A DNA stretch of 64,000 nucleotides from Escherichia coli. Lineage in GTDB: Bacteria; Pseudomonadota; Gammaproteobacteria; Enterobacterales; Enterobacteriaceae. The translations under genes and the position numbers were made by a program. Positions 1-64,000 of this stretch are shown piece by piece (positions within the stretch are counted from its first letter, which is position 1; every line of letters begins with the position of its first letter). The DNA lies in assembly GCF_024223415.1 (NCBI RefSeq), contig NZ_CP100500.1; one strand, 5' to 3'. The notes beneath the pieces were generated by a model. That model made no database searches and was not told the DNA's origin. It was given only the letters and a program-made list of their open reading frames with translations.

Positions 1-13920: not shown

Positions 13921-14538
13921 TCACACCTCCTTCGGGTTTGCCAGATAGCCAGTGGTATCCCCGGTCGGGCGGCTATTGGCATTGGGTTTGATCACAATAT
14001 TCGGTTTGGTAAAGTGAGCTCGCGGCAACGGCGCAACGGCCGCCAGATCGCCATGTTTTTTACGCAGCTCGTCGATAGGGCCGAAATCCAGCGCCCGCAG
14101 CGGACAAGATTCAACACAGATCGGCTTTTTACCCTCCGCAACACGGTCATAACAACCATCGCATTTGGTCATATGGCCTTTCGTTTCGTTATATTGCGGT
14201 GCGCCATACGGGCAAGCCATATGGCAGTAGCGGCAGCCAATGCACACATCTTCATCGACCACAACAAAACCATCTTCACGTTTATGCATCGCACCGCTCG
14301 GGCAGACTTTAGTACAAGCCGGATCTTCGCAGTGGTTGCACGAAATCGACAGATAGTAGGCAAACACGTTCTGGTGCCAGACACCGTCATCTTCCTGCCA
14401 GTCGCCACCAGCATATTCATAAATGCGGCGGAAGCTGACTTCTGGCGTCAAATCTTTGTAGTCTTTACAAGCCAGCTCGCAGGTTTTGCAACCGGTGCAA
14501 CGGCTGGAATCAATAAAAAATCCATACTGGGTTGTCAT
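13921..14538 (-). CDS. dmsB: DMSO reductase iron-sulfur subunit
   Basis: 205 aa with four ferredoxin-type Cys clusters (CTGCKTCELACK, CNHCEDPACTKVCP, CIGCRYCHMACP, CDGC...C). Confidence 0.95.
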   Translation of the reverse strand: MTTQYGFFIDSSRCTGCKTCELACKDYKDLTPEVSFRRIYEYAGGDWQEDDGVWHQNVFAYYLSISCNHCEDPACTKVCPSGAMHKREDGFVVVDEDVCIGCRYCHMACPYGAPQYNETKGHMTKCDGCYDRVAEGKKPICVESCPLRALDFGPIDELRKKHGDLAAVAPLPRAHFTKPNIVIKPNANSRPTGDTTGYLANPKEV

Positions 14539-14548
14539 CGGTTACTCC

Positions 14549-16993
14549 TTACACCTTTTCAACCTGAACAAGGTTTGTATGTGACGGATTCCCCTTAGCG
14601 AGAGGAGACGGACGTTGAGTGGTCAGTACGTTAATACAACCACCCTTATCGACACGTTTTGTATCCGGGTCATACCAGGCACCTTCACCCAGTGCGACCA
14701 CACCCGGCATCATTCGTGGCGTCACTTTCGCCTCAATATGAACCTCACCACGATCGTTAAAGATCCTGACTTTATCGCCGTTGTGGATACCGCGTTTTTG
14801 GGCATCAAGCGGGTTGATCCACATTTCCTGACGGCAAGCCGCTTTCAGCACATCAACGTTGCCGTAAGTTGAGTGAACGCGAGATTTATAGTGGAAACCC
14901 GTAAGCTGCAGCGGATACTGTTTGTTCAGCGGATCCTGATAACTTTCAAAGCCCGGCGTATAGATCGGCAGTGGATCGATCACATCGCCTTCTGGCAATT
15001 CCCAGGTAGCGGCAATGTCAGCCAGCGCCTGCGAATAAATCTCAATTTTACCCGATGGCGTGGTCAGTGGATTTGCCTGCGGATCTTCACGGAAGGCTTT
15101 ATAAGCAACGTGATGCCCTTGTGGGTCGCGCTTTTTAAAGATCCCCTGCTTGCGGAACTCTTCAAACGTTGGCAGTTCAGGAATCGCTTCCCGCGACTGG
15201 GCATACAGATGCCGCATCCACTCTTCCTGGGTACGGCCTTCAGTAAACTGTTGCTCAACGCCAAGACGTTTTGCCAGTTCGCTGGTCATTTCATAGATGG
15301 TCTTACATTCAAAGCGCGGTTTAATCACCTGATCGTTGAAAATCACGTAAGACATATTCCCGCAGGATGCATCCAGTGCAAAGTCCATCTGTTCGGAAGC
15401 GGTGCAGTCAGGCAGCAGGATGTCAGCATATTTCGCCGATGAGGTCATGTGGCAGTCGATAACCACAATCAGCTCGCACTTCTTATCATCCTGGAGGATT
15501 TCATGGGTACGGTTGATTTCAGAATGCTGGTTAATCAGGCAGTTACCGGCATAGTTCCAGATCATTTTGATCGGCACATCCAGCTTATCTTTCCCGCGCA
15601 CACCATCACGCAGCGCCGTCATTTCCGGGCCACGTTCAATGGCATCGGTCCACATAAACATCGAAATGCTGGTCTGGATCGGGTTTTCCAAGGTCGGCAT
15701 ACGGACAAACGGTAAGCTGTATGAACCTTCACGCGCGCCGCTGTTCCCTCCATTAATACCAACGTTACCGGTCAGAATCGCCAGCATCGAGATAGCACGG
15801 GTTGCGATTTCACCGTTAGCGTGACGCTGCGGGCCCCATCCCTGGCTGATAAACGCCGGTTTGGTACTGCCGATTTCACGAGCCAGTTTGATGATTTTGT
15901 CTGCCGGAACACCGGTGATTTGCGAGGCCCATTCCGGTGATTTAGCCACGCCATCTGGCCCTTCACCCAGAATATAAGCTTTATAGTGGCCATTTTTCGG
16001 CGCACTGGCTGGCAGGGTTTTCTCATCGTAGCCAACGCAATATTTATCGAGGAATGCCTGATCCACCAGGTTTTCAGTGATCATGACGTACGCCAGACCG
16101 TTAACCAGTGCGGCATCTGTTCCCGGACGAATAGGGATCCACTCATCTTCGCGCCCGGCACCGGTGTCGGTATAGCGCGGATCGATGATGATCATGCGGG
16201 CATTAGATTTCTGGCGTGCCTGTTCAAGATAGTAAGTCACCCCACCGCCACTCATTCGCGTTTCGCCAGGGTTATTACCAAACAGCACTACCAGCTTACT
16301 GTTTTCGATATCCGACGGGCTGTTGCCATCTGCCCAGCCGCCGTAGGTATAGTTCAGACCTTCCGCAATTTGCGCGGAAGAGTAGTCACCGTAATGGTTC
16401 AGATAACCGCCGCAGCAGTTCATCAGGCGCGCGACCAGGGTATTTCCCGGCGGCCAGGAGCGGGTCATGGTGCCACCCAGCGTACCGGTGCCATAGTTCA
16501 GATAGATGGATTCGTTGCCGTACTCTTTGATCAGGCGCTGCATATTGGTCGCGATGATGTCGTAGGCTTCTTCCCAGCTAATGCGCTCGAATTTGCCTTC
16601 ACCGCGCGCCCCGACTCGTTTCATCGGATATTTCAGGCGGTCCGGATTATAGACACGGCGACGCATGGAACGCCCACGCAGGCAGGCGCGAACCTGGTGC
16701 AGGCCGTCGTAATTGTCATCGCCGGTATTGTCCGTTTCGACATATTTGATTTCACCGTCCACGACGTGCATACGTAGCGGGCAGCGACTACCACAGTTAA
16801 CTGTACAGGCGCTCCAGATAACCTTTTCGTCTGATTTTGTTGGAATAGCGCTATCGACAGCGTGCGCAATCCGACTAAAAGGTAATGTTAATGCGCTGCT
16901 GGCCATTGCCAGGCCGCCGATCGCTGTCGTTTTTACCAAACCACGGCGACTCACCTCAGCAGCCAATACCGCATCAGGGATTTTCGTTTTCAT
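14549..16993 (-). CDS. dmsA: DMSO reductase catalytic molybdopterin subunit
   Basis: 814 aa with an N-terminal twin-arginine signal (SRRGLVKTTAIGGLAMASSALTLPFSRIAHA) and molybdopterin oxidoreductase motifs. Confidence 0.95.
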   Translation of the reverse strand: MKTKIPDAVLAAEVSRRGLVKTTAIGGLAMASSALTLPFSRIAHAVDSAIPTKSDEKVIWSACTVNCGSRCPLRMHVVDGEIKYVETDNTGDDNYDGLHQVRACLRGRSMRRRVYNPDRLKYPMKRVGARGEGKFERISWEEAYDIIATNMQRLIKEYGNESIYLNYGTGTLGGTMTRSWPPGNTLVARLMNCCGGYLNHYGDYSSAQIAEGLNYTYGGWADGNSPSDIENSKLVVLFGNNPGETRMSGGGVTYYLEQARQKSNARMIIIDPRYTDTGAGREDEWIPIRPGTDAALVNGLAYVMITENLVDQAFLDKYCVGYDEKTLPASAPKNGHYKAYILGEGPDGVAKSPEWASQITGVPADKIIKLAREIGSTKPAFISQGWGPQRHANGEIATRAISMLAILTGNVGINGGNSGAREGSYSLPFVRMPTLENPIQTSISMFMWTDAIERGPEMTALRDGVRGKDKLDVPIKMIWNYAGNCLINQHSEINRTHEILQDDKKCELIVVIDCHMTSSAKYADILLPDCTASEQMDFALDASCGNMSYVIFNDQVIKPRFECKTIYEMTSELAKRLGVEQQFTEGRTQEEWMRHLYAQSREAIPELPTFEEFRKQGIFKKRDPQGHHVAYKAFREDPQANPLTTPSGKIEIYSQALADIAATWELPEGDVIDPLPIYTPGFESYQDPLNKQYPLQLTGFHYKSRVHSTYGNVDVLKAACRQEMWINPLDAQKRGIHNGDKVRIFNDRGEVHIEAKVTPRMMPGVVALGEGAWYDPDTKRVDKGGCINVLTTQRPSPLAKGNPSHTNLVQVEKV

Positions 16994-17289
16994 AATGGCT
17001 CACTCAAGCTTGCTCACGATTGATTCCAGTAACAAACCGTATTGTGTAATTATTTCTATAGCAGATCGCTATATAGGCTTGTATACATCGAATAATTTGA
17101 AAATCAAAGAGATAGGTAGATTTTCACTCGAAAGTAGTATTACGTGTAAGTGAGGAGTAATTATTGTTCGGTATCAAAGGGAGACAAAAAAAGCGCCCGC
17201 AGGAGATTTAACGGTACTTACTCCTCTTGCTGATTTCCTTATTTTTCAATAAGTAAACAAAAACAAGGGGAGCAAATTATCACAAATAA

Positions 17290-18294
17290 TTACTGGTCGA
17301 TGGACAGTTTATGGACACTTTCAGCCAGCGGATTAAAGCTGATCGCATCCTGTAAAAAGTCCGGTGAAAAATGCGCATACGTCATCGTTTGCTGAATCGT
17401 GGCGTGACCCAGGATCCTCTGCAACGTGACGATGTTCCCGCCGTTCATCATGAAATGCGTGGCGAACGTGTGCCGCATGACATGCGTGGCCTGCCCTTTG
17501 GGTAAGTCGGGCTTCACCTCCTGAAGGATCTCCCTGAAACTGAGATAATCAACCTGATATAACAGGCCGGTCCGGCGGGTTTTAATTAACGGCACAACGG
17601 AATCAGCTACAGGAACCGAGCGCGATTTCCCGTTCTTTGTGTTAAAGAACGTCACCCTGTTACCCACGATGTGTTCCCCGCGAAGCGTTGACGCCTCTTT
17701 CCATCTGGCCCCGGTCGAAAGGCACAGAATGGCAATGCGTCGTGCATCACCCTCAAGCCGTTTCAGAAGGCGATCAATCTCGTCATCTGAAAGAAAGGCC
17801 ATTTCTGTATTCTGAACCTTGAGTTTACGTATTCCGCGCACAGGGTTTTCGTTATGATAAACCTCCGCGTCAATTAACAACGAAAACATCGCAGATAAGG
17901 CGCACAGGTCGCGATTGATACTGGACGGCATCAGTCCCGCCTGCAACTTATCCGAGCGATACTCAATCATGAATTTTCGTGTCATCTGGCTGGCGCGCGG
18001 GTCCCCCATTTCACGTATCACCTTCTCCAGTCTGGTTCTGTAGGTATCACCATATGCCTGATTACGACCATCAAGCATCCACCACACCTCAATCAGTTCT
18101 GATAACCGCCGTTGATCGGCGGGCCTTGCCTGCCACGGGTTATTGTGGAAATTCTGAAGAACGTATCTTTCGAATTCCTGCGCCTTTGATTTCAGGGTGA
18201 AAATCTTACGAATCCGCCTTCCTCCCGCCCCCTGAGGCCTTACATCAACCTGATAACGTCCGTCTTTGAGTTGCTTAATCGACATGATCAGCAC
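17290..18294 (-). CDS. int: P2-type tyrosine integrase
   Basis: 334 aa; N-terminus (SIKQLKDGRYQVDVRPQG...) and C-terminal catalytic region (ILCLSTGARW..., HVMRHTFATHFMMNGGNIVTLQRILGH...YAHF) resemble P2 Int. Confidence 0.9.
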   Translation of the reverse strand: MLIMSIKQLKDGRYQVDVRPQGAGGRRIRKIFTLKSKAQEFERYVLQNFHNNPWQARPADQRRLSELIEVWWMLDGRNQAYGDTYRTRLEKVIREMGDPRASQMTRKFMIEYRSDKLQAGLMPSSINRDLCALSAMFSLLIDAEVYHNENPVRGIRKLKVQNTEMAFLSDDEIDRLLKRLEGDARRIAILCLSTGARWKEASTLRGEHIVGNRVTFFNTKNGKSRSVPVADSVVPLIKTRRTGLLYQVDYLSFREILQEVKPDLPKGQATHVMRHTFATHFMMNGGNIVTLQRILGHATIQQTMTYAHFSPDFLQDAISFNPLAESVHKLSIDQ

Positions 18295-18354
18295 CTCCGA
18301 CGGATAAACCTGTTAACCCCTGCTTACTGAACGCCGCCCGTTCAATATACAGCG

Positions 18355-18696
18355 TCAGCCAGCATTGCGGCCTGATTGGGGTGATTTTTGGGTATTGCGG
18401 GTTGAAACCTGATCGTCCTCCGACTGCGTGGAGCCATCAAGAGAGAGAGCCGGGGCGATCTGACCGGCAACAGGTAGCGTCTTATCTTTGATTAACCAGA
18501 ACATATATTTTTCAAACCGATCCACTTGAAGGACGGCCTCAACAATCTTTGCTCTGGCGATCTTTTGCCCTGACTCATAATTCCTGACAGTTGCCAGAGA
18601 TAACCCTGTAATATCAGCAAATTGCTTTTGAGTTAGCCCTTCCGTCTTGCGTATCAAACGCAACTTTTTCGCATAGTCTATTGACAAGATACTCAT
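18355..18696 (-). CDS. P2 C-like immunity repressor
   Basis: 113 aa with the motifs YESG, KYMFWLI and GQIAPAL in the same order as I recall for P2 C; transcribed divergently from the Cox-like gene. Confidence 0.75.
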   Translation of the reverse strand: MSILSIDYAKKLRLIRKTEGLTQKQFADITGLSLATVRNYESGQKIARAKIVEAVLQVDRFEKYMFWLIKDKTLPVAGQIAPALSLDGSTQSEDDQVSTRNTQKSPQSGRNAG

Positions 18697-18719
18697 TTGG
18701 GGATTAATCTCCTACAAAA

Positions 18720-18737
18720 GATAACCGTACGGTTATC
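18720..18737. promoter_or_regulatory. perfect 18-bp palindrome (putative operator) in the repressor / cox-like divergent intergenic region
   Basis: gataaccgtacggttatc is a perfect inverted repeat, followed by the direct repeat tcatcaaaa x2. Confidence 0.5.
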
Positions 18738-18799
18738 TTTACAAGTCATCAAAAATCATCAAAAGGCGCAACAAGCGCACCAATGCAAGAGGATAACAA

Positions 18800-19321
18800 A
18801 TGCGGGAGATTATTGCCGACAAAGAGTTATCTGGCGCTCAACCGGTTCAGGATGATGGCGCGGACAATGAATTCATTGAAGCTGCCAACGACAACGAACA
18901 CCTGGAAACCAAAACCAGACCGTCCTACAAAAAGGGCGCAACCCTACGACTGGACGGCCCAGTCGCAGGACTTGTGTCACTGGAAAAAGGGGCTGCCTAT
19001 CTGGGGGTAACAAAATCTGCGCTACGCGCCGCCATTCAGCGCGGGCAGATGCCGGGTCACAAAACGCGCTCAAATCCCGAAGATGAAAAGTCAGACGGTA
19101 CATGGTGGTTTAACGCCAAAGCCTGGGACGAACTAGCCGACGAACTACTGGAGTGCGAACCGCCAGAGTGGCACAACTGGAAAAGCTACTGGACGTACGA
19201 CCGCAAGAAAAGAAAGTTTTCACCGGCAAACAAGGAGGACTGCCAGACCGTTAAAGGTAAGCAGGTTTACTCCCCCAGAGTTTCAAAACTGGAGCAACTC
19301 AAAAACAACCAGCCCGGCTAA
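18800..19321 (+). CDS. Cox-like excisionase/regulator with an N-terminal extension
   Basis: 173 aa; the central region (AYLGVTKSALRAAIQRGQMPG ... GTWWFNAKAWDE) parallels P2 Cox. First rightward gene after the repressor. Confidence 0.6.
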   Translation: MREIIADKELSGAQPVQDDGADNEFIEAANDNEHLETKTRPSYKKGATLRLDGPVAGLVSLEKGAAYLGVTKSALRAAIQRGQMPGHKTRSNPEDEKSDGTWWFNAKAWDELADELLECEPPEWHNWKSYWTYDRKKRKFSPANKEDCQTVKGKQVYSPRVSKLEQLKNNQPG

Positions 19322-19329
19322 ACACGAAA

Positions 19330-19536
19330 ATGACCAGCAATATCATCAGCGCCATTCTGACACTTGTTTTTATTGAGATAGGCGTAATAGCGATCTATTT
19401 GTTTCGTAAGTTAACGGGACATGAAGAACGCTTTATTGAACTCAGCATTGAATATATCGCCGCTTATACCAAAGGACTTTTCCCGGCAGCTATTGGGGCG
19501 ATGTTTATAGCGTTTGTTATCTGGTTTATCGGGTGA
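19330..19536 (+). CDS. small hydrophobic membrane protein (hypothetical)
   Basis: 68-aa ORF with two hydrophobic segments; weak ribosome-binding site. Confidence 0.4.
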   Translation: MTSNIISAILTLVFIEIGVIAIYLFRKLTGHEERFIELSIEYIAAYTKGLFPAAIGAMFIAFVIWFIG

Positions 19537-19787
19537 GAAACCTGATAAACCACAACTACTGCAATGAGGGTAATTATGTGTGGCATGGACAAATTGGACC
19601 TTATGTTAATTGTAATACTATCAATTAACTTCGGTTACCTCTTAAGCGGCGTAATTCTCATGTGCGGAGGCAAACGAAAATGAACCAGCAGTCCGCAAAA
19701 CGTGAACACAATGCGATGCGATTTAATCGCAAATATTTTGAGTTCGCCGCTATGCCGGAATAATTAAATCTGTACAGAGTCTTTAAC

Positions 19788-20126
19788 ATGAAACAGCAAC
19801 GTAATTCACGCTTTCGTAATGGTGCTGAACGTCACGCTAACCGTTTCGCTACCAGTGCATCACGTAGTAACTCCCGCTACAGCCTGAGCGAGACACACGC
19901 AACACCGGGCGGTCATGCTGTAAAACAGACTGGTCAACACACCTGGCTGATTGAGCAGGCCGGACTCGTGATCCACAGATGCCACCGCAATCCGTTTACC
20001 GGAAACCGCATTTTTGCACTGAGCAGCGGCGACAATCAGTTCGGACAGGATTTCACACTGCACGAAGCCTTGCGAACTGCCGACCGCTTAATCGAGGGGC
20101 GCAGCTTTCAGCATACCGACTACTAA
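19788..20126 (+). CDS. hypothetical early-region protein
   Basis: 112-aa ORF in the rightward early operon; no recognisable motif. Confidence 0.45.
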   Translation: MKQQRNSRFRNGAERHANRFATSASRSNSRYSLSETHATPGGHAVKQTGQHTWLIEQAGLVIHRCHRNPFTGNRIFALSSGDNQFGQDFTLHEALRTADRLIEGRSFQHTDY

Positions 20127-20164
20127 GGCAAAAGGAGTCTTAATAAGACAGAAGAGGCAGCAAG

Positions 20165-20407
20165 ATGAAAAGAGCCTATAAAGAACTCATTAACCACGCG
20201 CTTCAGAATTACCATTACGGACTTACAAGCCGTGGCACTAACGGTGACGCTGTTTCACTTGCAGCACTGACTACAGCAATCAAGGGCCTGACCTGTTGCG
20301 CCTTTGGTTCCGGAGATAATGAAGCTCTGACGGAATTACAGGCCATTAATAAAGACCTGTCTGAAGGAAACGTAATAACCCCCTTTGTAATTCAGGAGGA
20401 AGCATGA
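20165..20407 (+). CDS. hypothetical early-region protein
   Basis: 80-aa ORF with an upstream AGAGG; its stop overlaps the next small ORF (ATGA). Confidence 0.5.
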   Translation: MKRAYKELINHALQNYHYGLTSRGTNGDAVSLAALTTAIKGLTCCAFGSGDNEALTELQAINKDLSEGNVITPFVIQEEA

Positions 20408-20529
20408 GCGTATTTATGTCATGGTTAATTCTTATCCTTGCCATTATTTGCGCTGTGGGGATTATGCGGGTAATTAACAGCATTAACACCATTGAATCGT
20501 TATTTACTGGCGATAAGCGCCGTAAATAA
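20404..20529 (+). CDS. 41-aa hydrophobic peptide (hypothetical)
   Basis: Strong Shine-Dalgarno (aggagga) precedes an ATG overlapping the upstream stop; MSVFMSWLILILAIICAVGIMRVINSINTIESLFTGDKRRK is a single-helix membrane peptide. Confidence 0.45.
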   Translation: MSVFMSWLILILAIICAVGIMRVINSINTIESLFTGDKRRK

Positions 20530-20609
20530 ACAGGCGTTTAACACCAGAAACAACCAGAAACATCCGCTCACGCGGAGGGGTTGACCCGCTCAAAAAGGAG
20601 AAATCAGGA

Positions 20610-20903
20610 ATGCTTAATAATAAAAAAAACCGAATCATTGATAACAGTGAACAGGTCAACAAAATAATCGAAGGCACAAACAAATTAATTAAGAAAAAAA
20701 ACAAACTAAGCCGTGAATTAATGGAACATCCGGAAGAAATATTATTAGCCATGATGCACCAGACAGAAGCGATAGCCATCGCCCTTGCCGTGCAGGCGCT
20801 TTCTGAGTTCCGGGAAGAAAACATCAGGCTGGCTCAGGAGCTGAAAAACCTCAGACGTCAGCTTCAGAGCACTGAGGCTGGCACGTCATCACGAATGCAC
20901 TGA
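20610..20903 (+). CDS. hypothetical Lys-rich coiled-coil protein
   Basis: 97-aa ORF with a good RBS (aaaggag), AT-rich. Confidence 0.5.
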   Translation: MLNNKKNRIIDNSEQVNKIIEGTNKLIKKKNKLSRELMEHPEEILLAMMHQTEAIAIALAVQALSEFREENIRLAQELKNLRRQLQSTEAGTSSRMH

Positions 20904-20913
20904 GGGCCACACC

Positions 20914-21123
20914 ATGACTGCAATTCTGAGAAGACGCAATAAAACGCTTTTTACCGATACATCCGGGATGGAATACGAAGTGGAAAGCAGTGTCATAGCC
21001 ACCACCACCCGATGCCCGGCAGGTGACGAACTGATTTACGTCCACCTGACGGACGGGTCACAGATAACCGTCCTGACAGAGTCATGGCGCGAACTCGAGA
21101 TAATAAGCGAGGTAAGAACATGA
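20914..21123 (+). CDS. hypothetical protein
   Basis: 69-aa ORF translationally coupled to the next ORF (ATGA at 21120). Confidence 0.4.
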   Translation: MTAILRRRNKTLFTDTSGMEYEVESSVIATTTRCPAGDELIYVHLTDGSQITVLTESWRELEIISEVRT

Positions 21124-21332
21124 GCAGCAAACACGATACCAACGCACGCAGACCAGGCAAAGAGGCGCGTCACCATATCGCCGTAATGCGCAACCTGCTT
21201 ATGAGTGAAATCGACGATTTTGTGGCAGGCCTGGGGCAACCGGGCGAACCAGCAACACCAGGCCAGATACACAGGGAATTACGCCGCCGCGTGGAAAACG
21301 TCGTGGATTACGTCATAAACCCGAACGACTGA
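21120..21332 (+). CDS. hypothetical protein
   Basis: 70-aa ORF (MSSKHDTNARRPGKEARHHIAVMRNLL...), start overlapping the upstream stop. Confidence 0.45.
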   Translation: MSSKHDTNARRPGKEARHHIAVMRNLLMSEIDDFVAGLGQPGEPATPGQIHRELRRRVENVVDYVINPND

Positions 21333-21371
21333 CGGGAACATGGCGAGCGTCAGATGACACACGCAGGGCAC

Positions 21372-21854
21372 TTATCGGGACAAACCGATCGTAATCGCAG
21401 CCATCATCTTTTCAGCGAAAGAGAGAGATTCACGATGACTGATATTCAGAGACATACAGGCTTTGTTGTACGCCACATTTTCCATGCATTCCAGGACAGG
21501 AGAGTCATGCATCTCAAGCTCTGGAAGGCGTGCCAGCAGAGCTTCCGTACTGAGGAGGGCGCTTTTGGTAATCAACTCATTGTAGCGATGGGCATGCTCA
21601 CTCGCCGCCTGCGCACGTTGCCCGAAACGACATATGAAATTACAGGCTCCGAGAACCACCACCACTGCCCCCAGCACCCAGCCGAAATGCCAGCCGGCTA
21701 CGATGAACGCACCCGCCGCAAGGATCAAAATGTTGATGATCGCATCAAGGCGACGATTGAACACCGCCGCGATGCGCTCCAGCCAGTAGCTGTACCAGAG
21801 ACGGAACATGACCTCATCCCGTTCTCTCGATTTTTTACGTTGGTTGTTTTGCAT
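21372..21854 (-). CDS. two-transmembrane-helix protein, reverse-oriented inside the early region (hypothetical)
   Basis: 160 aa; charged N-terminus (MQNNQRKKSRERDE), two adjacent hydrophobic helices (AIINILILAAGAFIVAGWHFGWVLGAVVVVLGACNFI), then a ~90-aa soluble tail. Opposite strand to the flanking early genes. Confidence 0.55.
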   Translation of the reverse strand: MQNNQRKKSRERDEVMFRLWYSYWLERIAAVFNRRLDAIINILILAAGAFIVAGWHFGWVLGAVVVVLGACNFICRFGQRAQAASEHAHRYNELITKSALLSTEALLARLPELEMHDSPVLECMENVAYNKACMSLNISHRESLSFAEKMMAAITIGLSR

Positions 21855-22088
21855 GGTGTTTTATCCCTCATCGTCATCGCTCTGCCCCTAATCAGCGCAG
21901 AGTGCAGGGTAACCTGGCTCGTGGAATTTTTGCAGCCAGACATCTTTACCCCCGGGCGTGTTGAACAAAGTGTCCGCCAGATCCACTGAACGGCGGATTC
22001 ATCAATGCTAACACGCCCTTCTTTTCCGGTTGAAGGCGAAAAAACCGGACCATTACCCCGACACAAAACAGAACAACGGAGAACAACT

Positions 22089-22643
22089 ATGCCCGCACTT
22101 AAACCTATGGGTGTATCAGGTGTACCACCGAAGCATGTCAGAGCCTGGACACAACAGGAAGATGCTCTACTGGTCGGTTTATACCCCTCCCACACCGTAC
22201 CAGAACTGACAAAACACTTTCAGAGAACCGGGCCAGCAATACGAAGCCGCATCCGTCTTTTGCTCTCTCAGGGGGTTATCCACACCAAACAACCCCCCCT
22301 GAATACAAAAGAACTCAACACGCTCATCAGGAATCGCCACACAAAAACCATCCGGGAACTCGCGAATGAACTGGGGCGCTCGACATCCACGGTGGGACTG
22401 AACCTGAGAAAAAGAGGGTACCGGTTCAGGAAATACGGGGAACTCCACCACAGAGCCAGATACAGCGATCACCTGGTGGAGTTGGTAACTGAACTGCGCG
22501 ATGAACAGGGGATGACATTCAGCGAAATCAGAAAGTACATCCGGGACACGACCGGGATATCCCTTAAAAGATGGGTCCTCGCCCGGCTTTACGCACGATA
22601 TACCGCCGCTGACACCGTGCTTTGCGAACTGCTACCGGACTGA
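22089..22643 (+). CDS. hypothetical early protein with repeated helix-rich modules (possible DNA-binding)
   Basis: ORF 22005-22643; ATG at 22089 (MPALKPMGVSG...) follows ggagaacaact. Contains repeated ~45-aa segments. Confidence 0.45.
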   Translation: MPALKPMGVSGVPPKHVRAWTQQEDALLVGLYPSHTVPELTKHFQRTGPAIRSRIRLLLSQGVIHTKQPPLNTKELNTLIRNRHTKTIRELANELGRSTSTVGLNLRKRGYRFRKYGELHHRARYSDHLVELVTELRDEQGMTFSEIRKYIRDTTGISLKRWVLARLYARYTAADTVLCELLPD

Positions 22644-22760
22644 GTAACCACTATGCACACACAAAAAAACCGCTTGCCATGCCGCAATCAGTCAGGTTAC
22701 ATTTCCGCTGCACCTCATAAAACGGGTGCCGGGATTGCAACCCCCGCTGACAAACGAAGC

Positions 22761-22790
22761 GCACAACCGCGCCAGCGGTTTTTTTGTGCG
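22761..22790 (+). terminator. rho-independent terminator (possibly bidirectional)
   Basis: gcacaaccgc-gcca-gcggtt followed by tttttt, embedded in a wider palindrome cgcacaa...ttgtgcg. Confidence 0.6.
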
Positions 22791-22966
22791 TACCGTATCG
22801 CCACGTCTTTTTCGCACCAGAATTATGGTGGGGCGTACGGGGCCGACTTCGGTCGGGCCGGTTTCTTCGTTTGCCGGTGGTTGCAACCCTGTACGTCTCG
22901 CCACCCAGAATTGCAACCTCTGGATGGTGAGTATCCAAAAACTCACAAACGAAGAGGCCAAACACC

Positions 22967-23194
22967 ATGGCAAACCGCAAACAACAGCGCGCATACGCTG
23001 CGCGTCGTCACATCCAGACTGAAATCAACCGCAGACTTTCCCGCGCATTCCGCGTCGCGCATATCATGCACATCAATATGCTGCATGAGCGCAGCCACGC
23101 ACTGTCAAACATGTATTCCGCCGCTGTATTCAGCTACCTGGCGGATGACCTGCGCAAGCTGCAGGACCTCATTAACCAGCACTACCACCACTAA
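22967..23194 (+). CDS. hypothetical protein
   Basis: 75-aa basic ORF (MANRKQQRAYAARRHIQTEINRRLSRAF...). Confidence 0.45.
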   Translation: MANRKQQRAYAARRHIQTEINRRLSRAFRVAHIMHINMLHERSHALSNMYSAAVFSYLADDLRKLQDLINQHYHH

Positions 23195-23262
23195 TCAACA
23201 TCCCGGAGCCATCCCGCCCCCGTACGCGGGAGGCTTCCGCACGTCCGTTTCCGGAGGTTCTC

Positions 23263-23676
23263 ATGAAGAGCGTTAAGGGACTTTCAGATATTCAGGATTT
23301 TTTTAACTGGATGTGGGCGGTGGATCCACGCCTCGCTTCCCGTCTCAATGACCTGCATGACTATTACCGCCGCGCCTGTAAACAGGCCGCCAGCAGCGCC
23401 ACCACATACGGGAATTTTTCCTTCACCGTTGATGACCGTTACCGCGTGGATGTCAGAGACCAGAACCACAGCATGGTGCTGGGCCTGTTCCACATCAACG
23501 GGTGCGACAGCAGCGTTATCAGCTGGTCATCGTCAGAAATGGTGCTCGTTCTGGAAATGACCACCCACAGCGTGGTCGTGAAAGGGATTAAAACAGCAGA
23601 AGACTTTATCGCTGAATACCAGCGCCTTCTTGTGCTGTACCGGGCTGCATTTGAGAAGGCAACAGCAGGGGAGTAA
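23263..23676 (+). CDS. hypothetical protein upstream of the replication gene
   Basis: 137-aa ORF immediately preceding gene A. Confidence 0.5.
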   Translation: MKSVKGLSDIQDFFNWMWAVDPRLASRLNDLHDYYRRACKQAASSATTYGNFSFTVDDRYRVDVRDQNHSMVLGLFHINGCDSSVISWSSSEMVLVLEMTTHSVVVKGIKTAEDFIAEYQRLLVLYRAAFEKATAGE

Positions 23677-23681
23677 GCGGA

Positions 23682-26192
23682 ATGAGCCATCACCACACGC
23701 ACCTGGCGTACCCGTGGAACGCCCCGCTGCCGGTTATTGATCCTGAGACATTCGGCAGAGCATTACCGCAGAAGCCAACCGCATTACAACGGGCAATCCG
23801 TGACTACCTCACCGAAGACATTCGCACTGAGGCCCGGCTGGATGAAGAAACCGTGGCCTTCCTGACAACCACGGACAAAGGTAAGCAAATTAATTCACAC
23901 CTTCACCGGGACGAAGAGCGGCAGATAAGGCTGGATAAGCTGGCACGACACAGACGCGAAAATCCGCCAACGGCGGTATCGGAGGCGATAGCCGAACTTC
24001 GCACCCTGCCCTCGTTTCTTGCCAGTGTGTTGATCCGTGATCTGGCACGACTGAACCGGAAACAGCAAAGTGCCCGCAGTGAAGGTGTAAAAAACAACAG
24101 CGCATACGTGGCCGATAATTTCGTTCGCCGTGGACTGCGTGCGCGCCTGAAACGTATTGAAAGGGTTAACGACCGCTTTGCAACGCCGGCATTCAAAACC
24201 ACCGTCGTGCGCCATCGCCTTGAAGAACTGCTCACACTGCCGCAACTCACCCGTGACGAAATCCAGCGCATCGCCACACTGACAGCCCAGGCATTCGCCG
24301 CAGAATTTGAACGCATATGTGATGAAGTTCTTGAACGGACAGGCAAGGATAATGACAGCCCGGTTATCTGGCTGCTGGCCTACCAGAAGGTGGCACGCAC
24401 AGCCTTAATTCTGGGCGTGGTCCCGCCATACTGGCCGGAACTCGAAATCAGGCACAACCGACGCACACCGCCGGACCCTGAACGGGTTCCGGGTGCGGTA
24501 CTGCGCATCACCTGCGCGACCTGGTGGAACAACCAGTTACGCCACGTCGCCGATCTCTGGCGGGAGGAGTTACTGCGCGCCGCCGGCAGAGTGTCACGTA
24601 AACAATCCCCCTATATCAGCCATGAGTCACTACTGGAGTTCCGCGAGAAGCGCCAGCGCACCCGTGACTTTCTCAAAAGCTGGGATATTGAAAACGAAGA
24701 CGGCGAGCGCCTGAGTCTGGAGGACGTGTACTGGGCTGGCCTGGGTAATCCACGCAACCGCCGCAATGAAATGATGGTCTGCGTCAGAGGGATGGAGATG
24801 GTGGCCGAATTACGGGCTGACGTCGCATTCTTCATCACAGTAACCACCCCTTCCCGCTTTCACAGCGTGAACGAGAACGGCAGCCTGAACCCGAAATACA
24901 ACGGTGCCACAGTACGAGATGCCAGTGATTATCTGGTTTACGACTTCTTCGCAGCCGTAAGAAAAAAAATAAAAAAAGAGGGGCTGGGCTGGTACGGCGT
25001 GCGAACCGCTGAGCCACACCATGACGGCACGCCACACTGGCATATGCTGGTATTCACTTCCCCGGAGAACGCAGAGCGCATCATCGAAATTATGCGCGAA
25101 GCAGCAATTAAATCAGATCGCCACGAACTGGGGGACGATATTTCACCGCGCTTTAAATGCGAGAAGATAGACCCGGAAAAAGGCACACCGGCAAGCTATA
25201 TCGCAACCTATATCGGTAAGAACCTGGACGCCAGCGCTTTCCACAACAATGATCCGAAAACCGGAAAACCTTACGTTGATGAGGAATCCGGGAAAACCAT
25301 GGCGGAAACCGTGGAGAACGCCATTGCCTGGGCAAGCCTTCACCGCATCCGTCAGTTCCAGTTTTTCGGCATTCCGCCCCGCCAGGTATGGCGTGAACTC
25401 CGCCGCCTTGCAAGCCAGATGGAGCGCAACCCGGCATCACCGAAGCACCTCGATCATGACGATATTGACGCCATTATGGCTGCCGCAGATGTGGGATGTT
25501 TTGCCACCTACATCATGAAACAGGGTGGTGTGCTCATTCCGCGCAACCAGTATCTGGTCCGCACCGCATACGAAACCGCAGACGAAGCCAACGACTACGG
25601 TGAATTCCCTCAACGTATCTACGGAATCTGCGCCCCGTCGCTCGGAGAGCGGTACACCATATGCACCCATCCGGACGAGTGGAAACTGGTTAAAAAAGAA
25701 ACAACACCAGACAACCGCACGGGCGAGGGTTTTGACCTTCAGGGCGACCCCGTCGCCCCTTGGACTCGTGGCAATAACTGTCCCCGGGATGAAAAAACAG
25801 ACAATCACGGACCAGAAAACAGGCAGGACCCCGGACGACTGACGCTTCCCGAAGAGAACCTGGAAAGCTGGCTGAATACGTTAAGCAGGGGCGATCGGAG
25901 AAAACTGCGTAATCAGATTAAAAATCAGCCGTCGGGCGCAAAAACCGGACAAAACGACACCACACCGGCATCTGACACCCCTGTAAGGGTGGGGATTGTC
26001 GTGCCTGCGGATACCGCGACGGACACGCAAATCGCCCGCGAACTTGATGCGCTGGGTGTGCAGTTGCCTGACGCGGCCATCATCTCCGTGCGTAACGGTG
26101 CCCGTGTGCGTCTGGATAACGGGGGAACAGCGTACTGGGATGAGTCAGCCCGTCACATCATCACAGAGCAGCCAGTGGAGGCGGGAGCATGA
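23682..26192 (+). CDS. P2 gpA-like rolling-circle replication initiation endonuclease
   Basis: 836 aa with a conserved core including the HxH-type motif (PHWHMLVF) and the surrounding region (FFITVTTPSRFHS...YGVRTAEPHHDGTPHWHMLVF) as in P2/186 A proteins. Confidence 0.85.
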   Translation: MSHHHTHLAYPWNAPLPVIDPETFGRALPQKPTALQRAIRDYLTEDIRTEARLDEETVAFLTTTDKGKQINSHLHRDEERQIRLDKLARHRRENPPTAVSEAIAELRTLPSFLASVLIRDLARLNRKQQSARSEGVKNNSAYVADNFVRRGLRARLKRIERVNDRFATPAFKTTVVRHRLEELLTLPQLTRDEIQRIATLTAQAFAAEFERICDEVLERTGKDNDSPVIWLLAYQKVARTALILGVVPPYWPELEIRHNRRTPPDPERVPGAVLRITCATWWNNQLRHVADLWREELLRAAGRVSRKQSPYISHESLLEFREKRQRTRDFLKSWDIENEDGERLSLEDVYWAGLGNPRNRRNEMMVCVRGMEMVAELRADVAFFITVTTPSRFHSVNENGSLNPKYNGATVRDASDYLVYDFFAAVRKKIKKEGLGWYGVRTAEPHHDGTPHWHMLVFTSPENAERIIEIMREAAIKSDRHELGDDISPRFKCEKIDPEKGTPASYIATYIGKNLDASAFHNNDPKTGKPYVDEESGKTMAETVENAIAWASLHRIRQFQFFGIPPRQVWRELRRLASQMERNPASPKHLDHDDIDAIMAAADVGCFATYIMKQGGVLIPRNQYLVRTAYETADEANDYGEFPQRIYGICAPSLGERYTICTHPDEWKLVKKETTPDNRTGEGFDLQGDPVAPWTRGNNCPRDEKTDNHGPENRQDPGRLTLPEENLESWLNTLSRGDRRKLRNQIKNQPSGAKTGQNDTTPASDTPVRVGIVVPADTATDTQIARELDALGVQLPDAAIISVRNGARVRLDNGGTAYWDESARHIITEQPVEAGA

Positions 26193-26620
26193 CGCGATTT
26201 TGCTGCACCATGCAGCGCCCACAGTTTGAGGCCATCATGCGCCAGCGTATGCCGGTGCTGACACTGTTCAGGCCTGCCACAAGGCCACAACCGGGCGACG
26301 AGCTGGAAATCACGATAGTCAGCCCCGATCGCACCACGGAGACCACCATCGCCGACATACTCAACAGGCGGCCGGGCAGCGAGAGCCATAGCTGGACTGT
26401 CGTCATTCGTCCGCGCCGTTCGCCGGAGGAACCGGAGCCGTGCACGCCTGCCGGGAAAATCATGCAGAGATATCACGAAGAGCGGACACGCAGGCACAAC
26501 GGCGGACTGGCCAGAACACTGAACACAGTCAATCACAAGGCCGCGCTGGCGCGAATGGTCTTTTCACCACAACGCAATTCATTCGCCAGACCAGCACAGA
26601 ACGGGAGGAAACAACAGTGA
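26189..26620 (+). CDS. hypothetical Arg-rich protein coupled to gene A
   Basis: 143-aa ORF whose ATG overlaps the A stop (ATGA); GC-rich like the phage core. Alternative start at MQRPQF. Confidence 0.45.
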   Translation: MTRFCCTMQRPQFEAIMRQRMPVLTLFRPATRPQPGDELEITIVSPDRTTETTIADILNRRPGSESHSWTVVIRPRRSPEEPEPCTPAGKIMQRYHEERTRRHNGGLARTLNTVNHKAALARMVFSPQRNSFARPAQNGRKQQ

Positions 26621-26811
26621 GCAGAATATTACTTTTTCTGCTGTTTTTCGCGCCATTCGCACAATCAGCCACGCCGAACTGCGTAGCGAAAAAGAGCAAC
26701 ACCGTTGTCATTGTCCAGTGTGATGACGGCACGGTAACAATCACCGACTCGAGCAAAGGAAGCGTCATTGTCTGCCGTAAAGAGAAACCCTGTCAGCGAA
26801 CCGAACTTTGA
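26617..26811 (+). CDS. small secreted Cys-containing protein (hypothetical)
   Basis: GTG start preceded by gggagg; product SRILLFLLFFAPFAQSA| has a signal-peptide-like N-terminus, followed by a ~45-aa mature region with four Cys. Confidence 0.45.
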   Translation: MSRILLFLLFFAPFAQSATPNCVAKKSNTVVIVQCDDGTVTITDSSKGSVIVCRKEKPCQRTEL

Positions 26812-26822
26812 AGGAAAAATAT

Positions 26823-27137
26823 ATGAACAGGAAACAGAAGCAGGAACTGAAAGGCTTCTTACGTAAAGAAATTGCCAGGCTGGAAGATGTGGAATCTCAG
26901 TCATCAGATATTCCATTCGGAATGGATATCAACGACGCCTGTATGCTCCAGGTATACCGCATAGCTCAGGCTGCACTACAGGCAAAACCGTCAGATGGAC
27001 TGGTTAGAGCAGTACGTTTCTATGAACTGGTAAAGCGTGAGAATCCGCCAGTCGAAACCGGAGCATGGCAAGACGCTGTTGACTGGGTGCTCAAAGAGGC
27101 TTGTCAGGTTGTAAACACTGGCATCAAAGGAGACTGA
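26823..27137 (+). CDS. hypothetical protein (cargo operon)
   Basis: 105-aa ORF (MNRKQKQELKGFLRKEIARLEDVES...) with an RBS (gaaggaaaaatat), tightly packed with its neighbours. Confidence 0.5.
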   Translation: MNRKQKQELKGFLRKEIARLEDVESQSSDIPFGMDINDACMLQVYRIAQAALQAKPSDGLVRAVRFYELVKRENPPVETGAWQDAVDWVLKEACQVVNTGIKGD

Positions 27138-27138
27138 T

Positions 27139-27348
27139 ATGGCTATTGCCGCAAGTTACACCATGCATCTCTATTGTGATTGTCGCCAGTGTACAAATGG
27201 TAAATATCAAACGCCAGACTTCGGTGAATATATCGGTACGTCATGGACTGGCTGTGCAAAAGAGGCGCGTAAGGATGGCTGGCGAATAAGCAAAGACAAA
27301 ACTCGTGCTTTTGCGCCCGGGCATAAAGTTTTGAGGATTAACAAATGA
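27139..27348 (+). CDS. hypothetical small Cys-rich protein, possible zinc ribbon
   Basis: 69 aa with a CxCxxC ... C arrangement (C13, C15, C18, C39); start overlaps the upstream stop. Confidence 0.45.
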   Translation: MAIAASYTMHLYCDCRQCTNGKYQTPDFGEYIGTSWTGCAKEARKDGWRISKDKTRAFAPGHKVLRINK

Positions 27349-27746
27349 CCACTATAACCAAAGAGCGACTACTGACAATCAGGCAGTGGCGCGAAACATA
27401 CGGACCTGGTAGCAACGTTGTACTGCCAGCCGAAGAAGCGGAAAAACTGGCACGGATTGCTTTGGCATCGCTGGAAGCAAAACCAATAGGTGCTTTCCAC
27501 ATTGCAGAACAGCAGGTCGATGGCACAAGTGACTACATCAAGGATGGGGAGTACCGCTTGCTGACATCTGAAGAACAAAAGATAGCCCAACTTTTAGGCG
27601 ATGCATGGAACCTGTATTTTACATTGCCAGTTGAGCATCCAATGGGTAGAGATGAATTTTGCCGGGCAATTCATCATTGCCAAAATATGGTGTTGGCACG
27701 CCCTGCCATCAGGGCGCTGGCCAGTAAGGGGCAAGGCTATAAATAG
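27345..27746 (+). CDS. hypothetical protein (cargo operon)
   Basis: 133-aa ORF whose start overlaps the upstream stop (ATGA); followed by a terminator. Confidence 0.5.
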   Translation: MTTITKERLLTIRQWRETYGPGSNVVLPAEEAEKLARIALASLEAKPIGAFHIAEQQVDGTSDYIKDGEYRLLTSEEQKIAQLLGDAWNLYFTLPVEHPMGRDEFCRAIHHCQNMVLARPAIRALASKGQGYK

Positions 27747-27761
27747 ATGAGCAAAACGCCC

Positions 27762-27790
27762 TCCTCCAGGGCGTTTATTTCAATGCACAA
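27762..27790 (+). terminator. rho-independent terminator after the cargo operon
   Basis: aacgccct-cctcc-agggcgtt hairpin followed by a T-rich tract. Confidence 0.55.
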
Positions 27791-27792
27791 TA

Positions 27793-27819
27793 GTGCACAA
27801 ATTTGCACAATTTTTTTGA
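27793..27819. promoter_or_regulatory. three TGCACAA direct repeats phased at exactly 10 bp
   Basis: TGCACAA at 27793, 27803 and 27813, i.e. one helical turn apart; candidate protein-binding array. Confidence 0.4.
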
Positions 27820-28236
27820 ACGACTTTTTGCCCTTCCGGCCCGTGTGGCGTCTGGATCCGTCGGGGATCCGTGCGTGCACGAAAAAAGGCCTTTTTCTGC
27901 GCGCAGGTGACGGGGGAACAGCCCGCGTTTCAGGGGGTAAATAGCATTCCCTGAACGATGTTGCAGCGACACAACAGAATGGCTGTATTTCTCACGCTGA
28001 GCGTAAAAAAGACGTAAAAGCTTGATTTGATGGGGGTGAAAGATAAGGCCGTCAAAATCGCACTGAGGCAGCGAGAATATGTCGTCAGAGTTGCGGGGTT
28101 GCGTAAGCATCCGCCCGGCGATGATGGCTACAAGGTTGGAGATGTTGTGAAATTATCTGAAGGAATAACCAGCTTGCAGGAGAACCCGGGCAAAGTCAGA
28201 ATAGCGGCAGGCATCAACTCAAAAGAGGATAATGTC

Positions 28237-28740
28237 ATGAGCCACTTTAATGATTTATGCCAGATCAATCGTGAAGCTGAAGAAAAACGCGCTGAGGCAG
28301 CTCAAATTTTGCGGGATGAAGCGGCAAGGCTGATTGATTTCTATGAAGAATGGCTGGGGCTTCCATCCATGTACTGGGAAGACGATGATGGCGACCTGCA
28401 CCGCTACGTGGAGACAGGCTTGCCATGTAAGACAGCGGCGGATTTTAGTCCTCTTTCAGTCCACAATATCGCATCTGCACCAGACAATATTTTCCGCATG
28501 GCCGTGCGAACCTGGGTTAAGTCATCTGACAGCAGCTACCCGGTAAGCGTGGTTATTGCACTTGAATTATATTCAGTAGATGCGGAACGGGTGTCTCTGA
28601 GAGTCCGGGTGGAAGACGATATTTCTGTTCGCGTATTTATCAATAAACCCAGCGAAGAAGCCTGGGGCGATGTTGTTATGCACATGAAAAAGCACATCGC
28701 TAATCACCTGAAAAAGCGAGCGCCATCAGCACTTCGTTAA
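28237..28740 (+). CDS. hypothetical acidic protein between the cargo operon and the portal gene
   Basis: ORF 28027-28740; ATG at 28237 has the best RBS (aagagga, 7 nt spacer), giving 167 aa (MSHFNDLCQINREAEEKRAEAAQ...). In-frame alternative start at 28030. Confidence 0.5.
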   Translation: MSHFNDLCQINREAEEKRAEAAQILRDEAARLIDFYEEWLGLPSMYWEDDDGDLHRYVETGLPCKTAADFSPLSVHNIASAPDNIFRMAVRTWVKSSDSSYPVSVVIALELYSVDAERVSLRVRVEDDISVRVFINKPSEEAWGDVVMHMKKHIANHLKKRAPSALR

Positions 28741-28755
28741 GCAGAGCTGGAGAGT

Positions 28756-28780
28756 CGGGGCATAAATTTTTTATGCCCCG
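28756..28780. terminator. bidirectional terminator hairpin between the convergent hypothetical gene and Q
   Basis: cggggcataaa/tttttatgccccg palindrome with A/T tracts on both sides. Confidence 0.55.
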
Positions 28781-28806
28781 GCGAAGCAGCAGACAAGCGA
28801 AGCGCG

Positions 28807-29862
28807 TCAGGATATGGGCTGGGTGTCTAACAGTGCGTAAGGGTTAAAACGGATCACCTCTTCGCCCAGCCAGTCGTTGACGTGTTTCATTGCTTCCATG
28901 ACGGGCATCAGTTCGTTAATGGCAAACACACGGGCTGCCTTCTCCACATCCCCGAATGACCCCTTCTCACCCGGCATGGCCCCCATCAGCTGCGGCGGTA
29001 CACGGTGCACGGACAGCACATCATCACGCGATGCAGCCTTGACGTTCATGAACTCATCCTTTGCGGTGATTTGCTGAAACGGCAAAATCTGTACGCCATC
29101 CTTACCACCTCCCGCCGCGTGGATGAGCAGATTTTTAAACGCCCCGCCACCACGCGCGCTTTGCAGTGTTTCCCGCAGTTTTTCCATGCTTTCACGGTCA
29201 ACCTGCGCCGCACCGATGTAGACAATACAGCCCGCGTGTGAGCCGTTATCGTAGTAGAGCTTGCGGAAGATATCGGCGGAATGTGACAGGCTGGCAGACA
29301 GCAGGCCGCCCAGGTAATCCGGCATCCCGTAAATCTCCTGGTTGATATCAGGATTCATCAGGTGGCATATCGTCCCCTCACGAAAGCGGTACTCTTCCTG
29401 TCCTTCCTGTATATACCACCATGATTTCATATCGCTGCCACGTCGCATGTATTTCGCCAGCGCCCGGCGCAGGGCCAGCGGTTCGCCAAGCATGTTGCGC
29501 CGCAGCTCAAGACAGGCATTACCGAACACAAACCAGTCCATCGCCACCCCGGCGAACTCCTGGCGGGACAGCAGAGGATGTGGAATATAGCAGCCCAGCA
29601 GCACATTACGTTTGAAGCTGAGCGCCGACTGGTGCCAGGACGTCTGGCGGGCAGCCCGTGCCAGTCCGTACCAGTCAACGGGCGTTTCAAACCACCGCCC
29701 GTTGTCGGCGCAGTACATGCTGTCCAGCAGGTCGGCCCCTGACAGCCGGTAAGGTCCTTCAAACGTGAAGGCACTTAGTGTCGGGTCGCTTCGCAGGGAA
29801 TCCGCAAGGCTGCCCTGCGCTGCGCGGGCGTTCGTACGTCGTTGTTTATTTTTTCTGCTCAT
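28807..29862 (-). CDS. P2 gpQ-like portal protein
   Basis: 351 aa; size, position next to the terminase gene (overlapping P's stop) and conserved blocks resemble P2 Q. Confidence 0.85.
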   Translation of the reverse strand: MSRKNKQRRTNARAAQGSLADSLRSDPTLSAFTFEGPYRLSGADLLDSMYCADNGRWFETPVDWYGLARAARQTSWHQSALSFKRNVLLGCYIPHPLLSRQEFAGVAMDWFVFGNACLELRRNMLGEPLALRRALAKYMRRGSDMKSWWYIQEGQEEYRFREGTICHLMNPDINQEIYGMPDYLGGLLSASLSHSADIFRKLYYDNGSHAGCIVYIGAAQVDRESMEKLRETLQSARGGGAFKNLLIHAAGGGKDGVQILPFQQITAKDEFMNVKAASRDDVLSVHRVPPQLMGAMPGEKGSFGDVEKAARVFAINELMPVMEAMKHVNDWLGEEVIRFNPYALLDTQPIS

Positions 29863-31613
29863 CAGAACTCCGTAACACTGAAGGGGGCGGCATCATGTTC
29901 ACCGCCGACAGGTTCGTTGATAACGGCCAGCATGGTGGCCCATGCAAGATCGCCATGGCTTACGCCTCTTGCGCGATCTGTTTCGTAGGTGATAAATCCG
30001 GCCTGCGTTTTTGTTTTGCGTACCGCGTTAAAGGCGCTCACCAGTTCGCGCTCGCTGCGGTCGTACTCCCACCGCCCGGCGCGCATGAGCTGCAGCATCT
30101 TCAGAACCAGCGTGCGCTTTGATGACAGGGTGAAGGTGTAGGGAATGGCTGCCGGAAAAAAGCGCTTCACAATCTGATACACCGCATCCCCGTGACCGCC
30201 GGTTACGTCAATACCGATATGCTCAACGTTATAGCGAAAGGTGAACTCTTCAATCACCTTCGCCTGCGCCTCAAACTCCAGCCCCTGCACCCGCCGCGTC
30301 TCCACGGTGCGAAAACGCCCGCCCGGTACGGCTGGCGGCACCACCACGACAACCGCCCCGCTGTCACCGTTCCCGCTACTGCCGTTGGCGTCGTACCCAA
30401 TCCACACAGGGCGGTTCCCCATCGGACGCGGTGCAAACGGCTTCCAGTCCGGCCACTCGTCGTATCCGTCAACACCGCAGCCAATCAGGATATTCAGGTT
30501 AAATGCCGATTCCCCTTCGCGAGCAAATTCACACATGTAGAGATTGCGGAACTCGTCTTCAGTGTTATTGCGCCGGATTTTGTCAATGTTGGTTAACGTC
30601 CATCCCTGACTGACCACATCTTCCAGCGTCACAATTTGCCGCCAGATATAGTCAGGACAGATAAGGCCGTTATGAAGCGCATTCCAGCTCACATCAAAAT
30701 GCTGACGTTTATGAGTACGAAGCCCTTCATTCCAGTGATCGCCGTTCCAGTATGCATACGCCTCATGTGTTTCACTTGATGGCGTGGAAAAATAGGTACA
30801 CCGCAAACCATCCAGCGTTGCCATAGCAGCAGCCACCTTGCGCAGCTCTGCGAAACGCCCCGTCCAGAAAAACTCATCAAAATACAGATTCCCTGTGTAC
30901 GCTTGCGCGGTGGCCGCAGAAGTGCCGAGAAAATGCAGCTCTGCACCGTTGGAGAGGATGACTTTATCGCCCCCTTTCAGTTCCACATCAACTTCAGATG
31001 CAGCCTTCTGAATAATGCTTTTAAACTGGAGCGCCTGACGACGAGACGCAGACAAAAAAATCTGGTTACGCTGGTAAGGTTGTGCCACATCGTCACGCAG
31101 CGCCATCAGCAGCGCTTCCTGCGCAAAATACCAGGTCGCCCCAATCTGGCGGGATTTCAGGATCATCCTGTCAGTAATTCCGGCACGCTCACAGGCACCG
31201 ATAGCATCAAGCCATTTGCGCTGGTGTCCGGCCAGCCTGTCGGTAATTTTTTCCCGCAGCGCCGCGATCTGTTCCGGCGTGAAATGATTTTTGCGTTTTT
31301 TCGCCCGGCCTTTCTTTCCTGTTGCCGTCTCATCCGGCAGACCGTCATGCAGCTTTTTAAGCTGACGGGTCAGCAAATCAATTTCCTTAAAGTCCCCGCC
31401 TGTTTTATTCTGTTTTTCCGTGAGCTGAATGAGTCGCGCATCCATGGACTGCGTGACACGCTGAACCGGGGGCGTCTCATCCCACTGGTCGCGTTTTTTC
31501 CACGAATGGATCGTGTTCTGGTTGATACCCATAAGGCGGGAAATTTCCGCAACAGGGTAACCCTGCCAGTACAGCTGGCGTGCCCGCTGGCGAACAAATG
31601 TATCCTGAATCAT
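29862..31613 (-). CDS. P2 gpP-like terminase large (ATPase) subunit
   Basis: 583 aa; MIQDTFVRQRARQLYWQGYPVAEISRLMGINQNTIHSWKKRD... matches the P2 P N-terminus; divergent from O. Confidence 0.88.
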   Translation of the reverse strand: MIQDTFVRQRARQLYWQGYPVAEISRLMGINQNTIHSWKKRDQWDETPPVQRVTQSMDARLIQLTEKQNKTGGDFKEIDLLTRQLKKLHDGLPDETATGKKGRAKKRKNHFTPEQIAALREKITDRLAGHQRKWLDAIGACERAGITDRMILKSRQIGATWYFAQEALLMALRDDVAQPYQRNQIFLSASRRQALQFKSIIQKAASEVDVELKGGDKVILSNGAELHFLGTSAATAQAYTGNLYFDEFFWTGRFAELRKVAAAMATLDGLRCTYFSTPSSETHEAYAYWNGDHWNEGLRTHKRQHFDVSWNALHNGLICPDYIWRQIVTLEDVVSQGWTLTNIDKIRRNNTEDEFRNLYMCEFAREGESAFNLNILIGCGVDGYDEWPDWKPFAPRPMGNRPVWIGYDANGSSGNGDSGAVVVVVPPAVPGGRFRTVETRRVQGLEFEAQAKVIEEFTFRYNVEHIGIDVTGGHGDAVYQIVKRFFPAAIPYTFTLSSKRTLVLKMLQLMRAGRWEYDRSERELVSAFNAVRKTKTQAGFITYETDRARGVSHGDLAWATMLAVINEPVGGEHDAAPFSVTEF

Positions 31614-31677
31614 TTCTCCCCCTCATGTGATTCAGGCAGTTTACTCACCCCTTACAGGCCTCCTGCCATGCCCGGTG

Positions 31678-31695
31678 TTGTCGGCATTCGCTTAC
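31678..31695. promoter_or_regulatory. candidate Ogr-dependent late promoter element (TGT-N12-ACA) in the P/O divergent region
   Basis: TGTcggcattcgcttACA matches the dyad consensus described for P2/P4 late promoters, between the divergent P and O starts. Confidence 0.5.
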
Positions 31696-31767
31696 AACAA
31701 ACGCACTTTGTCTGTCCCTGCCCCGTTTTGCCATCATGAGACAAACGATCATCACGAGGGCCCGACA

Positions 31768-32604
31768 ATGCCTGAACAGAAAAAAACATCCCGTAAAACA
31801 TTCCGCGTGGCCGTTTCCGGTCCCACCGCAGACGGTCGCGAAATCAGTGCCGCAGATTTGCGCGCGGCGGCCAGTAACTTCAACCCTGAGATTTACGGCG
31901 CACGCGTGAACGTGGAGCACTGGCTTTCACCGGTTCCGTCCAGTGAATTTTCCGCCATGGGTGATGTGACGGCACTGAGCACAGAAGAAATCACCGAAGG
32001 TCCGCTGGTCGGTCGTACTGCGCTGTATGCGGAAATCGAACCCACCGACCGCATGAAAAATCTGGTCTCCCGGGGTAAGAAAATTTACTCCAGTATTGAG
32101 CTGGCACGAAATTTCACCCCTACGGGCACCCCGTATCTTATTGGCCTTGCCATGACAGACACCCCGGCAAGCATCGGCACGGAGCGTCTTCAGTTCGCCC
32201 TGCAGCAGCGCCGTTCGGTCATGACCTTCAATAATCAGCAGACGGAAGCACCGATGTTCTCTGACGCCATTGAGGCTGAAGTGATCGAACTGACGGAGCG
32301 CCGCAGCGAGGAAGGTGCGCAGTGGCTTAACCGCGTGATGAACATGATTGGGCGAGGACGCAGGGCTGACGACACCCGGTTCTCCCGCATTCATGACGCC
32401 GTTGAGGGGATAGCCTCATCGCATGCCGACCTTCTCGACCGCTTCAGTGCACTGGAATCGCGCCATCAGGCAGACAGACAGAAAATCGCCACCCTGTCCA
32501 CTGAGCTGGCAGAGCTGAAAAACAGACTGCGCGGACTGGACGCTGATCAGGAAAGTCGTTTTACGGCAACCGGCGGGCAGTCCAGACAACTGGCTGACTA
32601 CTGA
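31768..32604 (+). CDS. P2 gpO-like capsid scaffolding protein
   Basis: ORF 31627-32604; ATG at 31768 follows gaggg (MPEQKKTSRKTFRVAVSGPTADGREISAADLRAAASN...), 278 aa. Confidence 0.85.
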   Translation: MPEQKKTSRKTFRVAVSGPTADGREISAADLRAAASNFNPEIYGARVNVEHWLSPVPSSEFSAMGDVTALSTEEITEGPLVGRTALYAEIEPTDRMKNLVSRGKKIYSSIELARNFTPTGTPYLIGLAMTDTPASIGTERLQFALQQRRSVMTFNNQQTEAPMFSDAIEAEVIELTERRSEEGAQWLNRVMNMIGRGRRADDTRFSRIHDAVEGIASSHADLLDRFSALESRHQADRQKIATLSTELAELKNRLRGLDADQESRFTATGGQSRQLADY

Positions 32605-32632
32605 CAGAAATAACCACAAGAGGTGATAACCG

Positions 32633-33772
32633 ATGAATCTGATCATGAGCGATGCCGCGCGGGCCGAGCTTTTTGCTTACCAGGCACAACAGGCGGAGAT
32701 GAATAACATCACAATATCTGCGCTCTCCTCCCGCTTTTCGGTACAGCCGGCAGTGCAGCAGAGATTTGAAAACGCATCAAAGGAAAGCCATGATTTTCTT
32801 CAGAAAGCCAACAGCATTGGTGTGACAGAGCAGAAAGGTGAAAAGGTACTCCTGGACACCACCGGGCCGGTTGCGCGCACGAACAGCAGTTATGACGGTA
32901 CAAATCGTCGTAACCCGCTGAATGTGGTGGACATGAAAGCGCGACGCTATGAGTGCGAGCAGGTGAACTACGACACCTTCATCTCCTACCCTCAGCTTGA
33001 CATGTGGGCCGGACACCCTGACTTCCAGCTGCGTGTGAGTCGCCAGATTGCCAGACAGGTGGCACTTGATCGCATCATGACAGGTTTTAACGGTACGCAC
33101 CATGCGGAAGTCTCGGATATAAAAAAACACCCGCGACTTGAGGACGTCAATAAGGGGTGGCTGCAGGATATCAGGGACCAGGCCCCGCAACGCGTCATGA
33201 AAGACGTGATGCTGACTGCGCGCAATATGGACAATTCGGTGGCATACACAGGCAGATACGCCAATCCCGATGCACTGGTCCAGGATGCACGCTCATCCCT
33301 GCTTGACGAATGGCACAAGGACGCAGACGACCTCGTTGTCATCATGGGGCGAAACCTCTTTAACTCCCTGCGCCTGCCGGTCCTGAACAGTATCAGCATG
33401 CAGAATGCGAATGCCGAACTGCTTGCCGGACAGCTCATTGTGTCAACGCGGACCATTGGCGGCCTTGATGTGTACCTTGCGCCATTTTTCCCGGCTCAGT
33501 CAATGCTCATCACCTCATTCAGCAACCTGTCGGTTTACTGGCAGAAGGGGTCCATGCGTCGTCTCATGAAGGATGAGCCCGAATACAACCGTATCGCCAT
33601 CTATCAGTCCGTTAACGACTGCTATGTGGTTGAGGACCATGGTAAGTGCGCACTGATTGAGAATATCAGCTTTGCCACATATGACCATGACGCGCCGGAC
33701 TGGTACCGGGAGGACATAAAAGCACTGTCAGCGCAGGCTGAAGACAAGGATGCAGGGGAAGAGGAGGATTAA
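32633..33772 (+). CDS. P2 gpN-like major capsid protein
   Basis: 379 aa with blocks paralleling P2 N (RYECEQVNYDTFISYPQLDMWAGHPDFQLR..., ...MLITSFSNLSVYW...). Confidence 0.88.
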   Translation: MNLIMSDAARAELFAYQAQQAEMNNITISALSSRFSVQPAVQQRFENASKESHDFLQKANSIGVTEQKGEKVLLDTTGPVARTNSSYDGTNRRNPLNVVDMKARRYECEQVNYDTFISYPQLDMWAGHPDFQLRVSRQIARQVALDRIMTGFNGTHHAEVSDIKKHPRLEDVNKGWLQDIRDQAPQRVMKDVMLTARNMDNSVAYTGRYANPDALVQDARSSLLDEWHKDADDLVVIMGRNLFNSLRLPVLNSISMQNANAELLAGQLIVSTRTIGGLDVYLAPFFPAQSMLITSFSNLSVYWQKGSMRRLMKDEPEYNRIAIYQSVNDCYVVEDHGKCALIENISFATYDHDAPDWYREDIKALSAQAEDKDAGEEED

Positions 33773-33774
33773 CC

Positions 33775-34551
33775 ATGCTGACACCGGCACAGGCTCATTT
33801 CCAGCACGTGATGGCTTTACGGGCAGGAACGGCAGCAGAAAACGAGGATATCGTGGCCCGCACGGCTCATGAGCAGGTCCTTCACCGTCTGCGCCTGGCA
33901 CAGCAACGCATAAAGGGCGTCCAGGCAAAAGCGGCAAAGGCCGCGCTCAAGCGTGAAATGCTGCCGGGTTTTGCAGGCTGGATAGACGGCACGCTGGAAG
34001 CCGACGGCGGACAGCAGGATGAGGTGATAGCCACACTCATGGTGTGGGCCGTGGACTGTGGCGACCTGGCGCTTGCACTGCGCATCGGGGATTATGTGGT
34101 TCGCCACAACCTCACGATGCCTGACAACTTCGGGCGTACGGCAGCCACGGTACTGACCGAGGAAATCTGCAACCCTGTTCTGACACAGGCCGGAACGGAT
34201 GCACACGCCGATTTGTCCGGCTACATCGAACCGCTGGACACCCTCTGGCAAATTGTCGCGAACCGGGACATGCCCGATGAGGTCCGCGCCAAGCTGTGCA
34301 AGGCATGCGCCTTTGCCCGTCGTGGCCTGACCGATGCCGACAGCATGGCGGTGAGTCTGAAGCTGTTCCGTGAGGCAATGCACCTTAACCCGAATGCGGG
34401 GGTAAAACGTGAGATTGCCACGCTTTCACGGGCCCTGAAAAAGGCCGGACAGGATGAAGCCGCTGCCGCACAGGAGCCTGCGGCACAGAAAGATACAACC
34501 AGAGAACAGACCACGACGCCGAAGGCGAAAGCGAAGGCGAAACGTGGTTAA
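33775..34551 (+). CDS. P2 gpM-like terminase small (endonuclease) subunit
   Basis: 258 aa in the position and size of P2 M, after N. Confidence 0.8.
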   Translation: MLTPAQAHFQHVMALRAGTAAENEDIVARTAHEQVLHRLRLAQQRIKGVQAKAAKAALKREMLPGFAGWIDGTLEADGGQQDEVIATLMVWAVDCGDLALALRIGDYVVRHNLTMPDNFGRTAATVLTEEICNPVLTQAGTDAHADLSGYIEPLDTLWQIVANRDMPDEVRAKLCKACAFARRGLTDADSMAVSLKLFREAMHLNPNAGVKREIATLSRALKKAGQDEAAAAQEPAAQKDTTREQTTTPKAKAKAKRG

Positions 34552-34654
34552 CGGCTGACCCCGTCAGAAGGCGGCGTGCCGGGCGTTCCGGTTACGGTTT
34601 TCCGTTCCCCTTACACCCGGCACCCACCGCCTTTTTTTTCTGAAGGAGCGATTT

Positions 34655-35149
34655 ATGAGCATGGTCGCAAGACCGGAAGCCGCCCCTGCACGGGACGATA
34701 TCCCCGACACCGACGACGGCGACGCCACCATCACCGCCGGGGCATTCTGGCCGGAGATTGTGCTGCGGGAGCTGCGCCTTGCAGTACGCCTGCCGGGCCG
34801 CATCACCTCCACACGTCTGGCGCACGTTGCCACGGGAGCCGTGGCTCACGTCACGCGGGAGCTGGAAGAGTGGCAGAAGACGCAGTCTGCCGCAGGGTTC
34901 AGCATCCTCGCAGAAGTGCCTGCCGCCACCATCAACGGTGAGAGCGTCAACGTATGGCATTACCGCAACGCCGTCTACAGCGCCACCCGCGCCCTGATTC
35001 TGGAACGCTGGCGGGATGTGGACACCACTGATAAAGGGAACCGCCGGGCTGACGCACTGGATGAGCAGATGGAAGACTTATGGCGCGATGTGCGCTGGTC
35101 CGTGGCAGATATTCTGGGTCGCCCCCGTCTTTTTGCGGAGCTGGTGTGA
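34655..35149 (+). CDS. P2 gpL-like head completion protein
   Basis: 164 aa, conserved position between M and X. Confidence 0.8.
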   Translation: MSMVARPEAAPARDDIPDTDDGDATITAGAFWPEIVLRELRLAVRLPGRITSTRLAHVATGAVAHVTRELEEWQKTQSAAGFSILAEVPAATINGESVNVWHYRNAVYSATRALILERWRDVDTTDKGNRRADALDEQMEDLWRDVRWSVADILGRPRLFAELV

Positions 35150-35346
35150 TGAAAGTGAGGGCACTCCAGGGGGATACCGTCGATTTACTCTGTTTCCGGC
35201 ACTACGGCACCACGCAGGGGGTGACCGCACAGGTACTTGATGCCAATCCCGGGCTCTGCCGCCAGGTAATTCTGGAAGCGGGACAGGAGGTGGAGATGCC
35301 GGAGCCGGAAAAGAAACAGCAACGCGAAAAGGTAAAGCTATGGTGA
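35149..35346 (+). CDS. P2 gpX-like tail protein
   Basis: 65 aa (MKVRALQGDTVDLLCFRHYGTTQGVTAQVLDANPGL...); start overlaps the L stop. Confidence 0.75.
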   Translation: MKVRALQGDTVDLLCFRHYGTTQGVTAQVLDANPGLCRQVILEAGQEVEMPEPEKKQQREKVKLW

Positions 35347-35630
35347 CGGGATTTTTTCAGCGCGTCAGTGACTGGATCACCTTCTGGGCGTCAGTGACGG
35401 CAACAACCATTGGTGTTATGACCATCAGCGAAAAAATTGCGCTGGCCGGGCTGCTTCTGGGGTCACTTTCCGCCATCCATGCCTGGTGCCACCGCAGGCG
35501 TACGGAGCAGGCAATGAAGCGCCGCAATGACCTTATCGCCCGCATCCTGGCACGTTCAGAAAACCGCGAGCTTCACGACGGTGAGAGACGGGCACTGGAC
35601 AGCGTGAGACAGGACGGAGAAGAGCGGTGA
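35340..35630 (+). CDS. holin (P2 gpY position)
   Basis: 96 aa with hydrophobic segments (FWASVTATTIGVMTI, ALAGLLLGSLSAIHAW) then a charged C-terminus; directly precedes the endolysin. Confidence 0.7.
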   Translation: MVTGFFQRVSDWITFWASVTATTIGVMTISEKIALAGLLLGSLSAIHAWCHRRRTEQAMKRRNDLIARILARSENRELHDGERRALDSVRQDGEER

Positions 35631-36172
35631 AACTGCCGGTAAAACGTTATGCGGTGGCGGCCATTGTGGCGCTGGGCGTCTCCATGGCACCCGGTGAACT
35701 GAGAACCTCACGGGAAGCACAGATAAAAATCGCCACCCGGGAAGAGTGCCGGGCGACACCGTACCGTGATATTGCAGGAGTAATGACCGTGGGATGTGGT
35801 TCAACAGGGGGCGTGGAGAACCGGGTTTACGGAGAAAAGGAGGTGGCCCGCCGCTGGGTGAATGACCTGCGGCACGCGGAAAACTGTATCAACCAGAACT
35901 TCAGCGGTGCCGCCATGCCCCAGTCCGCCTTTGAGGCGATGACCGACGCGGCGTTCAACGTCGGCTGTACCGGCCTGATGTGGTACCGGGACAGGAGCGG
36001 CAACCGGCAGCGCACCACCATCTGGAAGCACGCACAGGCGCACCGCTGGGTGGCGATGTGCGGGAGACTGACCGATTTTGTCAACAGTGGCGGACGCCGC
36101 TCACAGGGGCTGGTTAACCGCCGGGAGGAGTTCAGACAGTGGTGTCTTCGCGACACGGGAGGCAGCACATGA
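35627..36172 (+). CDS. endolysin, lysozyme family with an N-terminal signal-anchor-like segment
   Basis: 181 aa from GTG; hydrophobic N-terminus (AVAAIVALGVSMAPG) followed by a lysozyme-like region (ATPYRDIAGVMTVGCGST). Confidence 0.8.
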   Translation: MKLPVKRYAVAAIVALGVSMAPGELRTSREAQIKIATREECRATPYRDIAGVMTVGCGSTGGVENRVYGEKEVARRWVNDLRHAENCINQNFSGAAMPQSAFEAMTDAAFNVGCTGLMWYRDRSGNRQRTTIWKHAQAHRWVAMCGRLTDFVNSGGRRSQGLVNRREEFRQWCLRDTGGST

Positions 36173-36576
36173 GACCGGTTTACGCCGTGATTGTTGCCCT
36201 CATGGTGACCACCCTGACGGCGGCGGCCATGTGGCAGTCATACCGGCTGGGGCGTGCCGGTGAGGCACGTGACGCCGCAGAGCAGCAGCTGGGCGAATAC
36301 AGCCGGGCGCTGCGTGAGTCCTCCGCCGTTATCAGCGATGCCTCCGCCGTACTGCATGAGGTGATGACGCAGCGACAGAAAAGGGCACAGGAAGGAGAAG
36401 TCAGACGTGAACAGCTTCGCGAAATTGCTGCGACGGATGAGTGCGCCGGCACTCTTCCTGACCACCGTTTTACTGACCGGCTGCGCGAACACACGGAACG
36501 CGCCACTGCCCGCGCCCTCCTTCCGGTTCATTCCGGCGGGACTGACGACGGGAACACGGCCCCCGCCCTTCCCTGA
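36169..36576 (+). CDS. Rz-like inner-membrane spanin (P2 lysB position)
   Basis: 135 aa with an N-terminal transmembrane helix (VYAVIVALMVTTLTAAAMW) then a charged helical region. Confidence 0.7.
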   Translation: MRPVYAVIVALMVTTLTAAAMWQSYRLGRAGEARDAAEQQLGEYSRALRESSAVISDASAVLHEVMTQRQKRAQEGEVRREQLREIAATDECAGTLPDHRFTDRLREHTERATARALLPVHSGGTDDGNTAPALP

Positions 36577-36721
36577 ACACCCCACCTGGGGAAATATCGG
36601 GATATGGAGCGACAGCCTCCTGGATGCACTGGAAACCTGCAACGCAGACAAACGGGCCATTGAGGCGATGGAGCGCCGGAGACTCAACCGACAGAACGGA
36701 GAGGCGCATGCTGAAAAGTAA
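36407..36721 (+). CDS. Rz1-like outer-membrane lipoprotein spanin in the +1 frame overlapping the Rz-like gene
   Basis: GTG start with RBS gaaggag; signal plus lipobox (MNSFAKLLRRMSAPALFLTTVLLTG|C) followed by a Pro-rich sequence (PLPAPSFRFIPAGLTTGTRPPPFPEHP). Confidence 0.65.
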   Translation: MNSFAKLLRRMSAPALFLTTVLLTGCANTRNAPLPAPSFRFIPAGLTTGTRPPPFPEHPTWGNIGIWSDSLLDALETCNADKRAIEAMERRRLNRQNGEAHAEK

Positions 36722-37172
36722 ATCCCTGAGCACACACATGAGTACAGCGTGCCGGTGGTGCAGGGCCAACCCGGAAAAGTTCACCGTGTTCATTGAACGT
36801 GGCGGGATAGAGACCACCGGCGAGACGCCGACGTTCGTGTACAACTACCGGCTGGTGATGTTCGTGATGGACTACACGGGCGATCTGGACAACCTGACGC
36901 TTCCACTGATTGTCTGGCTGGCAGAGAACCAGCCGCAGTTGCTGCTTAATCCTGAGCGCAACAACGATATTCAGTTCACGGCGGCCATTAACGACGACGA
37001 CAGCGCGGACGTGCTGTTTGAGCTGCCGTTACGTGAACGCGTGCGCGTCACCCGCAGGGATGACGGCACCCTCATGACAGAACATCTACCGGAGCCGAAA
37101 TCACGCATCCCGCAGGACGGCGACTGGTCACACATTCTGGAGGATGTGACGTGGAACATTGTCACCGGATAA
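36708..37172 (+). CDS. P2 gpR-like tail completion protein
   Basis: 154 aa from MLKSKSL...; the central region (VMDYTGDLDNLTLPLIVWLAENQPQLL) parallels P2 R. Confidence 0.8.
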   Translation: MLKSKSLSTHMSTACRWCRANPEKFTVFIERGGIETTGETPTFVYNYRLVMFVMDYTGDLDNLTLPLIVWLAENQPQLLLNPERNNDIQFTAAINDDDSADVLFELPLRERVRVTRRDDGTLMTEHLPEPKSRIPQDGDWSHILEDVTWNIVTG

Positions 37173-37187
37173 CACGCGGAGAATGTT

Positions 37188-37844
37188 ATGGGGAAACTGA
37201 GATACCGTAACCTCGTTCCCGCTGAAGGAATGAGTAACATGTTTGTCAATATCCGGCTGGCAACCAGCCCGCAGGCAGTGAAGCGCATTGCCGCGCATGT
37301 GGGTAAGGAGCTGCGGCGCGTGAACCAGAGCCGGATGCGCGCCCAGAAAGCGCCGGACGGTTCGGTGTGGACACGCCGTAAACGCCGTATATCACGCCTT
37401 CAGGAGCGCATCAGCTTTATCTGGCAAAACCAGAACCGCACCCTGAAAAACTGGCATCACGGTTCAGGAAAATACGGCCAGACCATCACCGGCTGGGATG
37501 AAGACCGGAGCGGCATACGTACCTTTTACCGGAGTGATATCCTCCGTTTCCTTGAAATCAGGACACGCCGCATCAACCGTGACACCACAAAAACGGTGCC
37601 GATGTTTGCGAAGCTGCGCACGGCCCGTTATCTGAAAGTGAAGGCGGACGCATCAGGTGTGACGGTGGGCTACAGCGGCGTGGCGGCACGCATTGCCCGC
37701 GTTCACCAGTTCGGGGAGCGCGACCGGGTGGCCGCAGGGATGTATACGGATTATCCGGCCCGTGAACTTCTTGGAATAACACCGGCAGATGAACGACTTA
37801 TTCAGCGTATCATTATGGACAATATCGCGAGGGCTGTGGCATGA
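37188..37844 (+). CDS. P2 gpS-like tail completion / virion morphogenesis protein
   Basis: 218 aa; MRAQKAPDGSVW... and ...IARVHQFGERDRV... blocks match gpS-family motifs, with an internal insertion relative to P2 S. Confidence 0.75.
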   Translation: MGKLRYRNLVPAEGMSNMFVNIRLATSPQAVKRIAAHVGKELRRVNQSRMRAQKAPDGSVWTRRKRRISRLQERISFIWQNQNRTLKNWHHGSGKYGQTITGWDEDRSGIRTFYRSDILRFLEIRTRRINRDTTKTVPMFAKLRTARYLKVKADASGVTVGYSGVAARIARVHQFGERDRVAAGMYTDYPARELLGITPADERLIQRIIMDNIARAVA

Positions 37845-38422
37845 ACGCGGAATTAATGCGCCTTATCAGCAACATCATCAGAACCGGCGTGATTTTCGAC
37901 GTGAACCCGCAGACCTGGGAGGTCCGGGTGCGCAGTGGCGGACTGGAGACAGGCTGGCTTCGCTGGAGCACCGCGCGGGCGGGCGCGTTCAGTGTCTGGG
38001 TGCCGCCAGCCACCGGTGAACAGGTGGCGTTCGTCTGTATCGGTGGTAATCCCGAAACCGCGATAATCATCGGCAGCCTCTGGAGCGATGATATCCCGGC
38101 ACCGGGCAGCACACTGAAGGAAATCATCATGACAGCACCGGACGGTGCGGTATTCCGCTACGATGCAGACGCCGGTGCACTGGAGGTTAAGGGGATTAAA
38201 ACAGCCAGCATTCAGGCCGACACGCGCATCACCCTGGACACGTCGGAGGTGGTGTGTACCCGCAAACTTATCACCGCCACCCTGGAGGTGCAGAACGGCG
38301 GCGAGATGCGCGGCAGCATATCCCACAGCGGCGGCAGCCTGACATCCAACGGTATCACCGTTCATACGCACACCCACGGTGGCGTCAGGACGGGCCCGGG
38401 CACCACGGGAGGCCCGCAATGA
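37841..38422 (+). CDS. P2 gpV-like baseplate spike protein
   Basis: 193 aa; start overlaps the S stop. Confidence 0.85.
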   Translation: MNAELMRLISNIIRTGVIFDVNPQTWEVRVRSGGLETGWLRWSTARAGAFSVWVPPATGEQVAFVCIGGNPETAIIIGSLWSDDIPAPGSTLKEIIMTAPDGAVFRYDADAGALEVKGIKTASIQADTRITLDTSEVVCTRKLITATLEVQNGGEMRGSISHSGGSLTSNGITVHTHTHGGVRTGPGTTGGPQ

Positions 38423-38769
38423 CCGCTGTTTACAGGGGGATGAACCCGCAGGGAACCGGCACGCTGAGCGACAGCGAACACCTGAAAAACAGCGTGCGGG
38501 ATATCCTGACCACACCGCCAGGCAGCCGGGTGATGCGCCGCGAATACGGCAGCCTGTTACCGGACCTCATCGACGAGCCCATGAACGACACCACGCGTTT
38601 ACAGTGCATGAGCGCCACGGTGACTGCGCTGGCGCGCCATGAACCCCGTATAGCACTGCAGAACGTCGATGTGAACTGGCGGGCTGGCGGACGCGCCGTG
38701 GTGACGTTATCCGGCATCATCACCGAAACCATGCAGAACATCACATTCAGTATCACCCTGAGGGAGTAA
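38419..38769 (+). CDS. P2 gpW-like baseplate wedge protein
   Basis: 116 aa (MTAVYRGMNPQGTGTLSDSEHLKNSVRDILTTPPGSRVMRREYGS...); start overlaps the V stop. Confidence 0.85.
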   Translation: MTAVYRGMNPQGTGTLSDSEHLKNSVRDILTTPPGSRVMRREYGSLLPDLIDEPMNDTTRLQCMSATVTALARHEPRIALQNVDVNWRAGGRAVVTLSGIITETMQNITFSITLRE

Positions 38770-38772
38770 ATC

Positions 38773-39669
38773 ATGCCTTCCGTTGACCTGTCACAGTTAC
38801 CGGAACCGGCCATCATCGCGCAGCCGGATTTTGAGTCCATCCTGGCAGACATTAAAACCATGATGGTGAGCTCCTTCCCGGAAGAATACCGCGCCGCCGT
38901 CACCCGTGCCCTTACTCTGGAATCCGAGCCATTGAACATCATTTCCCAGGCCATGGCCTTTCGTGAAATGCTGCTTCGCCAGCGCATCAATGAAGCCGCC
39001 CGCGCCTGCATGCTCAGCCACAGCCGGGGCAGTGACCTGGACAATCTGGCCGCCAACAACAACACCCGCCGCCTGGTCATTCATCCGGCCACTGATACCA
39101 CGGAAGCAGTGATGGAAAGCGACACATCGCTGCGTCTGCGTGCCCAGTCAGCCTGGGACGGCCTGAGTGTGGCCGGACCGTCCGGCGCGTATGAGTATTT
39201 TGCCCGGAGCGCAAGCGGTCTTGTCCGTGATGCGCGCGCCATCAGCCCGTCACCGGCCACAGTCACCGTCTCCATCCTGTCAGCAGACGGTGACGGCACC
39301 GCCGGTGAGGCGTTACTGAACACGGTGCGCACCGCCCTGAATGCCGAGAACGTGCGCCCGGTTGCCGACCGCCTGACTGTGCAGAGTGCTACCATCGTGA
39401 ACTGGGTAATGGAAGCGAAGCTGTATTTTTATCCAGGGCCGGAGTCTGAACCCATGCTTGCGGCCGCTGACGCCGCTTTCCGTGCATGGCTGGCAGACCA
39501 GGGCCGTATCGGTCAGGACGTGGCCCTGTCAGCCATCACTGCAGCGCTGCATGTTCACGGTGTCCAGCGCGTTGAGGTCATAAAACCCACGCAGAACATC
39601 ACCATCAGTGACACTCAGGCAGCCAGATGTACCACATTCAGCATCAGCGAAGGAGGACGCAATGAGTGA
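38773..39669 (+). CDS. P2 gpJ-like baseplate protein
   Basis: 298 aa, conserved position after W. Confidence 0.85.
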   Translation: MPSVDLSQLPEPAIIAQPDFESILADIKTMMVSSFPEEYRAAVTRALTLESEPLNIISQAMAFREMLLRQRINEAARACMLSHSRGSDLDNLAANNNTRRLVIHPATDTTEAVMESDTSLRLRAQSAWDGLSVAGPSGAYEYFARSASGLVRDARAISPSPATVTVSILSADGDGTAGEALLNTVRTALNAENVRPVADRLTVQSATIVNWVMEAKLYFYPGPESEPMLAAADAAFRAWLADQGRIGQDVALSAITAALHVHGVQRVEVIKPTQNITISDTQAARCTTFSISEGGRNE

Positions 39670-40225
39670 CAGGAAAAAAACAGACAGCGCACAGCACAGT
39701 ACATCACTGCTTCCACCGTCCGCAGGGCCATTCATGCGCGCCACAGAGGCGACAGGAGTACGCATCAGTACCATACCGGTGGACGCCGACACCCTGTGGT
39801 CGCCGGACCGCTGCCCTGCTCACCTCCTGCCCTACCTTGCATGGGCATGTTCCGTTGACAGCTGGGACCGCAACTGGCCGGAAGAGACCAGGCGACAGGT
39901 GATTCGGGACGCATGGATGATACATCGCCACAAAGGGACCATCAGTGCACTCCGCCGCATCGTTGAACCACTGGGCTACCTCATCCGTGTATCAGAATGG
40001 TGGGAGTTTGACGGCTCGCCCGGGACCTTCACCATTGAGATTGGCACACTTGAAACCGGAGTAAGTGAAGAGCTGCATGAAGAAATGGAGCGTCTGATTG
40101 CCGATGCGCGCCCCGTCAGCCGCCACCTCGTGGGGCTTAGTATCATCCAGGAAATACACGGTGCCATTTACGCCGCTGCCGCAGGTTACGACGGCGACAT
40201 CATCACCATTTACCCGGAAGACTGA
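39662..40225 (+). CDS. P2 gpI-like baseplate protein
   Basis: 187 aa from an ATG following ggagg; overlaps the J end. Confidence 0.8.
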   Translation: MSDRKKTDSAQHSTSLLPPSAGPFMRATEATGVRISTIPVDADTLWSPDRCPAHLLPYLAWACSVDSWDRNWPEETRRQVIRDAWMIHRHKGTISALRRIVEPLGYLIRVSEWWEFDGSPGTFTIEIGTLETGVSEELHEEMERLIADARPVSRHLVGLSIIQEIHGAIYAAAAGYDGDIITIYPED

Positions 40226-40228
40226 ACC

Positions 40229-42463
40229 ATGAGCACGAGAAAATTCAGAACCCTTATCACCGACATCGGGCTGGCAAAGCTGGCCGCAACAACGGCGCCT
40301 GGCGGTAGACCTGTACGCCTTACGCACATGGCTGTAGGGGACGGCAATGGAGAGCTTCGTCAGCCGCAGAAAAACCAGACATCGCTTTACAATGAGGTTT
40401 GGCGCCAGTCTGTCAACCGCGTCTTCACCGACCCGGAGAACCCGAACCGCCTCATCGCCGAACTGGTCATTCCTCCTGAAACCGGCGGATTCTGGGTGCG
40501 TGAAATTGGTGTGTTTGATGATACAGGTACAATGATTGCAGTAGGAAATACCGCTGAAAGTTACAAGCCCACCAGAGAGGAAGGTTCAGGGCGGGCGCAG
40601 ATATTCCGTGCAGTAATCACCGTCACCTCCGACGCCGTGGTGGAACTGGTCATGGACACAACAACAATTCTGCCGACCACGGACTACATTGATGAGAAAA
40701 TAGCGGAACACGCACGTTCCCGTAACCACCCTGACGCGACACTGACAGAAAAAGGATTCACCCAACTGAGCAGCGCCACAAACAGCACCTCTGAAACACT
40801 GGCCGCCACACCGAAGGCCGTCAAGGCTGCATATGACCTTGCAGCCGGTAAAGCACCCGCCAGCCACACCCACCCGTGGAATCAGATAACAGGTGTGCCA
40901 TCAGCCTCGCTGACGGCAAAAGGCACCGTACAGCTGAGCAGTGCCACAAACAGTGAGTCAGAGACTGAGGCCGCCACCCCCAAAGCGGTTAAAGCCTTAC
41001 ACGATATGGTGACGAGCAAGTATACAGGACAGGATGCAACCACCGGACGCAAAGGCATCGTACAGCTGAGCAGCGCCACAAACAGCAATTCCGAAACACT
41101 GGCGGCCACACCGAAGGCAGTAAGTGATGCACTGAGCATGGCGTTCGTGAAGCCAACAACATCCCTGGGGGAAACAGACCTGAACACTCTGGGGAGTAAG
41201 GAAGACGCGGGAGATTATTACCAGCAGAGTGACTCAGGTGCGAGAACAGACAGAAACTATCCTGTAGAGAAGGCAGGAGAGTTACGCATCCGTGTTGGTG
41301 CATGGGGATTCTGCCAGCATGAATACACGAGCTGGGATCCGCCACGAAAATTTATCAGGACAGTTACCGGAAACTTTAACGGTAACGGCCCATGGTCAGA
41401 GTGGGTGGAGGTGACAAACACAGATGCAACAACTGGACGCAAAGGCATCGTACAGCTGAGCAGCGATACAAACAGCAATTCCGAAACGCTGGCGGCCACA
41501 CCAAGAGCCGTCAAGGCTGCATATGACCTTGCAGCCGGTAAAGCACCCGCCAGCCACACCCACCCGTGGAATCAGATAACAGGTGTGCCATCAGCCTCGC
41601 TGACGGCAAAAGGCACCGTACAGCTGAGCAGTGCCACAAACAGTGAGTCAGAGACTGAGGCCGCCACCCCCAAAGCGGTTAAAGCCTTACACGATATGGT
41701 GACGAGCAAGTATACAGGACAGGATGCAACCACCGGACGCAAAGGCATCGTACAGCTAAGCAGCGCCACAAACAGCAATTCCGAAACGCTGGCGGCCACA
41801 CCAAAAGCTGTTAAAGCTGCGTATGACCTTGCCAACAGCAAAGCCTCGGCAGCCCACACTCATCGCTGGGCTCAGATCACAGACGCCCCTGTTTTTTCGT
41901 CTGTTGCCCGCGTCATCATGGGTAAACAAAGCATAAAAGATATTCTTGATTACCTTGGTTTAGGAGAAGGCTCGACGCTGCCAGTTGGCGTACCCGTTCC
42001 GTGGCCTTCGTCAAGACCACCTGAGGGGTGGTTACAGTGCAACGGTGCCGCATTCACGCGTACAAAATACCCAAAACTGGCGGTGGCCTACCCTGACCTC
42101 AGGCTACCAGATTTGCGCGGGGAATTTATTCGTGGATGGGATGACCTGCGAATGATTGACAGGGGACGCTTATTGTTATCCACACAGGAAGCAACATATA
42201 TTTGTACCGCCATACAGGCGTACCACGGCGTAGCGGGAGGTGCAGATATTCAGGCAGGGATTTCATTTGCATCACATGATAACGACATCATAAACATAAC
42301 CCCTGATCAACCCAGAACCGGTAACGGCATCCTGTACGGCACAAAACCAGTTGACAGATGGGCAATAGCCAGAGCCGGTAAGCTGGTGAGTAATGAAAAA
42401 GACAGATGGATAGCGATCAGACCGCGCAATATCGCTTTTAATTATATTGTGAGGGCAGTTTAA
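40229..42463 (+). CDS. tail fiber protein (P2 gpH-like) with internal repeat modules
   Basis: 744 aa; N-terminus MSTRKFRTLITDIGLAKLAATTAPGGRPVRLTHMAVGDGNGE... is like P2 H. Six copies of the tail-fibre repeat motif (QLSSATNS..ETLAATPKAVKA) and a perfect 251-bp internal duplication. Confidence 0.88.
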   Translation: MSTRKFRTLITDIGLAKLAATTAPGGRPVRLTHMAVGDGNGELRQPQKNQTSLYNEVWRQSVNRVFTDPENPNRLIAELVIPPETGGFWVREIGVFDDTGTMIAVGNTAESYKPTREEGSGRAQIFRAVITVTSDAVVELVMDTTTILPTTDYIDEKIAEHARSRNHPDATLTEKGFTQLSSATNSTSETLAATPKAVKAAYDLAAGKAPASHTHPWNQITGVPSASLTAKGTVQLSSATNSESETEAATPKAVKALHDMVTSKYTGQDATTGRKGIVQLSSATNSNSETLAATPKAVSDALSMAFVKPTTSLGETDLNTLGSKEDAGDYYQQSDSGARTDRNYPVEKAGELRIRVGAWGFCQHEYTSWDPPRKFIRTVTGNFNGNGPWSEWVEVTNTDATTGRKGIVQLSSDTNSNSETLAATPRAVKAAYDLAAGKAPASHTHPWNQITGVPSASLTAKGTVQLSSATNSESETEAATPKAVKALHDMVTSKYTGQDATTGRKGIVQLSSATNSNSETLAATPKAVKAAYDLANSKASAAHTHRWAQITDAPVFSSVARVIMGKQSIKDILDYLGLGEGSTLPVGVPVPWPSSRPPEGWLQCNGAAFTRTKYPKLAVAYPDLRLPDLRGEFIRGWDDLRMIDRGRLLLSTQEATYICTAIQAYHGVAGGADIQAGISFASHDNDIINITPDQPRTGNGILYGTKPVDRWAIARAGKLVSNEKDRWIAIRPRNIAFNYIVRAV

Positions 42464-43074
42464 TGAGTAACACTGCAGTTCTGGATGAAAACGGTATCGC
42501 CACTTTCGCAGGCGATATCACTGTATATCACTATGATGAGGAAACCCGGGAATACACCTCATCCTCTGTGGAGTATCTGGCCCTGGGGGTGGGTACCCCG
42601 GCACATTCATGCGCCGATGCCCCGCCAGAGGCAATGCCGGGTTACGTGATTTGCCGGACGTCCACGCTGGACGGGTGGGAGTATGTCCCCGATCATCGTG
42701 GAGAGACGGTATACAGCACAGAGAACGGTAATCCGGTCCAGATTACCCAACCAGGTGACTACCCGGAAGGGACAACGACAAAACAGCCTGCCACACCATG
42801 GGATACCTGGAACGGTGAGGCGTGGGTAACCGATACAGAACGGCAGCAAGCCGAAGAGCTGGAGGTTGCCAGACAGCAACGCAAGGAACGGGTGGATCAG
42901 GCGATGAAGTCCATCGACCTCATCAACCTTAAGTTGCGGGCAGGTCGCAGTCTGACACCAGAAGAAACGGCAAAACTGAATGCCGTGCTGGATTATATCG
43001 ACGAGCTGAACGCACTGGATATCAGCACGGAGCCTGAAATAAGCTGGCCGGAAACACCACCAGAAATGGAATGA
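42463..43074 (+). CDS. tail fiber assembly chaperone (P2 gpG-like)
   Basis: 203 aa; start overlaps the H stop; MSNTAVLDENGIATFAGDITVYHYDEETREY... is typical of tail fibre assembly proteins. Confidence 0.85.
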   Translation: MSNTAVLDENGIATFAGDITVYHYDEETREYTSSSVEYLALGVGTPAHSCADAPPEAMPGYVICRTSTLDGWEYVPDHRGETVYSTENGNPVQITQPGDYPEGTTTKQPATPWDTWNGEAWVTDTERQQAEELEVARQQRKERVDQAMKSIDLINLKLRAGRSLTPEETAKLNAVLDYIDELNALDISTEPEISWPETPPEME

Positions 43075-43116
43075 GCGGGGAAAAGGAACGGGCATTCATA
43101 AATAATTCATCATGCA

Positions 43117-43136
43117 GGTGCCGCAAGAATGCGGCA
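43117..43136. terminator. bidirectional terminator hairpin between convergent G and U
   Basis: gtgccgca-agaa-tgcggcac perfect stem in the 70-bp gap between the G stop and the U stop. Confidence 0.5.
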
Positions 43137-43144
43137 CATTACCT

Positions 43145-43633
43145 TCACATCAGATCATTTACGCCGCTTACTGTGGTATTCCAGACCGAACTTAACTTCC
43201 CTTTCATTCCCGAAAGCATATCAGACACCGGTGACGAGGCCATACTCTCCCGCAAATCCTCATCACAGCGTTCCAGACTGACAGTGAACTCAATTTTTTT
43301 GGCCTTACCGTGGCGGTCAAGTTCGCTTCGCGTTGTGCGGACAGCCGTTATCACATACATGCCGTATATCTGCCCCACACCGTCAATCAGCGGCCATGGG
43401 CGACCAGTGTAAGCCTGCGTCGTTAAAAGGCTGAGGGAAACCTCACCGCCGGTAATTTCGGGATAAAGCACACCGGACAACGTGATCTGGTCGTCACCCG
43501 CCCCGATATACTGCCAGCTGGCCGAACGATTGATGCGTTCATTTTTAACGTGGCGCCAGGTTTTATTATGTTGCAGTTGTTGATGAGGCAGCGTACGCAA
43601 CTCAAAAACAAACATGCCGTAAATCATCATCAT
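43145..43633 (-). CDS. P2 gpU-like tail protein
   Basis: 162 aa (MMMIYGMFVFELRTLPHQQLQHNKTWRH...); last gene of the leftward sheath-tube-tape-measure block. Confidence 0.8.
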   Translation of the reverse strand: MMMIYGMFVFELRTLPHQQLQHNKTWRHVKNERINRSASWQYIGAGDDQITLSGVLYPEITGGEVSLSLLTTQAYTGRPWPLIDGVGQIYGMYVITAVRTTRSELDRHGKAKKIEFTVSLERCDEDLRESMASSPVSDMLSGMKGKLSSVWNTTVSGVNDLM

Positions 43634-43644
43634 GCGAGGTACTC

Positions 43645-46600
43645 CTAATCTCTGTCACGGAAACTACCGACTGTCTGGCGGATACGGCGTTCCATTTCCG
43701 CACGGACGGCATCACCCACCATTTTTGCCAGTTCGCGCGGGTTTTGCGTGTGAACATCATGCAGGTGAATATGCAGTTCGCCAGTTAATCCCCATGGTGC
43801 CGCCTCACTCTGGCGCGGTCGGGGCGATGCGGGGGATATGGGCTGGCGCACAGCCTCAACCACCGGACGGGATGTTGCCGCCATCACTGGTGTCATTAGC
43901 GGGGAGAACGTCGGCATGACATCGTGAGTCATAACCGGTTTGATCACCGGCGGAACCACTGGCGTAATATTACCGGACAGTACCGGACGGACGACCGGAG
44001 GAATAACCGGCACATTATTCACGGACACCACCGGCTTCACGACCGGCGACACGTTCGCCGTGGTGGATATCAGCGGCGAAACACTGACAGGCGGTGGCGC
44101 TGGCAGCGGTGGCAACGAAGGCACACTGACCGACGGCACCTGCGGCAGTCTGACAGGTGGCTCACTGACACTACCCGGTAACAGGGAAGCTGCGCGGTTA
44201 AAGCGTTCCTCCTTCCACTCACCACGAACGGCCAGCGCTTCCGGCAGGTTTTTAAAGATAATATCGCCGGGACCAGCGCGTTTTTTCGCCTGTTTCGCCT
44301 CATCCAGCAGACCACCGGTGTTATCGACGATTTTGTTCAGGCGGCGCATAGTGCCGGTATTCTCCCCCGTCAGGGGTGGTTGCCCCCCTTTGGGTTTTTC
44401 GCCGTATTTTTTATCCTCGTCCTTTTTCGGCGGATTAATGACGTTAACATCCGCCAGAAGCATGGCAGCTTTCTCGTTCAGCAACTCCTTCTGTTTTAGT
44501 TCTTCCGCTTTTTTCCGGGCGCGCTCAACCGCTGACGGAATCAGCCCGAGTTTTTCCAGCACCCGGGTTAATGAGTCAATCAGCAGCGTAACCGGACCGG
44601 TCACCAGATTGCTGATAAACTCCCCGACCTTCTGCCCGAACGTCCGCCCGGCTTCCGTGCACTTGTCCAGCTCATCCTTTGTTGTGCTTACCGGCGCGAA
44701 CAAATCCACGAACCACTGCCACACACGCCCGATTGTCTGCCCGACATACTCAAACAATGGTCCCAGTGGTGCCACAGCCTCGCGCAGTGGCGTAAGCCCC
44801 TGCCACAGGCCGGACAAGAACCCGCCCACGACAGCCTTCAGCTGGTCCCAGTGCCGCCAGATAAGCACTGCCGCACCGACCAGTGTCGCCACCACAAGGC
44901 CCACCGGACTTAACAGAAAACCCAGCGCCCCGCCAAGTGCGCCCACCGCACCACTCACCATCCCCCACAGTGCGGGCAGACCTGACAGTCTGAGCGCCAG
45001 TATTCCGATACCGCGCCCCAGTGAAATCAGTGCGCCGCCAGGTGAAGTGAACGCAGCCAGCAGACCACCACGCAGCGCGCCAAGTCCCGCCTGCACACCA
45101 CGAAGCCGCCCCGCAACTACGCCCAGCAGTGCAGCAAACCGTCCGGCACCGGAGGTGATACCGACAAACAGCACGCGCCAGCCACCGATACCGCCCAGCG
45201 GACCACCGAGTACGCCGCGCAGCTGCGTCAGTAACGGCAGCGCACGACCGAGGCCGGATGTGCCGGTCAGCAGGGCAAACCCAAGACGCAGTTTTGCCAG
45301 CGGCCCCATCAACACACCAGTGGCAAGTGACAGCGCCCCCATGGCCGCAACCGCAGCCAGCAGTACACCACCGGCAATCAGCAGTTGTTTTGTCAGTTCA
45401 GGGTGCGCCTGAGCCAGCGCGGTGACTTTCGCAATAACCCGGGTGAACGACTGCGTGACAGAACGCAGCGGCCCGTCAACGAGGTCAGCGATACGGATAC
45501 GCAGTCCTTCCCATGCGCTGTTCAGTGATTTCAGGTCACCGTCCAGGTTATCAACCATAACACGGGCAGTCTGATTAAGTTCCCCGGTGGCCAGTTCAAT
45601 CTCCTGCGTAAGACGGGGAAGATTATTTTCCCCCGCCGCAGTGACAAGATTCATCAGGGAAACATAGGACTCCTGCCCGGCAATAGCCCTGAAAAAGGAG
45701 ACCTGCGCGGCATTACCGTATTTTCGGGTGGCCTGGTACAGCTCATTCAGGATATTTTCCATCCGGCGCATGTTCCCGTAAGCATCCTGCGTCTCCACGC
45801 CAAGCTCTTTCAGTGCCATTGCAGCGGCCTTCGGCGGATCAACCAGACGTGACAGACTGGCACGCAGCGCCGTACCTGCATCACTTCCACGGATCCCCAC
45901 ACTGCCAAGGACACCCGTCATGGCTGCCGCCTGTTCAAGGGACAGGCCAAGTGAAGCTGCAACCGGCCCCGTGTACTTCATGGTTTCACCCAGCGAACGG
46001 AGATCCGTATTGGTTCGTGTGAAGGTGGCGGCCAGCGTGTCACCCACGCGATCCATCTGGTCAGCGGACAGACCAAACTGTGTGAGGATATTCGAACTGA
46101 TATCGGCAGTCTGTCCCAGGTCCATCCCTGCAGCCATTGCCAGATCAAGCACGCCGGGTAGCGCCGCCTGTATGGCCTGTGGTGTGAAGCTGGCCATGGC
46201 AAGGAACGCCTGACCGCTGGCAGCATCACCGGCGGTAAACTGCGTTTCAGAGCCCAGCTTAATGGCCTGTTCGCGCAGCGCCTTAAACTGCGGACTGTTT
46301 TTGTCAATACGGGTCAGCGCCTGGACGCGCGACATCTCCTTACCAAAACTGACCGCCGGTTGCAGGAAACGTCCGGCCGCATAGCCGCCTGCCGCCGCCG
46401 TACCAACCGCCGTAAGTCCGACCGTTTTAAGTTTTCCCGCCGTCTCCTGAGCACGGGAATATTGCTGGCGTGCCTGCGTGACACGTGCCAGCGCCTGCCG
46501 TTCGCGTTCCAGCTGGTCGTTGTATTGCTGTGTTCGCCGTATGGCCTGTTGAATGGTGTTGTCACTGCCGGAAAGCGCAATACCGTGGCGCCGCAGCTCA

Positions 46601-46956
46601 CCACCCAGTTCGCGCATTCGCTGAACTTCACGCGCACGGACCTCATTGAGACGCTCAAGTTTGAGGCTCAAATCGTTCATCAGCTTTTTCTGTTTGTCAG
46701 ACAGCACGGTTCCGGCGCGCTGAATTTGCTGAAGTGCGCTTAACTGGCGTTGCGCCCTGACAATGCCGTTTCCGGCCTTGTTTGCAGCCTCGCGGGCGCG
46801 ATCAAATGAACGGGCGTGGCGTTCCAGGTTTTTGATCGCACCCTGCGTTCTCTGTATGGAGTCGCCAAGCTGGCCCATCATGCGACGGGCGTTTTCGGTG
46901 GGACGGGTCAGCCTGTCAACAGCGCTGAAGGCGACCCGTATATCAAGCGTTTTCAT
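43645..46956 (-). CDS. tail tape measure protein (P2 gpT-like)
   Basis: ORF 43645-46992; ATG at 46956 (MKTLDIRVAF...) overlaps the predicted E' stop, giving ~1103 aa. Long helical N-terminus and Gly/Ala-rich membrane-like core typical of tape measure proteins. Confidence 0.85.
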   Translation of the reverse strand: MKTLDIRVAFSAVDRLTRPTENARRMMGQLGDSIQRTQGAIKNLERHARSFDRAREAANKAGNGIVRAQRQLSALQQIQRAGTVLSDKQKKLMNDLSLKLERLNEVRAREVQRMRELGGELRRHGIALSGSDNTIQQAIRRTQQYNDQLERERQALARVTQARQQYSRAQETAGKLKTVGLTAVGTAAAGGYAAGRFLQPAVSFGKEMSRVQALTRIDKNSPQFKALREQAIKLGSETQFTAGDAASGQAFLAMASFTPQAIQAALPGVLDLAMAAGMDLGQTADISSNILTQFGLSADQMDRVGDTLAATFTRTNTDLRSLGETMKYTGPVAASLGLSLEQAAAMTGVLGSVGIRGSDAGTALRASLSRLVDPPKAAAMALKELGVETQDAYGNMRRMENILNELYQATRKYGNAAQVSFFRAIAGQESYVSLMNLVTAAGENNLPRLTQEIELATGELNQTARVMVDNLDGDLKSLNSAWEGLRIRIADLVDGPLRSVTQSFTRVIAKVTALAQAHPELTKQLLIAGGVLLAAVAAMGALSLATGVLMGPLAKLRLGFALLTGTSGLGRALPLLTQLRGVLGGPLGGIGGWRVLFVGITSGAGRFAALLGVVAGRLRGVQAGLGALRGGLLAAFTSPGGALISLGRGIGILALRLSGLPALWGMVSGAVGALGGALGFLLSPVGLVVATLVGAAVLIWRHWDQLKAVVGGFLSGLWQGLTPLREAVAPLGPLFEYVGQTIGRVWQWFVDLFAPVSTTKDELDKCTEAGRTFGQKVGEFISNLVTGPVTLLIDSLTRVLEKLGLIPSAVERARKKAEELKQKELLNEKAAMLLADVNVINPPKKDEDKKYGEKPKGGQPPLTGENTGTMRRLNKIVDNTGGLLDEAKQAKKRAGPGDIIFKNLPEALAVRGEWKEERFNRAASLLPGSVSEPPVRLPQVPSVSVPSLPPLPAPPPVSVSPLISTTANVSPVVKPVVSVNNVPVIPPVVRPVLSGNITPVVPPVIKPVMTHDVMPTFSPLMTPVMAATSRPVVEAVRQPISPASPRPRQSEAAPWGLTGELHIHLHDVHTQNPRELAKMVGDAVRAEMERRIRQTVGSFRDRD

Positions 46957-47469
46957 GCTCTGCGTTCCCGCTGCGAAGGGCCGCCCGCTCACGCCAGGCG
47001 ACCACCTCGCCGGGATCCATCAGGAAGATTTCAGCGGGAGACCAGTTGAAAATAACGGCGATATCCGCCACAAAGTCTTCAATGTGCTCAAAGGGCACGA
47101 CGGTTATCAGCCTGCCGTCGCCGCCCCGCTCTTCCCGCCAGAGTCCTGACCGGCCAAAAAATTAACCGCCACCCCGCACAGCTGAATAAAATCAGCGGAC
47201 CCCATGCGCTTAAGCAGAACCTCGTCCAGTCGCGGCGAAGTGACGCGCGGGAGTAACTCAAACATCGCGTCCGTTTTCATGTTCAGCACGTCAAGCAGTG
47301 ACAGCCCGCGCAGTGAACCGGCCTGCTGTACAGCAGGCGTGATTTCCACATACGTGATTTTTTTGTTACCGAGCACAAGGGGCGTTTTCAGCGTCACGCC
47401 GCGCTCACTGGTCACGTCCGCCGCATCAGCACCGTCAGTAACAGGGGCAACAACCGGATTTTCTTTCAT
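46952..47469 (-). CDS. tail assembly chaperone E (47107-47469) and its -1 frameshift extension E+E' (to 46952)
   Basis: 120-aa E ORF ends at 47107. A TTTTTTG slippery heptamer (minus strand, 47155-47161) lies near its 3' end; after a -1 shift the frame runs to a TGA at 46952-46954 that overlaps the T start codon. Confidence 0.7.
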
Positions 47470-47519
47470 GCATAAAACCTCAAATCAGGGGGCGACGCCG
47501 CGCGCCGCCGTGGGAAACA

Positions 47520-48038
47520 TTAACCACCAAGACCAATCGCCGAGCGCACGCGGTCCGGGAAGACGTTTTTGCCGTCCTTGCGTTCGATGTGGTTCAGTAA
47601 ATCAATCTCCAGCACCGGACGGTCGTTAATGCTGAGTTTGTAGTAGGTACTCCTGACCGCATAGGTGTGAGACGTGACCTCACCCTGTTTTGCCTCCCCC
47701 GTATCAATTTCCGTCACGCGGCCGCGAAGCTCAATTTCATACAGGTCGCTCTGCTCTTCATCGTTGTAGTACTCACCGACAAAGCGCAGCAGCGTACCGT
47801 CGATCGTGCCGCCGTACTTAAGGAACAGTTCGCGGGTCGGCCCGCCCATGGTGAAACTCGCATCCAGCGCGCCGTCATCCAGACCAAGGTCGATATTCAC
47901 CGCGCCGGCCATACCACCACCGCGATAGGCTTCCGTTTTACGGGTCAGTTTGGGGGGCGTGAAGCCGGTCACCCTGCCAATCTGGTTCACCCCGTCAGTA
48001 AACAGCGTGAACACCCTGAGATTTTTTGGTACGGCCAT
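47520..48038 (-). CDS. P2 gpFII-like tail tube protein
   Basis: 172 aa (MAVPKNLRVFTLFTDGVNQIGRVTGFTPPKLTRKTEAYRGGGM...). Confidence 0.88.
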   Translation of the reverse strand: MAVPKNLRVFTLFTDGVNQIGRVTGFTPPKLTRKTEAYRGGGMAGAVNIDLGLDDGALDASFTMGGPTRELFLKYGGTIDGTLLRFVGEYYNDEEQSDLYEIELRGRVTEIDTGEAKQGEVTSHTYAVRSTYYKLSINDRPVLEIDLLNHIERKDGKNVFPDRVRSAIGLGG

Positions 48039-49321
48039 TAAGCACCTCCAAGCGTCGCAAATGCAGGACCAAAGAATTCATCAGTAAACGTCTGGTAAAG
48101 TTCCATATCCTCAAGCGGCGGAACGGGCGTGTACTTGTAGCGGATACGCACGCGTCCCTGACGAAGTTCCGTGGTGCTGTTATCCACCACGTCATACCAG
48201 CACTCCGCACCAATGAGACGTCCTGACGTAACCAGCGCATCCAGTTTTGCGCGAATTGCGCTTAACACGTCTTTCACATTAGCAGGGGTCAGCGGGGCAT
48301 CAATCGTTTCAAACTGCGCTTCCGCAATGGAATCAGCCAGCACCTGAGCGGTTCGCGTGTACACCTCAAAGATATACGCCTTCGTTTCCGGCGTACGGTT
48401 GCCCCAGAAGCGGAAACCGTTACGGCAAATGATGGTAGTGATTTCCTTGTTGTTGAGATTGTTGGCATCGCTGTCTTCGGACTGAAGGGACCAGAACACC
48501 GGGCTGGAAATACCCAGCACATTTGTTACCGGCACGTTGGACAGCGATTTATGCCAGCCCTGTTCGTGGTCAATACGTGCACGTAAACCGCAGGCGTACG
48601 CCGCAGCCGGGAAGACCTCATTAGCGCCGGATTTCGGGTTATAGGCGATGAAGTCAGGCCAGAGCAGCATAAGTTCGCGCTCGTTAAATCTGGCGCGGTA
48701 GCTGATTGCATCAGCGGGCTTCTTGCAGTTGTGACAGCCCGCGTAGACAAATGCGCGAAGTTTTTCTGCAATTACACACAGGGATTTTGTGACAGCTTCA
48801 GTATCCAGTCCGGGAGCTGCGATGATGCGCGGACGGTAACCGATGGCATCATCCTGTTCAGCTATCAGAAGTGCATACATACCGGTATAATTACCGTCGC
48901 CATCCGTGCCACCAATGACATACTGGTCCTGCGTTTTGTGTGGGTATACAGGATGTGCATCTTCAGACTCATCAATACCAAAAAATGCCCTGTCTTCAGG
49001 ATCCAGATGACCGAATGATGTAACTCCTGTATCCGGGGCGCCCTGAGAACTGGTATCAGGAACGCGCACCACAATCACCTTCGTGCTCACCTGGTCGGCG
49101 ACAGCCTTAAGCGATTTGTAAAGCGTCCCCTTTGTGCCGGCCTTACCCAGCACATCACTGACGCGGGTCAGCAGTGTGGGTTTGTTCAGCGGGAACAGAG
49201 TTTCATCCGCGTCATCTGCCGTAGCCACAATACCAATAACACTGGAATCCACATCATTAATGGCGGTGGCAAGGCCGGTACTTTCCCTTACGCGCGCACC
49301 ATGAAAGCGTGTTTCACTCAT
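48038..49321 (-). CDS. P2 gpFI-like tail sheath protein
   Basis: ORF 48038-49468; start placed at MSETRFHGARV... (49321). Blocks ...FPLNKPTLLT...GTKGTLYKSL..., ...LRARIDHEQGWHKSLSNV..., ...RNGFRFWGNRT..., ...YTRTAQV..., ...YTPVPPLE... parallel P2 FI. Confidence 0.88.
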   Translation of the reverse strand: MSETRFHGARVRESTGLATAINDVDSSVIGIVATADDADETLFPLNKPTLLTRVSDVLGKAGTKGTLYKSLKAVADQVSTKVIVVRVPDTSSQGAPDTGVTSFGHLDPEDRAFFGIDESEDAHPVYPHKTQDQYVIGGTDGDGNYTGMYALLIAEQDDAIGYRPRIIAAPGLDTEAVTKSLCVIAEKLRAFVYAGCHNCKKPADAISYRARFNERELMLLWPDFIAYNPKSGANEVFPAAAYACGLRARIDHEQGWHKSLSNVPVTNVLGISSPVFWSLQSEDSDANNLNNKEITTIICRNGFRFWGNRTPETKAYIFEVYTRTAQVLADSIAEAQFETIDAPLTPANVKDVLSAIRAKLDALVTSGRLIGAECWYDVVDNSTTELRQGRVRIRYKYTPVPPLEDMELYQTFTDEFFGPAFATLGGA

Positions 49322-49397
49322 ATGTTTCACCCTTGTCTGGCTGGTTGATTTTGCGTAATCATTACCCACACACGCGGTAATCTCACCCCTTTGATGT

Positions 49398-49415
49398 TGT
49401 CTCCTGACAGCGACA
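49398..49415. promoter_or_regulatory. candidate Ogr-dependent late promoter dyad (TGT-N12-ACA) in the divergent FI / D intergenic region
   Basis: TGTctcctgacagcgACA, nested in a longer palindrome (tgttgtc...gacaaca); lies ~75-80 bp from both the FI and D start codons. Confidence 0.5.
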
Positions 49416-49482
49416 ACAAAACAGCCATTCAACGCCGCTGCGGTGCATGAAACCATTACAGAACGCACCAGGAGAGAACACC

Positions 49483-50574
49483 ATGAAAGAGCTGTCAGTT
49501 ACCGTTCCGTCACCGGATATCGACATCACCATCAACAACAACACACTGGCAAACCTCACAGAGCGACTCATGACGCTGACCCTGACGGATAACCGGGCCT
49601 TTGAGGCAGACCGCGTCACCCTCACCCTTGACGATACGGACGGGCAGTTACAGTTGCCACCACGTGGCGCACGCCTGAGAGTGATGATTGGCTGGCGAGG
49701 AGAATCACTGGTTAACAAGGGCACCTACGTCGTTGATGAGGTTGCGTGGGAAGGACCTCCAGATAAACTGATCATCACCGCCAGCAGCGCAGATTTTCGG
49801 GAAGAGTTCAACGTGAGGCGGGAGGTATCCTGGCACGACGTGACCGTAAAACAGGTTGTGTCAGCCATCGCTCACCGCTACGGCCTGAAGACACAGATAA
49901 GCGAAATCCTCATGGATATCGAAATTGACCACGCTGACCAGACCGAAGAGAGCGATATATCCTTCCTGACCCGCATGGCTGAAATGCTGGGTGCGATTGC
50001 CACCGTAAAAAACGGCAGCCTGTTATTCATTCTGCCGGGTGGCGGAACCGGGCCGGACGGAAGAGCCCTGCCTTCGTTCGCCATTACCCGCAGCAGCGGC
50101 GACAGTCACCGCTTTCGCATTGCTGACCGTGATGCGTATACGGGGGTCCGGGCGCACTGGCTCGATCTGAAGTTCGGGCAAAAGAAAAAAGTGAACGTGA
50201 AGCGACGCAGGGAAGCCGGGAAACAGAAACAGGAGAAGAGCAGCAGCCGGGAGGGTGATTACATGGAAGGCGCGGAAGGGAACGTCTACGTTCTGCGCAG
50301 GACTTACCAGAATGAAGAAACCGCACGACGTGCAGCTGCGGCAAAGTGGCAGGAGTTACAGCGGGGAGCAGCGGCATTCTCCATCACTCTGGCACGGGGT
50401 CGTGCCGACCTGTACCCCGAAATGCACGGCAGGGTAACAGGTTTTAAAAGCGAGGTGGACAATCAGGACTGGATTATTGCCAGGGTGGAGCACATCATAG
50501 ATGAAAGCGGCTTCACCACACAACTGGAGCTGGAAGCGAAAATCCCCGAATGGATAGCAGATTCAGGCGGATAA
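49483..50574 (+). CDS. P2 gpD-like tail protein
   Basis: ORF 49447-50574; ATG at 49483 follows aggaga. Blocks LTLTDNRAFEAD, SWHDVTV, HADQTEESDISFLTRMAEMLGAIATVKNGSLLF, ITRSSGDSHRF, GRADLYPE parallel P2 D. Confidence 0.88.
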   Translation: MKELSVTVPSPDIDITINNNTLANLTERLMTLTLTDNRAFEADRVTLTLDDTDGQLQLPPRGARLRVMIGWRGESLVNKGTYVVDEVAWEGPPDKLIITASSADFREEFNVRREVSWHDVTVKQVVSAIAHRYGLKTQISEILMDIEIDHADQTEESDISFLTRMAEMLGAIATVKNGSLLFILPGGGTGPDGRALPSFAITRSSGDSHRFRIADRDAYTGVRAHWLDLKFGQKKKVNVKRRREAGKQKQEKSSSREGDYMEGAEGNVYVLRRTYQNEETARRAAAAKWQELQRGAAAFSITLARGRADLYPEMHGRVTGFKSEVDNQDWIIARVEHIIDESGFTTQLELEAKIPEWIADSGG

Positions 50575-50617
50575 AATTAAAATGAGCCATCTCCACTCAG
50601 CCAGATAAGGAGAAGCC

Positions 50618-50869
50618 ATGTTCCGTTGTCCCCTATGCGGTGCATCCGCACGTATCCGCACCAGTCGCAATGAAAATGATTCAGGCACAGTTCGCCTGAA
50701 GTACTACCAGTGCAATAACCTCGAATGCGGGATCGGCTTTACCACACTGGAGGGTTTTAACAAATTCACATCAAAACGCGCCCCGTCGCCGCAGGGTACA
50801 GAGCGGATACCGTGGGAAGATTTTCCGGGATCTCACAGGGGGAATACTCAGATTAATCTTGATATTTAA
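50618..50869 (+). CDS. ogr: Ogr/Delta-family zinc-finger late gene activator
   Basis: 83 aa; MFRCPLCGASARIRTSRNENDSGTVRLKYYQCNNLECGIGF parallels P2 Ogr (MFHCPLC...YHQCQNVNC...) with a C4 zinc finger (C4, C7, C32, C37). Confidence 0.85.
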   Translation: MFRCPLCGASARIRTSRNENDSGTVRLKYYQCNNLECGIGFTTLEGFNKFTSKRAPSPQGTERIPWEDFPGSHRGNTQINLDI

Positions 50870-51804
50870 GAACAATAATCAGGTTGAGAGGACATCATAA
50901 GGCAAGTAGATTAACGGCAGATACTTTCCCGCAACCACGGGCAAGTATTTAATTATCCATGATGAAATATGACCTAAATTGTTTTTTGCCCGCCGGAAAG
51001 CGGGCATTTTTTTATTCTTTTGTGGTTATGGGGTCATCAGGAACCACGTGCAGATTATATTTTTGTTTTTTTGGCGTTCCTCCGGCAGCAACGAGTTCAT
51101 CAATAAGACACTGACACGCCTGAACATCCCGGGCATGTCTTAGTTTCACCTTTATTGATTTAACCTTATCCTCACCGGAGGAGAAATGCAGTTCAATCTC
51201 AATATCGTTTCTTCGGAACAATCTCATACGCCCCCTGAATATATCAGAAATACTAGTATCGAAAAATGAGAAAACAGTTAGACAGGAGAAACATATTAAC
51301 ACAAATCATTTATACCTATAGATGAAATTATAATTTCATTCATGAATATGATAGATAACTATATTGTGAACAAAATGAAAAATGGCTAAATTAAAAATGG
51401 GCATGGAGGAATGCCCGGTTATCAATATAATGTGACGTAGATCATTGTTTTGCCCGCCGGAGAGCGGGCATTTTTTTTGCGCCTGCCATCGAGGCGCCTT
51501 CCCTGGCGCACACAAAGCAGCCCTGATTTTCCATGAAAACTTCAGGGTTGAGCTGCGGGCACAAAGTGAGTAGATTAGCTACGGGTACCTCCCCCTGACA
51601 ACAGGAAGGGTGTCCATTATCCATGATATACAAACGAAAAGTCTTGTTTTTTGCCCGCCGAAGCGCGGGCATTTTTTTATGCATCAGACAAGATACAGCC
51701 CACCCCAACTGACACCTGAAATATTGCCGCAACAAAAAGAAACAGTTAAATTACGCGCGGGTGCCTTTCGGCTGATGGCCGGAGGGAAAACCTGAAGGCC
51801 GGAT

Positions 51805-52038
51805 GTGGAAAGGCCCCGGAAAACATTTCTGTTTAACCGAGGCCCTAACCGCATTACCTTGACAAGTGAAAGGTTAGCGCCTCTCCGGAAAAGGAGCAAG
51901 TGCTATGTCGCAAAAATCGCTTACGGCCATCACGTTCTGCGTGACGGCAATCCTCATCATCTGGATATTGCACGGTTCGCTGTGCGAAATACGGATGAGC
52001 TTCTGGGGAGCGGAGTTTGCGGCGTTCTTACAATGTAA
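51805..52038 (+). CDS. mok-like overlapping reading frame upstream of and overlapping the hok-like gene
   Basis: 77-aa ORF in a different frame that overlaps the Hok-like ORF, as in hok/mok/sok loci; may be regulatory rather than a stable protein. Confidence 0.35.
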   Translation: MERPRKTFLFNRGPNRITLTSERLAPLRKRSKCYVAKIAYGHHVLRDGNPHHLDIARFAVRNTDELLGSGVCGVLTM

Positions 52039-52045
52039 GAAGTAA
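51905..52045 (+). CDS. Hok/Gef-family type I toxin-like small membrane protein
   Basis: 46 aa, MSQKSLTAITFCVTAILIIWILHGSLCEIRMSFWGAEFAAFLQCKK: N-terminal transmembrane helix plus the conserved SLCEI...AAF... C-terminal pattern of Hok proteins. RBS aaaggag upstream; terminator at ~52140-52170. Confidence 0.7.
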   Translation: MSQKSLTAITFCVTAILIIWILHGSLCEIRMSFWGAEFAAFLQCKK

Positions 52046-53909
52046 GGAAACCGCGACGGGGGAGCAATCCCCCGTCAATCGGTTGCCAGGGTAAGGTCGA
52101 TAAGGCACCCTATCTCACAGACATGAACAAACAAACCCGCAGCATAAAAACTGCGGGTTTTCTTTTTGGTGTCCTCACCGACTTGAAACAGTGATCAGAC
52201 TATAAGACAAAGCCCGCAATGTTGCGGGCTTACTCTACCTCTCGAAAATGTGGTCACTGCGTGGACATACGCTGATACAAATCCTTTATATCAATAAATT
52301 AAATCTTTGTTTTTTTCATCAACAATGATTTAACCTTATCCTCACCGGAGGAGAAATGCAGTTCAATCTCAATATCGTTTCTGTGGAACAGCCTCATAAG
52401 ACAACCTCCTGAATTCATCAGAAACACAGTCAACTGAAAACCAGAAAGCAGACAAACAGTGGACACACATTAATACAAATCATTTATACCTATAGATGAA
52501 ATTGCAGTTTCATCTATAACATGACAGGTAACAATATTGTGAAAAAACTCAAAACTCGTTAGATTAAAGACGGACAGAGCAATGCTACTTTATCAATAAC
52601 ATGTAACCTGTACTTCCTTATTTTGCCCGCCGAAGCACGGGCATTTTTTTTGCGCCTGCCATCGAGGCGCCTTCCCTGGCGCACACAAAGCAGCCCTGAT
52701 TTTCCATGAAAACTTCAGGGTTGAGCCAAAAGCACAAAGACAGTAGATTAACCACGGGTGCCTTCCACCTGACAACAGGAAGGGTGTCCAGTATCAATGA
52801 CAGACAACTCACATTGCTGTTTTGCCCGCCGGAAAGCGGGCATTTTTTTATTCTTTTGTGGTTATTGGGTCATCAGGAACAACATGCAGATTATGCTTTG
52901 ATTTTTTTGGTGTTATTACAGCAGCAACGAGTTTATTAATAAGACACTGACATGCCTGAACATCCCTGACATATCATAATATCACTTTATTTTTTTAGCT
53001 TGTCCTTTCTGGAGCAGAAATATCTCAACATCGTTTCTGTGGAACAACCTCATTTGCCCTTGAATGTATCATAAATATCAGCATCGGAAAACCAACAGCA
53101 ATACAGAAGAAACATGTTAATGCAAATCACTTATACCTATAGATGAAATTACAGTTTTGTTCATAAATATGATAAGTAACTATATTGTGAATAAAATGAA
53201 AACTAGCTAAATTAAACGTGGGCATGGTGGAATGCCTCGTAATCAATAATACATGATCCGTACTTCCTTGTTTTGCCCGCCGGAAAGCGGGCATTTTTTT
53301 GGCGGTTACCATCGCCTCACCTTCCTGGTTCACATGAAGCAACCCTGATTTTCCATGAAAACTTCAGGGTTGAGACAAAAGCACAAAGACAGTAGATTAA
53401 CCACGGGTACCTTCCACCTGACAACAGGAAGGCTGTCCAGTATCAATGACAGACAACTCACATTGCTGTTTTGCCCGCCGGAAAGCGGGCTTTTTTTGGC
53501 AGTTATCATAGCCGCACCTTCCTGGCACATATGAAGCAACCCTGATTTTCCATGAAAACTTCAGGGTTGAGACAAAAGCACAAAAACAGTAGATTAACCA
53601 CGGGTGCCTGCCACCTGACAACAGGAAGGGTGTCCATTATCCATGATATACAAACGAAAAGTCTTGTCTTTTGCCCGCCAAAGCGCGGGCATTTTTTTAT
53701 GCATCAGACAAGATACAGCCCACCCCAACTGACACCTGAAATATTGCCGCAACAAAAAGAAACGGGTGCCTTTCGGCTGATGGCCGGAGGGAAAACCTGA
53801 AGGCCGGATGTGGAAAGGCCCCGGAAAACATCTGTGTTTAACCGAGGCCTGACCCTTCCTACCGTGACAAGTGGAAGGTTAGCGCCTCTTTGTAAAAGGA
53901 GCAAGCGCT

Positions 53910-54050
53910 ATACCGCAAAAAACGATTATTGTTGGCATTTTATGCCTGACAATAACCCTGGTCATCTGGATGGTCCACGATTCGTTATGTGAATTCAGCT
54001 TTGATATCTGGGGAGCGCGTTTTGCGGCGTTCTTGCAGTGTAAACCGTAA
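53910..54050 (+). pseudogene. second Hok-family copy with a non-canonical start (ATA in place of ATG)
   Basis: Same frame and context as the first copy (...ggagcaagcgctATAccg...) giving (I)PQKTIIVGILCLTITLVIWMVHDSLCEFSFDIWGARFAAFLQCKP; ~60% identical to copy 1. The upstream mok-like ORF (53810-53992) is present. Confidence 0.5.
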
Positions 54051-54583
54051 GAAACCGCAGCGGGGGAGAAATTCCCCGCTATCCGGTTGTTGGGGTGGGC
54101 CGATATGGCGCCCTTTCCCTGTAGAGACAAAACAAAAAACCAGATTTGCCCGCCATTGAGAGGGCTTTTTTGTCACCCTCACCAGTGAGGGCATCATCAT
54201 TCAGAGGCGCGTAAGCCACCCGGCGTTAACATCCTGCCTGTCAACCCTGGCCGCAGAGTCTGAACGGCAGGTACCGGAAGGAGTACCAAAAACATCCCTG
54301 ACAAGTTCCGCCACCTTCCCGATATCATCAGGTGTCACATTCCTCACCTCGGCAGTGATCCGTGGCGTACCATCATCGTTAACAAGAGTGGCTTTAAAGC
54401 TGGTGCGAAGGGAAAACAACATCAACATCCCCTCCCTTTGGTTCGTTGCACTGACGGCACGACACCATCAGGAAAAAGAAAAGCCCACAACGTCAGTATT
54501 GTGGACTTTTTTCTTCAAAGATGGACATTATCTGGACACATGAAAATAAAATCCATTTATTTTCATATAGTTAAGTACCATGC

Positions 54584-54606
54584 AAAAGCGCCCGCAGGCG
54601 CTTTTT
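54584..54606 (-). terminator. serS rho-independent terminator (contains the attR core)
   Basis: aaaaGCGCCcgcaGGCGCttttt immediately downstream of the serS stop on the minus strand. Confidence 0.75.
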
Positions 54607-54626
54607 AGATTCAGAAAAATTAGGTA

Positions 54627-55940
<1,314 letters not shown>

Positions 55941-56009
55941 TTAAATGGGAGATGTGGCCACAGCCTGCGACCACAGGGATACAGTAACAACATTACCGCA
56001 ACGATAACA

Positions 56010-57353
56010 TTAACGGTAGCGTTTTATGGGGCTATTTTGATCCTGTTCAGCCAGCCAGGCGAGCTTTTCGCCAATCTTGCCTTCAAGGCCCCTGTTTGTC
56101 GGGAAATAATAGCGTGTTTGTGCTATTTCCGGCGGGAAGTAAACCTCACCGGCAGCATAAGCGTTTGATTCATCATGAGCGTAACGATATTCCTGCCCGT
56201 AGCCCATTTCCTTCATTAATTTCGTCGGCGCATTACGCAAATGAACCGGCACGTCATAATCCGGGCGTTCGCGAGCATCGGCCAGCGCGGCTTTAAACGC
56301 AGTGTAGACAGCGTTGCTTTTTGGCGCGCAGGCCAGGTAAACAATCGCCTGAGCAATGGCGCGTTCACCTTCCGCCGGGCCAACGCGAGTAAAGCAATCC
56401 CAGGCCGCAATTGCCACCTGCATCGCCCGTGGATCGGCATTACCGACGTCTTCAGACGCTATCGCCAAACAGCGACGCGCGACATATAACGGATCGCCAC
56501 CAGCGGTAATAATTCGCGCATACCAGTAGAGCGCCGCATCGGGTGCGCTACCACGTACCGACTTATGCAGTGCGGAAATCAGATCGTAAAAGCGATCGCC
56601 TTTGTTATCAAAGCGGGCGCTACGTTCACCGGCGATTTCGGTCAGTAATTCAGGCTTCAGGACCCGCTTACCGCTATCATCGACTTCGGCCATATCCGCC
56701 ATCATTTCCAGCGTATTTAACGCCCGGCGCGCGTCGCCATTCACCAGTTCTGCAATGGCACGTCGTGTTTCATCTGGCAGAACAATATCCTGACCACCAT
56801 AGCCACGGGTTTTGTCTTCCATCGCCTGAGTTAGTACTTGCTCAATATCCTCTGTACTCAGGGATTTCAACAGATAAACACGGGCACGGGAAAGCAGTGC
56901 CGAATTAAGCTCAAACGACGGGTTTTCAGTGGTTGCGCCAATAAAAGTGATGGTGCCGTCTTCAATATGTGGCAGAAATGCATCCTGCTGGCTTTTGTTG
57001 AAACGGTGAACTTCGTCAACAAAAAGAATAGTGCGGCGACCTGCATTGCGGTTTTGCCGGGCGCGCTCGATCGCCTCGCGAATCTCTTTCACGCCAGAGG
57101 TGACGGCAGAAATACGTTCCACATCAGCGTTCGCATAGCGGGCAATCACTTCAGCGAGGGTTGTTTTGCCGGTACCCGGTGGCCCCCAGAGGATCATAGA
57201 ATGCAAATGCCCGGCTTCGATAGCGCGCGGCAGCGGCTTCCCCGCAGCCAGCAAATGTTGCTGGCCGATATACTGTGCTAAATTTTCTGGCCGCATACGC
57301 GCGGCCAGAGGTTGAAAAGTATTATCCGAAAAATCGAGCGACAGATTGCTCAC
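56010..57353 (-). CDS. rarA: replication-associated recombination protein A (AAA+ ATPase)
   Basis: 447 aa with a Walker A motif ([11 protein letters not shown]) and the RarA/MgsA C-terminal domain; between serS and lolA. Confidence 0.95.
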
Positions 57354-57363
57354 TCAGGTGCCT

Positions 57364-57975
57364 CTACTTACGTTGATCATCTACCGTGACGCCTTGCGGC
57401 GGGGTGAAGGTAAATTTCGCTGCATCCACAGCCCCATTTTGCTGGGATTTCAGCTGATAACTGCTGCGCTGATCGTCCTGCTCCACCGCGCTAAACTGAT
57501 GGATTGTGCCATCACGTCCCACGTTAATGGTGAACTGCTTCAGATTGCCATTGCTGGCTTTCGGCGTCAGGACAAAGTCATCGCCATTCTGTTTGATATT
57601 GTACTGCTGCCAGTCGCTGGACTGGTTGCGGGCAATCAGCATAAACGGCGTATTACCGGTGGCATCTTTCAGCCAGGTTGCCGTAGCTTGCTCAACGAAC
57701 GGGTTATAGAACCACAGTGTTTTACCGTCAGAAACCAGAATGCTTTCATCAGGTTGTGTCATATGCCAGTTGAATAAGTTTGGACGTTTCACCCACAGAT
57801 CGCCCTGACCTTCCTGCACCGCCGCGCCGCTACCGTCAGTCACTTTTTGTGTGAAGCTGGCGTGGAAGCTGCTGACTTTATCCAGGCGGCTTTTCAGATC
57901 GCTTGCGGCATCAGCCCAAACGCTGCTTGCTACTAAGCTTGAGAGTAATGCACAGGTGATGGCAATTTTTTTCAT
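57364..57975 (-). CDS. lolA: outer-membrane lipoprotein carrier protein LolA
   Basis: [21 protein letters not shown] signal peptide followed by the LolA sequence ([24 protein letters not shown]...); the ORF carries one extra upstream Met. Confidence 0.95.
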
Positions 57976-58086
57976 CATTATTCCTCAAATTACGTCACTC
58001 CCGATCGGGAGTTCCCTCTACTCTCTATTCCAGGCTAATAATCAGCTTGAGGAAAGAAGAAAATACTGAATTTTCAGTTGATAGAG

Positions 58087-58122
58087 TGCCGGATGCGACG
58101 CTACCGCGCCTTATCCGGCATA
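58087..58122. repeat. REP (repetitive extragenic palindromic) element between lolA and ftsK
   Basis: gccggatgcgacgctaccgcgccttatccggc matches the E. coli REP consensus. Confidence 0.7.
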
Positions 58123-58133
58123 CGATGCATTAA

Positions 58134-61100
58134 TTAGTCAAACGGCGGTGGGGCCAGCACTTCACGATTACCGTTGTGCCCCTGTTCGCTGACAATCCCC
58201 TGCGCTTCCATCTGTTCGATAATACGCGCTGCACGGTTATAACCAATGCGGAACTGACGCTGTACGCCAGAAATTGACGCTTTGCGTTTTTCAGTGACAA
58301 ACTGCACCGCCTGATCGAACAACGGATCCAGTTCTTCAGCGCCATCGAAACCACCCGCACCACCTTCGCTTTCGCTGTCGGAGGTGATGCCATCAACATA
58401 CTGTGGGCGACCACGCGCTTTCCAGTCCTGCACCACGGCATGAACTTCCTGATCGCGAACAAAAGCACCATGGACACGTACCGGCAACGTGGAGTTCGGC
58501 CCAGAGTAGAGCATATCCCCCATACCCAGCAGTGATTCCGCGCCAGCCTGATCAAGAATGGTACGTGAGTCAATCTTACTGGATACGGTAAAGGCGATAC
58601 GGGTCGGAATATTCGCTTTAATCAGACCAGTAATAACATCAACCGATGGACGCTGAGTTGCCAGTACGAGGTGGATACCCGCGGCACGGGCTTTTTGCGC
58701 CAGACGTGCTATCAGCTCTTCCACTTTTTTACCTACCGTCATCATCAGGTCGGCAAATTCATCCACCAGCACCACAATGTATGGCTCTTTTTTCAGCACC
58801 GGATGCTGAGCATCCATACTGTCACCCGGCTTCCAGTACGGGTCTGGAATCGGACGCATCATGCGATCGGCTTCAGCAATTTTTTCGTTATAACCCGCCA
58901 GATTACGCACACCCAGCGCAGACATCAGTTTATACCGACGCTCCATCTCGTTAACACACCAGCGCAGCGCGTTGGCGGCATCTTTCATATCAGTAACGAC
59001 TTCCGTTAACAGATGCGGAATGCCTTCATAAACCGAAAGCTCCAGCATTTTCGGGTCGATCATGATGAAACGCACATCTTCTGGCTGCGCTTTATAAAGC
59101 ATGCTCAGGATCATCGCGTTCACACCGACAGACTTACCGGAACCGGTAGTCCCCGCAACCAACAAGTGCGGCATTTTCGCCAGATCGGCAACCACCGGCT
59201 CACCGGCGATATCTTTACCCAGCACCACGGTTAATGGCGACGGATTATCGCGGAATTTGGCGTTATCCAATACTTCGCGCAGATAAACGGTTTGTCGTTT
59301 TTTATTCGGTAACTCCAGACCTACATAGGGTTTGCCAGGAATAACTTCAACGACACGCACCGCCACCGTCGAAAGTGAACGGGCAAGGTCCCGTGACAAG
59401 TTAGAAATGCGCGCCGCTTTTACGCCCGGTGCCAGGTTAAGTTCAAAGCGAGTGATAACCGGCCCCGGAGAGTAATTGACGACATCGGCTTTAATACGGA
59501 AATCAGCCAGACGTGCTTCCACCAGACGCGCCATTTGTTCAAGCGCAAAGGTATCTACCGGCTCCACTTCGCTCGGCGGCGGTGTCAGCAAATCCAGAGA
59601 AGGCAGCGGCGTCGTCGGTTTATGCAACGGACGGCTGTCGCCATTACGCATCAACAGCGGATGAAGCAGAGTATCCTGCGGCTGTGGCGCAACTGGCTGT
59701 TGCGGCTGCTGATATTGCGGCTGTGGTGCAGCCGATTGTTGTGGCTGCTGATACTGCGGCTGCGGCGCAACTGGCTGTTGCGGCTGCTGATATTGCGGCT
59801 GCGGTGCAACCGGTTGTTGCGGCTGCTGATATTGCTGCTGCGGTGCAACCGGTTGTTGCGGCTGCTGATATTGCTGCTGTGGCGCAACCGGCTGTTGTGG
59901 CTGCTGATACTGCTGCTGCGGTGCAACCGGTTGTTGCGGCTGCTGTACAGGTTCAACAATTGGCGTAAACAACGGTTCGTGTGGACCATCATCCAGCAAC
60001 GCTTTCATTGGCGAAAATTCAAAATCATCCAGCGAGAACGGATTCGCCCCAGCCGGTTGTTCGCCGGAATAACGTTGTTGTTGAGTTTGCGCAAACTGAC
60101 GAGCCAGTTCAGCCTCTGCCGCAGCATCTGCATCTTCTGCGTTTACGGGCACATCATGTTGATACTGTTCGCCATAGCGTTGCTGCTGTGTCTGGGCGAA
60201 CTGACGTGCCAGTTCATCCTGCTGCATCGCATCGATTTCATCATCGTTATACTGATCGCCAGAATCGTACTGATTGCGCTGGGCTTCACGGGCTTTTTCT
60301 TCCGCCGCACGCTGTGAGGGCAGCTTAATACCGTAAGACGCCAATTCACGACGAGTTGGCACGCGGATACGTTTCGGTCGTGGCAACTGCGGGCCAATCC
60401 CCTCTTTGACCTGCGGACGCGGTCCACCGCTATTTGCCAGACTGAAGACTGGCGCGGCAACGGTTGCGGCAGCCCCCGTCGCCAGTGTCGCTTTTTTCAC
60501 GCCAGATGCCAGCGGAGAAACAGCGGCAGCGGCTTCTACTGGAGGTACTGCTGCAACAGAAGGTGCTTTCAGCGAAGATTTGATCGGTTCTGGTTCTTTA
60601 ACCGGTTCTGGAATCGGTTGATACCAGGCCGCAAGTTGTTCACGTTCACGGGCTCGCTTCTCTTCCACTTCTTCAAAGTAGTAAAGCGGCGGACGCGCGG
60701 GTTTTGTCTCTTCTACAACGGGTTCAGGCTCCACAATAGGCTGCTGTTCAACAGGTTGCTGCTGTTGGTACAACGGCTCCTGAGCGGCTGGCTGCTGATA
60801 AGTTTGCTCAGTCTGGTATGTAGACTGTGGAGCAAAAGTGGATTGCTGCTCTTCGGCTTGCCAGGCGTTACCTGCCACCGGTTGTTCTGGCGCAGGGGCA
60901 TAATACGGCTGTTGCGCAGGCTGTTCCGGCGCAGTTGCGTAATACGGTTGCTGAACAGGTTGTTCCGCCGCAGGAGCGTAGTAAGGTTGTTGCGCAGGTT
61001 GTTCAGCTGCAGGTGCATAATACGGCTGCTGCGGCTGTACTGGTTGTTGCAGCGGCTCATTATATTGCACTGCAGGCTGCGCATATTGTGACTGCTGTGG

Positions 61101-62240
61101 GTAACCTTCCGGTGCAGGAGCAATAACCGGCTCTCCCGTTTGTGGACCCGGTACAGGCTGCCAGGCTACTGTAGGTTGCGCAGGTGGAACATCAACAGAG
61201 GCAACAGGTGGCGTCTGAGTCACAGGTTCAACCGGTGCAGCCCAGCTTTGCGTCGCCGTGGTAGCAGCAGCTGCTACAGCGACAGGTTCGGTAATTGGCG
61301 CACCGTTTAATAATGGATCGTATTCGTCATATTCTGGCTGCGTTGCACGATTGCCCGAAAATAGGACGTCGTCCGGGTCGGCAGCCACACCGCGTGCAGT
61401 GTAGGTAATCTCTTCGTCATCATCCATCCGCTTACCGGAGAACAACGCAGCGTCTGTTTGCCGCCCCATCGGATTAATGAATTTTTCCGCCAACCGTTTA
61501 CGACGCGCTAGCGCGCCGCGAAGAATACGGGCACGGCGTGATTCATGCTGTTTGCCGTGATTTTCATCTTCATACTCTTCGTCGTCTTCATACTCATCTT
61601 CATCGACCCAGGTATCATCGCGACGGGTACGATTACTGGCGAAGGTGAGAATGTTTAAAATCCAGCCGCCGAGTTTTTCAGCAATGGTCACCCATGACCA
61701 ACCGGTGAACAACGTCAGGCCCGCTGCCCAAACGCAGAGCAGCGCAATAGTTCCCCCGCTACTGTGTAGCAGTGGTTGTAGCGTAGTGCTTAGTAAGCTG
61801 CCAATGACGCCACCGGAGGCAAAATACCAGATATCGTCAGCGTTGATTGCCGCCAGACCACAGGAGGTAAGGATGAGCGCCAAAACGCCAATGATGCGTA
61901 GCGAAACGGCAAAATAATCAATGTATTCGTCGCTGGACTGATGACGCCAGGCAAACCAACAACCGCCGACAATAATGACGGGAATGGTGTAAGCCATCAC
62001 GCCAAAAATAAAGAACAGCGTATCTGCCAACCACGCACCGGGCATCCCACCTAAATTATGGATAGGTTCATGCCAGGCCGTTTGCGACCAGCTGGGGTCC
62101 GAAGGGTTAAAGCTTAGTAAGGCAGCCATCAACCAGACGGCAAACAGGACAATAAGGATCAGCAACGCCTCCAGAAGGCGGCGGCCGCTACTTAACTTTG
62201 TCAATGTGACTTCTTTGTCTTCAGTGTATTCCTGGCTCAA
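58134..62240 (-). CDS. ftsK: DNA translocase FtsK
   Basis: 1368 aa with N-terminal transmembrane helices, a long Pro/Gln-rich linker with tandem repeats, and a C-terminal motor with Walker A ([10 protein letters not shown]) and the gamma domain. Confidence 0.97.
59680..59950 (-). repeat. in-frame tandem ~39-bp repeats encoding the PQ-rich FtsK linker
   Basis: Repeated unit on the plus strand (ggctgttgcggctgctgatattgcggctgcggtgcaacc and variants) encoding ...[13 protein letters not shown]... about seven times. Confidence 0.8.
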
Positions 62241-62374
62241 GAAAGGCTCTCCAGGTTACAGGCTTTTCCTGCCCGATGCTAAAACGGACAACAGTACCAG
62301 GTTACCCCAGTACTGTTGCTGTATGGATTAACAGGAGTGTAATCAAAATACGCCGATTTTGCACCTGTTCCGTG

Positions 62375-62869
62375 TTAGCGCGTCTTAATAACCAGACGAT
62401 TACTCTGCTTGACTTCTTCCATAACAACGTATGTCCGTGTGTCATTGACGCCAGGCAGACGCAGCAGGGTTTCCCCCAGCAACTTACGGTAAGCTGACAT
62501 ATCCGGCACGCGTGTTTTCAACAGGTAGTCGAAATCACCGGATACTAAATGACACTCCTGAATTTCTTCAAGTTTTTGTACAGCGGTATTGAATTGTTCA
62601 AACACATCCGGTGCGCCACGATTCAGAGTAATCTCAACGAATACCAGAAGTGATGCATCCAGATAATGGGGGTTCAGCAGCGCCGTATAGCCCTGAATAA
62701 ACCCTTGTCTTTCCAGCCGACGCACACGCTCAAGGCACGGCGTTGGGGAAAGTCCCACACGTTTAGAAAGCTCGACGTTAGAAATACGCCCATCCTTTTG
62801 CAACTCATTAAGAATGTTACGATCGATACGGTCGAGATCTTTGCCAGGGCGCTTCTTGCTATCTACCAT
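62375..62869 (-). CDS. lrp: leucine-responsive regulatory protein
   Basis: ORF 62375-62923; canonical start at MVDSKKRPGKDLDRIDRNILNELQKDGRISNVELSKRVGLSPTPCLERVRRLER... (164 aa). Confidence 0.97.
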   Translation of the reverse strand: MVDSKKRPGKDLDRIDRNILNELQKDGRISNVELSKRVGLSPTPCLERVRRLERQGFIQGYTALLNPHYLDASLLVFVEITLNRGAPDVFEQFNTAVQKLEEIQECHLVSGDFDYLLKTRVPDMSAYRKLLGETLLRLPGVNDTRTYVVMEEVKQSNRLVIKTR

Positions 62870-63296
62870 TATTATTGTCTCTCTGTATTCCTTCCCTACT
62901 CCTGTCTGACCCTGAAACATCACTGTTCAGAGTCGCTACCCGTCACGATAGACCGAAATCATGAAGATTCACGGCGCGCAATGCCTGGGTCTACGGTGAG
63001 AAGACCGTTGCCTTGTGGCAGCTATCGACATCACGAATGGCGTCTGTCCACGCCATACGTAGATTTCACTAGCACGGTAAACATGGTATTTACATGCATG
63101 GTTATGCGCATATAAGAATACTGTTTTTTTTCTTCCTCGAATGTTTTCGCAAAACACCAGGGGATTGTCAAAGCAAAACATCGATTTTTAGTACAACATG
63201 CCAGATATTCATTAACAGGGGCGTTTATTCATCATTTAATCGGCTTATAAAGCGGGAAATTTAAGTAGCAGAGGTGATAATGACGGGAGAATTTGA

Positions 63297-64000
<704 letters not shown>

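Follow-up and report, generated by a model that had tools for sequence, protein, structure and literature searches.

Two in-frame 39-bp minisatellites in the FtsK linker of an Escherichia coli chromosome coincide with established strain-typing loci

The window, that is, the whole stretch of DNA analysed here, comprises 64,000 nucleotides of the E. coli contig NZ_CP100500.1 (assembly GCF_024223415.1). The ORF list and its translation place ftsK on the minus strand at positions 58134-62240, where 1368 codons and a stop codon follow a TTG start; alignment showed the same start codon in K-12 b0890. The surrounding gene order, trxB-lrp-ftsK-lolA-rarA, is that of K-12. The matched gene carries an ftsK annotation, at an identity of at least 95%, in 5,425 of 5,426 complete E. 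coli genomes. The near-identical record from strain SCU-316 annotates it as ftsK with a length of 4107 bp. The one remaining genome of the 5,426, which bears the label E. coli, lacked an ftsK match in every search; this record may be mislabelled or incomplete. Pfam searches identified the N-terminal septum-targeting four-transmembrane (4TM) domain (FtsK_4TM, PF13491, aa 20-191, E 5e-42), the alpha domain (FtsK_alpha, PF17854, aa 879-979), the P-loop motor, or beta domain (FtsK_SpoIIIE, PF01580, aa 987-1200), and the gamma domain associated with KOPS/XerD (FtsK_gamma, PF09397, aa 1303-1363), the last three far above their gathering scores. The encoded protein is FtsK, a DNA translocase of the FtsK/SpoIIIE family and of the Enterobacterial long-linker type, with a complete domain architecture.

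Between the 4TM and alpha domains lies the linker (FtsKL; positions 59607-61667, minus strand, aa 192-878), which holds two tandem repeat arrays, A and B. The Pfam search of the window FtsK found no domain within aa 192-878, and the composition, determined over aa 180-857, is dominated by glutamine (16%), proline (14%) and alanine (14%). The domain gap and the P/Q/A-rich composition are consistent with intrinsic disorder. The FtsK linker has been described as unstructured, Pro/Gln-rich and of a length that differs between species, with approximately 650 aa in E. coli, 200 in Vibrio and 125 in Pseudomonas (PMC5357621).

Array A occupies positions 59676-59945 (minus strand, aa 766-855) and consists of 6.92 units of 39 bp, or 13 aa. 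The unit QQPVAPQ(Q/P)QYQQP is read in frame as six full copies and a 9-aa partial copy, and the array ends 23 aa short of the FtsK alpha domain. Tandem Repeats Finder (TRF) called it at 59677-59945 with 6.9 copies of 39 bp, 87% matches, no indels and a score of 398. These bounds nearly coincide with those of the 39-bp (13-aa) repeat that the first-pass annotation had placed at 59680-59950, and its assignment of this repeat to the FtsK linker was likewise correct, since array A sits between the 4TM and alpha domains. Exact repeats within the array reach at most 43 bp. Antisense and out-of-frame ORFs also run over array A (for example 59535-60317, plus strand, 260 aa, and 59651-59992, minus strand, 113 aa); we discounted them, taking them for stop-free frames that arise incidentally where a well-supported gene contains CAG/CTG/CCG-rich repeats.

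Array B lies outside the interval flagged by the first-pass annotation, at positions 60876-61031 (minus strand, aa 404-455). It is also a 39-bp (13-aa) tandem repeat, with four units of the form QQPYYAPA(A/P)EQP(A/V), and TRF called it at 60880-61033 with 3.9 copies and 77% matches. No exact internal repeat in array B is longer than 14 bp. The pooled between-unit pN/pS was approximately 0.11 in array A and approximately 0.08 in array B (pS 0.74), values to be read qualitatively because pairs of units are non-independent and gene conversion is a complication. Since the differences between units are mostly synonymous, the units appear to be old and their peptide motif conserved, and with such a motif the arrays may not serve purely as a passive spacer. 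A common ancestral unit for the two arrays was considered and rejected: the consensus units, in their best-matching rotation, had an identity of 21/39, against a codon-shuffle mean of 21.3 (3329 of 5000 shuffles reached 21/39). Past their composition, no relationship is detectable between the units of arrays A and B.

In MG1655 the ftsK gene (b0890) is 3990 bp long and encodes 1329 aa, which is 39 aa shorter than the window protein. Both of these protein lengths had been given correctly by the first-pass annotation, which ascribed the difference to extra copies of the repeat it flagged. A three-way protein alignment combined with allele dissection showed this to be one-third right: 13 of the 39 additional residues (one unit) are in array A, with 6.92 units versus 5.92 in K-12, and the other 26 (two units) are in array B, with 4 units versus 2. 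Outside both arrays the two proteins have 1226 aa each. K-12 is not a neutral standard for the length of FtsK, as 1329 aa represents a common allele with several others beside it, 1368 aa being about as frequent in complete genomes.

Fifteen further ftsK alleles, picked to cover the different gene lengths, were dissected together with that of the window, 16 in all; conserved anchors (IVEPV...DTLLHP and EPLQQPVQP...AGNAWQ) delimited the two arrays for parsing. The shortest FtsK in this set has 1277 aa and the longest 1407 aa; array A comprises 0.92 to 9.92 units and array B 2 to 4 units. The remainder outside both arrays is 1226 aa in all alleles but one (1227 aa). Across these 16 alleles, arrays A and B account for essentially all of the natural length variation in FtsK, mostly by whole units. 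A total of 1368 aa is reached with 6.92+4 units in arrays A and B, respectively (the window and ZH063), or with 7.92+3 units (strain E1), and 1329 aa with 5.92+2 units (K-12) or 4.92+3 units (Z1323PEC0014). The same total length thus arises from differing combinations, so FtsK length alone cannot identify the array involved and an alignment is needed. Even where total lengths agree, alleles differ in their unit variants and in unit order, so the arrays must still be subject to point mutation and rearrangement.

A few alleles deviated from whole-unit steps or had extreme counts. In B2-type alleles, represented by UTI89, array A is 24 bp (8 aa) shorter, which is not a multiple of 39 bp (the 1077-bp class), and the 3' units stand in a shifted register, indicating an internal sub-unit deletion and not the loss of a whole unit. 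Array B of strain 88-3493 is 12 bp (4 aa) shorter, with 3.69 units and a deletion in the first unit, again not a whole-unit step; judged by gene length only, several O169:H41 and related records share the 4095-bp ftsK of this strain. Two complete genomes, EC2001 (FtsK 1290 aa) and HCP4S3_I4 (1277 aa), have only 0.92 units in array A while their ftsK genes are annotated as intact. Either array A is wholly dispensable or the two assemblies are collapsed.

To estimate allele frequencies, the 5,426 complete E. coli genomes were searched with three queries carrying unique flanks, and the span between the flanks was taken as the allele length. From each similarity ranking 60 rows were drawn at even steps, and allele counts were made over 58 (array A), 59 (array B) and 54 (whole gene) genomes. 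The genome collection is biased, with many O157, ST131 and K-12 derivatives, and its frequencies are therefore approximate: array A had the span of the window in 27 of 58 genomes and was one unit shorter, the K-12 state, in 21, the others being one unit longer (4), two units shorter (2), 24 bp shorter (3) or six units shorter (1). For array B, 4 units (the window state), 3 units, and 2 units (the state of K-12 and O157) were found in 20, 20 and 19 of 59 genomes, about one third each, subject to the same bias. With the same reservation, the length of ftsK was 4107 bp, as in the window, in 15 of 54 genomes, 3990 bp, as in K-12, in 17, 4029 bp in 8 and 4068 bp in 7; the rarer lengths in this sample were 3873, 3951, 4044, 4071 and 4146 bp. 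The O157 genomes in the sample shared a single allele state.

These distributions bear directly on how the repeat had been characterised. The term hypervariable proved apt for array A, whose copy number is polymorphic among strains, with six length states in the even-step sample of 58 genomes and 0.92 to 9.92 units among the dissected alleles. The term expanded holds only relative to K-12, as the count in the window is the commonest array A state. It had further been supposed that the repeat number sets this gene apart from reference FtsK sequences; the O157:H7 and ST131 references carry the array A count of the window, which is the very observation named at the outset as speaking against that view.

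Both arrays have a history as typing markers. One study of avian pathogenic E. coli (APEC) lists 'CNV001 (ftsK)' with primers (PMC11773471), and a study of urinary tract infection (UTI) isolates used the original Lindstedt CVN001 primers and calculated the allele as (product size - 250)/39 (PMC8143711). In a Shigella study that used the primers of Gorge et al., ms07 and CVN001 are treated as one locus, and ms06 is listed as another with a 39-bp unit (PMC4553163). The CVN001, ms07 and ms06 primers, including the APEC-paper variants, each matched the window perfectly at a single site. Array A lies between the CVN001 primers and likewise between the ms07 primers, and array B between the ms06 primers. 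With the Lindstedt pair (AACCGGCTGGGGCGAATCC / GGCGGCGGTGTCAGCAAATC) the CVN001 product spans positions 59575-60058 and measures 484 bp, giving allele 6 (6.0), while the K-12 product of 445 bp gives allele 5 (5.0). The ms07 product (Gorge primers) spans 59580-60205 and is 626 bp in the window and 587 bp in K-12. The ms06 product (Gorge primers at 60763-60782 and 61122-61141) spans 60763-61141 and is 379 bp in the window and 301 bp in K-12. An in silico MLVA result can accordingly be read straight from the window: CVN001 = 6 and ms06 = 4 units.

CVN001 of the Lindstedt generic E. coli MLVA and ms07 of the Gorge E. coli/Shigella MLVA are thus the same locus as array A, without any difference, and ms06 of the Gorge scheme is the same locus as array B. 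In Swedish ESBL-producing E. coli, CVN001 alleles 4, 5, 6, 7 and 8 made up 1%, 40%, 40%, 13% and 5%, respectively (PMC5217547), which makes the window allele one of the two commonest, and published MLVA profiles of ST131 have 6 as their first digit (PMC3407997, PMC3877011). Shigella sonnei has ms06 alleles 2, 3 and 4, and ms07 alleles 2 and 4-8 (PMC4553163); the three ms06 alleles equal the three array B states of our genome sample. The PCR-sized allele data, which are independent of assembly, agree with the genome samples. This minisatellite has been in use since 2007-2008 for typing E. coli, Shigella and, through Salmonella ftsK, Salmonella. We hold it to be very probable that both arrays are established strain-typing loci showing an ordinary, already described in-frame VNTR polymorphism of little biological weight.

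Repeats in the ftsK linker are also found in other genera. In Salmonella enterica, ftsK contains a 39-bp VNTR, STTR7 (= SENTR2), which is a typing locus with 9.3 copies in S. Enteritidis NCTC 13349 (PMC2430564), and natural indels of the linker repeats in Salmonella FtsK have been described (PMC6137255). STTR7/SENTR2 belongs to another genus but resembles the E. coli arrays in unit length (39 bp), in its place in the ftsK linker and in its use for MLVA. FtsK of Klebsiella pneumoniae (CP125156.1, 5.37 Mb) has 1417 aa. Its gene has the E. coli neighbours (lrp-ftsK-lolA), and its linker is likewise rich in Pro/Gln/Tyr and contains tandem repeats in frame; however, at the position of array B the linker has 6.2 copies of a 72-bp (24-aa) unit and 3.1 copies of a 51-bp unit (1518-2069 of the extracted sequence), and at the position of array A the K. 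pneumoniae ftsK contains no tandem array, just degenerate PQ-rich sequence. Judged from these sequences, repeat arrays in the linker are replaced from one genus to the next, whereas its PQY-rich composition persists. A mobile ftsK or repeat carried on plasmids was rejected as a candidate: the 13 'plasmid' matches in PLSDB are chromosomes or chromosome fragments of 73 kb to 5.4 Mb, all typed as non-mobilizable. Several of these records, at 4.8-5.4 Mb, have the size of whole chromosomes and others measure 73 kb to 1.3 Mb; they look like mislabelled chromosomal deposits.

Arrays A and B are two in-frame minisatellites of 39 bp (13 codons), set in a Pro/Gln-rich linker within FtsK, an essential DNA translocase. 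Units are gained and lost, we propose, most likely when replication slips or neighbouring units recombine unequally. As the unit consists of 13 whole codons, each gain or loss would change the flexible tether by 13 residues with the reading frame kept. The tether connects the septum-anchored N-terminal 4TM domain with the C-terminal motor, and neither domain should be disrupted by such length steps. Length changes appear to be tolerated, with many length alleles carried by natural E. coli, and we infer that changes of one unit are functionally near-neutral. The window combines the commonest array A allele (CVN001 6; 5 in K-12) with a 4-unit array B allele (2 in K-12), giving 1368 instead of 1329 aa.

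Could the additional units be an artefact, produced by expansion or mis-join of a repetitive region during assembly? Array A, at 269 bp, exceeds the usual length of a short read, minisatellites in general are prone to mis-assembly, and the 0.92-unit arrays of EC2001 and HCP4S3_I4 may be either true deletions or collapses. Yet the 4107-bp ftsK is present at approximately 100% identity in four other complete genomes (SCU-316, O78 strain 3, NCTC9112 and GPEC1446), whose bit scores of 7585-7574 correspond to a few mismatches at most and which come from different hosts and strain collections; in the region around ftsK, SCU-316 and the window disagree at a single base out of 8,867 compared. The unit counts of the window recur in O157:H7 for array A and in ST131 ZH063 for both arrays. 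The units can moreover be told apart at synonymous sites, with exact repeats short enough in both arrays to leave unique sequence within ordinary reads, and the copy number in the window is one of the two commonest among PCR-sized MLVA alleles, which were measured without assembly (PMC5217547). The concern raised in the first-pass annotation about collapse or expansion is not borne out for this gene; from these comparisons an assembly artefact in the window ftsK is unlikely, and we regard such an origin of the additional units as exceedingly improbable.

A different alternative accepts the units as real and holds that the number of PQ repeats is functionally tuned, such that tether length or the count of the 13-aa motif sets how far the motor reaches from the septum or how it contacts the divisome, with selection maintaining lineage-specific alleles. 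If this were true, CVN001 and ms06 alleles would be adaptive and lineage-specific, not neutral, and the low pN/pS would mark a functional peptide motif. The motif is indeed conserved between units despite synonymous divergence (pN/pS approximately 0.1), and alleles are stable within clones, with ST131 nearly always at 6 (PMC3407997, PMC5217547) and the sampled O157 genomes in one state; such clonal stability is, however, expected from descent alone. In PMC5357621, which cites Bigot 2004 and Dubarry 2010, large linker deletions are reported to cause filamentation and parts of the linker to contact FtsZ, FtsQ, FtsL and FtsI. Against tuning of the repeat number, array A varies from 0.92 to 9.92 units in genomes with ftsK annotated as intact, one total length is reached from differing combinations of A and B, and in K. 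pneumoniae the lack of an array at A and the 72-bp array at B show that conservation of the specific arrays does not extend even across Enterobacteriaceae. An exchange of Salmonella Enteritidis ftsK alleles whose linkers differ by 2 of 9 repeats left the only phenotype assayed, survival in egg white, unchanged (PMC6137255). We therefore give little credence to functional tuning, though somewhat more than to an assembly error, and favour near-neutral length variation of the two minisatellites.

Two further repeats in the linker differ from arrays A and B in their behaviour. At 61563-61604 (minus strand, aa 213-226), just past the 4TM domain, TRF called a low-score repeat of seven 6-bp copies (TTCATC) that encodes an acidic run; it is identical in K-12 and constant in length among the 16 alleles. 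Between the arrays, an exact 14-aa duplication is located at 60069-60110 (aa 711-724) and 60174-60215 (aa 676-689), both on the minus strand, with the copies 35 residues apart. The duplication is also present in K-12, and in Klebsiella as ELARQFAATQQQRY; in contrast to the PQ arrays it is conserved, with a constant copy number in the alleles examined.
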